Origin: Mobula birostris
Lineage: Eukaryota
Direction: 5' to 3'
DNA: 64,000 nucleotides
Assembly (NCBI RefSeq): GCF_030028105.1
Contig: NC_092380.1
Span: 11,869,123-11,933,122, forward strand
The notes under the pieces were generated by a model, which ran no database searches, was not told the DNA's origin, and saw only the letters and a program-made list of their open reading frames with translations. The position numbers and the translations under genes were made by a program. This document shows, piece by piece, positions 1 through 64,000 of the stretch. Every line of letters begins with the position of its first letter. Position 1 is the first letter of the stretch.

Positions 1-410
1 AATTTTAAGTACTATTTCGTAATTTGTCATTTTCTCACACGTTGAAGCTTAATTCACTGTGGACTCTTAGGACCTTATACAATTCGTAAGCTTAAGGCAG
101 TTAATTAAAATCAAAATGAACGGAAAATGCTTTCTGCGGTAACTGCTGTCTAATTCTAAATATATTTAAACTTCTGCTCCCATTTCATTTTTGTTTCCTT
201 TAAGGATGCCAATTCACTCTATTTCTGGGATAATTCCTTATTTGTTACAGCTCTGGTTTCAGTCTGCTCTCGAAAAGAACAAGTGTATTCAATAGAAACA
301 ACAAATTCAGTCACTCCATTCTTCCCCCGCCACCAATCACAAATAGCATGCTGGTGCTTGCTTGATAACCAAGGCAGAGATGAAAAACTCTCACATAGGA
401 GGTAATGCAC

Positions 411-667
411 TCAGTCAATTGTATTACTGCACCACCTAGGGATAACCAGGTTTCTGATTGCTCTCTCATTCAGACTCTCGAAGGCAAACATACCCACATA
501 GATGCTCAGTTCACTTTCTCTGCCTAACAGCGGTGTTCCATCGCCTTTAGTTTCTGGAACTTCGTGGGAAGTTTCTTCACTGCCAGGATTCAGAATGGCT
601 TCCATCACCTCGTCATCAGCAATTATTTTGTCTATATCCACTTGTTTTTCCTCCTCTTGTGGGATCT
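411..667 (-). CDS. Unnamed acidic protein gene, terminal coding exon 4 (EIPQEEEKQVDIDK...FAFESLNERAIRNLVIPRWCSNTID*)
   Basis: Acceptor ttttttcacatttcag; phase-1 start matches the upstream exon; non-repeat open frame to TGA at 411-413. Confidence 0.7.
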
Positions 668-702
668 CTGAAATGTGAAAAAAGAACATTATATGCTTTC
701 AA

Positions 703-1490
703 TAGGCAATGGGTGCAGGAGTAGGCCATTCAGCCCTTCGAGCCAGCACCGCCATTCACTGTGATCATGGCTGATCGTCCACAATCAGTACCCCATTCCT
801 GCCTTCTCCCCATATCCCTTCAGTCCGCTATCTTTAAGAGCTCTATCTAACTCTTTCTTGAAGGCATCCAGAGAAGTGGCCTCCACTGCCTTATGAGGCA
901 GAGCATTCCACAGAACCACAACCCTCTGTGTGAAAAAGTTTTTCCTCAACTCCGTTCTAAATTGTCTACCCTTTATTCTTAAACTGTGGCCTCTGGTCCT
1001 GGACTCCCCCAACATCGGGAACATGTTTCCTGCCTCTAGCGTGTCCAATCCCTTAATAATCTTATATGTTTCAATCAGATCCCCTCTTATCCTTCTAAAT
1101 TCCAGCGTATACAAGCCCAGTCGCTCCAATCTTTCAACATATGACAGTCCCACCATCCCGGGAATTAACCTCGTGAACCTACGCTGCACTTTCTCAAATT
1201 TGAAGACCAAAATTGTACACGGTATTCCAGGTGTGGTCTCACCAGGGCCCTGTACAACTGCAGAAGGACCTCTTTGCTCCTATACTCAACTCCCCTTGTT
1301 ATGAAGACCAGCATGCCATTAGCTTTCTTTACTGCCTGCTGTACCTGCATGCTTACTTTCAGTGACTGATGAACAAGGACACCCAGATCTAGTTGTACTT
1401 CCCCTTTTCCTAACTTGACACCATTCAGATAGTAATCTGCCTTCCTGTTCTTGCCACCAAAGTATTTATCCACATTAAACTGCATCTGCC
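703..1490 (-). mobile_element. CR1 LINE, 5'-truncated 3' end
   Basis: RPHLEYRVQFWS, RGDLIETYKI and FFTQRVV motifs; closely similar to the 3' part of the CR1 at 42170-44260. Confidence 0.9.
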
Positions 1491-1720
1491 AGCAGCGTTG
1501 AATAGCACCTGGGCTGAATATATAATTACCAGCTTAAAAATAAAGTATATACCAAGAATTCCTCCCTGACTAGTATCAGTGCCTCTCCTTACCTAAGGCA
1601 GGAAGACTATGGGATTTTCTTTTAATTAAGGGAATTAGGGGGAACTTCCTTAATTTCCCTCCGCTTCCCATAAACATTTCTTTAGTTTCAGATGCGATAG
1701 TCAATCTGTAATGTGACATT

Positions 1721-1905
1721 AGGACACAGTGGTATAGTTCGTAGTTCTCCTGCTTCACAATCCCAGCAACCGGAGTTTCAGTCCTGCCCTCTGGTGCTGT
1801 CGGTGTGGAGTCCAAACGCTCACCCTATGGCTTCTTGGGTTGCTCCAGATCGTCCAGGTTCCTCTCACACCTTAAAGACGAGCAGGTTGGTAGGTCAACT
1901 GGCCA
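1721..1905 (+). mobile_element. tRNA-derived V-SINE/HE1-like SINE, decayed
   Basis: V-domain-like gtgtggagt...ttcctctcacaccttaaagacg...ggttggtaggtcaa; related copies at about 5283-5445, 23870-24000(-), 48390-48610(-), 50000-50290, 57095-57230. Confidence 0.6.
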
Positions 1906-1943
1906 GATCATGATTTTCAGCCAAAAATCACACTTCTTCTCAC

Positions 1944-2054
1944 CTTCCTGTTCATCCTTCTGCCCAAGAGCTCCAGAAGCAGATGCCTGGATTTCTTGTG
2001 TCTGTGAATCTCCAGCAGCCTCAGTTTCTTCTTCATTTTCTTCAGTAATTTGGT
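1944..2054 (-). CDS. Unnamed acidic protein gene, exon 3 (DQITEENEEETEAAGDSQTQEIQASASGALGQKDEQE)
   Basis: cttag acceptor, AAG|gtgaga donor; 111 nt, phase 1-1; Glu-rich like exon 4. Confidence 0.65.
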
Positions 2055-2429
2055 CTAAGGTGAGCAAGAATAAAGCATTTTTTTTACAGTGTGCTTTGAA
2101 ACCAGGTTAAGTTAGAATTAATATATATTAAATTAATTGTATCATTGATAAAGATCATGCTGTTACAGAACACTTCCACACTTCATGCATTCCCCAATGT
2201 CATCACTATCAGTGGTAGAGTCACAAGACGAGTACAACAAGAAACATCACATCAGGCTGGACAAAGCAGCCCATTTCATCAGTACACCATCAAGCACCCT
2301 AAACATTCGACTGCTCTGTTTTTGACCAAAGTCCATAAAATGCAATGCACTTAATCACCTACAGGAACACACCTACAGCAACACACTCATGAACTATCAT
2401 TTCAATTACTTTCAATTCCCTGGTCCTGA

Positions 2430-3570
2430 TCACTATGGGCATTCAGTCCCCATACATCAGCAAGGCCTTAATGTTCTCCACTTCTTTCTGGACAACAGAC
2501 CTAACCATTTCCTCTTCAACACCCTCCTCCTCCATCTAGTGGAGCTGGTTCTCACTCAACAATTTCTCCTTCTGCTACTCCCATTCTCTCCAAATTAAAG
2601 GCATGGCCATAGGCACTCACATGGGCCCCAGCTATGCCTGCCGCTTTGTCATCCATGTGAAACAGTCCATGTTCCAAGTCTACACTGGTAATCCTCCCCA
2701 GCTCTTTCTCTGCTACACCAACAACTGCATTGATGCTACTTCCTCCTCCCATGCTGAGCTCGTTAATCCCATCAACTTTGCCTCCAACTTCCAACCTGCC
2801 CACAACCACTTGGCCAGCTATTCTGCACACCATCTTGCCAACCCAAGACCGCCAGCACCAAGACATGGAAGCCAGGTTCATGGTAACAGCAATGACGCTG
2901 CTGATTACTCTCCTCATTTGAGAACGTATCGTCCTTCCTGCACTGTTCATATCCTGAAACTTCCCAGCCAATAGTACAATGGGAGTACTGCAGCAGATCA
3001 AGAAGGTAGCTCACCTTTTCAAGGGCAGATAGTACATGCTGATCTTGCCATGATGCCCATATATGATTAATAAAAGAAACATATACAGTCCTGTAGTTAA
3101 AGACAGACTTTCTCATTAATTGGACAAAGTAAATCCCTTCCTGAATACACAAGAGACTGCAGATTTTGGAATCTGCTACTGAAATGACTCAGCAGTGTGA
3201 GCGACATCTGAGAGAGGAAAGGAATTATCAGATCCCCTTCCCTACCTGGTTCTACCTGCCTTCCATCTCTCCCACAAAGGGTCCCATTATCACCTCTGTA
3301 CTTATCAGACTCCAGCACGTAGCCTTTGTGTCCCTGCTTCAGCCTCCGCCCCCACTCAGCCCTCCTTTCACCTGCTTCCTTCTGTCCACCATTCTTCACC
3401 TCTCCGTGATCCGCCTATCATCTCCTGGCCCCCTTCCCCTTCTCCTTTCTGTGCTGGCTACATTCCCGCCCCACTCTCGGTCCCAATGTAGGGTCGCAGC
3501 CCAGTGCATGGACAACTCTTCTCTCCCCACAGATGCTGCTTGACCCACTCGGTTCCTCCAGCAGTTTGAT
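2430..3570 (+). mobile_element. Penelope-like element fragments (RT at about 2430-2795, 3' pLTR at about 3230-3570)
   Basis: GLNVLHFFLDNRP...LVELVLT and KGMAIGTHMGPSYAC RT motifs; terminal cagatgctgcttgacc...ttcctccagca. Confidence 0.75.
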
Positions 3571-4067
3571 TCATAGTCATGAGAGAAGAGAGGACAGAAA
3601 ATTGCAGAAGACTTATATCACAGCTGAGAATGCAGTCTAGGTTGAATGTAATTCAGAAGTTGGAGAGTGAAGGTGCCAGGTTTTGGATGCTATAACTGAA
3701 ATGCTACGTCCCCTTGATCCAGCAGCACTACTTGAAGAGCAGAAATCCTCGGTGGCATGGTTGGCCTTCTCGAAACAATCAGCATTTAATTTGATTATTA
3801 ATTATTAATTTTCCATTTTTACAGGTTATGCATAAACCCATTGATGGATTTGACAATTTTCCAGCAGGAATTGTGCTTCCAACAATAATATATCATGAAT
3901 ATTACCGGGAGAAAACTATCCACAGGAATCCCTGAACATCCAGAGTAGCAATGATTTTCATTCTCCTTCACTGGAAATGACATTAAACGGTCGCGAATCT
4001 TAAACCTTGAAAGAAATATAATTAGCAAGCCCATTTTTACGACTCCGGGTTTGGACAGCAAACTCAC

Positions 4068-4104
4068 CTTCCTTCAAGTAGTTTTGGTTTGTTCCTGTCT
4101 GCTG
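4068..4104 (-). CDS. Unnamed acidic protein gene, exon 2 (QQTGTNQNYLKE)
   Basis: tttctctctactag acceptor (tandem NAGNAG), AAG|gtgagt donor; 37 nt, phase 0-1. Confidence 0.55.
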
Positions 4105-4340
4105 CTAGTAGAGAGAAACAAAAATGAACATGTCAGAGGACTAGGACACTACAGATATAAAAAGCTTCCAGTTCATTGGTGTCTTGACCATTGCAATAGC
4201 CAGCCTCAGCACACTTCTGAAGGTGTGTTGAATTTATAAAACAGAAAGAAAACTTCTAGAGAAACTCAGCAGATCAAGAAGCATTTGTAAGGACATCCCT
4301 TTGATCACGTCCTTATATGGAGTCTCAACCTGAAACACTG

Positions 4341-4820
4341 AATCAGAATCAGGTTTAATATCACCAGTATATGTCACAAAATTTGTGGCAGCAGTACAAT
4401 GCAGTACATAATAATAGAGAAAATTGTGAATTACAGTAAGTATATATACATTGGTTAAATGAAATAAGTAGTGTAAAATAAGAGATAAAAAAATAATGAG
4501 GTAGTGTCCAAGGGTTCAATGTCCATTTAGGAATCAGATGGCTGTGGGGGGAAGAAGCTGTTCCTGAATCACTGAGTGTGTGCCTTCAGGCTTCTGTACC
4601 TCCTTCCTGATGGTAGCAATGAGAACAGGGCGTGATCTGTGTGATGGGGTCCTTAATGATGAATGCCACCTTTATGAGGCATCACTCCTTGCAAACGTCC
4701 TGGATACTACGGAGGCTAGTGCCCATGATAGAGCTGACTACGTTAACAACTCTCGACAGTTTATTTTGATCCTGTGCTGTAGCTACCCCACCACCCCACC
4801 CCACCCTGCCAGATAGTGAT
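4341..4820 (-). mobile_element. Rex1/Babar-type LINE 3' fragment
   Basis: Reverse strand encodes FSLLPSGRRYRSLKAH; (gaatca) tail. Confidence 0.75.
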
Positions 4821-5730
4821 GGTCAACTCTTTGCCTCCACAGTTGCTGCTTGACATGCTGAGTTCCTCCCTTAGTTTGTATTTTGATCCAAATTCCAGGA
4901 TCTTTTGTCTTCTGTGTCTCCTCATTTATTTCTGAATCCTTTTGTGCCTCCCGTCTAGTCCTGAGTCACTTTCTCGGCACACTATGCACTATGCTCCCAA
5001 ATCTCCAATTGTTGTACTAATTCCAGAATTGTTCTAGTTCATTTATATTCTCTCCCCTTCATATTCATCTCTATTAAATTTCATCTGCAAATTACTTGCC
5101 TGTTCCACCAGCTTGCCTATACCTCTGTGAAATTTATTATTATCCCCAGAGTTCATAGTTTTCCAAATTTGGAAAATGTGAGGTTGTTAAATATCTGCAG
5201 AGAGGGTGGTAGGGTGGGACTAATTAGTTTGGGTCACGTAGTGTGAAATCATTGGACCACATGGCACTTGTTCCACGCTGCTACAGCTGTTGATATAGAG
5301 CTGCTGCCACACAGCTCCAGTGCTCCAGGTTCAATCCTGAGCTGTGATGCTGTCTGTGTGGAGTTTGCAGGAGTTTCCTCCAGGTTTTCCCGTTTCCTTC
5401 TACATCCCAAAAATGTGCGAGTTGGTAGATTGGCCCCTTGTGTGAAGGTGAATGACAAAAGTAGAATTGGAACTGGAAAAGGTTTACTATTGTCACGTGT
5501 ACCATAGAAACAAATCCTTCGGCCCATTATGTCTGCATCTACCATGATGCCAAATTACAATAAATCTGTTTAGCTGCACGATCCACATCACTCCATTCTC
5601 TGCACGTTCACGTGTCTTTCCAAATGCCTCCTAAACACCATTATGATCCCATCCACACCCAGGAAGCGCATTGAGGCATATACATTCTCCGTGTAAAATA
5701 CACACCTTAGAGCTATGCGCTCTTGCATTT

Positions 5731-6246
5731 AAGCAACACACATCAAAGTTGCTGGTGAACGCAGCAGGCCAGGCAGCATCTCTAGGAAGAGGTACAGTCG
5801 ACGTTTCAGGCCGAAACCCTTCATCAGGACTAACTGAAGGAAGAGCTAGTAAGAGATTTGAAAGTGGGAGGGGGAGGGGGAGATCCGAAATGATAGGAGA
5901 AGACGGGAGGGGGAGGGATGGAGCCAAGAGCTGGACAGTTGATTGGCAAAAGGGATATGAGAGGATCATGGGACAGGAGGCCCAGGGAGAAGGAAAAGGG
6001 GGAGGGCAGAAAAACCCAGAGGATGGGCAAGGGGTACAGTCAGAGGGACAGAGGGAGAAAAAGGAGAGAGAGAGAAAGAATGTGTGTGTATAAACAAATA
6101 ACAGATGGGGTACGAGGGGGAGGTGGGGTATTAGCGGAAGTTAGAGAAGTCAATGTTCATGCCATCAGGTTGGAGGCTACCCAGACGGAATACAAGGTGT
6201 TGTCATCAGATTGGAGGCTACCCAGGCATTCCCAGACATGGCTACC
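5731..6246 (-). mobile_element. Penelope 3' fragment: GIY-YIG C-terminus plus pLTR with hammerhead
   Basis: QHLVFRLGSLQPDGMNIDFSNFR* at 6131-6202; 11-bp TSD ctcttgcattt at 5720-5730 and 6247-6257. Confidence 0.85.
5796..5831 (-). ncRNA. Minimal type-I hammerhead ribozyme (Penelope pLTR)
   Basis: agtc-CTGATGA-agggtttcggcct-GAAA-cg-tc-gact; helix I agtc/gact; GUC cleavage triplet. Confidence 0.8.
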
Positions 6247-6298
6247 CTCTTGCATTTGACATTTTTACCCTGAGAAAACAACTCTACCACCTCGTCAA

Positions 6299-6547
6299 CA
6301 TACACAAAATGCTGGAGGAACTCAGCAGGCCAGGCGGCATCAATGGAAAAGAGTCTCGTCGACGTTTCGAGTTCCGCCAGCATTTTGTGTTGAGTCCTGA
6401 CGAAGGGTCTCGGCCTGAAACGTCAACTGCACCTCTTTCTACAGATGCTGCCTGGCCTGCTGCGTTCACCAGCAACTTTGATGTGTGTTGCTTTTGTGCG
6501 CATTGCTCGGATTTCTAGCATCTGCAGATTTTCTCTTTGTGATTTGA
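6299..6547 (+). mobile_element. Short Penelope-derived insertion (inverted plus direct pLTR)
   Basis: 15-bp TSD with 1 mismatch, ctacc(a/c)cctcgtcaa, at 6284-6298 and 6548-6562. Confidence 0.8.
6393..6428 (+). ncRNA. Minimal type-I hammerhead ribozyme
   Basis: agtc-CTGACGA-agggtctcggcct-GAAA-cgtc-aact; one mismatch in helix I. Confidence 0.7.
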
Positions 6548-7160
6548 CTACCCCCTCGTCAATGCCTCATGATTTTATATACTTATACCAGTCCGTCCCT
6601 TAGTCAAGAGGAATTATTAAGAATATATGGAAAATAAACAGAGATCAGTCCAGGATTAGGGCGTTTTATGGCCGAACGGGACTCAAGGGACCGAAGCGCC
6701 TGTTTCCGAATGAAATAGAACTGGTCCAGATCGCCAATCAGAGTACGAAATCTCATGTCAATCATAATTAAGACCCAATGGCTATTAAGAAAGGGTGGGA
6801 TTACTTTGACTAACATGTTCATAAACCAATAGCTGAGTTCTTAGGGCGGGATCTCAACCAGGGTCTCGTTAAGCTTGTAAATAAGGCGCAGATTTGATGA
6901 TGGAGACACCAGATGCTGAAATCGGATCAACATAGAACCTGCCGGGGGTACGAAGTGGGTTGAACAGCATCTGTTGGGGAAGAAGATTTGACGACATTCC
7001 GGGTCGAAACCCTGCAACAGGACCGATTTGACTATACCTGTTAGATCGAAGTTTGGATAAAAAGTTGGAATCGTTAATTTGTAATCGGAACTACTTTAGT
7101 TTTCGTCTGAAAGAATTATCGAGATTAAAACTCAGTAAACTGCGCGCAACTCATATTTAC

Positions 7161-7178
7161 CTCACTTAACTTCACCAT
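7161..7178 (-). CDS. Unnamed acidic protein gene, first coding exon (MVKLSE)
   Basis: Strong Kozak gccaacATGG; GAG|gtaaat donor; small CpG-containing unique patch. Confidence 0.55.
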
Positions 7179-7190
7179 GTTGGCGTTTCA

Positions 7191-7204
7191 GTTGCTATGG
7201 TGAT
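7191..7204. promoter_or_regulatory. RFX X-box-like motif GTTGCTATGGTGAT
   Basis: Close to the X-box consensus GTTNCYATGGNAAC; lies ~13 nt upstream of the candidate ATG. Confidence 0.5.
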
Positions 7205-7269
7205 CCCAGCGGTCACCGCGGCACTACGATCCTGGATTTAAAGGGACCGGCACCAGGATGTTCTCAAAA

Positions 7270-8000
7270 GTTCAACGCAAATTTAATATCAAAGTATTGA
7301 TATGTCACCATATGTAACCCTGAGATTCATTTTCTTGCGGACATACTCAATAATTCCAATAACCATAACAGAATTATTGACGCAAACACGAGGAAATCTG
7401 CAGATGCTGGAATTTCAAGCAACACACATACATTCATTCATTCGTCTCGGCCTGAAACATCGACTGTACCTCTTCCTAGAGATGCTGCCTGGCCTGCTGC
7501 ATTCACCAACAACTTTTATGTGTGTTGCCAGAATTATTGAAAGATCACACCAACTGGGCGTACAACCAGCACGCAAAAGACAATAAACTGTGCAAGTATA
7601 AAAATAACAATAAATAAATAAATAAGCAATAAATATCGAGAACATGAGATGAAGGGTCCTTGGAAGTGAGTCTGTAGGTGGTGGGAACATTTCAATGATG
7701 GGGTAAGTGATGTTGAGTGAAGTTATCCCCTTTGGTTCAAGAGCCCGATGGTTGAGAGGCAGTAACTGTTCCTGAACCTGATGATGTGAGTCCGGAGGCT
7801 CCTGTACCTTTTTTCCCTGATGGCAGCAACGAGAAGAGAGTATCATCTGGGTGGTTGTTGTGGAGGGGGGTGGGGTTCCTTGATGATGAATGCTGCTTTC
7901 TTGCAACAATGCCCTGTATAGATGCGTTCAATAGTGGGGAGGACTTTACCTGTGATGTACTGGGCCGTATCCACTACTTTTAGTAGGAACTTCTAATCAA
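7270..8000 (-). mobile_element. Rex1/Babar LINE 3' fragment with a nested Penelope-derived insert (7381-7528)
   Basis: LFSLLPSG on the minus strand; nested insert has a 12-bp TSD cagaattattga. Confidence 0.75.
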
Positions 8001-8019
8001 AGTATCGTGGGGGGGAACG

Positions 8020-9680
8020 ATTGCTGGGAAGGAAGTTATCAACCAGTTAGCCTACCACTAGTGTTAGAAATCTAAGATAAAGGATATTGTAACAGAATAC
8101 CTTAGAATGAAAGAACAATATATTTATGTGAAGAAAATGTTTTCTAACCTGCTGGATTTCTTTTAAAAAAATGTAACCAACGGATCAAGGGAAATAAGTG
8201 GATGTTTCTCATTTAGATTTTAGGAAAAAGGTTAGAATAAGTTTCACATAGATTGCTCAACAAGGGTAGATCATGTGGATTAAGAATTGGTAATCAGAAA
8301 ACGAAAATGAGGAATCAATAGATTCCCAGCTTGGCAGGCTATGACTAGTGGGGTGCCACATGGATCGTTGCTTGGGACCCAGTTATTCACAGTCTCTATC
8401 AACAGTTGGGCTGAAGGATTAAATGTCATATCTGCAATAAAAGTGTATAGTTCAGATTTTCAACATGTTTTTTTTTAATTTTCATCTCATATTTCAAGTT
8501 AGCTTACAGTAATAAACCAGGGAGAGGATTAAAGACCCTTCAATAGATGTGGACAAGCAGAAAGAGTGAGTGAGAACATAACAGGCAAATATAATGTGCA
8601 AAAGTTTATGGAGTCTGCTTTGTAGATAATGGAAAACCCGAGAATTTGTGAAATGGTAGAGATTATGTAGCATTGATGTTCAAAGGGACCTTTGCATGGT
8701 AAAAGACTAATCTAAAGACTAACATGCAGTTACTATGATTAAGAGCACAAATGGTATATTAACCTTTATTGCCAAAGGAATTGAATACAGAAGTAAGGAT
8801 ACCTTATTGCAATTGCATAAGGCCATGGTGAGACCAGCCTTGTGTACAACTGTTCTCCTTACCCAAGGATATATTTGCCATAGCCATGTTAAGGTGTCTA
8901 AAAAGGGTTATGGAATGAAATGGGCTGTATCCACTACTTTTTATAGGATTTTTTGTACAAGGACATTTGTGTTTCCACATCAGACCATGATGCAACCAGT
9001 CAATATGCAGTCCACCACTCATCTGTAGAAGTTTGCCAAAGTTTTAGATATCATGCCCAATCTTCATAAACTTTTAAGTAGAGACAATGCTGTTCTTCCT
9101 TCATAATGGCACTTACAGGCTGGACCCAGAACAGATTCTCTGAAATGATAACACTGAGAAATTTAAAGTTGCTGACTCTCAACTTCTGACCCCCTGCTGA
9201 GGACTGGCTCATGGACCTCCAGTTTCCTCCTCCTCAAGTTAATAATCATTTCTTTGGTCTTGCTGACCAGTATATTTATTTTGTGTGATTTTCATACAAG
9301 GCCAAGACAATGCATACTGCGTTTAAACAAAGCTCCACAATTTTCAAAACAAATTGTTAAAAGCAGTTAAAACACCCAAATTGGATGTGAAGGAAGGCAG
9401 ATTGCTATTTCAATTAAACCTTTCACAATTCTTCCAAGATATCCCTGTGCACTTCAGCCTCTCAAGTAATTAGTGGAACGTATTACCACAGGCAGCTGTG
9501 AAGGCCAGGTCATTGAGTGTATTTAAGACAGAACTTGATAGGTTCTTGATTGGACATGGCATCAAAGGTTACGGGGAGGCCAGGGAGTGGGGCTGGGGCA
9601 TGGAGGATCAGCCATGATTGAATGACAAGGCAGATTCAATGGACCAAATGGCCCAATTCTGCTCCTCTGTTCTATGGTCT
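8020..9680 (+). mobile_element. Old degenerate CR1, interrupted by a minus-strand Rex1 fragment (about 8900-9270)
   Basis: Decayed tSGVP.GS.LGP and GIEYRSKDTLLQL; CR1 3' UTR at 9475-9680. Confidence 0.65.
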
Positions 9681-10076
9681 TAAGCACTTTGTATGCAAGT
9701 CTTTGTTGTCATGTAGGAAATGTGGCTGCCAATTAGGCAGGATTTTTAGTAGCACTGAGTGAAGAATAAATATTGGCCAAGCCTCAGTTTAAAATCTCGT
9801 CTAAAGGATGGTGCCAGCAACAGTCCATTTCATTTTGTCAGTCTGGAGCTTCTCTATCCCTGGATTGAAGCTTGAACCCTTCAGATGTTGATTAGTGTAC
9901 TCAACACAGATAGTAATAACTTAGCTTATGAACAAACACTCGTTTCTCCTTTAGGACAGATGTGTACTGTGAAGTGGCAAAATTGGTATAATATTCCTCA
10001 TTTTAAGCAAAATAAAAACAAGAGATCTATTAATTGAACCAATTCTATTTACTCCATCCGGTAGAACACAAAACAA

Positions 10077-10132
10077 AAGGATCAAACAATACAATAATTC
10101 ACCTCAATAAGGATCAAACAATACAATAATTC
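10077..10132. repeat. 24-bp direct duplication
   Basis: aaggatcaaacaatacaataattc at 10077-10100 and 10109-10132. Confidence 0.9.
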
Positions 10133-10722
10133 TTAAAACTGCAGTGCTTTCTGATTAGGTCCTTGGATTATTTGATTGAAATTGAGTTTCCACCCATTTC
10201 CAAAATGTGTAAATAGGAAACTTATTGAAGTTTTATGCAACATTGGGATAAAGCAGGTAATGCTTACAGAGTGTTTAGAAAGCTATCACTGTAGGCTGAA
10301 ATACTGGTGGTTATAGGTCCACCCTTACATGATGTTGATGATATAGAAGAATAGCATTCATTCATCAACATTCAATAATTTACCCCAGAATGCATTAGAA
10401 CACTAGATATGGATAATGACAACAGACAAGTACAGGGATGCCTTTAGAAATCCATGCCCTACATTAATGCAATGCAGATGTGAAATCATGTGGAAAAAAG
10501 TTTTATAGTTTGGATGAGCTCCAGAGCAATTGTAACAAATATGCCAATAAAAGTTCGATCTTGTTGTTCCTTTTTGCACCTTGTGACACTTTGGGCAGCT
10601 GTTCTCATTTCCTTAGCATTTGTCTTTTTTTTAAAAACAAGGCTGAGTTGCTACCTTAACACTCAACCCAGCACAGATGGAAAGCATGCAAGGAGCCAGC
10701 CAGATTCGAGCCTAAGACCACT

Positions 10723-10873
10723 CACAACACGCTGGAGGAACTCAGCAGGTCGGGCAGCATCCGTGGAAACGTCGACTCATCGTTTCCATGGATGCTGCCC
10801 GACCTGCTGAGTTCCTCCAGCGTGTTGTGAGTGTTGCTTTGACCCCAGAATCTGCAGAGTATTTTGTGTTTAC
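10723..10873. mobile_element. Penelope-derived fold-back mini-insertion
   Basis: ~48-bp near-perfect inverted arms; 20-bp TSD gattcgagcctaagaccact at 10703-10722 and 10874-10893. Confidence 0.85.
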
Positions 10874-11871
10874 GATTCGAGCCTAAGACCACTGGCCTCG
10901 AAGTCCAGTGCTGATGCCACTACACTACCAGTTGGCTGGAAGTTTGATCTAGGACACTGATTTCAAGGTTCTCATTTCCAAAATGTCCCTTAAAATGTCT
11001 TCCTTTTCCACAGAAAGGCTTAATAAAACTAAACATTTTTAACATTACATTGCACATTTGCAAAAGATGAATTATCAAGCTTTTTTTTCCTCCAATCAAT
11101 TTCCAAGAAATTCATTAAGGGATGTGAAGAATTTTTACATGCAACCAGAGTGATCAGTGGAACCACTTTTTATCAGTCCTGTCGAAGTTCTGCCTCTGTA
11201 TACACCAGTACTGATACAGTACCAAAATTATTCATGTAAAATAGAAAGATAGGGAGTAAAGCATTCACTAAAAGGAAGACTGGGCAGAGATACTACTGAG
11301 GGCTATATGTACAGACACCCACAACACAAAAAAGGGAATATTTTTTGATAATAGTTTCAGTAGACATCAATGGGAGAATGACCTCTCTTCACCCTGCCCA
11401 CAAGCTTAGTAACTGTAGCAATTCAGTTGAGCTAAGAATACGGAAGGGACTTACAACGGCTAATGCATGACCTCTGATACCCAATTTGCTCCAAACTTTT
11501 TTTTAAATTCACCAATCCAAAACTATTTTCTCTGTTAGTGCTAAAGGTTGAAACTCTTACTGTTGGAGACTCCCGTGTTTAAATTATACACAAATGAAAA
11601 TGATATTTTCTCCAACATTTCCTGCAAAATGTCTCTATAAATCATTACCCCTTATGGTCGAAGCAGTTATTTTTTAATTTAGGTTTTGATAACGCTTGCA
11701 AGCATGCCACAAGTCTAATCTTTAGCCACAGTGTTTGAAAGCTCACGAGTAAGGGTCTGTTCTCAGCTGCAAAATTCCTAACCACAAAGGTTATAGGGTT
11801 GGGTTACATCATATGAATAACAATTTTATAAATCAGTGTTTTCACGTGAACATTTATGTTACAGAAATGTA

Positions 11872-11877
11872 TTTATT
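11872..11877 (-). terminator. Candidate proximal poly(A) signal of WBP11
   Basis: AATAAA on the minus strand about 100 nt after the stop codon. Confidence 0.45.
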
Positions 11878-11979
11878 TTTTTTTAAAAAGCAAACTTGGG
11901 ATGCATTGAGACATTAATCTCAAAGAACACTGCTGAAAGGTTGGTAATCTAGGATCAGGAGGGACCAAGTCTGAGTTAG

Positions 11980-12395
11980 TTATAAAAGACCTTCCATTTC
12001 TTTCATGAAAGACTCGTATATGTCATCCTTCGTTTGGATTGAGACAGCTGGCGCAGCCTTTGGTATGGGCTTCGTCGGGGCGACAACCTCTTCCTCTCCT
12101 TTCTTCAGTGGAGCCTGACTCTTACTTTCTCGCTTGACTCGCAAGGCGGTGGGCACAAAGCGGGTGATCTCTGCCTTAGGATTGGTGATCTGGGGCTTTG
12201 CACTGATCGTGGCAATAGCTTTCTTCTCGATGGTGGTGACGTTCTCATCCATCTTCGGCCGCTGAATGAGACTTGGAGGAGCGCTGAGGACACCGGGGTT
12301 CGGCACCGGGGCTGGCGGGAACAATCCTGGGGGCGCGGGACCAAGTGGAGGAGCCAAGGGTGGGCGTATCATACCTGGCCGAGGAGGTGGGATAC
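11980..12395 (-). CDS. WBP11: WW domain-binding protein 11, coding exon 11 (last)
   Basis: GIPPPRPGMIRPP...QTKDDIYESFMKEMEGLL* matches the WBP11 C-terminus; gaag acceptor. Confidence 0.97.
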
Positions 12396-12469
12396 CTTCA
12401 AACAGAAAGGGAAATTTAGACAATTCCAGAAAACCAATGAATAATTACATTTCCTTAAACAATGATAAT

Positions 12470-12478
<9 letters not shown>

Positions 12479-12543
<65 letters not shown>
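12479..12543. repeat. (CA)n microsatellite
   Basis: Uninterrupted AC run. Confidence 0.98.
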
Positions 12544-12545
<2 letters not shown>

Positions 12546-13594
12546 TTTCCTTTTATTTCACAGTCTGGATAGAGTGCTTATGACTCACCTGACTCTTCAA
12601 ATACCACTTTTGATTTACTGTAACTTGTTCAGACTTAGGACATTATATCTACTGTACCTCACAGAAATTGTTATAAGACTACACAAATAAATACATTTTA
12701 TTTCCACATCATATTCTTTAAAGTACTGATTCTGTGTAACAGAAGTCAGATATCATTTACAAGTATTTATCATTTATTTCATCCGCTTTATAAAAGGTAG
12801 CCTTGAACGCAAAAGTCAGCATGTGGAAGGGGGCGATGCGAGAATACAAAGTGACTGCACATTAGGCAGCACTGATGTCAAACTCAAGATCAAAGTCTGA
12901 TGAGTTAAGGGAGTGGGACAATGCTTCAAGGACGATCAGAGACCAAGTCTGTTTTAATGCTCTCGTATGTGGCTCTGATCTGATTGAAGCTTTAATGATA
13001 TTAACAAGGAACATCAAATAGAATCTAGCACTGGAGAGCACAATCCAAGAATTAAGAGCAAGGGCTTTCAGATGTGAAATAAGTAGAAAATGTTTGAAAC
13101 ACTCAGCAAGTCTGGCAGCATCCAAGAAGAAAGAAACCATTTTAGCTCAGACCAACAAGATACTACTGATGTAATAGGTCTTACTGAATAGCAAATCTGG
13201 CTAAGGGGTCTAAAAGATGCTTACACTCCATCCTACAAGTTCAATAATAATTAAATTTGTATTAATGCACATCACTGATATAGTCACATTAGCTTTGAAA
13301 TCAGAAATAAATTTGCTTGAACAGGGAGCATCTCCAATGGGGCAAGGCCAGGCTTGGAATGGAGTTAAGTTGAAGATGAAGTTTTCGAGTTGACAGGATA
13401 ACACCCAAATAAAAATCAGCTGAAAGTAAATAGAGTAGTTGACATTTTATTTACAGTACTCTCACCTAAAGTTTACACCTGTGTCACCTGAGCAACACAC
13501 ACAAACTGCTGGAAAAACACAGCAGGCCAGGCAGCATCTATGGAAAAAAGTACAGTTGACGTTTCGTGCCCAGACCAGTCGGCCTGTATCACCT

Positions 13595-14250
13595 ATTTCA
13601 GAGGAGCTGTCCTGGACTCAGCACACACGTGCAATTATGAAGAAAGCACTGTAGCACCTCTATTTCCTTAGGAGTTTGCAAAGACTTGGCATGACATCCA
13701 AAACTTTGACAAGCTTCTATAGATGTTTGACTAGCTGCATAATAGCCTGGTATGGAAACACCAATGCCCTTGAATGGAAAATCCTTCAACATCTATCATG
13801 GGTAAAGCCCTCCCCACCACTGAGCACATCTACCTGAAATGCTGTCACAGGAAAGCAGCATCCGTCATCATGGACCCCCAACACCCAGGACATGCTCTCT
13901 CCTCATTGCTGCCACCAGGAAGGCAGTACAGGAGCTTCAGGACTCACACCACTAAGTTCGGGAACGGTTATTTACCCTCTCAGTCCTATACGTCACTTGC
14001 CCCATAATTAAAAGGTTCCCACAACCTATGGACTCACTTTCAAGGACTCTTCATCTCAACATTTACTTATTATTATGATTTCTTTCTTTTTGTATTTGCA
14101 GTTTCTTCTGCACACTGGTTGGTACGGTCTTTCACTGATTCTGTTATGGTTAGTATTCTAAAAATTTATTGAGTGTATCTGCAAGGAAATGAATCTCAGG
14201 GTTGTATATGGTGGCATATATGTACTGTGATAATAACCTTACTTTGAACT
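13595..14250 (+). mobile_element. Rex1/Babar LINE 3' fragment, with a TSD-flanked Penelope insert just upstream (about 13490-13582)
   Basis: WTQHTRAIMKKA, HPGHALSSLLPPGRQYRS. Confidence 0.75.
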
Positions 14251-14491
14251 GTATTAAGTGGGACACATACAGACCCACTAACAGGTATGATACAATTAGT
14301 GAAGACACAGGACATTGCCAATGCTGGAATCTGGATCCAAAAACCTGTCGGGGGAACACATTAAGTCAGGTATCTGTGGAGGGAAACAGTTGACGTTTTG
14401 GATCAAGGATTCTCATCTGGACTGAAACAGCCTTTTGACCGCAGTTCATAAGCATATATAATCCGCCGACTCCCAATTTGTTTGAACTTAC

Positions 14492-14674
14492 CTGGGGGTG
14501 CAGGTGGTGGCAATCTTGGAGGGGGTCCTCGGGGTGGTGGGCCTGGAGGAAGGCCTGGCGGGGGTCCTGGTGGTGGGCCTGGAGGTCGCCCTGGTGGTGG
14601 TCCAGGAGGAAGCAGACGTGGAATCGGTCCTCTGATTCCAGGCAACCCTGGTGGTCGTATGAATGGAGGCGCCC
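14492..14674 (-). CDS. WBP11: WBP11 coding exon 10 (Pro-rich)
   Basis: GAPPFIRPPGLPGIRGPIPRLLPPGPPPGRPP...; GT-AG; 183 nt. Confidence 0.97.
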
Positions 14675-14759
14675 CTGTGATAAACAGCACACAGTTAAGT
14701 CAGACTAAACAAGTACTTGAATTAATCCCATAATATACAACGTAACAACCATTACTCTA

Positions 14760-16300
14760 TTAAAGAAAGGAATGAAAATAGGGAACTATAGAGAAACTAG
14801 CTTGATATCAATGGTGGACAAAGGGCTGCAATCTATTATTATAATAAGAGAGAGCTCAAAATAATGGGATTGCACAGTCTGCAAATCTGCTCGTGGTTTT
14901 TTCATGAGAATGGATTAGTGGAATAGATAAAACTAGTTGATATGATGTATTTGGACTTTCAGGTGGCCTTTGAGAAAGGAATCACACAAGAAACTATTGA
15001 ACAAAGTTACAGCACACAGGAATGGGGGCAATTTACTGGAATGAATTGAGAGTTGGCTAATAAACAGAAAAAAAAGGAATAAAACAGATTTGGAGGCTAT
15101 AAGCCACCAGAGTAGGGACTGGTGCTGGGACCTAGCTGTTCACAGCCTAGATCAATGACTTCAATTCAGCACCAAGTATAATATAGACAAGTTTGCTGAT
15201 GATTGTCTGGGATTTGAGGCCACACCTGGAGTACTGTGTGCAGTTCTGGTCTCCTTACTTGAGGAAGGATATACTGGCTTTGGAGGCGGTGCAGAGGAGG
15301 TTCACCAGGTTGATTCCAGAGATCAAGGGGTTAGAATACGAGGAGAGATTGGGACGTCTGGGGCTGTACTCAGTAGAATTCAGAAGAATGAGACGAGACC
15401 TTATAGAAACATATAAAATTATGAAAGTGATAGATAGAGGCAAGAAAGCTGTTTCCACTGGATGGTGAGACTACAACTAGGAGACATAGCCTCAAGATTC
15501 GGGGGAGTAGCTTTAGGATGGAGATGAGGAGGAGCTGCTTTTCCCCAGAGAGTGGTGAATCTGTGGAATTTTCTGCCCAATGAAGCAGTGGAAGCTATCT
15601 CAGTAAATATATTTAAGACATTTTTGGATAGATTTTTGCATTGTACGGGAATTGAGCATTATGGGGAAAAGGCAGATAGATGGAAATGAGTCCATGGCCA
15701 GACCAACTATGATCTTATTGAATAGTGAACGGGTAGATGGCCTACTCCTGCGCCTATTTCTTATGTTCTTATGAGGAAAGTGCAGAGTAACTAAGGGCGA
15801 TATGACCAGGTTAAGTGAACAGGCAAGGACATGGCAAATGAAATAAATATGAAAATGTGCAAGAAAAATGGCAGAGAATCTTTTTTTAATTAAAAAATTG
15901 AAAGATTCAAAGTGTCCCGGTACCCGAATCACTCAGAGTTAATTTACAGGTACAGGAAGCAATTTGGAAAGCATTTGGAAAACCTTTATTGCAAGAGTAT
16001 TTGAGTAGCGAAGTAGAGACATTTTGCTCTAATTATTGAGGGCTCTGGTGAGAATCCATTTTGAATATTGTGAATACAGTAGGTCTGATCTCAGAACAAA
16101 GGACTTGCAATGGAGATAGGAAAGCTGAAGTTTGTTAGGCAAGAGAGATTAACAGGTTAAATGCAGGGATGATGTTTCTCCAATCTGTGGTGTCCAGAAC
16201 TAGGGGTCGATCTGAAAATAAATCATTGACTAATCAGGATAGAAAATTTCCTTACCTAGAAGACAATGAATTCTTGGAATTCTTGAACTAAGAGGATTGT
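14760..16300 (+). mobile_element. Old CR1 with a younger CR1 3' fragment nested at about 15215-15772
   Basis: Decayed YLDFQ.AF and LGP.LF flanks; RPHLEYCVQFWSPYLRKD in the inner copy. Confidence 0.8.
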
Positions 16301-16764
16301 GATTAGATTGGATTGGGTTTATTAGTCATTTGAGACGGAGAGCACTTGGTAAACGCACTCCGTACATAACACACATTCACTTACAAACGAACATCGCCTT
16401 GCCATTCTGCTGTTGTTGTGGTGGTGAGTGCACACACTTCAATGTCTTCCCTGGTCTACCAACTGTTTTCCCTCCGCATTGCTGCATACATTCAGAATCA
16501 GACACCAAAGTTTAGTTCAATTCTAAACCGAGCTGATACGCTCGAGTTGGCTTTATGGTGCCTTTCTCACCATACAACATGGCGGAATATTCATTTCTTT
16601 AGTAATGGGGATGTGAAAATGTGTCTATGTTGTTTGTATGCTGCATTTAAGGTAGATACTTCTGTTTATTTTGTAATATGATTGTCACTACACTGTGGGG
16701 TGCATCGTATTCTAATTTGTGTGTAGTCTTAACTTTGTTAGTAATTAAAGATATATGTCCCAAT

Positions 16765-16933
16765 CAACACACACAAAGTGCTGGAGGAACTCAGCAAGCC
16801 AGGCAGCATCTGTGGAAAAGGGTACAGTCGACATTTCTGGCCTGCTGTTTTTCTCGGGGAGTGGGGGAGGGAGAGAGGGGGAGGAGGGAGGAGAGGAGGG
16901 GGGGGAGAGAGAGAGAGAGATATGAGATAGACG

Positions 16934-16988
<55 letters not shown>

Positions 16989-17026
16989 CGTTCGACTCCG
17001 AGCATCTGCAGATTTTCTCTTCTCTG
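16765..17026. mobile_element. Penelope-derived insertion containing a GA-rich tract and a (GT)n microsatellite (about 16937-16986)
   Basis: pLTR ends on both sides; 9-bp TSD tgtcccaat at 16756-16764 and 17027-17035. Confidence 0.75.
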
Positions 17027-17970
17027 TGTCCCAATGCCAAAAAAAAGCTCTTTGCCCTCAGTACCAGAGAGATAGGGGCTGCGAAGAGGTACCACTGGAC
17101 AAGAATAAGTACTGGGCTTTATTGTGTTTACCTGTAGATATCATTTTGTAAATACTTGCATTTTTTCTTTTCACTAATTTTTGTAAGTTTGATTTTTGAC
17201 ACACCTAATAAACACCCATGCACTATAGTGCTAGGCAACTCCAGCCAGTTTTTACTTCGGTCATAACCCACGTATCTAACGCACATATACATTAAAACAC
17301 AGAGTTATATGCATTGTTTGCATTAACCAACACGGTCTAGGGATGTACTGGGAGCAGCCCACAAGTGGTGTCACACCTCCGACGCCAGCGTAACACAGCA
17401 CGTCCAACAGAACAAACTGACGTCAAGATACAACAAGACAAACACCACTACAGCAAACCAACCCCCTTTCTACTCCCCAACCAGGGATCACTGACCCTCA
17501 TCGTCACAGTCCTCTGACTGCAGTCCTTGAACTTGGGGTTCACATCCTCTTCATCCTCTGCTGATTCTTGTTGATGAGTACAGTATATTAAAATCTAAAC
17601 ATGTATGCATGCCTGGTATTAAGGCAATCAATGGATTATGGGGTTTGTGCAAGAGAGTAGCTCTGAGGTAAAAGATCATATATGATCTTAGTGAATGGAG
17701 AAGTTAAACAGGCAAATGCCTCTGCTCTTATGACTAATTAAAATAATTAAACTTCTACACACATTTTTACACATTCAATGTTACAGGGTTCCATAAAAAT
17801 TTCACTTTGCTTTTTAAATTTTCAAATACATGATTTAATTTAAAGGGACGTTCCTTCAGTGCCTCTCCCAAATGTGCTGGAACAACCTGCAAGCTGAGTA
17901 GCTGGACAATCACAGAGAAAGGACAGGAGTCAAAGATTTATTATGGATGGCAGATCTATTATGGATGGCA

Positions 17971-18370
17971 GGGGGGATCTTATTGAAATGTATAAAATTC
18001 TAAAGGGATTGGACAGGCTAGATGCAGGAAGATTGTTCCCGATGTTGGGGAAGTCCAGAACGAGGGGTCACAGTTTGAGGATAAAGGGGAAGCCTTTTAG
18101 GACTGAGATGAGGAAAAACTTCTTCCCACAGAGAGTGGTGAATCTGTGGAATTCTCTGCCACAGGAAACAGTTGAGGCCAGTTCATTGGCTATGTTTAAG
18201 AGGGAGTCAGATATGGCCCTTGTGGCTAAAGGGATCAGGGGGTATGGAGAGAAGGCAGGTACAGGGTTCTGAGTTGGATGATCAGCCATGATCATACTGA
18301 ATGGCAGCACAGGCTCAAAGGGCCGAATGGCCTACTCCTGCACCTATTTTCTATGTCTATGTTTCTATGT
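17971..18370 (+). mobile_element. CR1 3' end, young
   Basis: GDLIEMYKILKGLDR...; (tttctatg) tail. Confidence 0.9.
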
Positions 18371-19069
18371 TTTTCCCCTGATCCAAGCATGGCTGAATAT
18401 TAAACTAATAAATGGGAGAACTGTCACTCATGAAGAAAGGAGAAATTATTTTAGACACAAAGTGAAATAAATAAAGAACTTGGGCATTCAGCATAAGTGA
18501 GATCTCACCACACTGCCAATAGTATGCCTCAAGCCAACATGCACATCCAGTTAATAAAAAAAACTAAATTTGCTGTTTGATTTACTCCCATCCATTCAAT
18601 TATTTGTATTTTATTTTAACAAGTAATATTATATCCCAACTCAAACATCACTGCTCTTTAGCTGTTCAAGGCTTAGAAATCTATAAACACACAAGGCAAA
18701 GATTTTCACCACTCTTCGCCAGACTTTCACCGATGACAAGATTTGAGAAGCAGCTATCCATAACTGTTCGTTAAAAGAAGCATTATTACTCTAACTGCAT
18801 TGCTAGTTATCACAGAATAAACTGCTTGTGGGTAAGTTTGAATTTGATGTGTCAAGAGGAATCCATGTTTCATTTTACCTTCCAGTTCTCCACCGTGCTT
18901 CAACTGTATTAGCTCAGATCCACTCGAGTTAGACAGAGCAACTTCAAACATCTACTGGTACAGTAGATAGTGCAAGGACACAGCATGATGCTTATTTCAA
19001 ATGTTCAGTTTCCATCATAAACAGTCACATCATTGGGAGCCATTTCAATACTTCAATCTTGTTTCCTAC

Positions 19070-19351
19070 CTGGGGGTGGTCCTGGTGGTAGACCAGATGG
19101 TGGCCCTGGGGGTCTTAGTGGGGGTGCAGGTGGAGGTCCAAGCGGAGGAGGCCCAGGCATCGGTGGAGCTTGCATCGGTGCTCTGGGAGGCATCTGGGTT
19201 GGCGGTGGTACCTGTGGCCCCTCTGGCTGGCTTTCCTCCAGCTGTCGCTTTTCACGATTCTGTTCCTCTGTATCCATCTTCTCTTCTTCAGCGGCTGCCT
19301 CAGGAGTGGGCTCCTCTTCCTCCTCCTCCTCCTCCTCTGGGAAATCTTGTC
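19070..19351 (-). CDS. WBP11: WBP11 coding exon 9
   Basis: GQDFPEEEEEEEEEPTPEAAAEEEK...QAPPMPGPPPLGPPPAPPLRPPGPPSGLPPGPPP; 282 nt. Confidence 0.97.
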
Positions 19352-19734
19352 CTGTTAGAAAGCAGATACTGCATTTTAATTTCTAATTACAATTTTCTTA
19401 GACACAACACATTCTACCTTTCACTGCATCCTTTTAGATTAATTTCCAAACTACTGATAGGAAATACATTTGTTTCCATATTTTAGGTCATCATCATGAA
19501 TGGAAAACAGCTGAGGGCAAGAAATGATCCTGAAGTAACTCAATCAGTGACACCCTGTTGCTCCATCAATCAACATCCAACCCATGGTTACATATTATCC
19601 CAATTCAATGAATCCTAATCTCGTGCAACAATTCTTTGTGAGAGTTTACATGATTACATACACAACAAAGCCGAGTACTATGGTATACTACCCTGGGTAA
19701 ATTTTGCTGACTTACGTTAGTTTTAAAAATATGT

Positions 19735-20180
19735 GGCCCTGAATTTCTATAGATATACCGTGGAGAGCATTCTAACACCGTCTGGTACGGTTGGGGGGGG
19801 TGGGGGGGGTTGCTACTGCACAGGATCGAAACAAGGTGCAGAAAGTTGTGAACTCAGTCAGCTCCATCATGGGCACTGGCCTCCGTGGTATCCAGGACAT
19901 CTTCAAGGAGCGACGCCTCAAAAAGGCAGTGTCCACCATTAAGGAGCCCATCACCCAGGTCATGCCTTGTTCTCATTGCTACCATCAGGGAGGAGGTACA
20001 GAAGCCTGAGGACACACACTCAATGATTCAGGAACAGCTTCTTCCCCTGTGCCATCCGATTTCTGAATGGACACTGAACCCACGAAGATTTTTCTTCTTA
20101 TTATGTACTGCATTGTGCTGCTGCTGCAAAGACACCAAATTTCACGACATACACTGGTGATATTAAACCTGATTCCAAAA
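19735..20180 (+). mobile_element. Rex1/Babar LINE 3' fragment
   Basis: NFYRYTVESILT, QDRNKVQKVVNS. Confidence 0.75.
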
Positions 20181-20834
20181 TTCTACAAGATCTCTATCAG
20201 TCTCCAATTGCAACATCAGCAGAAGACAAGAACTCAAGAGAAAACGTGTAAGGTGTATATATTTAAATAAGAGGACCTCTATGGAATTTCAGGGCCCACT
20301 TCTACTTCACAGAAGTGCTTTCTAACTCATGTCTATTTGATCTTTCAGGACTTCCTTTACACTTCACCATCCCCACCCCCAACAATACAAATTAATTATC
20401 TTCCACTGCATCAATTATCATTCCAGTTCAATTACAAAGGCAAATCCTTTGTCATCTGCCACAGCCAGCCATTCTTCATGTGATCCTTGACAGGTAGTTA
20501 TTTCACATGGTGAGGCAAGCCTGAACTAACGTATGTAAAGGTATCTCTAGTTATTGCTCAGCAGTTGAATTTTCCTGAGATAATACCAAGACCAACGTGA
20601 GGGCTAATAAATTATACATTTCAATATCACAGAATTACCTCATGAAAAAAAGATAATACAAAAGAGAATAATTAGAACATCAGGTCCGTGCTGTCTCTTT
20701 GAAAGAGTAATTGGTCTGGACAGCTCTTACACCAAATGGTGGCTCTATGGCCAATTCCTGCTTATTTTTCCCAATTCAGCAAGTTCAGGTTCTTACGCAA
20801 TACCCTTTTATAATGACTTAAATCATTTACTTAA

Positions 20835-21198
20835 AGGGTGGCAGGGTGAAGATATGTTGCTACCAAAAGAGGTGTAAGCATTCCTTCCCTCTGCTAGCTT
20901 GCAGGTCACCCTTGGGCAAAGTGTAGCACCTGCTTAGCCACGCGATCATAGTTACATGAAGCCATGGAACAGGTGGTGGATGGTTGTATGAGCAGCTGGT
21001 GCATACCACAAGTCCTGGTTATGTGACCACTGACACCAGGCAGACAATCTCTGAACAGTATTGATAATGGCTGGGGCCACCATCTTCTAAAGGCACTGTC
21101 CAGAAGAAGGCAATTGTAAACCACCTCTGTAGAAAATTTTGCCTAGAACAATCACGATCGCCTACATCATACAACACGGCAGATAATGATGATGATGA
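20835..21198 (+). mobile_element. RTE-related non-autonomous element/SINE with (GAT)n tail
   Basis: Same family on the minus strand at 63757-64000; ggcaattgtaaaccacct resembles RTE UTR sequence. Confidence 0.55.
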
Positions 21199-21546
21199 AA
21201 GGATTTAGCAACCACCACTTTAATAAGATCTTTTAGATCCCAACGTCTCCGACTGACAAAAATTACACGTTAATTTCTTACACTACATCCCACTCTTTAG
21301 ACGTGTCCAATAACTGGTTCACAGACCTAATGGAATATGCCTTTGTTTGTTTACTTCGATTCCTGATGTTAAATGTTTCCAATCTGTAGAGCTGTAGTAT
21401 TGTTTCCCCCATTAGTATTATCTGTTGGCTTTTTACAAATGTTCTGTCCATGATCAGCCAACTCAGCATTTTCTGCAGATCAATGCTTGGGACTTTTCTG
21501 GGCTTGCAGGTAAGGAAACAATAGGAAAGTTACTTAAGAAGTTACC

Positions 21547-22240
21547 TAGTGTGGAGGAGCAGAGGGATCTCGGGATACATCTCCACAGATCCCTGAAAGT
21601 TGCCTCACAGGTGGATAGGGTAGTTAAGAAAGCTTATGGGGTGTCAGCTTTTATAAGTCGAGGGATAGAGTTTAAGAGTCGTGGGGTAATGATGCAGCTC
21701 TATAAAACTCTGGTTAGGCCACATTTGGAGTACTGTGTCCAGTTCTGGTCACCTCACTATAGGAAGGATGTAGAAGCATTGGAAAGGGTACAGAGGAGAT
21801 TTACCAGGATGCTGCCTGGTTTAGAAAGTATGCATTATGATCAGAGATTAAGGGAGCTAGGGCTTTACTCTTTGGAGAGGAGGAGGATGAGAGGAGACAT
21901 GATAGAGGTGTACAAGATAATAAGAGGAATAGATAGAGTGGATAACCAGCGCCTCTTCCCCAGGGCACCACTGCTCAAAACAAGAGGACATGGCTTTAAG
22001 GTAAGGGGTGGGAAGTTCAAGGGGGATATTAGAGGAAGGTTTTTTTACTCAGAGAGTGGTTTGTGCGTGGAATGCACTGCCTGAGTCAGTGGTGGAAGCA
22101 GATACACTAGTGAAGTTTAAGAGACTACTAGACAGGTATATGGAGGAATTTAAGGTGGGGGCTTATATGGGAGGCAGGGTTTGAGGGTCAGCACAACATT
22201 GTGGGCCGAAGGGCCTGTACTGTGCTGTACTGTTCTATGT
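21547..22240 (+). mobile_element. CR1 3' fragment
   Basis: EEQRDLGIHLH...RPHLEYCVQFWSPHYRKD...RGHGFK. Confidence 0.9.
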
Positions 22241-22350
22241 CGACTGCTTGTACAAGTTATCTGTATACTATCTCTTAAAGTGCATCAATGCCATCATTTC
22301 ATTCCCTCTGACAGATCACTGGTCTCTCAGTGAAGGGTATTATCACTCAC

Positions 22351-22452
22351 CTGCCATTCGAAGCATCATGGCCTGCAGAGGAGTCAGCTCCTTCATGTTT
22401 TTCTTTTTCTTCTTGTGTTTGTCCTGCACATCTGCAAACCGCACAGTACGTC
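22351..22452 (-). CDS. WBP11: WBP11 coding exon 8 (RVxF motif RTVRF, basic NLS-like stretch)
   Basis: GRTVRFADVQDKHKKKKKNMKELTPLQAMMLRMA; 102 nt. Confidence 0.97.
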
Positions 22453-22565
22453 CTGAGGAGAAACATTGAAATATTTCAATGTTCTTATAAAAAGCCACAT
22501 AAAATGAAGGACACAGCAGTCAAGCCATGAGGAAGTGCCACCAATCCCCACTCTCATGAAAATAC

Positions 22566-22766
22566 CTGGCTTATCATCGTCCAACCTGTCATCATCTTCA
22601 TCCCGGTGCCGAAAATCATCATCATCATCACTGTCTTTATCCTTTGAATCATCACTGTCTTCATCTTGATCATCTCGATCTCCATCTTGATCCTGCTCCA
22701 TGCCATCGTTGTAATCATCATCCCCACTGTCTTCCTCCTCCTCATCCTCCTGCATATCCTGAATTG
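22566..22766 (-). CDS. WBP11: WBP11 coding exon 7 (acidic)
   Basis: AIQDMQEDEEEEDSGDDDY...DDDKP; 201 nt, phase 1-1. Confidence 0.93.
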
Positions 22767-22920
22767 CTAAAAGGCAAAGGTCAGGTTGGAATCATATACA
22801 CAGTAACCACAGGCACTACAGAATTAACATTCCCAAAATTACACTCTCACACTATCCCAGCACAGTCATTCAGTATCAAAGCAGGGAGCTCAGCAGCCTC
22901 TCTAAAACATGATGTCTTAC

Positions 22921-23120
22921 CAGTTTCAGGATCGTAGACATTATCGTCATCCTTTCCCTTCAGAGGTAAACCTGGAGGAGGGCCCATCCTTCGGGCATAA
23001 AGTGCTAACACCTGTGGTGGTGGAGGACCTGGCGGAGGACCGGGTGGCTTCTTACCAGGCGGCAACCGTGGAACCCCGTAAGAAGGAAGTGGTATAAGTG
23101 TAACAGGTTTGGAGGGTGGC
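22921..23120 (-). CDS. WBP11: WBP11 coding exon 6
   Basis: PPSKPVTLIPLPSYGVPRLPPGKKPPGPPPGPPPPQV...; 200 nt. Confidence 0.96.
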
Positions 23121-24308
23121 CTGAAGAACAAAAATAGTTAATTTATGATGACTTTTTCCCCTCCTATAAAGACCAAATTAAAAATTAAAATTCATGCATG
23201 TCTGTAATCTCAGGTACTCAGTCTAACATACCATGGAGAGTCAGTACCATGTTATGATAAAACATTCATAGAAACATATGATAAAACATTCATAAAAACA
23301 TACATAGAAAATAGGTGCAGGAGTAGGCCATTCGGCCCTTCGAGCCTGCACCGCCACTTATTATGATCATGGCTGATCATCCAACTCAGAACCCCGCCCC
23401 TTCGATTTATTTACCTCACTTCTACATTGATATTAATATTAAAGATTCTGGCCACGCACTTACTAAAAGTTTGTCCCAAAATGAACTGATAGACAAATGC
23501 AATGCCTTTAATATGAGGGCTGAATTACATCCAACTTTATCTTAACCAAAAGATATGATTTTACCTGTGTAATATCACTACTTATCATAAACATTTCCAC
23601 TATATTTCATTGTACCATCAAGTGTGGAAAAGACACCATACACCTAAGTCTTAAAATCCACGTCAAAAGATTCACGCCACCATACATCTCTCACCTGAAA
23701 TTGCTCTCCGTGATCAAAGGATGGTATAAACCATTAAAGTAGTCATTTTCATCTAAAGACCAGCTTCATTTGTCACAGCGAAATGCATCATTTGCGACAA
23801 ATCAATCAGTGAGGATTGTGTTGGGCAGCCTGTGTTGCCGCACTTCCGGCAGCATCACAGTATGCCCACAAGTCATTAACCCTAACAGTGGGAGGAAACC
23901 AGAACACCCAGTGGAAACCCAAGCAATCATAGAAAGAACATACAAACTCCTTACAGACAGCAGTAGGTATCGAACCCCAATCTTACAGCACCTCTACTGC
24001 CCCCCACCCCGTATGCTACATCTGTACCAGGCAGCTTCAATAAGCAATAAGCTGACTGTTCACATCACTCCACTTCTCACACTTAACCAGAAAAATAGTC
24101 CTAATTAACAAACCCACTCTAATTAGGATTTTCCTGGTGTAAGTAGCAAGAAGTGTTATGTGCCCATAAATTTTTCTTTAATATATTTAAGATCTAGATA
24201 CGAATAGACAAAGAGTTTCATATCTTAAACATAATACTTGTAACTTTAAATATTCCCCGCTCAATTTCTTGCCAAAGGATCTGCTTGTACAATTTAATTA
24301 CTGCTCAC

Positions 24309-24442
24309 CCATAAGCTGATGTTTTCTTCAATATTGAGGGTGGTTGAGCTCCCGGGAGGGGTATGTCCTGAATCATAATGTTTGACGGCGCATGAGGCAT
24401 ATCTGGTAGTGGAATACTCTCCACCTCCACATGCTGGGCATT
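24309..24442 (-). CDS. WBP11: WBP11 coding exon 5
   Basis: NAQHVEVESIPLPDMPHAPSNIMIQDIPLPGAQPPSILKKTSAYG; 134 nt. Confidence 0.98.
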
Positions 24443-24947
24443 CTGTTCAGAAAACAAGCAAAAAAGCCACACTGTAACTAATGCTCCTCCACAGAATTTT
24501 TTAAAAAGTAAAATCACAACCTTGTGGCACCAACAACAATGATCTTTGATGTATATTATTCCAATCATTCATGTTCTTCGCTTTGGATGCTTCTCAAAGG
24601 TGAAGTCGGCAGAAATCTACAAAGAACTGTACTGGAATTACAAGCGTCCAACAGCAGAGATCAGCTTGAATGGTTCCTGAATAATTACCACTTACATCAG
24701 GGTGGTGGTGGGGGGTGTAAAACAGTGGACCGGAAAACTGGCTTGATATTTAAAAGTTCTAACGAAACCGAAGGAGAGCAATGGTATCTTCAGGGACTGT
24801 TTCAGTACAAGGTACTTATTTTAAATGCACAGACTCCTCAATTCTTAGAAAAGACAAACTAGTTATTTTAATAACATTAATTGAAATCATTAGCCACGCT
24901 TTTCTCATTAATAACTGTTCCTATCTGTCATTTCTACTGGGCTCAGA

Positions 24948-25338
24948 CCTCCAAGAGAACTTGTGTTGGGTTGGAGGCTTGCGTGCTTCAATGACCCGGA
25001 GAGCGATGTTGGCTGGAGTCAGGGCTTTATGCTTTGGCTCTTGGTTGGGTCACCAACGCCAAAAATGGCAAACGGTAGAGGGGTCCACCGGTCCTGCAGG
25101 TTCAGGGGTTCAGCTCAGAGCTAACAACCCTGACTGGTAAAACAAAATTGTTACCAAAACACCAATGAAGAATCCTTCTACCTCTGAGTGAGACGGTATT
25201 CCTGAGTCTCTACCCGGGACTTGCATGACCGACAGTAGTGAAAGCAGAGAGGAAGCTACTGACATGAAGGAAACTCTGAACACTGCTAGAGATGACCTTC
25301 ACTGCTGCGCTAAATGCCAGCCCCGTAATGGCAGTAAG
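24948..25338 (+). mobile_element. RTE-derived bipartite non-autonomous element
   Basis: 13-bp TSD tactgggctcaga; ggaggcttgcgtg...gggtcacc RTE-type 5' motif; 3' end resembles the RTE tail at about 62870. Confidence 0.65.
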
Positions 25339-26602
25339 TACTGGGCTCAGAGTCTGCTCTCAGTGCTCCCTTGATCTTGAACCTCCTTGACAATAGCCAG
25401 ACTGCAGAAAGCAGGTACACTCGTCCTGTTGATCTCAGTACAGCTCCGTGCGTAAACCACCACCTGCAACTCTGTTCTAAGTGAAAGTCTCTTCAAAAGT
25501 AGTATCTGACAGTAATTGCAACTGAGAGTCTCACCGCGGGCTAGTGCCGTTCTATTGACGAAGTTGGAATCCTCATCTCCATTTTGAGGCATCAGCCTTC
25601 TTTCATAAAAGGTGGGCAAACAGCACCTTCAAAAAGGTCAGCAGAGTAATGAGCAACATGAAAACGCTGCTTCCTGATTTAGGTCGAAGTTACCCATTGG
25701 ACACTTGTTTTCGGAAAGCATCTGTTTCATAACTTACATTTTATCCATTAGTATTGGGTGTGAAGCACAAGAGAAAGGGAAGACGGCATAGCACCATATA
25801 CCCCGGAGAGACCGGTCTTCAAGCATTCACTGGTTTACCCTGAAACTACAAAATTGTGAAGCCAACAGAAGAACAGCTGACAGCACAAATAATTTGCCAG
25901 AGATTTACTAGTGTGGAATTAATGATATCCACAGTTAGATACCCTGCTCAGATGATGTGAACAGAGTTGCTTTGTATGTATTTAAATCAGAGAATAATTA
26001 GACATAAAGTATTGAGTTTATAAAGAATGAAAAACAACAGTCATCAAAATTGTACACAAATGAACTAATCAGAGCATGATTTCCTTAAAACCGACAAGTT
26101 AGCTCCTCAGTTACACATTAAAATTGGCAGGTCAGGTTCAGCACAGTTCAATGCTGATCAAATCACTTCATACCCTGCCTGAGCAACGTGCCTCAACGCT
26201 ACGAGGGAGGTAGTGCTGAACCAAAGTGACAATATTCTTCGAAAGCTCAAGACTTTTGCAAGTGATGTTCACAGAGATAAGGAAACCGCTTACAAAATAT
26301 TCCCTAATATCTCCAAACTCACTAATAACTAGGTAAAAGTTGAACAAAATACACATTTCATTTACTACTGTATTCCATATGCACAATAGGGAGATACAGG
26401 CCAAAGCAGAAATGAACAGAGCAGGGTGCATTTCCAATAAAGGAAATTAAACATGGGAATAACAAGGTATGTAAAGCAAAATATCCATTCATTCTAAAAC
26501 CACACCATTTTATAATCAAAAGCCTTCAATGGAAGCAAGTACAAGATAATTCTAGTTAACAAAATTTCCTTAACACGGAAACAACTTCTCCTCATCCCTC
26601 AC

Positions 26603-26799
26603 CTTCACAGCATCAAAGAACTGGCAAAGTTGGGATCGCTTCTGTTCATATTCAGTCTCAAGTTTCCGCAGCTCCTTATAAAAATCAGTATTTTCCTTCT
26701 CATACAGACGCAGGATTCGCTCAAATGTCTCTCGGAGTTTCTTCCGCTTATCTTTCAATACCTTCTCATTAAGCTGGGGCTGTTGAACAGGATTGAACT
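26603..26799 (-). CDS. WBP11: WBP11 coding exon 4
   Basis: EFNPVQQPQLNEKVLKDKRKKLRETFERILRLYEKEN...FDAVK; 197 nt. Confidence 0.98.
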
Positions 26800-27293
26800 C
26801 TGCAGAACATTTGTGAAAAAGTCAGTGATCTCAATCCAGCATTGTGCACTTTGATGTACTAAACACTGAAGTTGCACATTAAATATCATCAAAAACCTGG
26901 TGCAAACACTTGAAAATATGCCAAACCCCAACACAATGTGCTGTGTGAAATCAGGTGAGTGGGGACAGAAGAGACTCAATATGGCTAAGTACAGTAAGTT
27001 AACTATTTATTTTCAAATCAAGACATTCAGTAAACCCTACATGTATCCTCAACTACTTAGTCTACAGCAACCCAGAGAGTGAAAAAGAGGTCACGTGGTT
27101 ACCACGCGCTAGATTTAAACTCTACTGGCACGGTGAAATGGCAAGTACTGGGAAGAGCTACAACTTTCCTTGCATAGGCCAATCCCCACCCCCCACAGGG
27201 TAGTGGCTTTCAATGAGCAGGTGGGGTAGACACTTTCCGAAACACTTTGTAGTATCTCAAGCTCGTAGTTTCTGCTATTCATTCTGAATATAG

Positions 27294-27345
27294 TACTGTG
27301 CAAAAGTCTTAGGCAAACATATATAGTTAAGACCTTTGCACAGTA
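27294..27345. mobile_element. Tiny TIR-only MITE relic
   Basis: tactgtgcaaaagtctta ... taagacctttgcacagta inverted repeats with TA ends. Confidence 0.55.
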
Positions 27346-28022
27346 TTGTATTTGTCAATGTGGTGCAGACAGCAAGTTTGTAAATCTGGCAGGAGCAAAG
27401 GATGTTGGGAAAGACGAGGGTGGAGCACCACCCAAGGGGTGTGAGACAGGTGGCAGAGGAATGCCAGGGGAAGGGGGCGACACAGATGCCGACATATCCA
27501 GCCCCGAGTCACCAGGCAAGGTCATTTGATTCCAAACTATAGGTTTATTGATGATTACACAATGTCTCTCTAGTGCTTCCCACTCCCTTCCCTTTTCTGA
27601 ACTGATTGCCCTTTCCCTGCCCCCTTCCCATTCTCGTCCACAATAGAGCTCCATATTAGAATTAGGTTCATCTTCACTCACATATGTCACGAAATTTGTT
27701 GGGTTTTTTTGTGGCAGCAGTAAGGTAAATGTTAACTACACTGGGTGATCTAAAATTAATAAATAGTGGTGCATGCACAAAATAAAATAGGAATTAACTG
27801 GCATAATGGTCGCTGTAGAGATTGGAACATTGGGGTTTATGCCAAGATAACCAACCACTTGTCAATTTCATTCCAAACATGAAAGTGGACAGCAATATAA
27901 CTCAAATATAATGAAAATACTTTTTCTTAACACAAACACAGTGGCTAGCCCAATATCTTTAATGTATTCTTAAATAAGGTCATCTTGTAGTTCTTTCCTG
28001 GAACATTCTAATTGTTCTTTAC

Positions 28023-28116
28023 CCATTTCATCCAGTTTCTCCATGTCTTTGATTATTTGTTTGGGGTCCTTCATTTTGAGCACAGCTGCCCGCACCATCA
28101 TTCGTTGCTTCTTGTT
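28023..28116 (-). CDS. WBP11: WBP11 coding exon 3
   Basis: NKKQRMMVRAAVLKMKDPKQIIKDMEKLDEM; 94 nt. Confidence 0.98.
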
Positions 28117-28336
28117 CTGTTAGGCACAGACAGCACAAATCACTCAGAAATTTATTCCAACTTAAATTTAAAACCAGAATAATCTACAGATTATTAGTTA
28201 AAGAACACTGCTAGAAATGCAACTGGATTAACACAATGTGAACTCAGGTAACCATGCAGCTCAGATCATGACAACTAGTCCACAAAAAGCTGGAAGAACT
28301 CAGCAGGTCAGGCAGCATCCATGGAAATGAACAAAC

Positions 28337-28372
28337 AGTCAACGTTTCGGGCCAGGACCCTTCTTCAGGACT
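28337..28372 (-). ncRNA. Minimal hammerhead ribozyme in a Penelope pLTR remnant (about 28280-28430)
   Basis: agtc-CTGAAGA-agggtcctggccc-GAAA-cg-tt-gact. Confidence 0.7.
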
Positions 28373-29101
28373 TCAAAGAAAGGTAGAAGACGCCAGAAAA
28401 AAAAGCCGGGGGTTGGGGGAAGAAGGATAGCTGGGTGTTTTTTTTTTTGTTTTTTTTAAAATGTTACTAGTCTCAATCCCTCTCACTGCAATTTGTAATC
28501 TTTTTGCTCTCTATTCTTTCCATGCTACAATAGGTGCTGCTTCTTTGAACATTCTTCTCTTTAAGATTGACAGTTACAAAGAGAAAATTGGGACAAAATG
28601 CTTTCTCTCCATCCACTTTCAAAACCAGGAACATTGAACTTAACTGCAGACTGTAACTGCTATCCAGCTCAAATCAGCAAAAGCAGCAGAACCAAGGATT
28701 AACCTCAGGTTGTTCTGCTGGGAATGGTTCATATTCACAAGTTGGTCATAAACCCATCAAACAATCAGCGGAACAGCATATGAAGAAAAGGTGAGACTGC
28801 AATAGATTTAGAAAGCCAGACAATACTTCTATATATTTAGTCTGCAATTACGCAGAATTCATTTGAATATTTAAAATTTGAATGAATTGAAAAGAGGTTG
28901 AAAAAATACGGCAAGGCAAGAAAATTAAGCTGGAGGCAATATTACAGCAAGGCCTGGTTAGCTGATTAGTCCATGGTCTTATGCAGTTTGGTATTTAATG
29001 TAATAGTTCCTTTATCTTCCATGACACAGGTAAACCAAACAAAGGTTTATTAATTCTTAAGCCCTGCTGTGCCACATAAACAATAAAGGTAGCTGACTTA
29101 C

Positions 29102-29133
29102 CTTTTTCAATTCTCGTTTCCTGGCTTCTTTTC
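29102..29133 (-). CDS. WBP11: WBP11 coding exon 2
   Basis: (R)KEARKRELKK; 32 nt; cag/gtaag splice sites. Confidence 0.96.
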
Positions 29134-30959
29134 CTGTTTAATGAAGAAAAATTGTGGATTAGATCGGAACAGGAGAAAAGATGAAAGGAAAAGGAAAATC
29201 TTCCACATACATTTTCCATAACAAATTCGAGTCTTTCACAACCTCAAGACTTTAATCTAACATACTTTAAAATCAACAACTTTTCAAAGTATATAGCTTT
29301 TGCTGTCTTAAAGAGTCAGAATAAACAGCAGGGAAACAGACCCATAGGCACAACTTTCATACCAACCAAGATGCCCCATCCAAGCCAGTTCTATTTGCCC
29401 ATAACTTTCTAAATCTTTCAAATCCATGTACCTGTCCAAGTATATTTTAAAAGTTGTTGTTGTACCTGCCTCAACCATTTCCTCTAGAACCTCATTCCAC
29501 ATAGATGTCAGGTTTTGAGTAAAAAGCAAGTTGTCTCAAGTTCCAAAGATTCAAAGTTCGTATGCAGTATACAACCCTGAGATTCGCCTTTCCCAGACAG
29601 TCACGAAACAAAGAAAACCATGGAACATCAAACTCCACCCTACCCCCACCCCACATGCAAAAAAAAAACAAATCACGCAATTGGCAAAAAGAAAAGAGTG
29701 AAAAACACAAAGAAAACAAAAGAATGCAGGCTTATTCAGCTCAGCTCAATGTTTGTTGTCTGCAGGCAGCAGAGATTCAAAATTACCCAAAACAGTAAAA
29801 AAAAAGGAGCGACCAGAAAGACAGCATAATGTGAATTAGAATCTAATCCACAAACCACATTGATTAAACCTGCCCAAGACCCAGAACTCCGTCACCATCC
29901 TCCAACAGCATCAAGAGAGAAGGAGAGACCACTCGAACGCAGGGATTCCTTTGGAAGCGGTGCGCTAGAGGGAGAGACCATCACAAGTAGATATCTTCCT
30001 CCGGCAGCAACAAATGAGGGGTTGGTAACCTGCAGTGAACACCTGACTTTCAATCTTCCTCAACGCATTAATTGGCAAGCTCAGCCCATCAATTCTTTCC
30101 CCTCTAACCTTAAATCTGTGCCCTCCACTTGATTCTCCAATCCTGGGAAAGTTTAATGGACTGATAATAAAGTATGAATCATAGCAGTTTCTGCAGAATG
30201 AACAACCGAAACCATAAGAGTGACAATGAACAAATCATTAGAGAAATGAAAACAGAAAATGACAGGTATCCATCTGTAAATACACTGGCAGTCAGGTAGA
30301 AATGGAGTTGATGTTCTAGGTCAATGACATTTATTTGAAAATGTTTTCTAATGAAAGGTATCCGACTACAATCACAAGCCTGCCATCTTTCATTAAAATG
30401 TTGGTTCCGAACTTTGTTTATAGCAGCCCAAAAGAAAGCAACAGAGCAGGAGTACAATGGAGAATCAAAGGGACAGGAGTTCTGCAAATTTGTATTTGGT
30501 TTCCTCAATGGATAGGGAAAATTATGATGGTAGCGAATTCACAGTCTTCACCCCTCTCCAGAATTGAGGAACCAAGAATTTGAGGGCATAGGCTTCAGGT
30601 GAGGGACACGAGGGGCAACTTTTTCACCCAGAGGACGATCTGGACATGGAACAACCAGAGTAGTGGTGGGTACAATAACACAATTTAAAGTATTGAAAAG
30701 GTTTAGAAGGATGTGGGCCAATGGGATTAGCTTAGGTGGCGTCTGGCTCGATAAGGACCAGTTGGGCCAAAGGGACTGTTTCTATGCTGTTTGACACCAT
30801 GAACTTAATAGTGTATCACCTCCCAGTAATTCTAGTACTTCTGGTTTTGTTTTTAATTTTTAGCACCTGCAGTAATTTTCCTCGATTTATTTTAGTGATG
30901 TTGATTGAGGAATAAATAATGGTCAGGCCACTGGGTTTAATTACCCATACTTCCTCAGC

Positions 30960-31470
30960 CAGTGCTGCAGATGCTGGCAATTTGGCATAAAAACAGAAAA
31001 TACTGGTAAAGAATCAACTGGACAGGCAGCATCTGTGTAAACAGAAATGGTTACCGTTTCAAGGCCAAGACCCTTTAACAGAACTAAGGAGAGAAACTAG
31101 TTAGTTTTCAGGTGGAACAAAGGGAATATCTTTGATAAGGTGAGATCAAATGAGCTAATATGGCAGAGTAAGTGGTTAAAATCAAATATGTTTTTTTGTA
31201 TGGGTTATCTATTGCTAACAGTAGGGAAAATGCAGCAGGCCAGATTAAATGAATAGAGAGCGAAAAAAACACAATTACCAGCAGAAAAGACAGAAAGAAA
31301 CAGTTACATATAGTTATAGAACCCAATATTAAAACCAAAAAGCACCAAGTTGCCTTTGTGGAAGATGAGGTATTCTTCTTCAAGCCTTCAGCCTCATTGT
31401 AACATGGCAAGAGGCCTCAGACAGAGAGCGCAGAGTGAGAGCGGGATGGAGAATTAAAGTAGCAGGCAAG
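30960..31470 (-). mobile_element. Decayed Penelope fragment (GIY-YIG region plus pLTR)
   Basis: ACYFNSPSRSHSALSV*GLLPCYNEA-like remnant; degenerate hammerhead near 31050. Confidence 0.55.
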
Positions 31471-31889
31471 AGATTAAGATTCATTAATTTATCACATGTA
31501 CACCACAACCTAACGATGTGCTGGGGACAGCCCACAAGTGTTGCCACACATTCCAGCAGCAACATAGCCGGTCCACAATGTTCACAGAACAACACAAGCA
31601 ACAATAATAACAAGACAACAGCAACAGAATGACAGCAAAACAAGTTCTGTTCCTCTCTCCCACGCGCCCACGTGCAAACACACGCACACCCACACAGACG
31701 GTACCCCAACCCCAAGACGGAGCTCGTGGACGCCCTTGCAGACTGAATGCAAGTGGTCCACTGGTCAATTACCCAATCCACATTCTCTTTTTTTAACTGT
31801 ATACAGAAGACCACATCATGAACTGGATGCAGTACATCATTTTTGTTGTAAGTAAGTCACTGTTTCACTAGAAAGACAGCTCAGGCCTT

Positions 31890-32820
31890 CACAGTAAATA
31901 CCAAAAAAACACCACAGAATCAATGAAAAACCTCACACAAGATAGCCAAATGACCAATGAGCAAAAGACAACAAGCTGTACCAATGGAAAAAAATAATAA
32001 ACGAACAATAAATATCAAGAACGTGAGATGAAGAGCCCATGAAAGTGACTCCATATGTTATGGGAAGTCCAGTGTTGGGGTGAGTGACGTTGTGTGAAAT
32101 TATCCCCTCTGGTTCAAGGACCTGATGGTTGAGGGCTAATAACTGTTCCTGAACCTGGTGGTGTGGGACCTGTGGCTCCTGTATCTCCCTCTTGACGGCA
32201 GCAGCAAGAAGAGAGCATGGTCTAGATAGTGCAGCATTTGATGATGCATGCTGCCTTCCTGTGTTACCACTCTTCGTGGATGTGCTCAGTGATGGGGAGG
32301 CTTTACCCGTGATGGACTAGGCTGGATCCACTACTTTATGTCGGCTTTTCCATACAGGGGCATTGGTCTTTCCATATCAGGCCGTAATGCAAACCATCAG
32401 TATACTCTCCACTGTACATTTATAGAAGTTTGTCAAAGTTTTCGATGACATGCAAAACCTTCACAAACTTCTAGGAAAGTAGAGGCACTGCTGTGCTTTC
32501 TTTGTTATGGCTCTTACATGGTGGGCCCAGGACAGATTATCTGAAATGATAATGCTGAGGAATTTAAAAGTTGCTGATGCTCTCTACCCCTGAATCCCCG
32601 ATGAGGACTGGCTCATGGAGCTCCAGTTTCCTCCTCCTGTAGTCAATAATCAACACTTTGCTCCTGCTAACATTGAGTGGGAGGTTGTTGTTGTGGCACC
32701 GCTCAGCCAGATTTTCAAACTCCCTCCTATATGCTGATTGGTCACCAGCTTTGGTTCAGACAACGACAGAGGAGTCATCAGCAAATTTAAAACACAGCAC
32801 TGGAGCAGTGCTTAGCCTTA
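31890..32820 (-). mobile_element. Rex1/Babar LINE fragment
   Basis: Reverse strand encodes QQCLYFLRSL...TAWYG-type region. Confidence 0.7.
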
Positions 32821-33295
32821 AAGGGGTTGCAAAGGGAACAATCCCCTCAAAAGGTTGAAATGGCAAGGAAATTTGCATCTGATTGCAGAATATTGTTGGA
32901 CTTATGGAAAATTAGGAAGATGTTTTGCATTCAAAGTCCTATCCAAACAGCCAATACCTACAACGACGCAGCACCTCCTCGGCGCAATCCCTATGAGAGC
33001 CAGGCGCTCCCCTTTCATCAATAACAAGTCTCAGCCTGGATAATGTGTTCAAGTCTCTGCGTGAACCTACGAGTAGTAGGCTCCCCACTGGACAACGGAT
33101 CAGCAAAATTAGAGAGACTGGGTGCAATATATATTGTTCCAGTTTAATGCTGGAGATCTTCCTGTATAGAATGAAAACTGGTTTAATTGCAGGTGAATTT
33201 AGAACATCGATATTTTATCCGCGATACACCAGCCCAGGCCCCAACCCCGAACCCCAGCCATAGCCTCGGTTCTCCCGTCCTCTTCCCGAACTTAC

Positions 33296-33359
33296 GGGCC
33301 TGGTCGGTGGGGTTCATGAACTTCCCACTCTTGGTGGAACTGGTCGACCTCCGACCCAT
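33296..33359 (-). CDS. WBP11: WBP11 first coding exon
   Basis: MGRRSTSSTKSGKFMNPTDQA, matching the vertebrate WBP11 N-terminus as I recall it; 64 nt; gtaagt donor. Confidence 0.98.
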
Positions 33360-33560
33360 CTTTGCGACGCTCTTCTCCCCCTCCTCCGCCGCCGAAATAA
33401 AAATGAACGCGACTCAAGGACGACCCGCAAATTCAGGCGCAGCGCCCGTCCGCCATCTTCATCTTAGCAACGACCTTTCACCCGACTCGCCGCTATTTCC
33501 GCTTCCGAATGAGCTTCGTTTCTGACGCGCGGTGGGCGCTGGAGGTGTCCAGGTGAGTGT
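33360..33560. promoter_or_regulatory. CpG-rich WBP11 promoter, possibly bidirectional, with YY1 and tandem ETS/GABP motifs
   Basis: ccgccatctt (YY1) at about 33450; atttccgcttccg (two ETS sites) at about 33495-33507. Confidence 0.7.
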
Positions 33561-33989
33561 ATGCTGCAGCCCTGGAGGAAAAGGAGTTTAGCAGTGATGG
33601 CTCCTGTTAAATTGTTTCCCGAGACGGCTGTAAAGAACTTAAAAGCAAGCACCATGAACTTGCTTGGCCGGCGCCCGTCTGATCATTCCTGCAAGGTGTG
33701 TGGACAACAGCCCTCACTGCGCCGGTGGTCAAGTGAAACTTTCACATCTTGTGCCTTTAACAGCAGGAAATGCAGGGCTATTCATCCAGATCAACTACAC
33801 AATCGACTGCTCTCAAGGACAAACACACAGTGAAATAAGTATGAATTGTTGCCAGCCGACCAATGTCTCAAAGCCCCCTCTAATCTGCCCGAAGTTCAGG
33901 TCTTCCAGAGCAAGCCCTAATGTCTCTTAACGCTATTGAAGGGCATTTGAGCAGAAATGCTAAGTTTTCTTTCTATCCATGCTGCCATT

Positions 33990-34400
33990 GAATACATTTA
34001 TATGAAACACTACCACAAGGAAAAACAAGCATCCATTATCAAAGTCCCAGCATCCAAGGTCATGCCCTCTACTCACTATTACCATCGAGCAGGAGGTACA
34101 AAAGTCTCAGGTCCTACGGCATCAGGTTTAGGAACAGTTATTATCCTACAATAATCAGGGTCCTGAACCAGAGTGGATAAATTTATTCACCACTACTCTG
34201 AACTGATTCTATGACCTACTTTCAAAGACACTTTACAGCTCCTGTTTTCAATATTATTGTTTTATTTCCACAGTTTGTCTTCTTTTGCAGATTGGTTGTT
34301 TGTCATTCTTTTATCTATGGTTTTTTCATAAATTCTATTGCTTTTTCCTCTGAATGCCTGCAAGAAAATTGATCTCAAGGTCATATGTGATAACATAAAA
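33990..34400 (+). mobile_element. Rex1/Babar LINE 3' fragment
   Basis: Decayed LLPSGRRY-type region and 3' UTR. Confidence 0.6.
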
Positions 34401-34869
34401 ATATTGCTGGAATTTGCCAACATTGTTTTTTTTTCCAGAACAAGGTGTTATCCACAACCAAGTGCTACAAACTGGTCTGCTCTAGGGTGCAGGACTGTGT
34501 TCTGAGGCTGGATGCAGCAACTGTAAGGGTTTTGTGGGAAGTTTTGCAGTTTAGGGCTCTCCCACCTTTACACATGAAGCACTTGTAATATGCTAAAACC
34601 CAATCAACTGTTTACTCATGAATTTCATGTAAATGGTGCCATGCTAACATTAAGGAATGGGAATAATATAGTTTTGGGTGAAAGCGTTAACTTCCATCTT
34701 CTGTGTTCTGTACAAATAAACTTTGAATAAAATACATATTGAGATAGAAAGTATGCAACAGATAGATTTGATAGCACATTAGTGCACATGGTGTCAATCA
34801 ATATGCATATTTTTATATAAAAATAAACTTTATTCGTAATATTTAGGTTCCTCAATGTTGTCATAGCCG

Positions 34870-35390
34870 GGGGAGGTAGTGGGGATAGGCTTCCAATGGC
34901 GTGCGTCTCCAATAGCCTCTGACAACCAAGTCCAGCTCCTGGCCTTCGTGTGTGGCTTCGCTACTAAGCCTGGCCGAACCCTTTCTACTGACAGGAGAAG
35001 GGGCAAAGATGGGTTACTGGCGCCTCAATACCAGTTGCTTTGGGTAGATGGGGCTTGTCAGCTCATCTAGGAGAAGGAAAACTCTGATCTCAAACCTCCA
35101 CTGCCTCGCAGCTATCTCACTCATGCAGAAGATTTCAGGAGTAAACCCTGAGGGGAAAAAATCTAGAGCTGGTGTCCCTAAGGTAATCCCACATTGAATT
35201 CAACGCTGGCTGGCAATTCGGGTGATGCTGCTGGTGCCAGACTGTGTCGGACTCTGCCGTTGCTTTAGATTCATCGGCCTGCCGCGTGGGCAACAGCTTG
35301 CTCTTCATATCGTACTGCCCTGGCTCGAGAGTCGCATGGACAGCTGGAACACGATATCCATGGTCAAACCTGACCAACAGTGGGCCTCAG
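34870..35390 (+). mobile_element. Probable RTE-related non-autonomous element
   Basis: GC-richer block with ctaggagaaggaaaactctga motif of RTE 5' regions; boundaries uncertain. Confidence 0.4.
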
Positions 35391-35991
35391 ATTTATAATA
35401 GAAAACATTTACAGGAATAAACTGCACAATACCTTTTCATTCTTAGATTCATAGTCAATGCATTAAGAAGTTTTTTATTACGTTCCTTAAAACCAATAGG
35501 ACTGTTGCCGCTCATGTGGCTCCCTGAAGTGGTGCATTACTGTCAGTGTGCACTTGAACCATCTCTATTTACATCCACGTACAAGTTGTCTTGGGCAAAG
35601 GTGTCTCCCTCACATCCAGTCCACCTCTTCATCCTGCCCTTGACACACCTCAGATAGCCCGTCTCAGAACCGGTTCACTAACATTTTGCTAGTCCCTTCA
35701 GCTCTGTGACCTCCTCCTACAGACCGGCTCCCTTCAGTCTCTCTGAGCGCACCTACCCAATTTCCTGACCATGCTTTGGTCACCATTTCTCAAATCTCAG
35801 GCACACTCCAGTCCTTGGCTTTCAGACACACATCTGGCCCTGTTCCCCACTGCACTCTGTCACCCTGAACCCAGCCACAAACCTGGACCTATCTCCAAAC
35901 AGGCTTCAGTCCAAAACCTCTCAGCTGCATAATTGGCCTAGTTTTCTGAGGTGTTCTATCCATAGATCTGAGGCTGGCAAAGGCTCGGAAT

Positions 35992-37010
35992 CAGTGGTTC
36001 CCAAAGCAGACGATGTCAACCTCCAGTAGGCAGTAGACAGTTCCAAGGATAAAGATAAAGGGGGGCAACTAAGGGATTACAGAAATTAATTACTTATAAG
36101 CATTTGATCCTCAATGCCTCATAATTGATTACAATGATCATCTCATCTCCTGTTAACCCACCATTCCCTTAGACTTTACTCAAAGCATATTATAGATATT
36201 GAAAAGCAATATGACGCTTCAGTATTTGCCATATCTGGACTGAAGACATCGAGTTATTTCCAGCCCCAACCTTTGCATTATTGCTTTTCACCACAATAGT
36301 ACAGAGTTAGTTTGTACAATCCCCATACTCTAATCACTCAGTGATGCAATTCCTGTGTATTAGGATATGTCATTCAATGGGGTAAAGTTCAGTACCTGCC
36401 CTTTTGAATGGTCTTGACATCATTTCTCTATCCCAAGGTCCAACCGAGATATTGCTGCCCCACGTTATATACCTTCAGGCAGAGTCAGATTTTGCTTAAG
36501 CCATAACTTTCCCCTTTATTGATTGTAGTCCTTGAGGTTGGACTTTTAGCAATTGACGATGGCCATTAATCCATAATGAAAATGGCAGAAGCAGAGATGA
36601 AAAAGAAGTGTCGACAGTATAGTGTGGGTATATGAAAAATGGATTTATGCCAGCACTAAACAACCAACAGTAATGTGTCTGTTGTGGGAATACAAAATTC
36701 GATCTGCAGTTGGATGAATCAACTTTACCAGACAACAAATCTTTGCTTCTTGGTTATATTTCCTTCATAAAAGGTGAAAGCATGGTTCAAAGGTTATTAG
36801 TTGCAGGGGGACTAGAAACAGATACAAAAGGGTGAGTCAATATTTTGGTTTGATGAGCCATTTTTCAAAGAGAAGGACATTGCACTCACCAACATTCTTG
36901 ATAGTATAACAGATGGGAAACATCAATGACAGGAAGCCAACGCGGGGTTATACCTTCTTGAAAAAAGCTGTACCTAACATATCTACCATTCAGTGTTGTG
37001 TCGCAAAAAA
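35992..37010 (+). mobile_element. hAT (Charlie/Buster-type) DNA transposon fossil
   Basis: TIR cagtggttcccaa at 35992; broken transposase MAEAEMKKKCRQYS..., LQLDESTLPDNKSLLLGYI..., ETDTKGESIF. Confidence 0.75.
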
Positions 37011-37169
37011 ACCTAAATGATTAGCTGCATTAAGTTATCTCAGCACTAAATAAGATCCAAGTTCCATCCTCTCAATCCTCAACTATTTCAAGAGCTTTGT
37101 ACTGAGAACGATGAACAGGTTTAATGCTTGGTGTTGGACACAGATGGCTCTGAAAAAGGAAACTACCTG

Positions 37170-38750
37170 ATGGGGCAAGTGATGATGAGTGAAGTTGTCC
37201 CCTCTGGTTCAGGAGCCCGATGGCTGAGGAGTAATAACTGTTCCAGAACCTGGTGGTGCAGGTCCTGGTGTCCCTATACCTTCTTCCTGATGGCAGCAGT
37301 GAGAAGAGAGTGCGACTTGGATGGTGTGGGTCCTCGATAATGGGTGCTGCTTTCCTGTGTAGATGTGCTCAGTGGTGGGAGAGCTTTACCCGCGATGGAC
37401 TGGGTCATATCCACTGCATTTTGTGGGCTTTTCTGTTCAAGGGCATTGCTGTTTCCATACCAGGCCGTGATGCAAACAGTCAATATACTTTCCACCACAT
37501 GTCTACAGAAGTCTGTCAAAGTTTTAGATGACATGCTAAATCTTCACAAACTTCTAAAAAAGTAGAGGTGCTGCTGTGCTTTCTTCACAATGGCACTTAC
37601 GTCCTGAACCCAGGACAGATCCACTAGGGTGATAATGCAAAATAATTTAAAGTTTCTGACCCTCTCCGCCTCTGACCTCCTGATGAGGACTGGCTCATGG
37701 ACCTCCGATTTCCTCCTCCTGAAGTCAATAATCACCTCTTTGGTCTTTCTGACAGTGAGTGAGAGGTTATTATTGTGGCACCACTCAGCGGGTTTTCAGT
37801 CTCCCTCCTATATGCTGATTTGTCACCACCTTTGAATTTGGCCAACGACGGAGGCGCTGTTGGCAAACTTAAATATTGCATTGGAACTGTACCTAGCCTC
37901 ACAGTCATAAGTGTGTGGTTAAGAAGGCATACAGTGCATTGGCCTTCATCAATCGTGGAACTGAGTTTAAGAGCCAAGAGGTAGTGTTGCAGCTATATAG
38001 GACCCTGGTCAGACCCCACTTGGAGTACTGTGCTCAATTCTGGCCGCCCCATTATAGGAAGGAGGTGGAAACCATAGAAGGGGTGCAGAGGAGATTTACA
38101 AGGATGTTGCCTGGACTGGGGAGCATGCATTATGAGAATAGGTTGGGTGAACTCGGCCTTTTCTCTTTGGAGTGACGGAGGACGAGAGGTGACTTGATAG
38201 AGGTGTACAAGATAATGAGAGGCATTGATCGTGTGGATAGTCAGAGGCTTTTCCTCAGGGCTGAACTGGCTAGCACGAGAGGGTATAGTTTTAAGGTGCT
38301 TGGAAGCAAGGGTAAGTTTTTTACGCAGGGAGTGTTGAGTGTGTGGAATGGGCTGCCGGCAGCGGCAGTGGAGGCGGAAACGATAGGGTCTTTTAAGAGA
38401 CTCCTGAATGGCTACATGGAGCTTAGAAAGATAGAGGGCTATGGGTAAAGCCTAGATAGTTCTAAGGTAGGGACATGCTCGGCACAGCCTTGTAGGCTGA
38501 AGGGCCTGTATTGTGCTGTAGGTTTTCAATGTTTCTATAAAGCAAGTAGAGCAGGGGGCTAAGCACACAGCCTTGTGGTGCACCTGTGCTGATGGAGACC
38601 ATGGAGGAGATGTTGGTGTCAGTTTGAACTGACCGGAGTCTGCAAGTGAGGAATTCGAGGATTCAGTTGCATAAGGAGGTATGAATGTCAAGGTAATGCT
38701 TATTGATTAGTTTTGAGGAGATGATCATACTGAATGTTGAGCTGTAAGCA
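37170..38750 (-). mobile_element. Rex1/Babar LINE split by a plus-strand CR1 (about 37915-38540)
   Basis: VESILTVCITAWYG and IIDFRR on minus; the nested CR1 has RPHLEYCAQFW. Confidence 0.8.
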
Positions 38751-40100
38751 ATGACCTAACCTGCCTAAGTTTTTCCGCAAACTCCCTGCTTCCTCAATAC
38801 TACCTTCCCAACCACCAATCTTCATATCATTTGCAGTCTTGGCTACAAAGCCACCAATTCCGTCATCCAAATCTTTGATATATAACGTAATAAGATGCAG
38901 TCCCAAAACCGAACCCTGTGGAACACCGCTAGTTACCGGCAGCCAGCCAGACATGGCCCCTTTTATTCCCACACTTTACCTCCCACCAGTCAGCCAATCT
39001 TCTATCCATGCTTGTATTTTCCTGCAATACCACGGGCCTCTTATCTTGCTTGACAGACTCATGTGTGACACCTTGTCAAAGGCCGTCTGAAAATCCCAGT
39101 AAACAAATTCAATCAAATTCAAGTTTAATTATCTTTCAACCACGCAGCAATACTGTGCAGCCAAATAAAACAATGTTCCTCTGTGGCTAAGGTGCGAAAC
39201 ATACACAGCACATTCAAAACAGTGAGCAAAAAAAAATAGTCACACAAAAAAAATCACTGACGACTCCTCCGTAGAGATTGTTAAGAGCACCAAATTTCTT
39301 GGTGTTCACCTGGCGGAGAATCTCATCGGTCCCTCAACACCAGCTCCATAGCAAAGAAAGCCCAGCAGCGTCTCTACTTTCTGCGAATGCTGAGAAAAGT
39401 CCATCTCCCACCCCCCCATCCTCACCACATTCTACAGAGGATGTATCGAGAGCATCCTGAGCAGCTGCATCACTGCCTGGTTCAGAAATTGCACCATCTC
39501 GGATCGCAAGACCCTGCAGCGGATAGTGAGGTCAGCTGAGAAGATCATCGGGGTCTCTCTTCCTGCCATTACAGACATTTACACCACACGCTGCATCTGT
39601 AAAGCAAACAGCATTATGAAGGACCCCACACACCCCTCATACAAACTCTTCTCCCTCCTGCCATCTGGCAAAAGGCACCGAAGCATTTGGGCTCTCACGA
39701 CCAGACTGTGTAACGGTTTCTTCCCCCAAGCCATCAGACTCCTCAATACCCAGAGCCTGGACTGACACCAACCTACTGCCCTCTACTGTGCCTATTGTCT
39801 TGTTTATTATTTATTGTAATGCCTGCACTGTTTTGTCAACTTTATACAGTCCTGGGTAGGTCTGTAGTCTAGTGTAGTTTTGTGTTGTTTTACGTAGTTC
39901 AGTGTAGTTTTTGTATTGTTCATGTAGCACCATGATCCTGGAAAACGTTGTCTCGTTTTTACTGTGTTCTGTACCAGAAGTTATGGTCAAAGTGACAATA
40001 AAAAGTGACTTGACTTGACTTGATTCTCCTTTGTCTATCCCACCTATTATTTTCTCAAAGAATTCCAACAGATTCATCAGGCAAGATTCTCCCTTAAGGA
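38750..40100 (-). mobile_element. CR1 RT fragment interrupted by a plus-strand Rex1 3' end (about 39255-40022, (gactt)n tail)
   Basis: VTSGVPQGSVLG and SCLMNLLEFFE flank the insert. Confidence 0.8.
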
Positions 40101-40825
40101 AAATCAAAATGGTCAAAATCAACTGGCTACTTGCTTACACAGATATCAGGTATAAAAAAGGTGATCAGGAGCAACATGCCCCCAAAATGGACAGTTATGG
40201 TATTGTAAGCAAAAGCTAGCAAATGTCTAATACATTTAATGATCACTCAAGTGTGAGCTGGCCATTGCACACCACCGATTGCAAACCTAACAAGGAGCCC
40301 TGAGGCAATAGGACACCAGATTCTGTTGTACTGTCACAAGACACATATACATGGACATCTGCATGCAGATGCCTGCTCATGCGTTACTTGCACACAAATT
40401 TTAACACCACAGCCATATCCATGTGCAGACATGCATGTTATGCTTTGTAACTTCAGAATGTTAAACTAATTCAAAGGAAGACATGCGAGTCCGGGAGTGG
40501 AGGTCTAACTTGGTGTTTACTTTTAGCGAGGCGAGCACGTATCATGTAGTATCGTGATGACATATGGAATTCACATTTTTACATAAGACCATAATTAATT
40601 ATTTAAACAAACAAGAATGCTTAATCAAATAATATATATAAAAGACACAAGAGGTGCTGCAGATACCAGAAATCTAGAGCAATACACACAATGTGCTGGA
40701 GGAGCTCAGCGGGTCAGGCAGCATCTATGGATGGAAAGAAACAGTCGACATTTCGGGCCGAGACTGTTCATGAGTTTGGACGAAGGGTCTTGGACCTAAG
40801 CATCGACTGTCTATTCCCATCCATA

Positions 40826-41250
40826 AATCAGACTTGGGTTTAGTATCACCAGCATATGTCACAAAATTTGTTAACTTTATGACAGCAATACATTGAAATA
40901 CATGATAAATAAATATAGAGGAAAAAAACTGAATTACAGTAAGTTTGTATATATGTATATGTCTATTAAATAATTGAGTTAAAATAAGTAGTCCAAAATA
41001 CAACAGAAATAAAAAGTAGTGAGGTAGTGAATCAGATGGCGGGGGAAAGGAGCTGTTCCTGAATCGCTGAACGTGTGCCTTCAGGCTTCTGTACCTCCCT
41101 CCCGATGGTAACAATGAAAAGAGGGCATGTCCTGGGTGGCGGGGGTCCTTACTGATGGATGCCACCTCTCTCGGGCACCGCTCTTTGAAGACGTCTCGGG
41201 TACTACAGAGGGTAGTGCAGTGCCCATGATGGAGCTGACTAGTTTTACAA
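40826..41250 (-). mobile_element. Rex1/Babar 3' fragment, adjacent to a Penelope-derived fold-back (about 40645-40825)
   Basis: HPGHALFSLLPSGGRYRSLKAHVQRFRNS. Confidence 0.75.
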
Positions 41251-42169
41251 GATGGATACGGACCTGCTGGGCTCCTCTAGCTCATTGTGAGTATTGCAAT
41301 ATGAATGTGCAGGGCTACTTGAGAAAATGCCCCCACTTCAATTGGGGTATTAGTTTGAGGATTTAAACCCAGTGACAAAAATGAACCGGTAACATATTCT
41401 AAAGAAGGATGGCGCGCAGCTTGGAACGGAACCTGAAACTGGTGGTGACGTGGTGGCTCCACGCACCAGCTGCCTTTGCTTTTCTTGGTGCTAGGCGTTG
41501 TAGATTTAGGAAATGTCGTCCGAGTAGCTCAGGCAATCAACCACAGTGTAATTTGTAACCTGTTGTTGGAGTGAGTGAATGTTTCAGGTGACGCACGGGG
41601 TACCTATCAAATGGATTACTTTGGATGATGTAGCACTTCTTGTGTATTTTTGGACCTGTACTTATCCAGGCAGATGGAGAGTGTTCTCCACGTTGACACT
41701 GAAAACACTTTCAGTCAGAAGGAGCGTCACTCAGCCACCCAACCCCTAACCTGCTCCTGTACACAATAGCCCAATTGAGATTCCAGTCAATAGAGAATGT
41801 CCCAGCAATGTTCAATGGTTCAATGGTTCCATTTAGTACCAGGGAATGTATACAACCTGAAATTCTTACTCTTCACAGACATCCAGAAAACAGAAGAAAA
41901 ACCCCAAAGAAAATCTCTCTCACAAACACACACCGAGAGTAAGAGTGAAAGGTGAAACATTTAAGGGGAACGTGTGGGGAAACTTCTTTACTTATAGGGT
42001 CGTGAGAGTGTGCAACAATCTGCCAGCACCAGTGGTGCATGCAAGCTCGATTTCAACATTTAAGAGAAGTTTGGATAGGTACATGGATGGTAGGGGTATG
42101 GAGAGCTATGGCCCCAGTGCAGGTTGATGGGAGTAGGCAGCTTAGAAGGTTTGCATGTAGTAGATAATA

Positions 42170-44260
42170 GACAATAGATGCAGGAACAGGCCATTCGGCC
42201 CATCGAGCCAGCTCTGCCATTCACTGTGATCATGGCTGACCATCCACAATCAGTACCCTGTTCCTGCCTTCTCCCCATATCCCTTCACTCCGCTATCTTT
42301 AGTCATAGTCATAGTCATACTTTATTGATCCTGGGGGAAATTGGTTTTCTTTAAGAGCTCTATCTAACTCTTTCTTGAAAGAATCCAGAGAATTGGCCTC
42401 CACTGCCTTCTGAGGCAGAGCATTCCACAGATCCACAACCCTCTGTGTGAAAAAGTTTTTCCCCAACTCCATTCTAAATGGTCTAACCCTTATTCTTAAA
42501 CTGTGGCCTCTGCTTCTGGACTCCCCAACATCGGGAACATGTTTCCTGCCTCTAGCGTGTCCAATCCTTTAATAATCTTATGTTTCAATCAGATCCCCTC
42601 TCATCCTTCTAAATTCTAGTGTATACAAGCCCAGTCACTCCAATCTTTCAACATATGACATTCCCGCCATCCCTGGAATTAAACCAGTGAACCTGCGCTG
42701 TACTCCGTCCATAGCAAGAATGTCCTTCCTCAAATTTGGAGACCAAAACTCCACACGATACTCCAAGTGGGGTCTCACCAGGGCCTTGTACAACTGCAGA
42801 AGGACCTCTTTGCTCCTATGCTCAACTCCCCTTGTTATGAAGGCCAGCATGCCATTAGCTTTCTTCACTGCCTGCTGTACCTGTATACTTACTTTCAGTG
42901 ACTGATGAACAAGGACACCCAGATCTTGTTGTACTTCCCCTTTTCCTAACTTGACACCATTCAGATAGTAATCTGCCTTCCTGATCTTGCCACCAAAGTG
43001 GATAACCTCACATTTATCCACATTAAACTGCATCTGCCAGGCATCTGCCCACTCACCCAACCTGTCCACGTCACCCTGCATTCTCATAACATCCTCCTCA
43101 CATTTCACACTGCCACCCAGCTTTGTGTCATCTGCAAATTTGCTAATGTTACTTTGAATCCCTTATCTAAATCATTAATGTATATTGTAAATAGCTGCAG
43201 TCCCAGCACCGAGCCTTGCGGTACCCCACTAGTCACTGCCTGCCATTCTGAAAAGGACCCGTTAATCCCTACTCTTTGCTTCCTGTCTGCCAACCAATTT
43301 TCTATCCATGTCAGTACCTTACCCCCAATACCATTTGCTCTAATTTTACCCACTAACCTCCTATGTGGGACCTTATCAAAGGCTTTCTGAAAGTCCGGGT
43401 ACACTACATCCACTGGCTTTCCCATGTCCATTTTCATAGTTACATTCTCAAAAAATTCCAGAAGATTAGTCAAGCATGATTTCCCCTTCGTAAATCCATG
43501 CTGACTCGGACCTATCCTGCTACCGCTATCCAAATATGCCGCTATTTCATCTTTTATAATTGACTCCAGCATTTTCCCCACCACTGATGTCAGACTAACT
43601 GGTCTATAATTCCCTGTTTTCTCTCTCCCTCCTTTCTTAAAAAGTGGGATAACATTAGCTACCCTCCAATCCGCAGGAACTGATCCTGAATCTATAGAAC
43701 ATTGGAAAATGATTACCAATGCATCCAGGATTTCTAGAGCCATCTCCTTAAGTACCCTGGGATGCAGACCATCAGGCCCTGGGGATTTATCAGCCTTCAG
43801 TCGCGTCAGTTTACCCAACACCATTTTCTGCCTAATGCGACTTTCCTTCAGTTCCTTCGTTACCCTAGGTCCTCTGGCCACTATTACATCTGGGAGATAG
43901 TTTGTGTCTTCCCTAGTGAAGGCAGATCCAAACTACCTGTTCAGCTCGTCTGCCACTTCCTTGTTCCCCATAATAATTTCACCCGTTTCTGTCTTTAAGG
44001 GCCCTACTTTGGTCTTAACTAATTTTTTCCTTTTCACATGCCTAAAGAAGCTTTCACTATCCTCCTTTATATTCTTGGCTAGCTTACCTTTGTACCTCAT
44101 CTTTTCCCCCCGTATTGCCTTTTTAGTTATCTTCTGTTGCTCCTTAAAAGCCTCCCAATCCTCTGGCTTCCCGCTCATCCTTGCTATGTTATACTTCCTC
44201 TCTTTTATTTTTATACTGTCCTTAACTTGCCTTGTCATCTACAGTCGTCCCTTACTCCCC
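42170..44260 (-). mobile_element. Young CR1 LINE, ORF2 RT region, frameshifted
   Basis: KSPGPDGLHPRVLKE, NYRPVSLTSVVGK, DFQKAFDKVPH, SGVPQGSVLG. Confidence 0.95.
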
Positions 44261-44671
44261 TTAGATGGGCCAAAGGGCCTGTTTCTGTGCTGTACTTTTC
44301 TATGGCTCTATAATAGGCAATGATAACTGAGTATACTGTACTTGTCTTAAGTTTTCACAGATATAAATTAACATAATTTAATTTTAATGCTGTCTATAAC
44401 ATGACAGTTGAGTAATGACAATTTCTTGGTCCTATTAGGCCAAAGAAGCAGTTGTATTGGAGAGGATACTGGCAAGTGTCTAGTATTGGGACTTGCTCAC
44501 GTAGCACCAGCCAACCTTCTAATTAAAATTAAAGATATTCCCATGAACAAGCATTGCAATGTCGTTGAACAATTTGTGCTTAGTTGCCACGTGTATCACA
44601 ATGTGCTCTGGCAGTATCAGAACCCAAGTGTGAACAAACAACAGATTCTGATGTAGAGAGGGCAACCAGAT

Positions 44672-44677
44672 TTTATT
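44672..44677 (-). terminator. Candidate poly(A) signal of the Ig receptor gene
   Basis: AATAAA on the minus strand about 380 nt after the stop, in unique sequence. Confidence 0.4.
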
Positions 44678-45055
44678 CAATAATAATTCCAACAGAACCT
44701 CGATGGCTCGGCCAAGCAGCACCGTGAGAAGCAACATTCTCAAAACTAGGACCCCGCGATTAGCGCTAATTGGGCGTCCGCTTACATAACACAAGTAACA
44801 CGGAATCCCCAAGCCAAATAAACCTAGCAGTTTAAACAAAAAGCACCAGGAGACCGCATTACAAAGAACGAGTCGCTCGAGAAAAACACAAGAAACTCTA
44901 AATGACTAACGACTCTCGTTAAGCAACAATTAACCAGTTCAAGTGCTGTAAAAACCTTGGAGCTCAATGCACTCTGGCCTGAAGAGCTAGAGACTGGAAA
45001 AGCACACTAAGGGATTTAATAATTCATTCATTCATTTTAAAATTATCTGTGAACA

Positions 45056-45204
45056 TTATACATTTTCTTGTACTGCCATCTCTGCCTTGTATTTCTTTGA
45101 ATCTTCCACATAGTCAGGATATAATATCCAGGTAATGAGGACAACTATGTGTAGGATAAACACAATCATCAGTCGAACACTCACTGCTATTGGCCAGAGC
45201 ATTT
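45056..45204 (-). CDS. LRC-like Ig receptor exon 4: transmembrane helix with Arg, plus short tail
   Basis: ttatttctctccattag acceptor, phase 1; EMLWPIAVSVRLMIVFILHIVVLITWILYPDYVEDSKKYKAEMAVQENV*. Confidence 0.75.
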
Positions 45205-45899
45205 CTAATGGAGAGAAATAAGGACATAATTAACTTTCAGAACAAAAAAGCAACATCCACAGAAAATATTCACTGTTAATGATTTAATCTTTATTCAGAT
45301 TTGCAAGGCAAATTTCTTGCAATTTCAAGAAAAAAAGAGGCAATTATTTTTCTTAGTCTCTGATCCTTATCATAAGTCAAGAGCTCTACAAAAAAAACTA
45401 ATTATTGAGTAATCATTGTTGTTATGCCCAAGAATAGAAACTGGAAAATCCCAAAGACTACAGAGAAAATTTGTGACTTTCTGATATTTAATTGTTACTC
45501 CAATCTGTTCTCCCCAAAGCATTATCTTTCACCCAGACCAATATCTACATCATAAAATTTTCCAGTTCTGATGAAAATTCACCAAGCTTAAACAATATAT
45601 TTTTCTCTTTCTCTGAAGATGCTGCCTGACCTGCTGGGTATTTGTAGCACGTCCTGCTTTTCTAAGGGTTAATGTCTCATCTTGATTCCCCAGAAATTGG
45701 CGCCAACACATTTGTGACCCCGCTTCTGTGTGATCTTCCAGGCCAACTTTGACCAGCAGTAAAGATTTCCTGGACTTCTCTCAGCATTTCCTACATGATA
45801 ACACCTCCGGTAATGCAGAGTTCCCTCGGCATTCTTGTGAGATGTTAGGCCAGCCCTATAGTGCGGGTAGACTCAAGTAGCTCAGAGGTGAAAATGCTT

Positions 45900-46390
45900 T
45901 CAAATGTCCAGTTTCAGGCCAGCTGATTCCCCTATGTCTATATTCTCCCCACCCGATCCGCCCAGTCCTTCCGACACCCACTCCCAGTCCCCCGGCACCA
46001 TCTCATTCCCCTTCTCTACCCACTCCGTCTGCCCATCATCAACACTGAATCCCACTGGAACCCCTTCTCCTACTGTTCCCACCTCTCTTATTTGGTTCCA
46101 TGCTCCTCCTTCCTTTGCTGTCCAATTCCATCATTTGCAGCCCTTTGGTTGCCTCCACCCATCACCTTCCAGCCACTGATACGACTTTCACTCTTCCATC
46201 CTCCATCTGCCTTTACCTCTCCTCACCTGGATGCACCTATCACTTACCAGCCCCTCCTCTACCTCAAACCCTCACCTCTTTGCTGGTTTTCTCCCCCTAC
46301 CTCTCAGTCCAGATGAAGGGAAACATTAACTACCTATTTCTCCCTGCAGATGCTGCCTGACCCCTTAAGTTCCTCCAGCAACGTGGCATC
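45900..46390 (+). mobile_element. Penelope 3' pLTR remnant
   Basis: Pyrimidine-rich tract, decayed hammerhead (cagtccagatgaaggg), gatgctgcctgac end. Confidence 0.6.
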
Positions 46391-47006
46391 TTTCAGAATC
46401 AGAATCAGATTTAATATCACCGGCATGTGCTGTGAAATCGGTTGACTTTGCGGCAGCGGTACAATGCAATACCCAGTAATAGATTATTTCATACATTGAA
46501 TTGCAGAAAGTATATGTATATTAAATAATTAAATAAGTAGTGCAAAAATAGTAATTTTAAAAAAGTAGGTGATCATGGGTTCAATGTCCATTCGGAAATC
46601 GGATGGCAGAGGGGAAGAAGTTGTTTCTGAGTCATTCAGTGTGAGCTTTCAGGCGTCTGTACCTCCTTCTTGATGGTAGCAAAGAGAAGGGTGCATGTTC
46701 TAGGTGATGAAGGTCCTTAATGATGGAAGAGGAACTGCTCCTTGAAGATGTCCTGGATACTACGGAAGCTAGTGTCCATAATGGAGCTGACTGATTTTAT
46801 AACTCTGCAGCCTACTACTCCCCAAACCAGAGAGTGATGCAGCCAATTAGAATGCTCTCCATAACACATCTGTAGAAACTTGCGAGTGTCTTTGGTGATA
46901 TACCAAAACTCCTCAAGCTCTTAATTGCCAGTGATATTAAACCTGATTCTGATTCGAAAAATGCCACATTGCTGGAGGAACTTAACCAGTCAGGCAGCAT
47001 TTGGGT

Positions 47007-47750
47007 CTTTATTCTTTGGAGCGTAGAAGGTTGAGGGGGGACTTGATAGAGGTATTTAAATTATGAGGGGGATAGATAGAGTTGACGTGGATAGGCTTTT
47101 TCCATTGAGAGTGGGGGAGATTCAAACAAGAGGACGTGAGTTGAGAGTTAAAGGGCAAAAGTTTAGGGGTAAAATGAGGGGGAACTTCTTTACTCAGAGA
47201 GTGGTAGCTGTGTGGAATGAGCTTCCAGCAGAAGTGGTTGAGGCAGGTTCGATGTTGTCGTTTAAAGTTAAATTGGATAGTTAAAGATAAAGGCATCCGT
47301 TAGTCTTGTGAGACCATGGATCTGCGCCTGGAAAGTCTTCACTCTCCAGGGCACAGGCCTGGGCAAGATTGTATGGAAAACTGGCAGTTGCCCATGCTGC
47401 AAGTCTCCCCTCTCCATGATACCAATGTTGTCCGCGGGAAGGGCATTAGGAGCCATACAGCTTGGCACCAGTGTCGTCACTGAGCAATGTGTGATTAAGT
47501 GCCTTGCTCAAGAACACAACACGTTCCCTCGGCTGGACCTCAAACTCACGACCTTCAGGTCACTAGTCCAATGCCTTAACCACCTGGCCACGTGCCCACA
47601 CGTAGATAGATATGTGGACAGGAAAGGAATGGAGGGTTATGGGCTGAGTGCAGGTCAGTGGGACTAGGTGAGAGTAAGAGTTCGGCACGAACTAGAGGGG
47701 CCGAGATGGCCTGTTTCCGTGCTGTAATTGTTATATGGTTATGTGGTTAA
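47007..47750 (+). mobile_element. CR1 3' end with a nested minus-strand tRNA-SINE (about 47284-47601)
   Basis: MRGIDRVDVDRLFPLRVGE...; the CR1 frame resumes after the SINE. Confidence 0.85.
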
Positions 47751-48859
47751 TGAAATACAGCCACTGTCTTGCCTTCTTTGTAGCTGCATCGATATATTGG
47801 GACCAGGATAGATAATCAGAGATATTGACATCCAGGAATTTGAAATTACTCACTCTCTCCAGTTCTCTCTCACTCTCTCCACTTTTTGATTTACTCTTGA
47901 TTCCAGCAGCTGCAGAGTCTCGTGTCTCTGCTTTCCATCGAGCCACGATTATAGGGTTGGCAGCTTTAAACGATCCAAGTCACGGTCTGGAAACGATTAC
48001 AGTACTGCAGTGACAGAAGTGTTTCACGGGGTGTCTAACTCTATGGAACATCCTGAGCTGGTGAAAGACACAATCGAAGTGCATGCTGTTCTCAAAGAAG
48101 CCTGTTAGTTCTAATTGATCACACAGCTGAGCTGTGGAATCAGATGCAGCCAGCTAACTTTTCTACCGGCATATTTAATGCTCTCTAGAATCTCTGAAAG
48201 CTAACACACATGGAGGCGTTAAAACAAGAATGGGATTCTTTCTCCCCCTGACTGATGTGAATTGTTGCATTTCACTGCTGGACCCTGTATTGCTTTTATG
48301 ATCCAATCAGGCTCTCCCAAGTGAGTTAGATCAGAGATTAATTCCATCCTTTTCCATTTGTTTTTGTTTGTTTGTTTATTTATTTATGGGGAAACGGAAC
48401 AGGCCCTTCTGGCCTTTCCAGCCGCACTGCCCAGCAATACCCCGATTTAATCCTCGCCTAATCATGGAGCAATTTACAATGACCACCTAACCTACCAATT
48501 GATAGGTCTTTGGACTGTGGGAGGAAACTGGAGCACCTGGAGGAAATCCACGTGGAAGAACGTACAAACTTCTTACAGGCAGTGGCGGGAATTGAACCCA
48601 GATCGTGGGTACTGCATATGAATATATACTGAATATGATGGCTCCCCCCCAGTACTTTTCACTGCCACAATACCAGCCTCACAGCCACTACAATAGCTAC
48701 ACATACGGACGCACAAACCCCCGGGTGGCCTCACCAACATCTTCCCCACTCCCACAGAGGGGTCACCCTGGAAACATTTCCTACAGCCATAGTCTCTTCA
48801 CCAATGAAAGGGACGACAGGTTTTTTAAAACCTCCGGTTACCCCATACACACTACAATG

Positions 48860-49015
48860 CCCAACTGGCACTTTCAGATTTAAACACTCTGGAGAGTGTT
48901 TTAGAAAAGCTCCATTTTCGGGGGAGGAAAACACCGTTTCAGTGTGGACGGAGGGTCAAAACGAAGAGAAAAAACTTTGGTTATGGATTTATCCGGTCTA
49001 GTGTGGACGTAGCCT
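48860..49015. mobile_element. PIF/Harbinger-like transposon end
   Basis: Terminus ...ctagtgtggacgtagcct (reverse complement aggctacgtccacactag) with internal gtgtggacg repeat. Confidence 0.5.
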
Positions 49016-49662
49016 GAGTTACCTGCTCAAGCCAGCCTTTCATCTCATACAGCCTCTGCTGAGTTTGCAGTGAGTTGCAGCCAATTCTATGAAATAGAAT
49101 CCGTTATTTCAGAAATTATAGCAAACAGATTTCAGTTTACAAGCATTCTATCATTCCCAATCCAGCATACAGGGGCAAAAATAAACTCCGCAGGCCAGCA
49201 AGATACTGGGGGGGGTGCTGGAAAACTGAAATAAAACAGAAACTGTTGGAAACACTCAGTAGGTCGGGTAGCATCTATAGAGTGAGAGAAATGGGGTTAT
49301 TATTCCAGGTTAATGACCTATACTCAGAACACAAATATATGACCAGGTTAGTGACTATTATCCAGAACACAAATATATCAGAGATATACTATAATTAGAG
49401 GCATGACAAGTATTGAGACAGGGAAGGTTGATAGGTGACAAGGAGGAGAAAAGTTTTTTCGATGGGAAGGTCATTGTTAGGGTGGAAGGGAGGAGTGATG
49501 AAATTACATTAGAGAAGATGGTGCAAAGGATATGTAAGGAAACAGAGGCCAGCTCCAGAGGAGGTGTGAATGGCAAGAGCCAACAATGACAGCAGAGGTG
49601 AGTGTAAATCTGTAAGAATCATTGCCAACAAGCGATTTAATTTTTCTTCATTATGATTGAGG

Positions 49663-49970
49663 GTGTGTTGGCACGTGGCCAAGTGGTTAAGGCGTCAGTC
49701 CAGTGATCTGAAGGTCGTGAGTTCGAGCCTTAGCTGAGGCAGCATGTTGTGTCCTTGAGCAAGGTACTTAACCACACATTGCTCTGCGACGACACCAGTG
49801 CCAAGCTGTATCGGCCCTAATCCCCTTCCCTTGGACAACATCGGTGGCGTGGAGAGGGGAGACTTGCAGCATGGGCAGCTGCCGGTCTTCCATACAACCT
49901 TGCCCAGGCCTGTGGCCTGGAAACCTTCCAAGGCGCAAATCCATGGTCTCATGAGACTAACGGATGCCTA
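49663..49970 (+). mobile_element. tRNA-derived SINE, full length
   Basis: A box TGGCCAAGTGG, B box GTTCGAGCC; 11-bp TSD tatgattgagg. Confidence 0.85.
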
Positions 49971-50369
49971 TATGATTGAGGAGAGAATATTGGGGCAACA
50001 AGGTTAGTTCAATGTTTTACAGTACCAGAAACCTGGGTACAATTCCTGCAGCCATCTGTAAGGAGTTTGTACATTCTCCCCATGACAGTGTGGGTTTCTC
50101 CCGGGTCCCATGGGCCAAGGATGTAGCGGGTCTGGGCTTAAATCAGAGGTTGCTGTCCAAAGACAAACCTGTTGGTAGGTTAATTGGCCGTTGTAAACTG
50201 GCCTGTGATTAGGCTAGGGTTAAACTGGTGGTTGCTGGGGTGACACGGCTCGAAGGGTTGGAAGGGCCCATTCCATGCTGTATCTCAATAAACACAGAAC
50301 CAATGGGAAAGTGTCCATTGCAATCAGTACAAGAGACTTCAACTGGTAATGATAGTTATATTATCAAGT

Positions 50370-50870
50370 TGGGGATTAGGGACATTATGTTGCAGTTAAA
50401 ATAGTTGTGGGTCAGGCCACACTTTGACAATTTCCATCATCCTGCTGTTGTGAAAGACATTGCCAAGCTGTAGAGGGTGCAGAAGAGATTTATGAGGATG
50501 CTACCTGAACTTCAGGATTTGGGTTATAAGGAGGGTTTTTCCTCGCTGGATCTTCATTCCCTGGAGGACAGGAGAATGAGGTAGAACAACTTATGGAAGC
50601 TTATGAAGGATATGGATAAGGTAGACAGTTATAGTCTTTTCCCTCAAGTTTGGGGAGCCCAAAACTAGAGGGTACAGATCCAAGAGGGGAGAGATTTAAG
50701 AGACCTAAGAGGCAACTTCTTTACACAGAGGGTGGTGAATACCTGGAATGAGCTGCCAGAGGAAGTGGTCAATTGAAACATTTAAGAGGCATTTGGATAG
50801 GTGCTAGGAGGGCTATGGGCTAAACATGAGACTAGCGAGAATATGTTGTGGATGTCATGGCTGTGGGCAG
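50370..50870 (+). mobile_element. Old CR1 3' fragment
   Basis: Decayed VRPH..., RVQKRFMRMLP, FFTQRVV. Confidence 0.7.
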
Positions 50871-51233
50871 CTGGACTACACACAGGTATATTCTGTGTTG
50901 TTGTATGTTACTGATATTCTATATGTGCTTGTTGTCTTGTATGTACAGGACTGGGCCTCAGGCTGCAGTGTCGCCTGGGGCTGCGGGGTGTCAAAGCCAA
51001 TGCACATCACGGGGTGGGGGGGGGGGGGGCAGTGTGGTGTAGCGTCCAGTCTGGGTCGGTGCTGCCCCCCAGTGTTCACTCGGAGGGAGACGGGCTCTAT
51101 TGTAGTTGACTGTGGATTGAAGGCACGAGTTTTGATTGTGATACTATTTGTGCATTCTTTGTGCTGTGTGTGACTGTTGGTATTGTGTTTTGCACCTCGA
51201 CCCAGGAATAATGCTGTCTCATTTAGCTGTATT

Positions 51234-54197
51234 CCATATAACCATTTAACAATTACAGCATGGAAACAGGCCATCTCGGCCCTTCTAGTCCATGCCGAAC
51301 TCTTACTCTCACCTAGTACCACCGACCTGCACTCAGCCCATAACCCTCCATTCCTTTCCTGTCCATATATCTATCCAATTTAACTTTAAACGACAACATC
51401 GAACCTGCCTCAACCACTTCTGCTGGAAGCTCGTTCCACACAGCTACCACTCTCTGAGTAAAGAAGTTCCCCCTCATATCACCCCTAAACTTTTGCCCTT
51501 TAACTCTCAACTCATGTCCTCTTGTTTGAATCTCCCCTACTCTCAATGGAAAAGGCCTATCCACATCAACTCTATCTATCCCCCTCATAATGTTAAATAC
51601 CTCTTCCAAGTCCCCCCTCAACCTTCTACGCTCCAAAGAATAAAGACCTAACTTGTTCAACCTTTCTCTGTAACTTAGGAGATGAAACCCAGGTAACATT
51701 CTAGTAAATCTTCTCTATAATCTCTCAATTTTGTTGACATCTCTCCTATAATTCGGTGACCAGAACTGTACACAATACTCCAAATTTGGCCTTACCAATG
51801 TCTTATACAACCTCCCCATAACATCCCAACTCCTATACTCAATGCTCTGATTTATAAAGGCCAGCATACCAAAAGCTTTCTTCACCACCCCATCCACATG
51901 AGATTCCACCTTCAGGGAACTATGCACCATTATTCCTAGATCCCTCTGTTCTACTGCATTCTTCAATGCCCTACCATTTACCATGTATGTCCTATTTTGA
52001 TTAGTCCTACCAAAATGTAGCACCTCACATTTATCAGCATTAAACTCCATCTGCCATCTTTCAGCCCACTCTTATCCACAACTCCACCTATCTTAGTATC
52101 ATCTGCATACTTACTAATTCAATTTACCAACCCATCATCCAGATCATTAACATATATGACAAACAACATTGGACCCAGTACAGATCCCTGAGGCGCACCA
52201 CTAGTCACCGGCCTCCAATCTGACAAACAGTTATCCACCACTACTCTCTGGTGTCTCCCATCCAGCCACTGCTGAATCTATTTTAATACTTCAATATTAA
52301 TACCTAACGATTGAACCTTCCTAACTAACCTTCCATGTGGAACCTTGTCAAAGGCCTTCCTGAAGTCCATATAGACAACATCCACCACTTTACCCTCGTC
52401 AACTTTCCTAGTAACCTCTTCAAAAAACTCAATAAGATTTGTCAAACATGACGTTCCATGCACAACTCCATGTTGACTGTTCCTAATCAGACCTTGTCTA
52501 TCCAGATAATTATATATACCATCTCTAAGAATACTTTCCATCAATTTACCCATCACCGACATCAAACTCACAGGCCAATAATTGCTAGGCTTACTCTTAG
52601 AACCCTTTTTAAACAATGGAACAACATGAGCAATACCCCAATCCTCTGGCGCCATCCCCGTTTCTAATGACATTTGAAATATTTCTGTCAGAGCCCCTGC
52701 TATTTCCACACTGACTTCCCACAAGGTCCTAGGGAATATCCTGTCAGGACCCGGAGACTCTTATCCACTTTTATATTCCTTAAAAGCTCCAGTACTTCCT
52801 CTTCTTTAATTGCCATACTTTCCATAACTACCCTTCTTGTTTCCTTTACCTTACACAATTCAATATGCTTCTCCTTAGTGAATACTGAAGAAAATAAATT
52901 GTTCAAAATCTCCCCCATTTCTTTTGGCTCCGCATATAGCCATCCACTCTGATTCTCTAAGGGACCAATTTTATCCCTCACTATCCTTTTGCTATTAATG
53001 TCATAAGGAGGTGGCTGGGAACGGACCCAAGTGCAAGACACAGACACTGAAGTACTAGGGACAGGACTAGGATACAGGCTGAGGGCAAGGACATGGACAT
53101 GAAAAGCAGGAACCCGGAACAGGTCCGGACAAGAGAGCTAGGAGCCCAGGCTTGGACTCCGAGCATGAGACTGGACAAGGACCCAGTACCTGGGTCTTGC
53201 CTCTGGCTCAGACCCCAGAACTAGGCAAGGACGAGGCTTGGCTGGCAGGTAGGATGAGGCTGGAGTCTTGGAGACTTGAGGTGAGAAACTAGAGGCAAGG
53301 CTTGGCAGGAGGCAGGAGGCTGGAGTCTTCAGGCTTGAGGCTAGAGGCTAGAGTCTTGAGGTGAGGCTTGGCAGGAGGCAGGAGGCTGGAGGCTCCTGCT
53401 GGGCAGGGCGCGGTCCCCCTGGGCAGGGCGCGGTTCTCCTGGGCAGGGCGCGGTTCTTCACCCAACAGAGGCAAGGGCCAGGAAGGGACAGAACCAACCG
53501 CAGGTAACGGCAGGATGGCCTGGCTTACCCGACAGAGGCAAGGGACAGGAAGGAACAGAACCAACCGTAGGTAACGGCAATACGGCCTAACTTACCCGAC
53601 GGAGGCAAGGGACAGGAATGGAGCTAGGTACAGGGTGGCTCCAGGACAAGACTGAAGGCGAGACAAGGCGAGAGTTACCAGCAAGACCAGGCAATGCTTC
53701 AGGCAATGTGAGGCGAAATGAGAACTTCAGGCGAGGTGAGAGTTACTGGCAAGAGAAGGCAAGGCTTCAGGCGAGGAAACAGAAGGCAGAGGAAGGGATA
53801 CAAGGAGTAAGGACAAGAACAATCCAGCAGCCGTGCCCTGGTCTCTGAAGGCATTTAAGCAGCCAGCCCCAACGAGCATCAGCTGACTCAATTAGAGCTC
53901 AGCAAGAACAGAAACAGGGTAGACAGGAAAACCTGGAGCAAGGGTCGATGGACTGGTCCGTGAACCGGAATAGACTTCACGGACCGGACCATGACAATTA
54001 ATATAACTGTAGAAACCCTTTGGATTTATTTTCACCTTACTTGCCAAAGCAACCTCATACCTTCTTTTAGCTTTTCTAATTTCTTTCTTAAGATTCTTTT
54101 TACATTCTTTATATTCCTTGAGCACCTCATTTACTCCAAGCTGCCTATACTTATTGTAGATCTCTCTCTTTTTCCGAACCAAGTTTCCAATATCCCT
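51234..54197 (-). mobile_element. CR1 LINE ORF2 fragment interrupted by a solo LTR
   Basis: DFRKAFDKVPHGRL, RPNLEYCVQFWSP; reading continues across the LTR. Confidence 0.92.
52999..53996 (-). mobile_element. Solo LTR of an LTR retrotransposon
   Basis: TG...CA ends (tgtcat...atgaca); 5-bp TSD attaa; internal tandem repeats (gggcagggcgcgg)x3. Confidence 0.85.
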
Positions 54198-54470
54198 GTA
54201 TTCATGTATGGTTGAATGACAATTAAACTTGCATTGAACTAGTTGGGCTGAAGGGCCTGTTTTCCTGCTGTATTACACTATGAAATGACCGAACAAGTAA
54301 TAAATATAAATTACTTCCAACCCATCTGCAGTTTGGAGCAGCAATAATAGGTCTGAAATTGTTGAATGCTATTTCCAGATGTCTGTAATATATCCAGTTG
54401 AAGAATGAGATTGTTCCCCCAGAGATTACATTAAGCTTGGTCAGAGCAGTCCCCGAGGACAAGGACTCAC

Positions 54471-54758
54471 CTGTCACGGTCAGATGCACATAACGACTGT
54501 GGCTTGACACCACAGACTTGGAGATCTGATACCGGCAGGAGTAAACGCCTGAATCATAGACGGTTACAATTTGGATCTCAAAGGCCACATTAGAACTGTT
54601 TCCCACTTCGTTTATGAATCGCAGATCCGAGCCTTCTTTGTAGAGCATGAAGTGTGTGGGTGGGTCCGGTCCAGGAGCTACGCATGTGAATATAACAGAG
54701 TCTCCGAGTGCTGAACCAGATGATGACTGAATCACGTGCAATAAGGGCTTAGAAGCTT
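54471..54758 (-). CDS. LRC-like Ig receptor exon 3: Ig (C2/I-type) domain
   Basis: EASKPLL..GDSVIFTC...FMLYKEG...DSGVYSCRY..S..S..VHLTVT; 288 nt, phase 1-1; CAG|gtgagt donor. Confidence 0.9.
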
Positions 54759-55219
54759 CTTCAAAAAAAACACGGAAGGATAATTAAATCATTTTAAGTG
54801 AATTGTAAGATTTTCATTAGATCCGCTCTTCCTTTCTTACTCCTCTGCTTAAATTCTGGTTCTAGATACTGCACCTCCATCGCGAGGAGAAGTTCTCACT
54901 ATCTACCCCATCTATTGTTAGCAGTTTCCCCCTCTGCCTCACCTGCTCTAAGGAAAACAATCCAATCTCTCCTGAAACATCCCACCACAGCCAACATCCT
55001 AGTAAGTATCCCCGGCACCCTCTGCAGTATATTATCCTACCTTTTGCCCATCAGAACCGAACACAATATTCCGACTGTGGCCTAACCAAAGTTTTTAAGA
55101 GTTGTACCGTGACTCCCATACTCTGATGTTCTGCGCCCCAAACTGAAACAGTAACTTTAGAGTTAGAGAAAGTTATCAGATACTGTACTTCCTTCACCCT
55201 TTTAGATCCAGGCACTGAC

Positions 55220-55255
55220 CTTTGTTTCCGGCATCCCGGAATCCAGACGCGCGGG
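55220..55255 (-). CDS. LRC-like Ig receptor exon 2: 36-nt leader mini-exon (ARASGFRDAGNK)
   Basis: ttttttcattacag acceptor, AAG|gtcagt donor; exactly 36 nt, phase 1-1. Confidence 0.75.
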
Positions 55256-56032
55256 CTGTAATGAAAAAAAAACCTGACAGTTCAGTCACAAAAAAAAGTA
55301 TCAACGCAGAGAGATTGCATGCAGATGTTGTCAGGGTTATGAGTACATTAAATCAATATTAGCTTTATTTGTCACAAGTACACCGAAATGCATCGTTTGC
55401 GTCAACGACCAACACAGTCCGAGGATTATGTCGGCGGCAGCCCGTGGTGTCGCCAAGCTTCGCGCCAGCGAGGTAAAAATGGTGGTTGTCCGTCCTGTCC
55501 GACAATGACGGGAAACCTATGCGGGAGAGTTTTTAAAGAGCGGGCGGTTCCAGTCTCTCGAACTCCGAAGTCCGTGTTCAGTGGTACAAACAAGCATCAC
55601 AAACTGGAGCCTTCCTTGGTTACAGTGAATGACCACGACGTCTTCTGTGCCCTGTCATGTCCCGCGCTCTCCACGGAGCCTTGCAGTATCGCCTTCCTGG
55701 CCGCTGGACCTCACTGCAGATCCCATCCGCAGGCCCACAACTTACAACCCTAAACCATGCGTCTTTTGAAATGTAAGAGGAAACCGGAGCACCCACCGGG
55801 TGATGGGAAGAACGCGCAAACTCCGGCGGGAATTGAGCTACCGGTCTTACTGTCGGTGTTGTAAGGCGTTGCGGATAACCGCTACTGTGCCGCGTATTAG
55901 TGTGTGAACAGCCGCACTTAGTGCTAATTGCACTCAAAACAACTATCTGGATGTGCATTAAAACAGCAGAACTTCCTAAAACTTCACAAGAACATCCTTG
56001 GCATAGGGTGACTCCCAGGAATATTAGGAGGT

Positions 56033-56877
56033 TGTCATGGTCCAGTCCGTGAAATCCACGTTCTAGTTCACGGGCCGGTTCATCGATCCTTATTCCGGGT
56101 TTTCCTGTTTTCCCTTGTTCCATTGGGTGCCTTAATTGAGGCACCTGATTCTTGTTTTGGGCTAGCGCATAAATATCTCTGCAAACCAAGGATTCCCCGG
56201 CTGGACTGTTCCCTTCCCCTCCCCATCTGAATCCCTGACAGTTTCCACGGCGGTCACCTCGGCAGTCATCCCGGCCCTGCGCTCCAAGGAGGGTCCCAGC
56301 TCCGTACCCAAGAGCCTAATCAAACCTAGTCCAAGAGCCACGTCCTGTGCTGGAGTTCCCTCGTCCTGTCCAGGAGTCTCTCATCCAGTCCAGGCCATGT
56401 CCAAGTACCTTATCTAGTCCAGGCCACATCCAAGTACCTCATCTAGTCCAAGCCAAGTCCTAGAACCTCGTCTTGTCTAAGCCTAGTCCAAGAACCTCGT
56501 CCTGTCCAAGTCAAGGCTTTGTGTTCTCGTCCTGTCCATGTGCAGGAGTTCCACGTCCAGTCCTGTAGCCATGTCTTGTCCCCGCCTAGATCCAGGGTCC
56601 GAGCCCGAGTCAAGACCCAGGTTTCTGGTCCCTGTCCAGGTTCTAGCTCAGAGTCCAAGCCCAGGCTCCTAGCTCCAAGTTCCTTGTCCAGTTCCTGCTT
56701 TCCTAGTCTTAGTCCTAGCCCAGGCCCAGTGTCCTTGTCTCGTCCAGGGCCCGCGTCCATGTCCAGCTTCGTTTCTTCCTGACTCCCCTTGCTTTCTTGA
56801 TAAACCTTGACCTGTTCCTAGTACTTCAGTGTCTGTGTCCTGCACTTGGGTCCGTTCCCAACGCCCCCCTTATGACA
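56033..56877 (+). mobile_element. Solo LTR, same family as 52999-53996, opposite orientation
   Basis: tgtcatggtcc...cttatgaca; 5-bp TSD gaggt; shared ctagtacttcagtgtctgtgtc..gcacttgggtccgttccca end. Confidence 0.85.
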
Positions 56878-58284
56878 GAGGTATTGGAGCAGGTATTTTC
56901 AAGTTGCACTCCCAATCAGAAACATGTGGATGAGAATGGGGGTGGGGGGAGCAATAAAATATCCCTGAGCGACATCAGGGTGGAGTGGGAGGAGTATCCA
57001 TTTCCTGCTACCACTTCATGAGGATGGAACTGGGGCTGGGTGAACCCACCCAGATGGGCAATAACAGGCACACAGCAGAACCGCTGCCTCCCGGGTTCCA
57101 TCCGGACCTCAGGCTGCCGCGCGTGTGAAGTTGACACGTTCTCCCCGTGACCTGTTTGGTCTTCCCTCGGAGAGCTCCAGTTTCTTCCCACCCCTGAACC
57201 GTGCTGGTCTGCCTGCATTTGTGTGTGGGACAATTTAGAGTGATCTGATAGACGTGCAAGAGAGATTAATTTACAGGAAAATCAGCGAGGGGTTGAGGCT
57301 CGTGGGTAAACTGTGGAAAGCCTTCATAAACCCGACGGGTCGCCCTTCGCTGAATCGTTATAAGTACTGGCCATCCCCGGGTTACAAACACTCGATTTAC
57401 AGACACCCTGACATAAGAACTAGAACGTTATTAAATTCAGACATCCCGGTATATGTACCTACGCTCGTCCCTGGGAACAACACTACTAACTTCCACAAAC
57501 TGCTGGAGAAACGCATCAAGCCAGGCAGCATCTATGGAAAAGTTTCGGGCCGGGATCCTTCATCGAAACGCCCAAAGTTTACCCTTTACCATTGGCGCTG
57601 CCCGACCTGCTGATTTCCTCCAGCATTTTGTGTGTGTTGCTTTGGATTTCCAGCGTCTGAAGATTTTCCTGTGTTTACTGCTAAATTCCTCTCTCCGCGT
57701 TTAGTGCACGTCCTTAATTGCGCTTTCTTATCAATCCTATGCGCCTTTCGCGCCATTCGTTGCAACACTGTCGAGGTGTGGTTATTATATCGAGTGATTT
57801 TGCGCGCTTTCCGACTTGCGGACAAAATCGCTTTCTGGGCTTCTGTAAAAAGGGGTCCCGTTCGATCCCTACGCTGGTGTTGTTGCGCTCAGACGTATGG
57901 GGATTAATGACTGCCCCCCACCCCCACTAGCGCTCCCTCAAAACGAGTAACACTCATTTCCACCATCAGTGAATTACGGGCATAGGACACATCAGCCACA
58001 CTAACCTAATGTCAGTGACAGTGAAAACCATATACATTTTAAACAGTCCCAGGGCGCTTATAGAACTGTGACACTACGGAGAGAGGCCCGTGGGTGCTTT
58101 GACCGTAAAATACCTCTCAGGCATCAGTAGAGCCGGGAGAGAGTAAACGACGACTCCCTGTCCCGACTTTTACTATTGGCGTCCCGGGAATTGTCATCCG
58201 TTCAGAGTGGTTTAACAGCAGTGCCCTTCGCCACTGGGAGAACTTGCCTTTGACGAGGTTATCGATGGAGGTGTACATACTCAC

Positions 58285-58312
58285 CAATTAATAAAACAGC
58301 CAGGAGCAACAT
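58285..58312 (-). CDS. LRC-like Ig receptor exon 1: signal peptide MLLLAVLLI
   Basis: caaaATG start, hydrophobic leader, TTG|gtgagt donor, phase 1. Confidence 0.78.
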
Positions 58313-58439
58313 TTTGCGGCGATTCCCTGCCGATCTCCGATCACTCTCGGCTCTTCAGCCTGCCAGGAGGACGTTGCCCAAAGGGGACTGAGCGCAGCAC
58401 TGTGAGCAGGACAGGACATAGATCACAGTGCGTGACCTG

Positions 58440-58500
58440 CATCTCGGAATTCCCAGTGATTTCAGAGAAACCGCCACAGTATCTATAAATAGCTGTTGCC
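58440..58500 (-). promoter_or_regulatory. Candidate promoter of the Ig receptor gene
   Basis: TATTTATA on the minus strand at 58484-58491; NF-kB-like gggaattccg at about 58445-58454; CpG-enriched unique region. Confidence 0.4.
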
Positions 58501-59021
58501 TAGGTCCTTCCGCTAACAGGAGGCGGGTCAGTTCTCCTTCGGGCTGCCGGACCGAATGTAACTTGGGGGTCTTAGCAAGGGCTGCACTGAGCCCGGAGAA
58601 TTAACAAGAGAACAAGAAAGATCTGCAGAAGCTGAAAATCAAAGTAATTTGCACACAAAATGCCGGAGGAACTCAACAGGCCGGGCAGCGTCTATGCAAA
58701 AGAGTGAACAGTCGACGTTTCGGGCCGGACTCGGAGAATTTGATCCCCGACTAATGGAACTGGGTGGGATACGTGGGTAGTGAACCCCCGGGGTACAGAG
58801 GGTTTGCGGCCCTAGCAAACAGGCCGCGTTCTCAACTTTCTGTAACGAGAACCCTTGCCAATCCCATCCGAAATGTGGAGATGTGTCCCGGAGGAAAGTT
58901 TTTTTTAACAGTAATGCCCCCAGCTCGTGCGTCTATAGGAAAGGAAATTATTTTTGTATTGGAGGGAGAAGATAAGGGGTTATTAATTAATGAGACGTTT
59001 ACATTGTTGCATGAGGTACGG

Positions 59022-61830
59022 TATAAGACCATAAGACTTAGGAGCAGAATTAGGCCATTTGGCCCATCGAGTTTGCTCCGCTATTCAATCATGCCTGATC
59101 CTTTTTTTTCCTCCTCCTCAACCCTATTTCCCGGCCTTCTCCCCGTAACCTTTGATGCCATGTCCAATCAAGAACCTATCAATCTCTGCCTTAAATACAC
59201 CCAATGACCTGCCCTCCACAGTTGCACATGGCAACAAATTTCACAAATTCACCACCCTCTGGCTAAAAAAAATTCCCTGCATCTCTGTTTGAATGGACGC
59301 CCCTCTATCCTGAGGCTGTGCCCTCTTGTCCTAGACTTTCCCACCGTGGGAAACATCCTTTCTACATCTCCTCTTTATAAGCCTTTCAACATTTGAAAGG
59401 TTTCAATGAGATCCCCCTTCATCCTTCTAAATTCCAGTGAGTACAGACCCAGAGCCATCAAACGTTCCTCATATGATAACCCTTTCAATCCTGGAATCAT
59501 CCTTGTGAACCTCCCCTGGACCCTCTCCAATGCCAGCACATCTCTTCTAAGATGAGAAGCCCAAAACTGTTCACAATACCCAAGGTGAGGCCTCACCAGT
59601 GCCTTATACAACCTCAGCGTCACATCTCTGCTCCTGTATTCAAGACCTCTTGAAATGAATGCTAACATTGCATTTGCCTTCCTCACCGTCAACTCAACCT
59701 GCAAGTTAACCTTCAGGGTGTTCTGCACAAGGACTCCCAAGTCCCTTTGCATCTCAGATTTTTGGGTTTTCTCCCGGTTTAGAAAATAGTCTGCTAATTT
59801 ATTAATACTCCCAAAGTGCATGACCATGCATTTTCCAACATTATATTTCATTTGCCACTTTCTTGTCCATTCTCCTAATCTGTTTAAGTCCTTCTGCATC
59901 CTACCCGTTTCCTCAACAGTATCTGCCCCTCCACCAATCTTCGTATAATCTGCAAATTTGGCTACAAAGCCATATAATTCATCATCTAAATTATTTACAT
60001 ACAGCATAAAAAAAGTGGTCCCAAAATCGACCCCTGTGGAACACCACTAGTCACTGGCAACCAACCAACCAGACAAAGATCCTTTGATTCTCACTTGCTG
60101 CCTTCTTCCAATCAGCCAATGCTCTAACCATGTTGGTAACTTTCCTGTAATACCACAGGCTCTCAACTTGGTAAGCAGCCTCATGTGTGGCACCATGTCA
60201 AAGGCCTTCTGAAAGTCCAAATATTCGACACCCACTGCATCCCCTTTATCTATCCTGCTTGTAATCTCCTCAAATAATTCCAACAGGTTCATCAGACAGG
60301 ATTTTCCCTGAAGGAAACCATGCTGACTTTGTCCTATCTTGTCCTGTGTCACCAAGTACTCCATCACCTCATCCTTAGCAATTGACTCTAACTACTCAGG
60401 TCAGGCTAACTGGTCTATAATTTCTTTTCTGCTACCTTCCTCCTTTCTTAAAGAGTGGAGTGACATTTGCAATTTTCCAGTCCTCTGGCACCATGCCAGA
60501 GTCCAATGATTTTTGAAATATCATTTCTAATGCTGCCACAATCTCTAACGCTACCTGTTTCAGAACCCTAGGGTGCAGTTCATCTGGTCCGGGTGACTTA
60601 TGTACCCATAGGTCTTTCAGCTTTTTGAGCACCTTCTCCCTTCTAATAGCAACTACACCTACTTCTCTTCCTTCACACACTACAACATCTGGCACACTGC
60701 TAGTGTCTTTCACAGTGAAGGCCGAAGCAAAATATTCATTTAGTTCATCTGCCATCTCCTTGTCCCCCGTTATTATTTCTCCTGCCTTACTTTCTAGCGG
60801 TCCTGTATCCACTCTCATCTCTCTTTTATTTTTTACATAGTTGAAAAAGCTTTTACTATCCACTTTGATATTATTTATTAGCTTGCTTTCATGTTTCATC
60901 TTTTCCCTTCTAATGATTCTTTTAGTTGCTCTCTGTAGGTTTTTAAAAACTTCTCTATCTTCCCACTAATTTTTGCTTTGTTGTATGCCCTCTCTTTTGC
61001 TTTTTCAGTAGCTTTGACTCCCCCTGTCAGCCATAGTTGTACTATTTTACCATTTGAGTATTTCTGCACTTTTGGAACACACATGTCCTGCACTTTCCTC
61101 ATTTTTCCCAGAAATGCACACCATTGCTGCTCTGCTGACATCCCTGCCAGCATCTCCTTCCAATTTACTTTGGCCAACTCCTCTCTCATACCACTGTAAC
61201 ATCCACTGAAATACTGCTATATCAGACTTTACCTTCTCCCTATCAAATTTCAAGTTGAACTCATCATATTGTGATCACTGGTTCCAAAGGGTTCTTTTAC
61301 CTTAAGCTCCCTAATTGCCTCCAGTTTATTACATTACACCCAGTCCAGTATAGCTGATCCCCTAGTAGGCTCAATGACAAACTGCTCTAAAAAGCTATCT
61401 CTCAGGCATTCAATAACTCACTCTCTTGAGATCAATGATCAACTTGATTTTCCCAATTGACCTGCATGTTAAAATCTCCCATATGACTATCATAACATTG
61501 CCCTTTTGACATGCCTTTTCTATTTCCTGTTGTAATCTGTGGTCCATCTCCCAGCCACTGTTGGGAGGCCTGTATATAACTGCCATCAGGGTCCTCTTAC
61601 CCTTGCAGTTTCTTAACTCAACCCACAAGGATTCAACGTCTTCTGATCCAATGTCACATCTTTCTACTGATTCGATGCCATTCTTTACCAGTAAAGCCAC
61701 GCCTCCCCCCTCTGCCTACCTTCCTATCCCTCTGGTACAATGTGTGACCTTGGAGATTCAGCTCCCAACTACAACCATCTTTCAGCCACAATTCAGTGAT
61801 GGCCACAACATCATACCTGGCAATCTGTAT
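59022..61830 (-). mobile_element. CR1 LINE, most of ORF2 (AP endonuclease plus RT), disrupted
   Basis: LWVELRNCKG..VIYRPPN, KSPGPDELHPRVLK, DFQKAFD, FADYTK. Confidence 0.95.
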
Positions 61831-62279
61831 GGCTGTATAACTATCAGCAGACTGCCATCAGTTACCAAAGCAAATTCCCTCAGTGGCCTCTGCTGTGAAC
61901 TGGCAGCATGTGATGGTTGAATGGTTGTTCAGATCTCTGCATACATTTTATGTTTGTTGACTGATCTTCCACATAAATTTTGTGAGCTAAATTTTATTTC
62001 ATATCTCAAACTTTTTATTTGGTAGTGATCTACCACCAGGCTCAAGGACAGTTTCTACCTTTTGCTGTTATAAGACAACTAAATGGTCCCCTAGTAGATA
62101 AGATGGACTCTTGATCTCATGATCTACCTTGTCATGGTCTTGAACCTTATTGTTTACCTGCACTGCACTTTCTCTGTAGCTGTTACACTTTAATCTGTAT
62201 TGTTATTGTTTTACTTTGTTCTACTTCAATGCACCTGTAATAATTTGATTTTGTATAAACAGTAAGCAATCCTCCTCCT

Positions 62280-62900
62280 GTCAAGGCAAATGGCATCGAC
62301 TTACCCAGCGCCTGCCGATTCACCTACCTGGGCAGCATCTTTCGGCAGGATGGTGGGACCAAGGATGAAATCCAGTGCAGACTCAGCAAGGCTGGAAACA
62401 CCTTCAGGTCAATGAGCAACCCATGGGGATCAAGTGCAGGTCCACACCAAGGTGAAGCTGTACCCGAGCTGTGTTCTGTCCACACTCTTGTACAGGTCAA
62501 AATGCTGGCGCATGACAGAGAACAACCTTGCCCAGCTGTCGTCATTCCACACCATGAGCCTCAGGAAGATCCTCTGCCTGCATTTCCTGGCCAAGAAGGA
62601 TCTCCAACCATGCCCTCCTCCTTCAGTGTCACCAAGAGGACATGGCCACAATCATCATGAGGAAACACTGGAGATGGATTGGGCACGCAATGAGAAGAGA
62701 GGCCAACTCAATCATGAAGACAACACTTCATTAGACCCCTGAAGGGGGGAAGGAACATGGGAAACCAAAGACATCTTGGCACCGTACCTTAGAGGCTGAA
62801 ATGAGGACTCTGAACCACACTTGTGGTTCAATAGAGAAGATGGCCAAGGACAGACAGAGATGGAGGACCTTCATTGCCTCCCTAAGTACCAGCAGTGCAA
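62280..62900 (+). mobile_element. RTE-clade LINE 3' fragment
   Basis: RFTYLGSIF..DGG, TKVKLY.SCVLSTLLY..CW. Confidence 0.8.
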
Positions 62901-63702
62901 TACGGTAGGAAACTTTGTCACATGGTGTGAGCAGAATTAACTGCAGCTTAATGTGAAAAAGACTAAGGAGCTGGTGGTAGACCTGAGGAGAGCTAAGGTA
63001 CCGGTGACCCCTGTTTCCATCCAGGAAATCAGTGTGCACATTGTGGATGATTACAAGTACCTGGGGATACGAATTGACAATAAACTGGACTGGTCAAAAA
63101 ACACTGAGGCTGTCTACAAGAAAGGTCAGAGCCGTCTCTATTTCCTGAGGAGACTGAGGTCCTTTAACATCTGCCGGACGATGCTGAGGATGCTCTACGA
63201 GTCTGTGGTGGCCAGTGCGATCATGTTTGCTGTTGTGTGCTGGGACAACAGGCTGAGGGTAGCAGACACCAACAGAATCAACAAACTCATCCGTAAGGCC
63301 AGTGATGTTGTGGGGATGGAAATGTACTCTCTGATGGTGGTGTCTGAAAAGAGGATGCTGTCCAAGTTGCATGCCATCTTGGTCAATGTCTCCCACATAA
63401 TGTACTGGTTGGGCACAGGAGTACATTCAGCCAGAGACTCATTCCACCGAGATGCAGCACAGAGCATCATAGGAAGTCATTCCTGCCTGTGGCCAGCAAA
63501 CTTTACAACTCCTCCCTTGTAGGGTCAGACACCCTGAGCCAATAGGCTGGTCCTGGACTTATTTCATAATTTACTGGCATAACTTACATATTACTATTTA
63601 ACTATTTATGGTTCTATTACTATGCATTATTTATGGTGCAACTGTAATGAAAACCAATTTCCCCCGGGATCAATAAAGTATGACTATGACTATGACTATG
63701 AC
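62900..63702 (+). mobile_element. Rex1/Babar LINE 3' fragment with (ATGACT)n tail
   Basis: KTKELVVDLRR, YKYLGIRIDNKLDW, KGQSRLYFLRRLRSF. Confidence 0.88.
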
Positions 63703-63756
63703 TAAGCAGTAACTAATTAAACAGTTTTCAAGACAAGCTTTTCACCGTATCTCAGT

Positions 63757-64000
63757 CACCATCATCATTACTTGCCATGTCATTCATATGATGTGGGTGA
63801 TAATGGTCTTTCCATGTCCTCGGCAAATTTTTCTACAGAAGTGGTTTGCCATTGCCCTCTTCTGGGCAGTGCCTTTACAAGATGGGTGACCCCAGCCATT
63901 ATCAATACTCTTCACAGATTATTGATTATTGATGGTACACTCCACACGGTGTTTGTCTGCCTGGCGTCGGTGGTCGCATACCAGGACTTGTGATGGGTAC
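63757..64000 (-). mobile_element. RTE-related SINE-like element, same family as 20835-21198
   Basis: Reverse-complement similarity; (cat)n tail. Confidence 0.55.

Follow-up and report, generated by a model that had tools for sequence, protein, structure and literature searches.

The whole 64-kb stretch of manta DNA analysed here (the window) carries on its minus strand a four-exon gene for a small receptor with one Ig domain. The gene is real, beyond chance, because its product is identical to a RefSeq protein, spliced contigs join its Ig and transmembrane (TM) exons, its mini-exon is the only candidate of its kind in the window and an AATAAA motif lies near a contig end. It is present in automatic annotation but unstudied. 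The receptor likely belongs to the LRC (LILR/KIR/OSCAR) lineage; by a modest preference, this single-copy gene would encode a type I, LRC-type activating membrane protein, predicted to pair with the FcRγ adaptor through an arginine in its TM helix.

Gene structure and genomic setting

The features of the gene, in window coordinates and in the direction of transcription, are as follows.

58484..58491, minus strand: putative TATA-like box upstream of exon 1, read from the sequence
58285..58312, minus strand: exon 1, coding part (28 nt); start codon plus the hydrophobic signal-peptide core; RefSeq model
55220..55255, minus strand: exon 2, phase-1 mini-exon (36 nt) with the end of the leader; window scan and run X6 contig
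54471..54758, minus strand: exon 3 (288 nt), single C2-type Ig domain; Pfam Ig_2 45.7 bits, model pLDDT 90.4, LRC fold matches
48041..48057, minus strand: alternative terminal exon of RefSeq isoform X3; RefSeq model
45056..45204, minus strand: exon 4, coding part (149 nt); TM helix at about residues 121-146 and tail of about 20 aa
45173..45175, minus strand: Arg128 in the TM; orthologue alignment and depth comparison
45149..45151, minus strand: His136, mid-TM; orthologue alignment
44667..45055, minus strand: 3' UTR; the run X4 contig covers 44667-45204

The three introns (3029, 461 and 9266 nt) are all GT-AG and in phase 1. The joined exons give a 166-aa ORF in which Cys47 and Cys96 enclose 48 residues; the four-exon layout proposed by the sequence-only reading, including its coordinates, splice sites, phases, protein length and cysteine gap, is reproduced throughout. 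The ORF matches RefSeq XP_072129103.1 (Mobula birostris, 'uncharacterized') letter for letter; therefore the gene was already annotated, not missed, and the suggested origin from a cartilaginous fish is borne out. A single exon is indeed shown in the ORF track, as had been remarked, but this is explained by exon size and not by a missed gene.

Spliced contigs from three of four runs in two studies (X1, X4 and X6; presumed RNA) join 45204 directly to 54471. Ahead of the Ig exon these contigs carry exactly 36 nt (run X6), 131 nt (X1) and 174 nt (X4), which gives indirect support to the exon 1-2 and 2-3 joins; the contig of run X9 covers the Ig exon in part only. The RNA check proposed for the three junctions thus recovers the Ig-TM join, while the two leader joins are absent among the alignments listed. 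None of the 11 runs matching the gene is on record as RNA, and their records give neither tissue nor library.

When the minus strand of the 64-kb window is scanned for symmetric phase-1 exons (18-60 nt) that have strong splice sites, the 36-nt exon is the one candidate. Judging from contig ends, the 5' UTR probably runs some 100 nt past the coding part of exon 1. At the other end of the gene, a motif scan finds AATAAA at 44677-44672, just upstream of the run X4 contig end (44667).

RefSeq isoforms X1 and X2 differ by a tandem acceptor 3 nt downstream in exon 3, which yields a 165-aa isoform. Isoform X3 (122 aa) lacks the TM and is predicted from its gene model to be secreted. Its terminal exon is not repeat-masked (664 kb) and has no support in the contigs of the runs examined (presumed RNA).

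The LRC cluster has TTYH1 and the TSEN34-CNOT3-NDUFA3 block at its borders. The manta gene is outside this position, as a solo copy on contig C13 between WBP11 and FMC1; its nearest neighbours (WBP11, PDE6 gamma and FMC1) are not LRC-flanking genes. The WBP11 and FMC1 exons are unnamed by Pfam and were identified through Atlas (0.90) and PDB. CNOT3, which flanks the LRC in mammals, is 190.8 kb from the gene. A large LRC-like cluster is found on contig C34 beside TSEN and TTYH genes, with 55 Ig exons in the 400 kb sampled; no convincing match to an activating-type TM is found in this sampled DNA. NDUFA3 is on a third contig, C38. The flanking block has therefore been broken up in manta; searches of the manta genome give no placement for PRPF31 and RPS9.

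Lineage of the Ig domain

A second leader exon of 36 nt had been put forward as typical of LRC genes. The mini-exon found here has this length, but passages of the literature on LRC and FCRL genes state no such rule, and the mini-exon mapped in one paralogue of the C34 cluster is 33 nt. The manta signal peptide is split across two exons and the Ig domain occupies one phase-1 exon; LRC-type genes likewise have a signal peptide split over two exons and a phase-1 exon per Ig domain, according to part of PMC3601082. FCRL genes can have a split signal peptide too (PMC2413239, in the passages available); the split leader, earlier taken as an LRC marker, is therefore not diagnostic. The same passages give a second leader exon of 21 nt for mammalian FCRL1-6 and a fraction of Xenopus genes, from which the 36-nt manta exon differs.

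The Ig domain has a Cys47-Cys96 pair, Leu in place of the C-strand Trp and one N-glycosylation motif at Asn75. This Leu (FxLxK) is found in 8 of 10 domains of the family and 36 of 38 of the tetrapod LRC set, and also in PECAM (5/14) and FCRL domains (5/20); LITR-type domains keep the Trp in 18 of 20 cases. The Leu had been read as an LRC marker, but it is not diagnostic, since domains of the PECAM and FCRL types can have Leu or Phe at this position too. Cysteine spacing was rejected as a family marker, as its ranges overlap in all groups.

A single-sequence AlphaFold model is poor (pLDDT 57), and the structural matches rest on an alignment-based model; 22 of its 26 alignment rows come from the C34 cluster, with a possible pull toward that family. 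In this C34-weighted model, the fold is nearest to LILR/KIR/OSCAR/LAIR/CHIR domains. In VIA-align, LRC receptors fill all of the best 50 places among 998 chains (Z 15.0-12.8, rmsd 1.3-2.1 Å, 83-92 residues). Foldseek ranks listed to 28 are also all LRC; FcγRIIb appears at rank 33 (TM 0.69 vs 0.85 for OSCAR). Among the relatives, chimaera P0186 gives one continuous match of 54 bits to LILRB1 D1-D2, while PDB rankings are mixed for the sawshark (FCRL5, PirB, JAM1, LRIG1) and Logan (LRIG1, CHIR-AB1) orthologues.

IQ-TREE places the manta domain within a 48-row LRC-type group (82/81) free of FCRL, PECAM and LITR rows. The corresponding FastTree group has 138 leaves (0.81) and contains one of 20 FCRL domains, none of 14 PECAM and none of 20 LITR domains. 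Some of the reference labels in these trees were assigned from motifs. Within the IQ-TREE result, the manta domain, sawshark D2 and chimaera D2 form one group (98/91, starred).

An unlikely alternative on this evidence is a receptor on the FCRL/FcR side, or a chondrichthyan lineage with an origin before the LRC-FCRL split. FCRL5 ranks first in several whole-protein PDB searches, but its score is summed over nine domains; its best single domain scores 16.3 bits against the manta domain, whereas the top single-domain score is that of CHIR-AB1 (29.8 bits). The manta domain scores highest with the profile of the FCRL-labelled set, above the tetrapod LRC set (68 vs 59 bits, with set labels partly assigned from motifs in this analysis), the TM of LITR-type protein P0072 resembles that of manta in its Arg...His pattern, and the automatic name of the sawshark protein is FCRL1. 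AU tests reject no alternative (p 0.30 with FCRL-type, 0.30 with LITR-type and 0.52 outside the LRC-type group). On the other side, the best 50 VIA-align matches of 998 chains include none from FCRL or FcγR, a forced FCRL grouping costs 9.3 log-likelihood units, and the mini-exon is longer than that described for FCRL genes in part of PMC2413239. Orthology to HIDE1 (C19orf38), another single-Ig membrane protein, is far less probable still: Pfam Ig_C19orf38 scores 23.7 bits (cut-off 23.2) and HIDE1 is the top Atlas cluster (0.96), but Atlas ranks 1-6 are tied at 0.96 and include LILR and KIR clusters. In addition, the TM of a sturgeon HIDE1-like protein is neutral and its tail is long, and this protein groups with a coelacanth protein apart from the manta receptor family.

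The LRC lineage originally claimed is thus backed by the fold, by CHIR-AB1 as best single-domain PDB match and by the maximum-likelihood tree, but not to the exclusion of FCRL and LITR in the AU tests. The trees favour an LRC placement over FCRL, without rejecting FCRL.

Orthologues, transmembrane region and signalling

Orthologues are found in stingray, sawshark and chimaera. The sawshark and chimaera proteins have two Ig domains, while manta retains the membrane-proximal domain only; tblastn finds no remnant of the lost distal exon in 464 kb of contig C13. No orthologue outside cartilaginous fish is present in 11 matches of 6875 candidates, nor in the best 150 of 563, which is weak evidence of absence; none of 226 candidates of greater length is a homologue. 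The sawshark orthologue is automatically named FCRL1, and the stingray and chimaera proteins 'IGSF1-like'; names of the latter kind are misleading according to part of PMC6557307.

In chimaera, P0044/P0187 have a Lys+His TM and a short tail, while P0186 has a near-identical ectodomain, a neutral TM and a tail with Tyr, whose motif is not a strict ITIM; the two kinds sit on equally long contigs. In the manta genome, no second close copy or inhibitory sibling is found among the at least 6 and at least 31 matches listed. The sequence-only description of the gene is incomplete in these respects: it overlooked the two-domain orthologues, the charged TM, the off-cluster position and the existing annotation.

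TM residue 128 is Arg in manta, sawshark and the Logan orthologue, Lys in chimaera and Gln in Hemitrygon; His136 is invariant in all five aligned orthologues. The NxxR motif, whose Arg pairs with FcRγ (PMC6557307, in part), is absent from the manta TM; in four of the five orthologues a basic residue (Arg or Lys) lies equally deep, with no Asn. The distance from the basic residue to the first cytosolic charged residue is 18-20 residues, compared with 17-20 in LRC-type NxxR TMs. The manta genome contains an FcRγ-like TM exon (C18:98.44 Mb) and a CD3ζ-like TM exon (C7:39.29 Mb). A prediction of the complex between the TM (residues 114-152) and a pair of FcRγ TM chains gives 0.05 against a mark of 0.34 and carries no weight either way.

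In the proposed mechanism, leukocytes would display a single LILR/OSCAR/CHIR-like Ig domain at the cell surface. The TM Arg is predicted to pair with FcRγ, which would signal for the receptor, because a motif scan of the manta tail of about 20 aa finds no ITIM, ITAM or YxxL. The receptor would descend from a two-domain ancestor that lost its distal domain in batoids, and may have begun as the activating member of a pair of receptors, whose neutral-TM, tyrosine-tailed sibling would be kept in chimaera. By analogy, the nearest models for its ligand are single-domain CHIR-AB1 (Ig Fc) and OSCAR/LAIR1 (collagen).

A possible but clearly less probable reading keeps the LRC-type receptor and dispenses with FcRγ: His136, and not the Arg, may mediate either pairing with CD3ζ or DAP12/DAP10 or self-association, or the batoid form may be a non-signalling or decoy remnant with a soluble isoform. 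The histidine is the constant residue of the TM where Arg is replaced by Gln in Hemitrygon, and the lack of NxxR, the TM-less RefSeq isoform, the missing batoid distal domain with no remnant in 464 kb and the want of a close inhibitory sibling among the manta matches listed all agree with this. Against it, four of five orthologues hold Arg or Lys as deep in the membrane as the LRC Arg, and the TM has stayed conserved between chimaera and rays, in keeping with a binding constraint.

Significance and comparison with known receptors

That the family is poorly described in sharks and rays, as had been stated, holds: literature searches bring up no paper on the receptor family or on an elasmobranch LRC. 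Supplementary tables of shark genome papers may list such genes. Wang et al. are said to have reported an LRC-like gene in elephant shark in 2021. The new weight of the gene is limited, as it is in RefSeq and shark proteins carry automatic LILR-like names. A 2014 survey found sharks to be without LRC-type C2 receptors and FcRγ, and dated both to bony fish (PMC4016189, in part); the manta gene, its orthologues, the LRC-like cluster and the FcRγ exon speak for an earlier origin of both. As a small single-copy receptor shared by chimaeras, sharks and rays, it also lends itself to adaptor and ligand tests in cartilaginous fish.

A broader proposal can be made only tentatively. The receptors may form an ancient chondrichthyan paired LRC-type family with its own activating TM (Arg/Lys and invariant His), conserved between chimaera and rays and located beside CNOT3 as a relic of the ancestral LRC locus. 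If so, this family, the Ig cluster on the TSEN/TTYH side and the FcRγ gene together would place a full LRC-FcRγ paired system in the jawed-vertebrate ancestor, and the relic locus would offer candidates for unidentified shark NK-cell or Ig Fc receptors.

The FCRL family, including FCRL5, and LITR-type fish receptors share with the manta receptor C2-type domains of similar length and a split signal peptide; one LITR-type protein also shares the Arg...His TM. They differ in the 21-nt second leader exon of FCRL (in the source passages available) and the C-strand Trp of LITR (18/20), and are outside the top structural matches. Chicken ggFcR and mammalian A1BG and IGSF1 also have LRC-type domains away from the main cluster (PMC6557307, in part), but their neighbours are not CNOT3, PDE6 gamma, WBP11 and FMC1, and their architecture differs.

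Mammalian OSCAR, LILRA, GPVI, NKp46 and FCAR share the fold, the split leader and one exon per domain. As in manta, mammalian activating LRC receptors have the TM and short tail in one exon and a basic TM residue at equal depth. Unlike them, the manta TM lacks NxxR, the DYT motif and an acidic TM-end residue, and has an invariant mid-TM His. The manta protein also has one domain where they have two or more, and would be a relative of theirs and not necessarily a one-to-one orthologue.

Chicken CHIR-AB1, like the manta receptor, combines one Ig domain with a charged TM (Z 14.2, rmsd 1.7 Å over 91 residues; about 32% identity). CHIR-AB types also bear an ITIM (PMC10764270, in part), which the manta receptor lacks; their genes are in a large cluster, whereas the manta gene stands alone.

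Gene structure and transcript support

The gene is real, and annotated yet unstudied. Exons of 28, 36, 288 and 149 nt lie on the window's minus strand (58285-58312, 55220-55255, 54471-54758 and 45056-45204); read on the window sequence, each of the three introns is phase 1 with GT-AG borders, and joining the exons yields a 166-aa ORF with 48 residues between the two Cys. The sequence-only reading had proposed exactly this structure, and every element of it was re-found. The product is identical to RefSeq XP_072129103.1, an 'uncharacterized protein' of Mobula birostris; therefore the gene was already annotated, though without a name. RefSeq also has two shorter isoforms: one of 165 aa, produced by a tandem acceptor, and one of 122 aa that lacks the TM and has its last exon at 48057-48041. 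Repeat masking masked none of the gene's exons. Fragments of LINE-type reverse transcriptase, decayed and covered at very high read depth, are found in and around the gene (window 42600-44320, 51300-52800 and 59380-61700).

The Ig exon is present in 11 public sequencing runs, none of which is on record as RNA; four were examined by contig alignment. In contigs of three of these four (runs X1, X4 and X6; two studies), 45204 is joined directly to 54471, with the 9266-nt intron removed. The end of the X4 contig, at 44667, falls just beyond an AATAAA at 44677-44672, and exactly 36 nt precede the Ig exon in the X6 contig. A scan of the 64-kb minus strand identified the 36-nt mini-exon as the only candidate of its kind. 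Support for the exon 1-2 and 2-3 joins, which are absent from the contig rows shown, is indirect; it comes from the 36-nt fit, the RefSeq model and the uniqueness of the mini-exon.

Family assignment and orthologues

A second leader exon of 36 nt may be usual in LRC genes, although none of the literature consulted states such a rule; the mini-exon of one manta gene from the LRC-like cluster on contig C34 measures 33 nt. Leu occupies the Trp position in 36 of 38 LRC domains and is not exclusive to LRC. A split signal peptide is described as typical of LRC genes (PMC3601082); FCRL genes are described as splitting theirs likewise, by a 30/21-nt rule (PMC2413239). As LRC markers, the split leader and Leu-for-Trp therefore fit but are not exclusive, while Cys spacing fails to separate Ig groups.

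Pfam matches for the manta domain are Ig_2, Ig_3 and, marginally, HIDE1. In a single-sequence search of the PDB, CHIR-AB1 scores highest for any one domain (29.8 bits); FCRL5 is top-ranked only by summing nine domains, the best of which scores 16.3 bits. The domain model (pLDDT 90.4) was built from 26 alignment rows, 22 of them manta C34 domains, a possible bias of the fold. The top 50 VIA structural matches are all LRC receptors (Z 15.0-12.8), as are the listed Foldseek matches as far as rank 28. The chimaera protein aligns to LILRB1 D1-D2 in one stretch; PDB rankings are mixed for the sawshark and Logan orthologues. Both FastTree (215 domains) and IQ-TREE (74 of these) place the family inside an LRC-type group, unstarred. 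The LRC lineage proposed from sequence is thus favoured by fold, CHIR-AB1 match and trees, but AU tests do not reject grouping with FCRL (p 0.30, 9.3 units worse), grouping with LITR (p 0.30) or a basal place (p 0.52). Profile scores on the manta domain are higher for the FCRL-labelled set (68 bits) than for the tetrapod LRC set (59 bits), where labels are database names for some proteins and motifs for the remainder. Overall, LRC-type ancestry is probable.

Orthologues with both the domain and the distinctive TM occur in Hemitrygon akajei (84%), a Logan record (58%), Pristiophorus japonicus and Callorhinchus milii; none outside cartilaginous fish is among the matches listed, which is weak evidence of absence. 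The sawshark and chimaera orthologues are two-domain proteins, and the manta domain clusters with their membrane-proximal Ig domain (98/91, starred; IQ-TREE). No remnant of a distal Ig exon was found in the 464 kb searched. Together, these observations would be explained most simply by loss of the distal domain in batoids. In the H. akajei orthologue (P0002, P0005, P0006), Arg replaces the C-strand Leu and Gln the TM Arg; the function of this orthologue is possibly relaxed.

Wang et al. 2021 (Immunogenetics) reportedly described an LRC-like gene in elephant shark, which may belong to the same family. A literature search, with most subscription journals outside its coverage, found no publication on this family. 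A 2014 survey describes sharks as without LRC-type C2 homologues and without FcRγ (PMC4016189).

Predicted signalling

A motif scan found neither ITIM nor YxxL in the manta tail of about 20 aa. The TM holds Arg128 and His136. Counted from the first cytosolic charged residue, the basic residue is 18-20 residues away, the same depth as the Arg of LRC-type NxxR TMs (17-20). The latter Arg is described as pairing with FcRγ (PMC6557307). Candidate adaptor exons are present in two stretches of the manta genome.

Adaptor-like TM exons
L098:1489-1581, plus strand, TM exon closest to FcRγ
L097:1504-1608, minus strand, TM exon closest to CD3ζ

C. milii carries several copies of the receptor. P0044 and P0187 have a Lys+His TM and a short tail; P0186 has a near-identical ectodomain, a neutral TM and a tail tyrosine motif that is ITIM-like but off consensus. 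This is apparently the layout of paired receptors.

The motif-free tail, TM Arg at LRC depth, FcRγ and CD3ζ exons and chimaera pair are together best read as the marks of an activating receptor coupled to FcRγ, in which the TM basic residue would pair with FcRγ to give an activating signal; this prediction is slightly favoured. Use of another adaptor, or a non-signalling role, is rather unlikely: it would suit a manta TM without NxxR, the Gln in Hemitrygon and the His that is the sole invariant polar TM residue among aligned orthologues, but not the depth of the basic residue, which matches that of the NxxR Arg.

The TM of the shark LRC-like receptors P0147, P0140 and P0047 has an Ile-Arg-Leu...Glu pattern, similar to the activating NxxR type. 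P0072, a LITR-type multi-Ig protein, has a similar Trp...Arg...His TM pattern to the manta receptor, either as a shared ancient TM type or by chance.

Genomic position and the C34 cluster

The window lies at G000:C13:11,869,123-11,933,122 in the manta genome, and the receptor gene is single-copy by search.

Neighbouring and LRC-flanking genes
C13, in order: class C GPCR exon, CNOT3, PDE6 gamma, CCDC96/113-like gene, WBP11, receptor gene, FMC1
C13 11.67-11.72 Mb, CNOT3, 190.8 kb from the receptor gene
Window 11983-33361, minus strand, WBP11, with its first coding exon (33361-33296) about 11 kb downstream of the receptor gene
Window 414-2106, minus strand, acidic 5' exons, likely of a CCDC96/CCDC113-like gene running on left of the window (also in genome stretch L029)
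C34 19.23 Mb, tRNA-endonuclease gene, likely TSEN34
C34 19.35 Mb, Tweety gene, likely TTYH1
C38 71.29 Mb, NDUFA3

CNOT3 is described as a flanking gene of the mammalian LRC (PMC6557307); none of the receptor gene's other C13 neighbours is LRC-flanking. The mammalian flanking genes (CNOT3; TSEN34/TTYH1-like; NDUFA3) are spread over three manta contigs. With one exception, the other listed matches to the domain family are on C34 at 15.8-19.8 Mb (5/5; 29/30 in a second search). The 400 kb sampled around them (stretches L002-L006, L067-L086, L088-L096 and L099-L118) contains 55 Ig exons, which belong to multi-domain genes with neutral TM exons. These exons beside TSEN/TTYH-like genes, with NDUFA3 on C38 and CNOT3 on C13, point to C34 as the likely manta LRC, with a dispersed flanking block and the receptor gene off-cluster. 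This LRC-like cluster is the bigger lead.

In Cetorhinus maximus, the P0036 cluster (25 members) is expanded and combines SRCR-type names with LRC-type Ig domains; the P0036 TM is similar to one encoded by a C34 exon of the manta at 18,033,770.

The gene likely encodes an LRC-type, off-cluster receptor that has a TM type of its own and a predicted activating role, and it is conserved across cartilaginous fish. In its off-cluster position it resembles the LRC-related genes ggFcR, A1BG and IGSF1.
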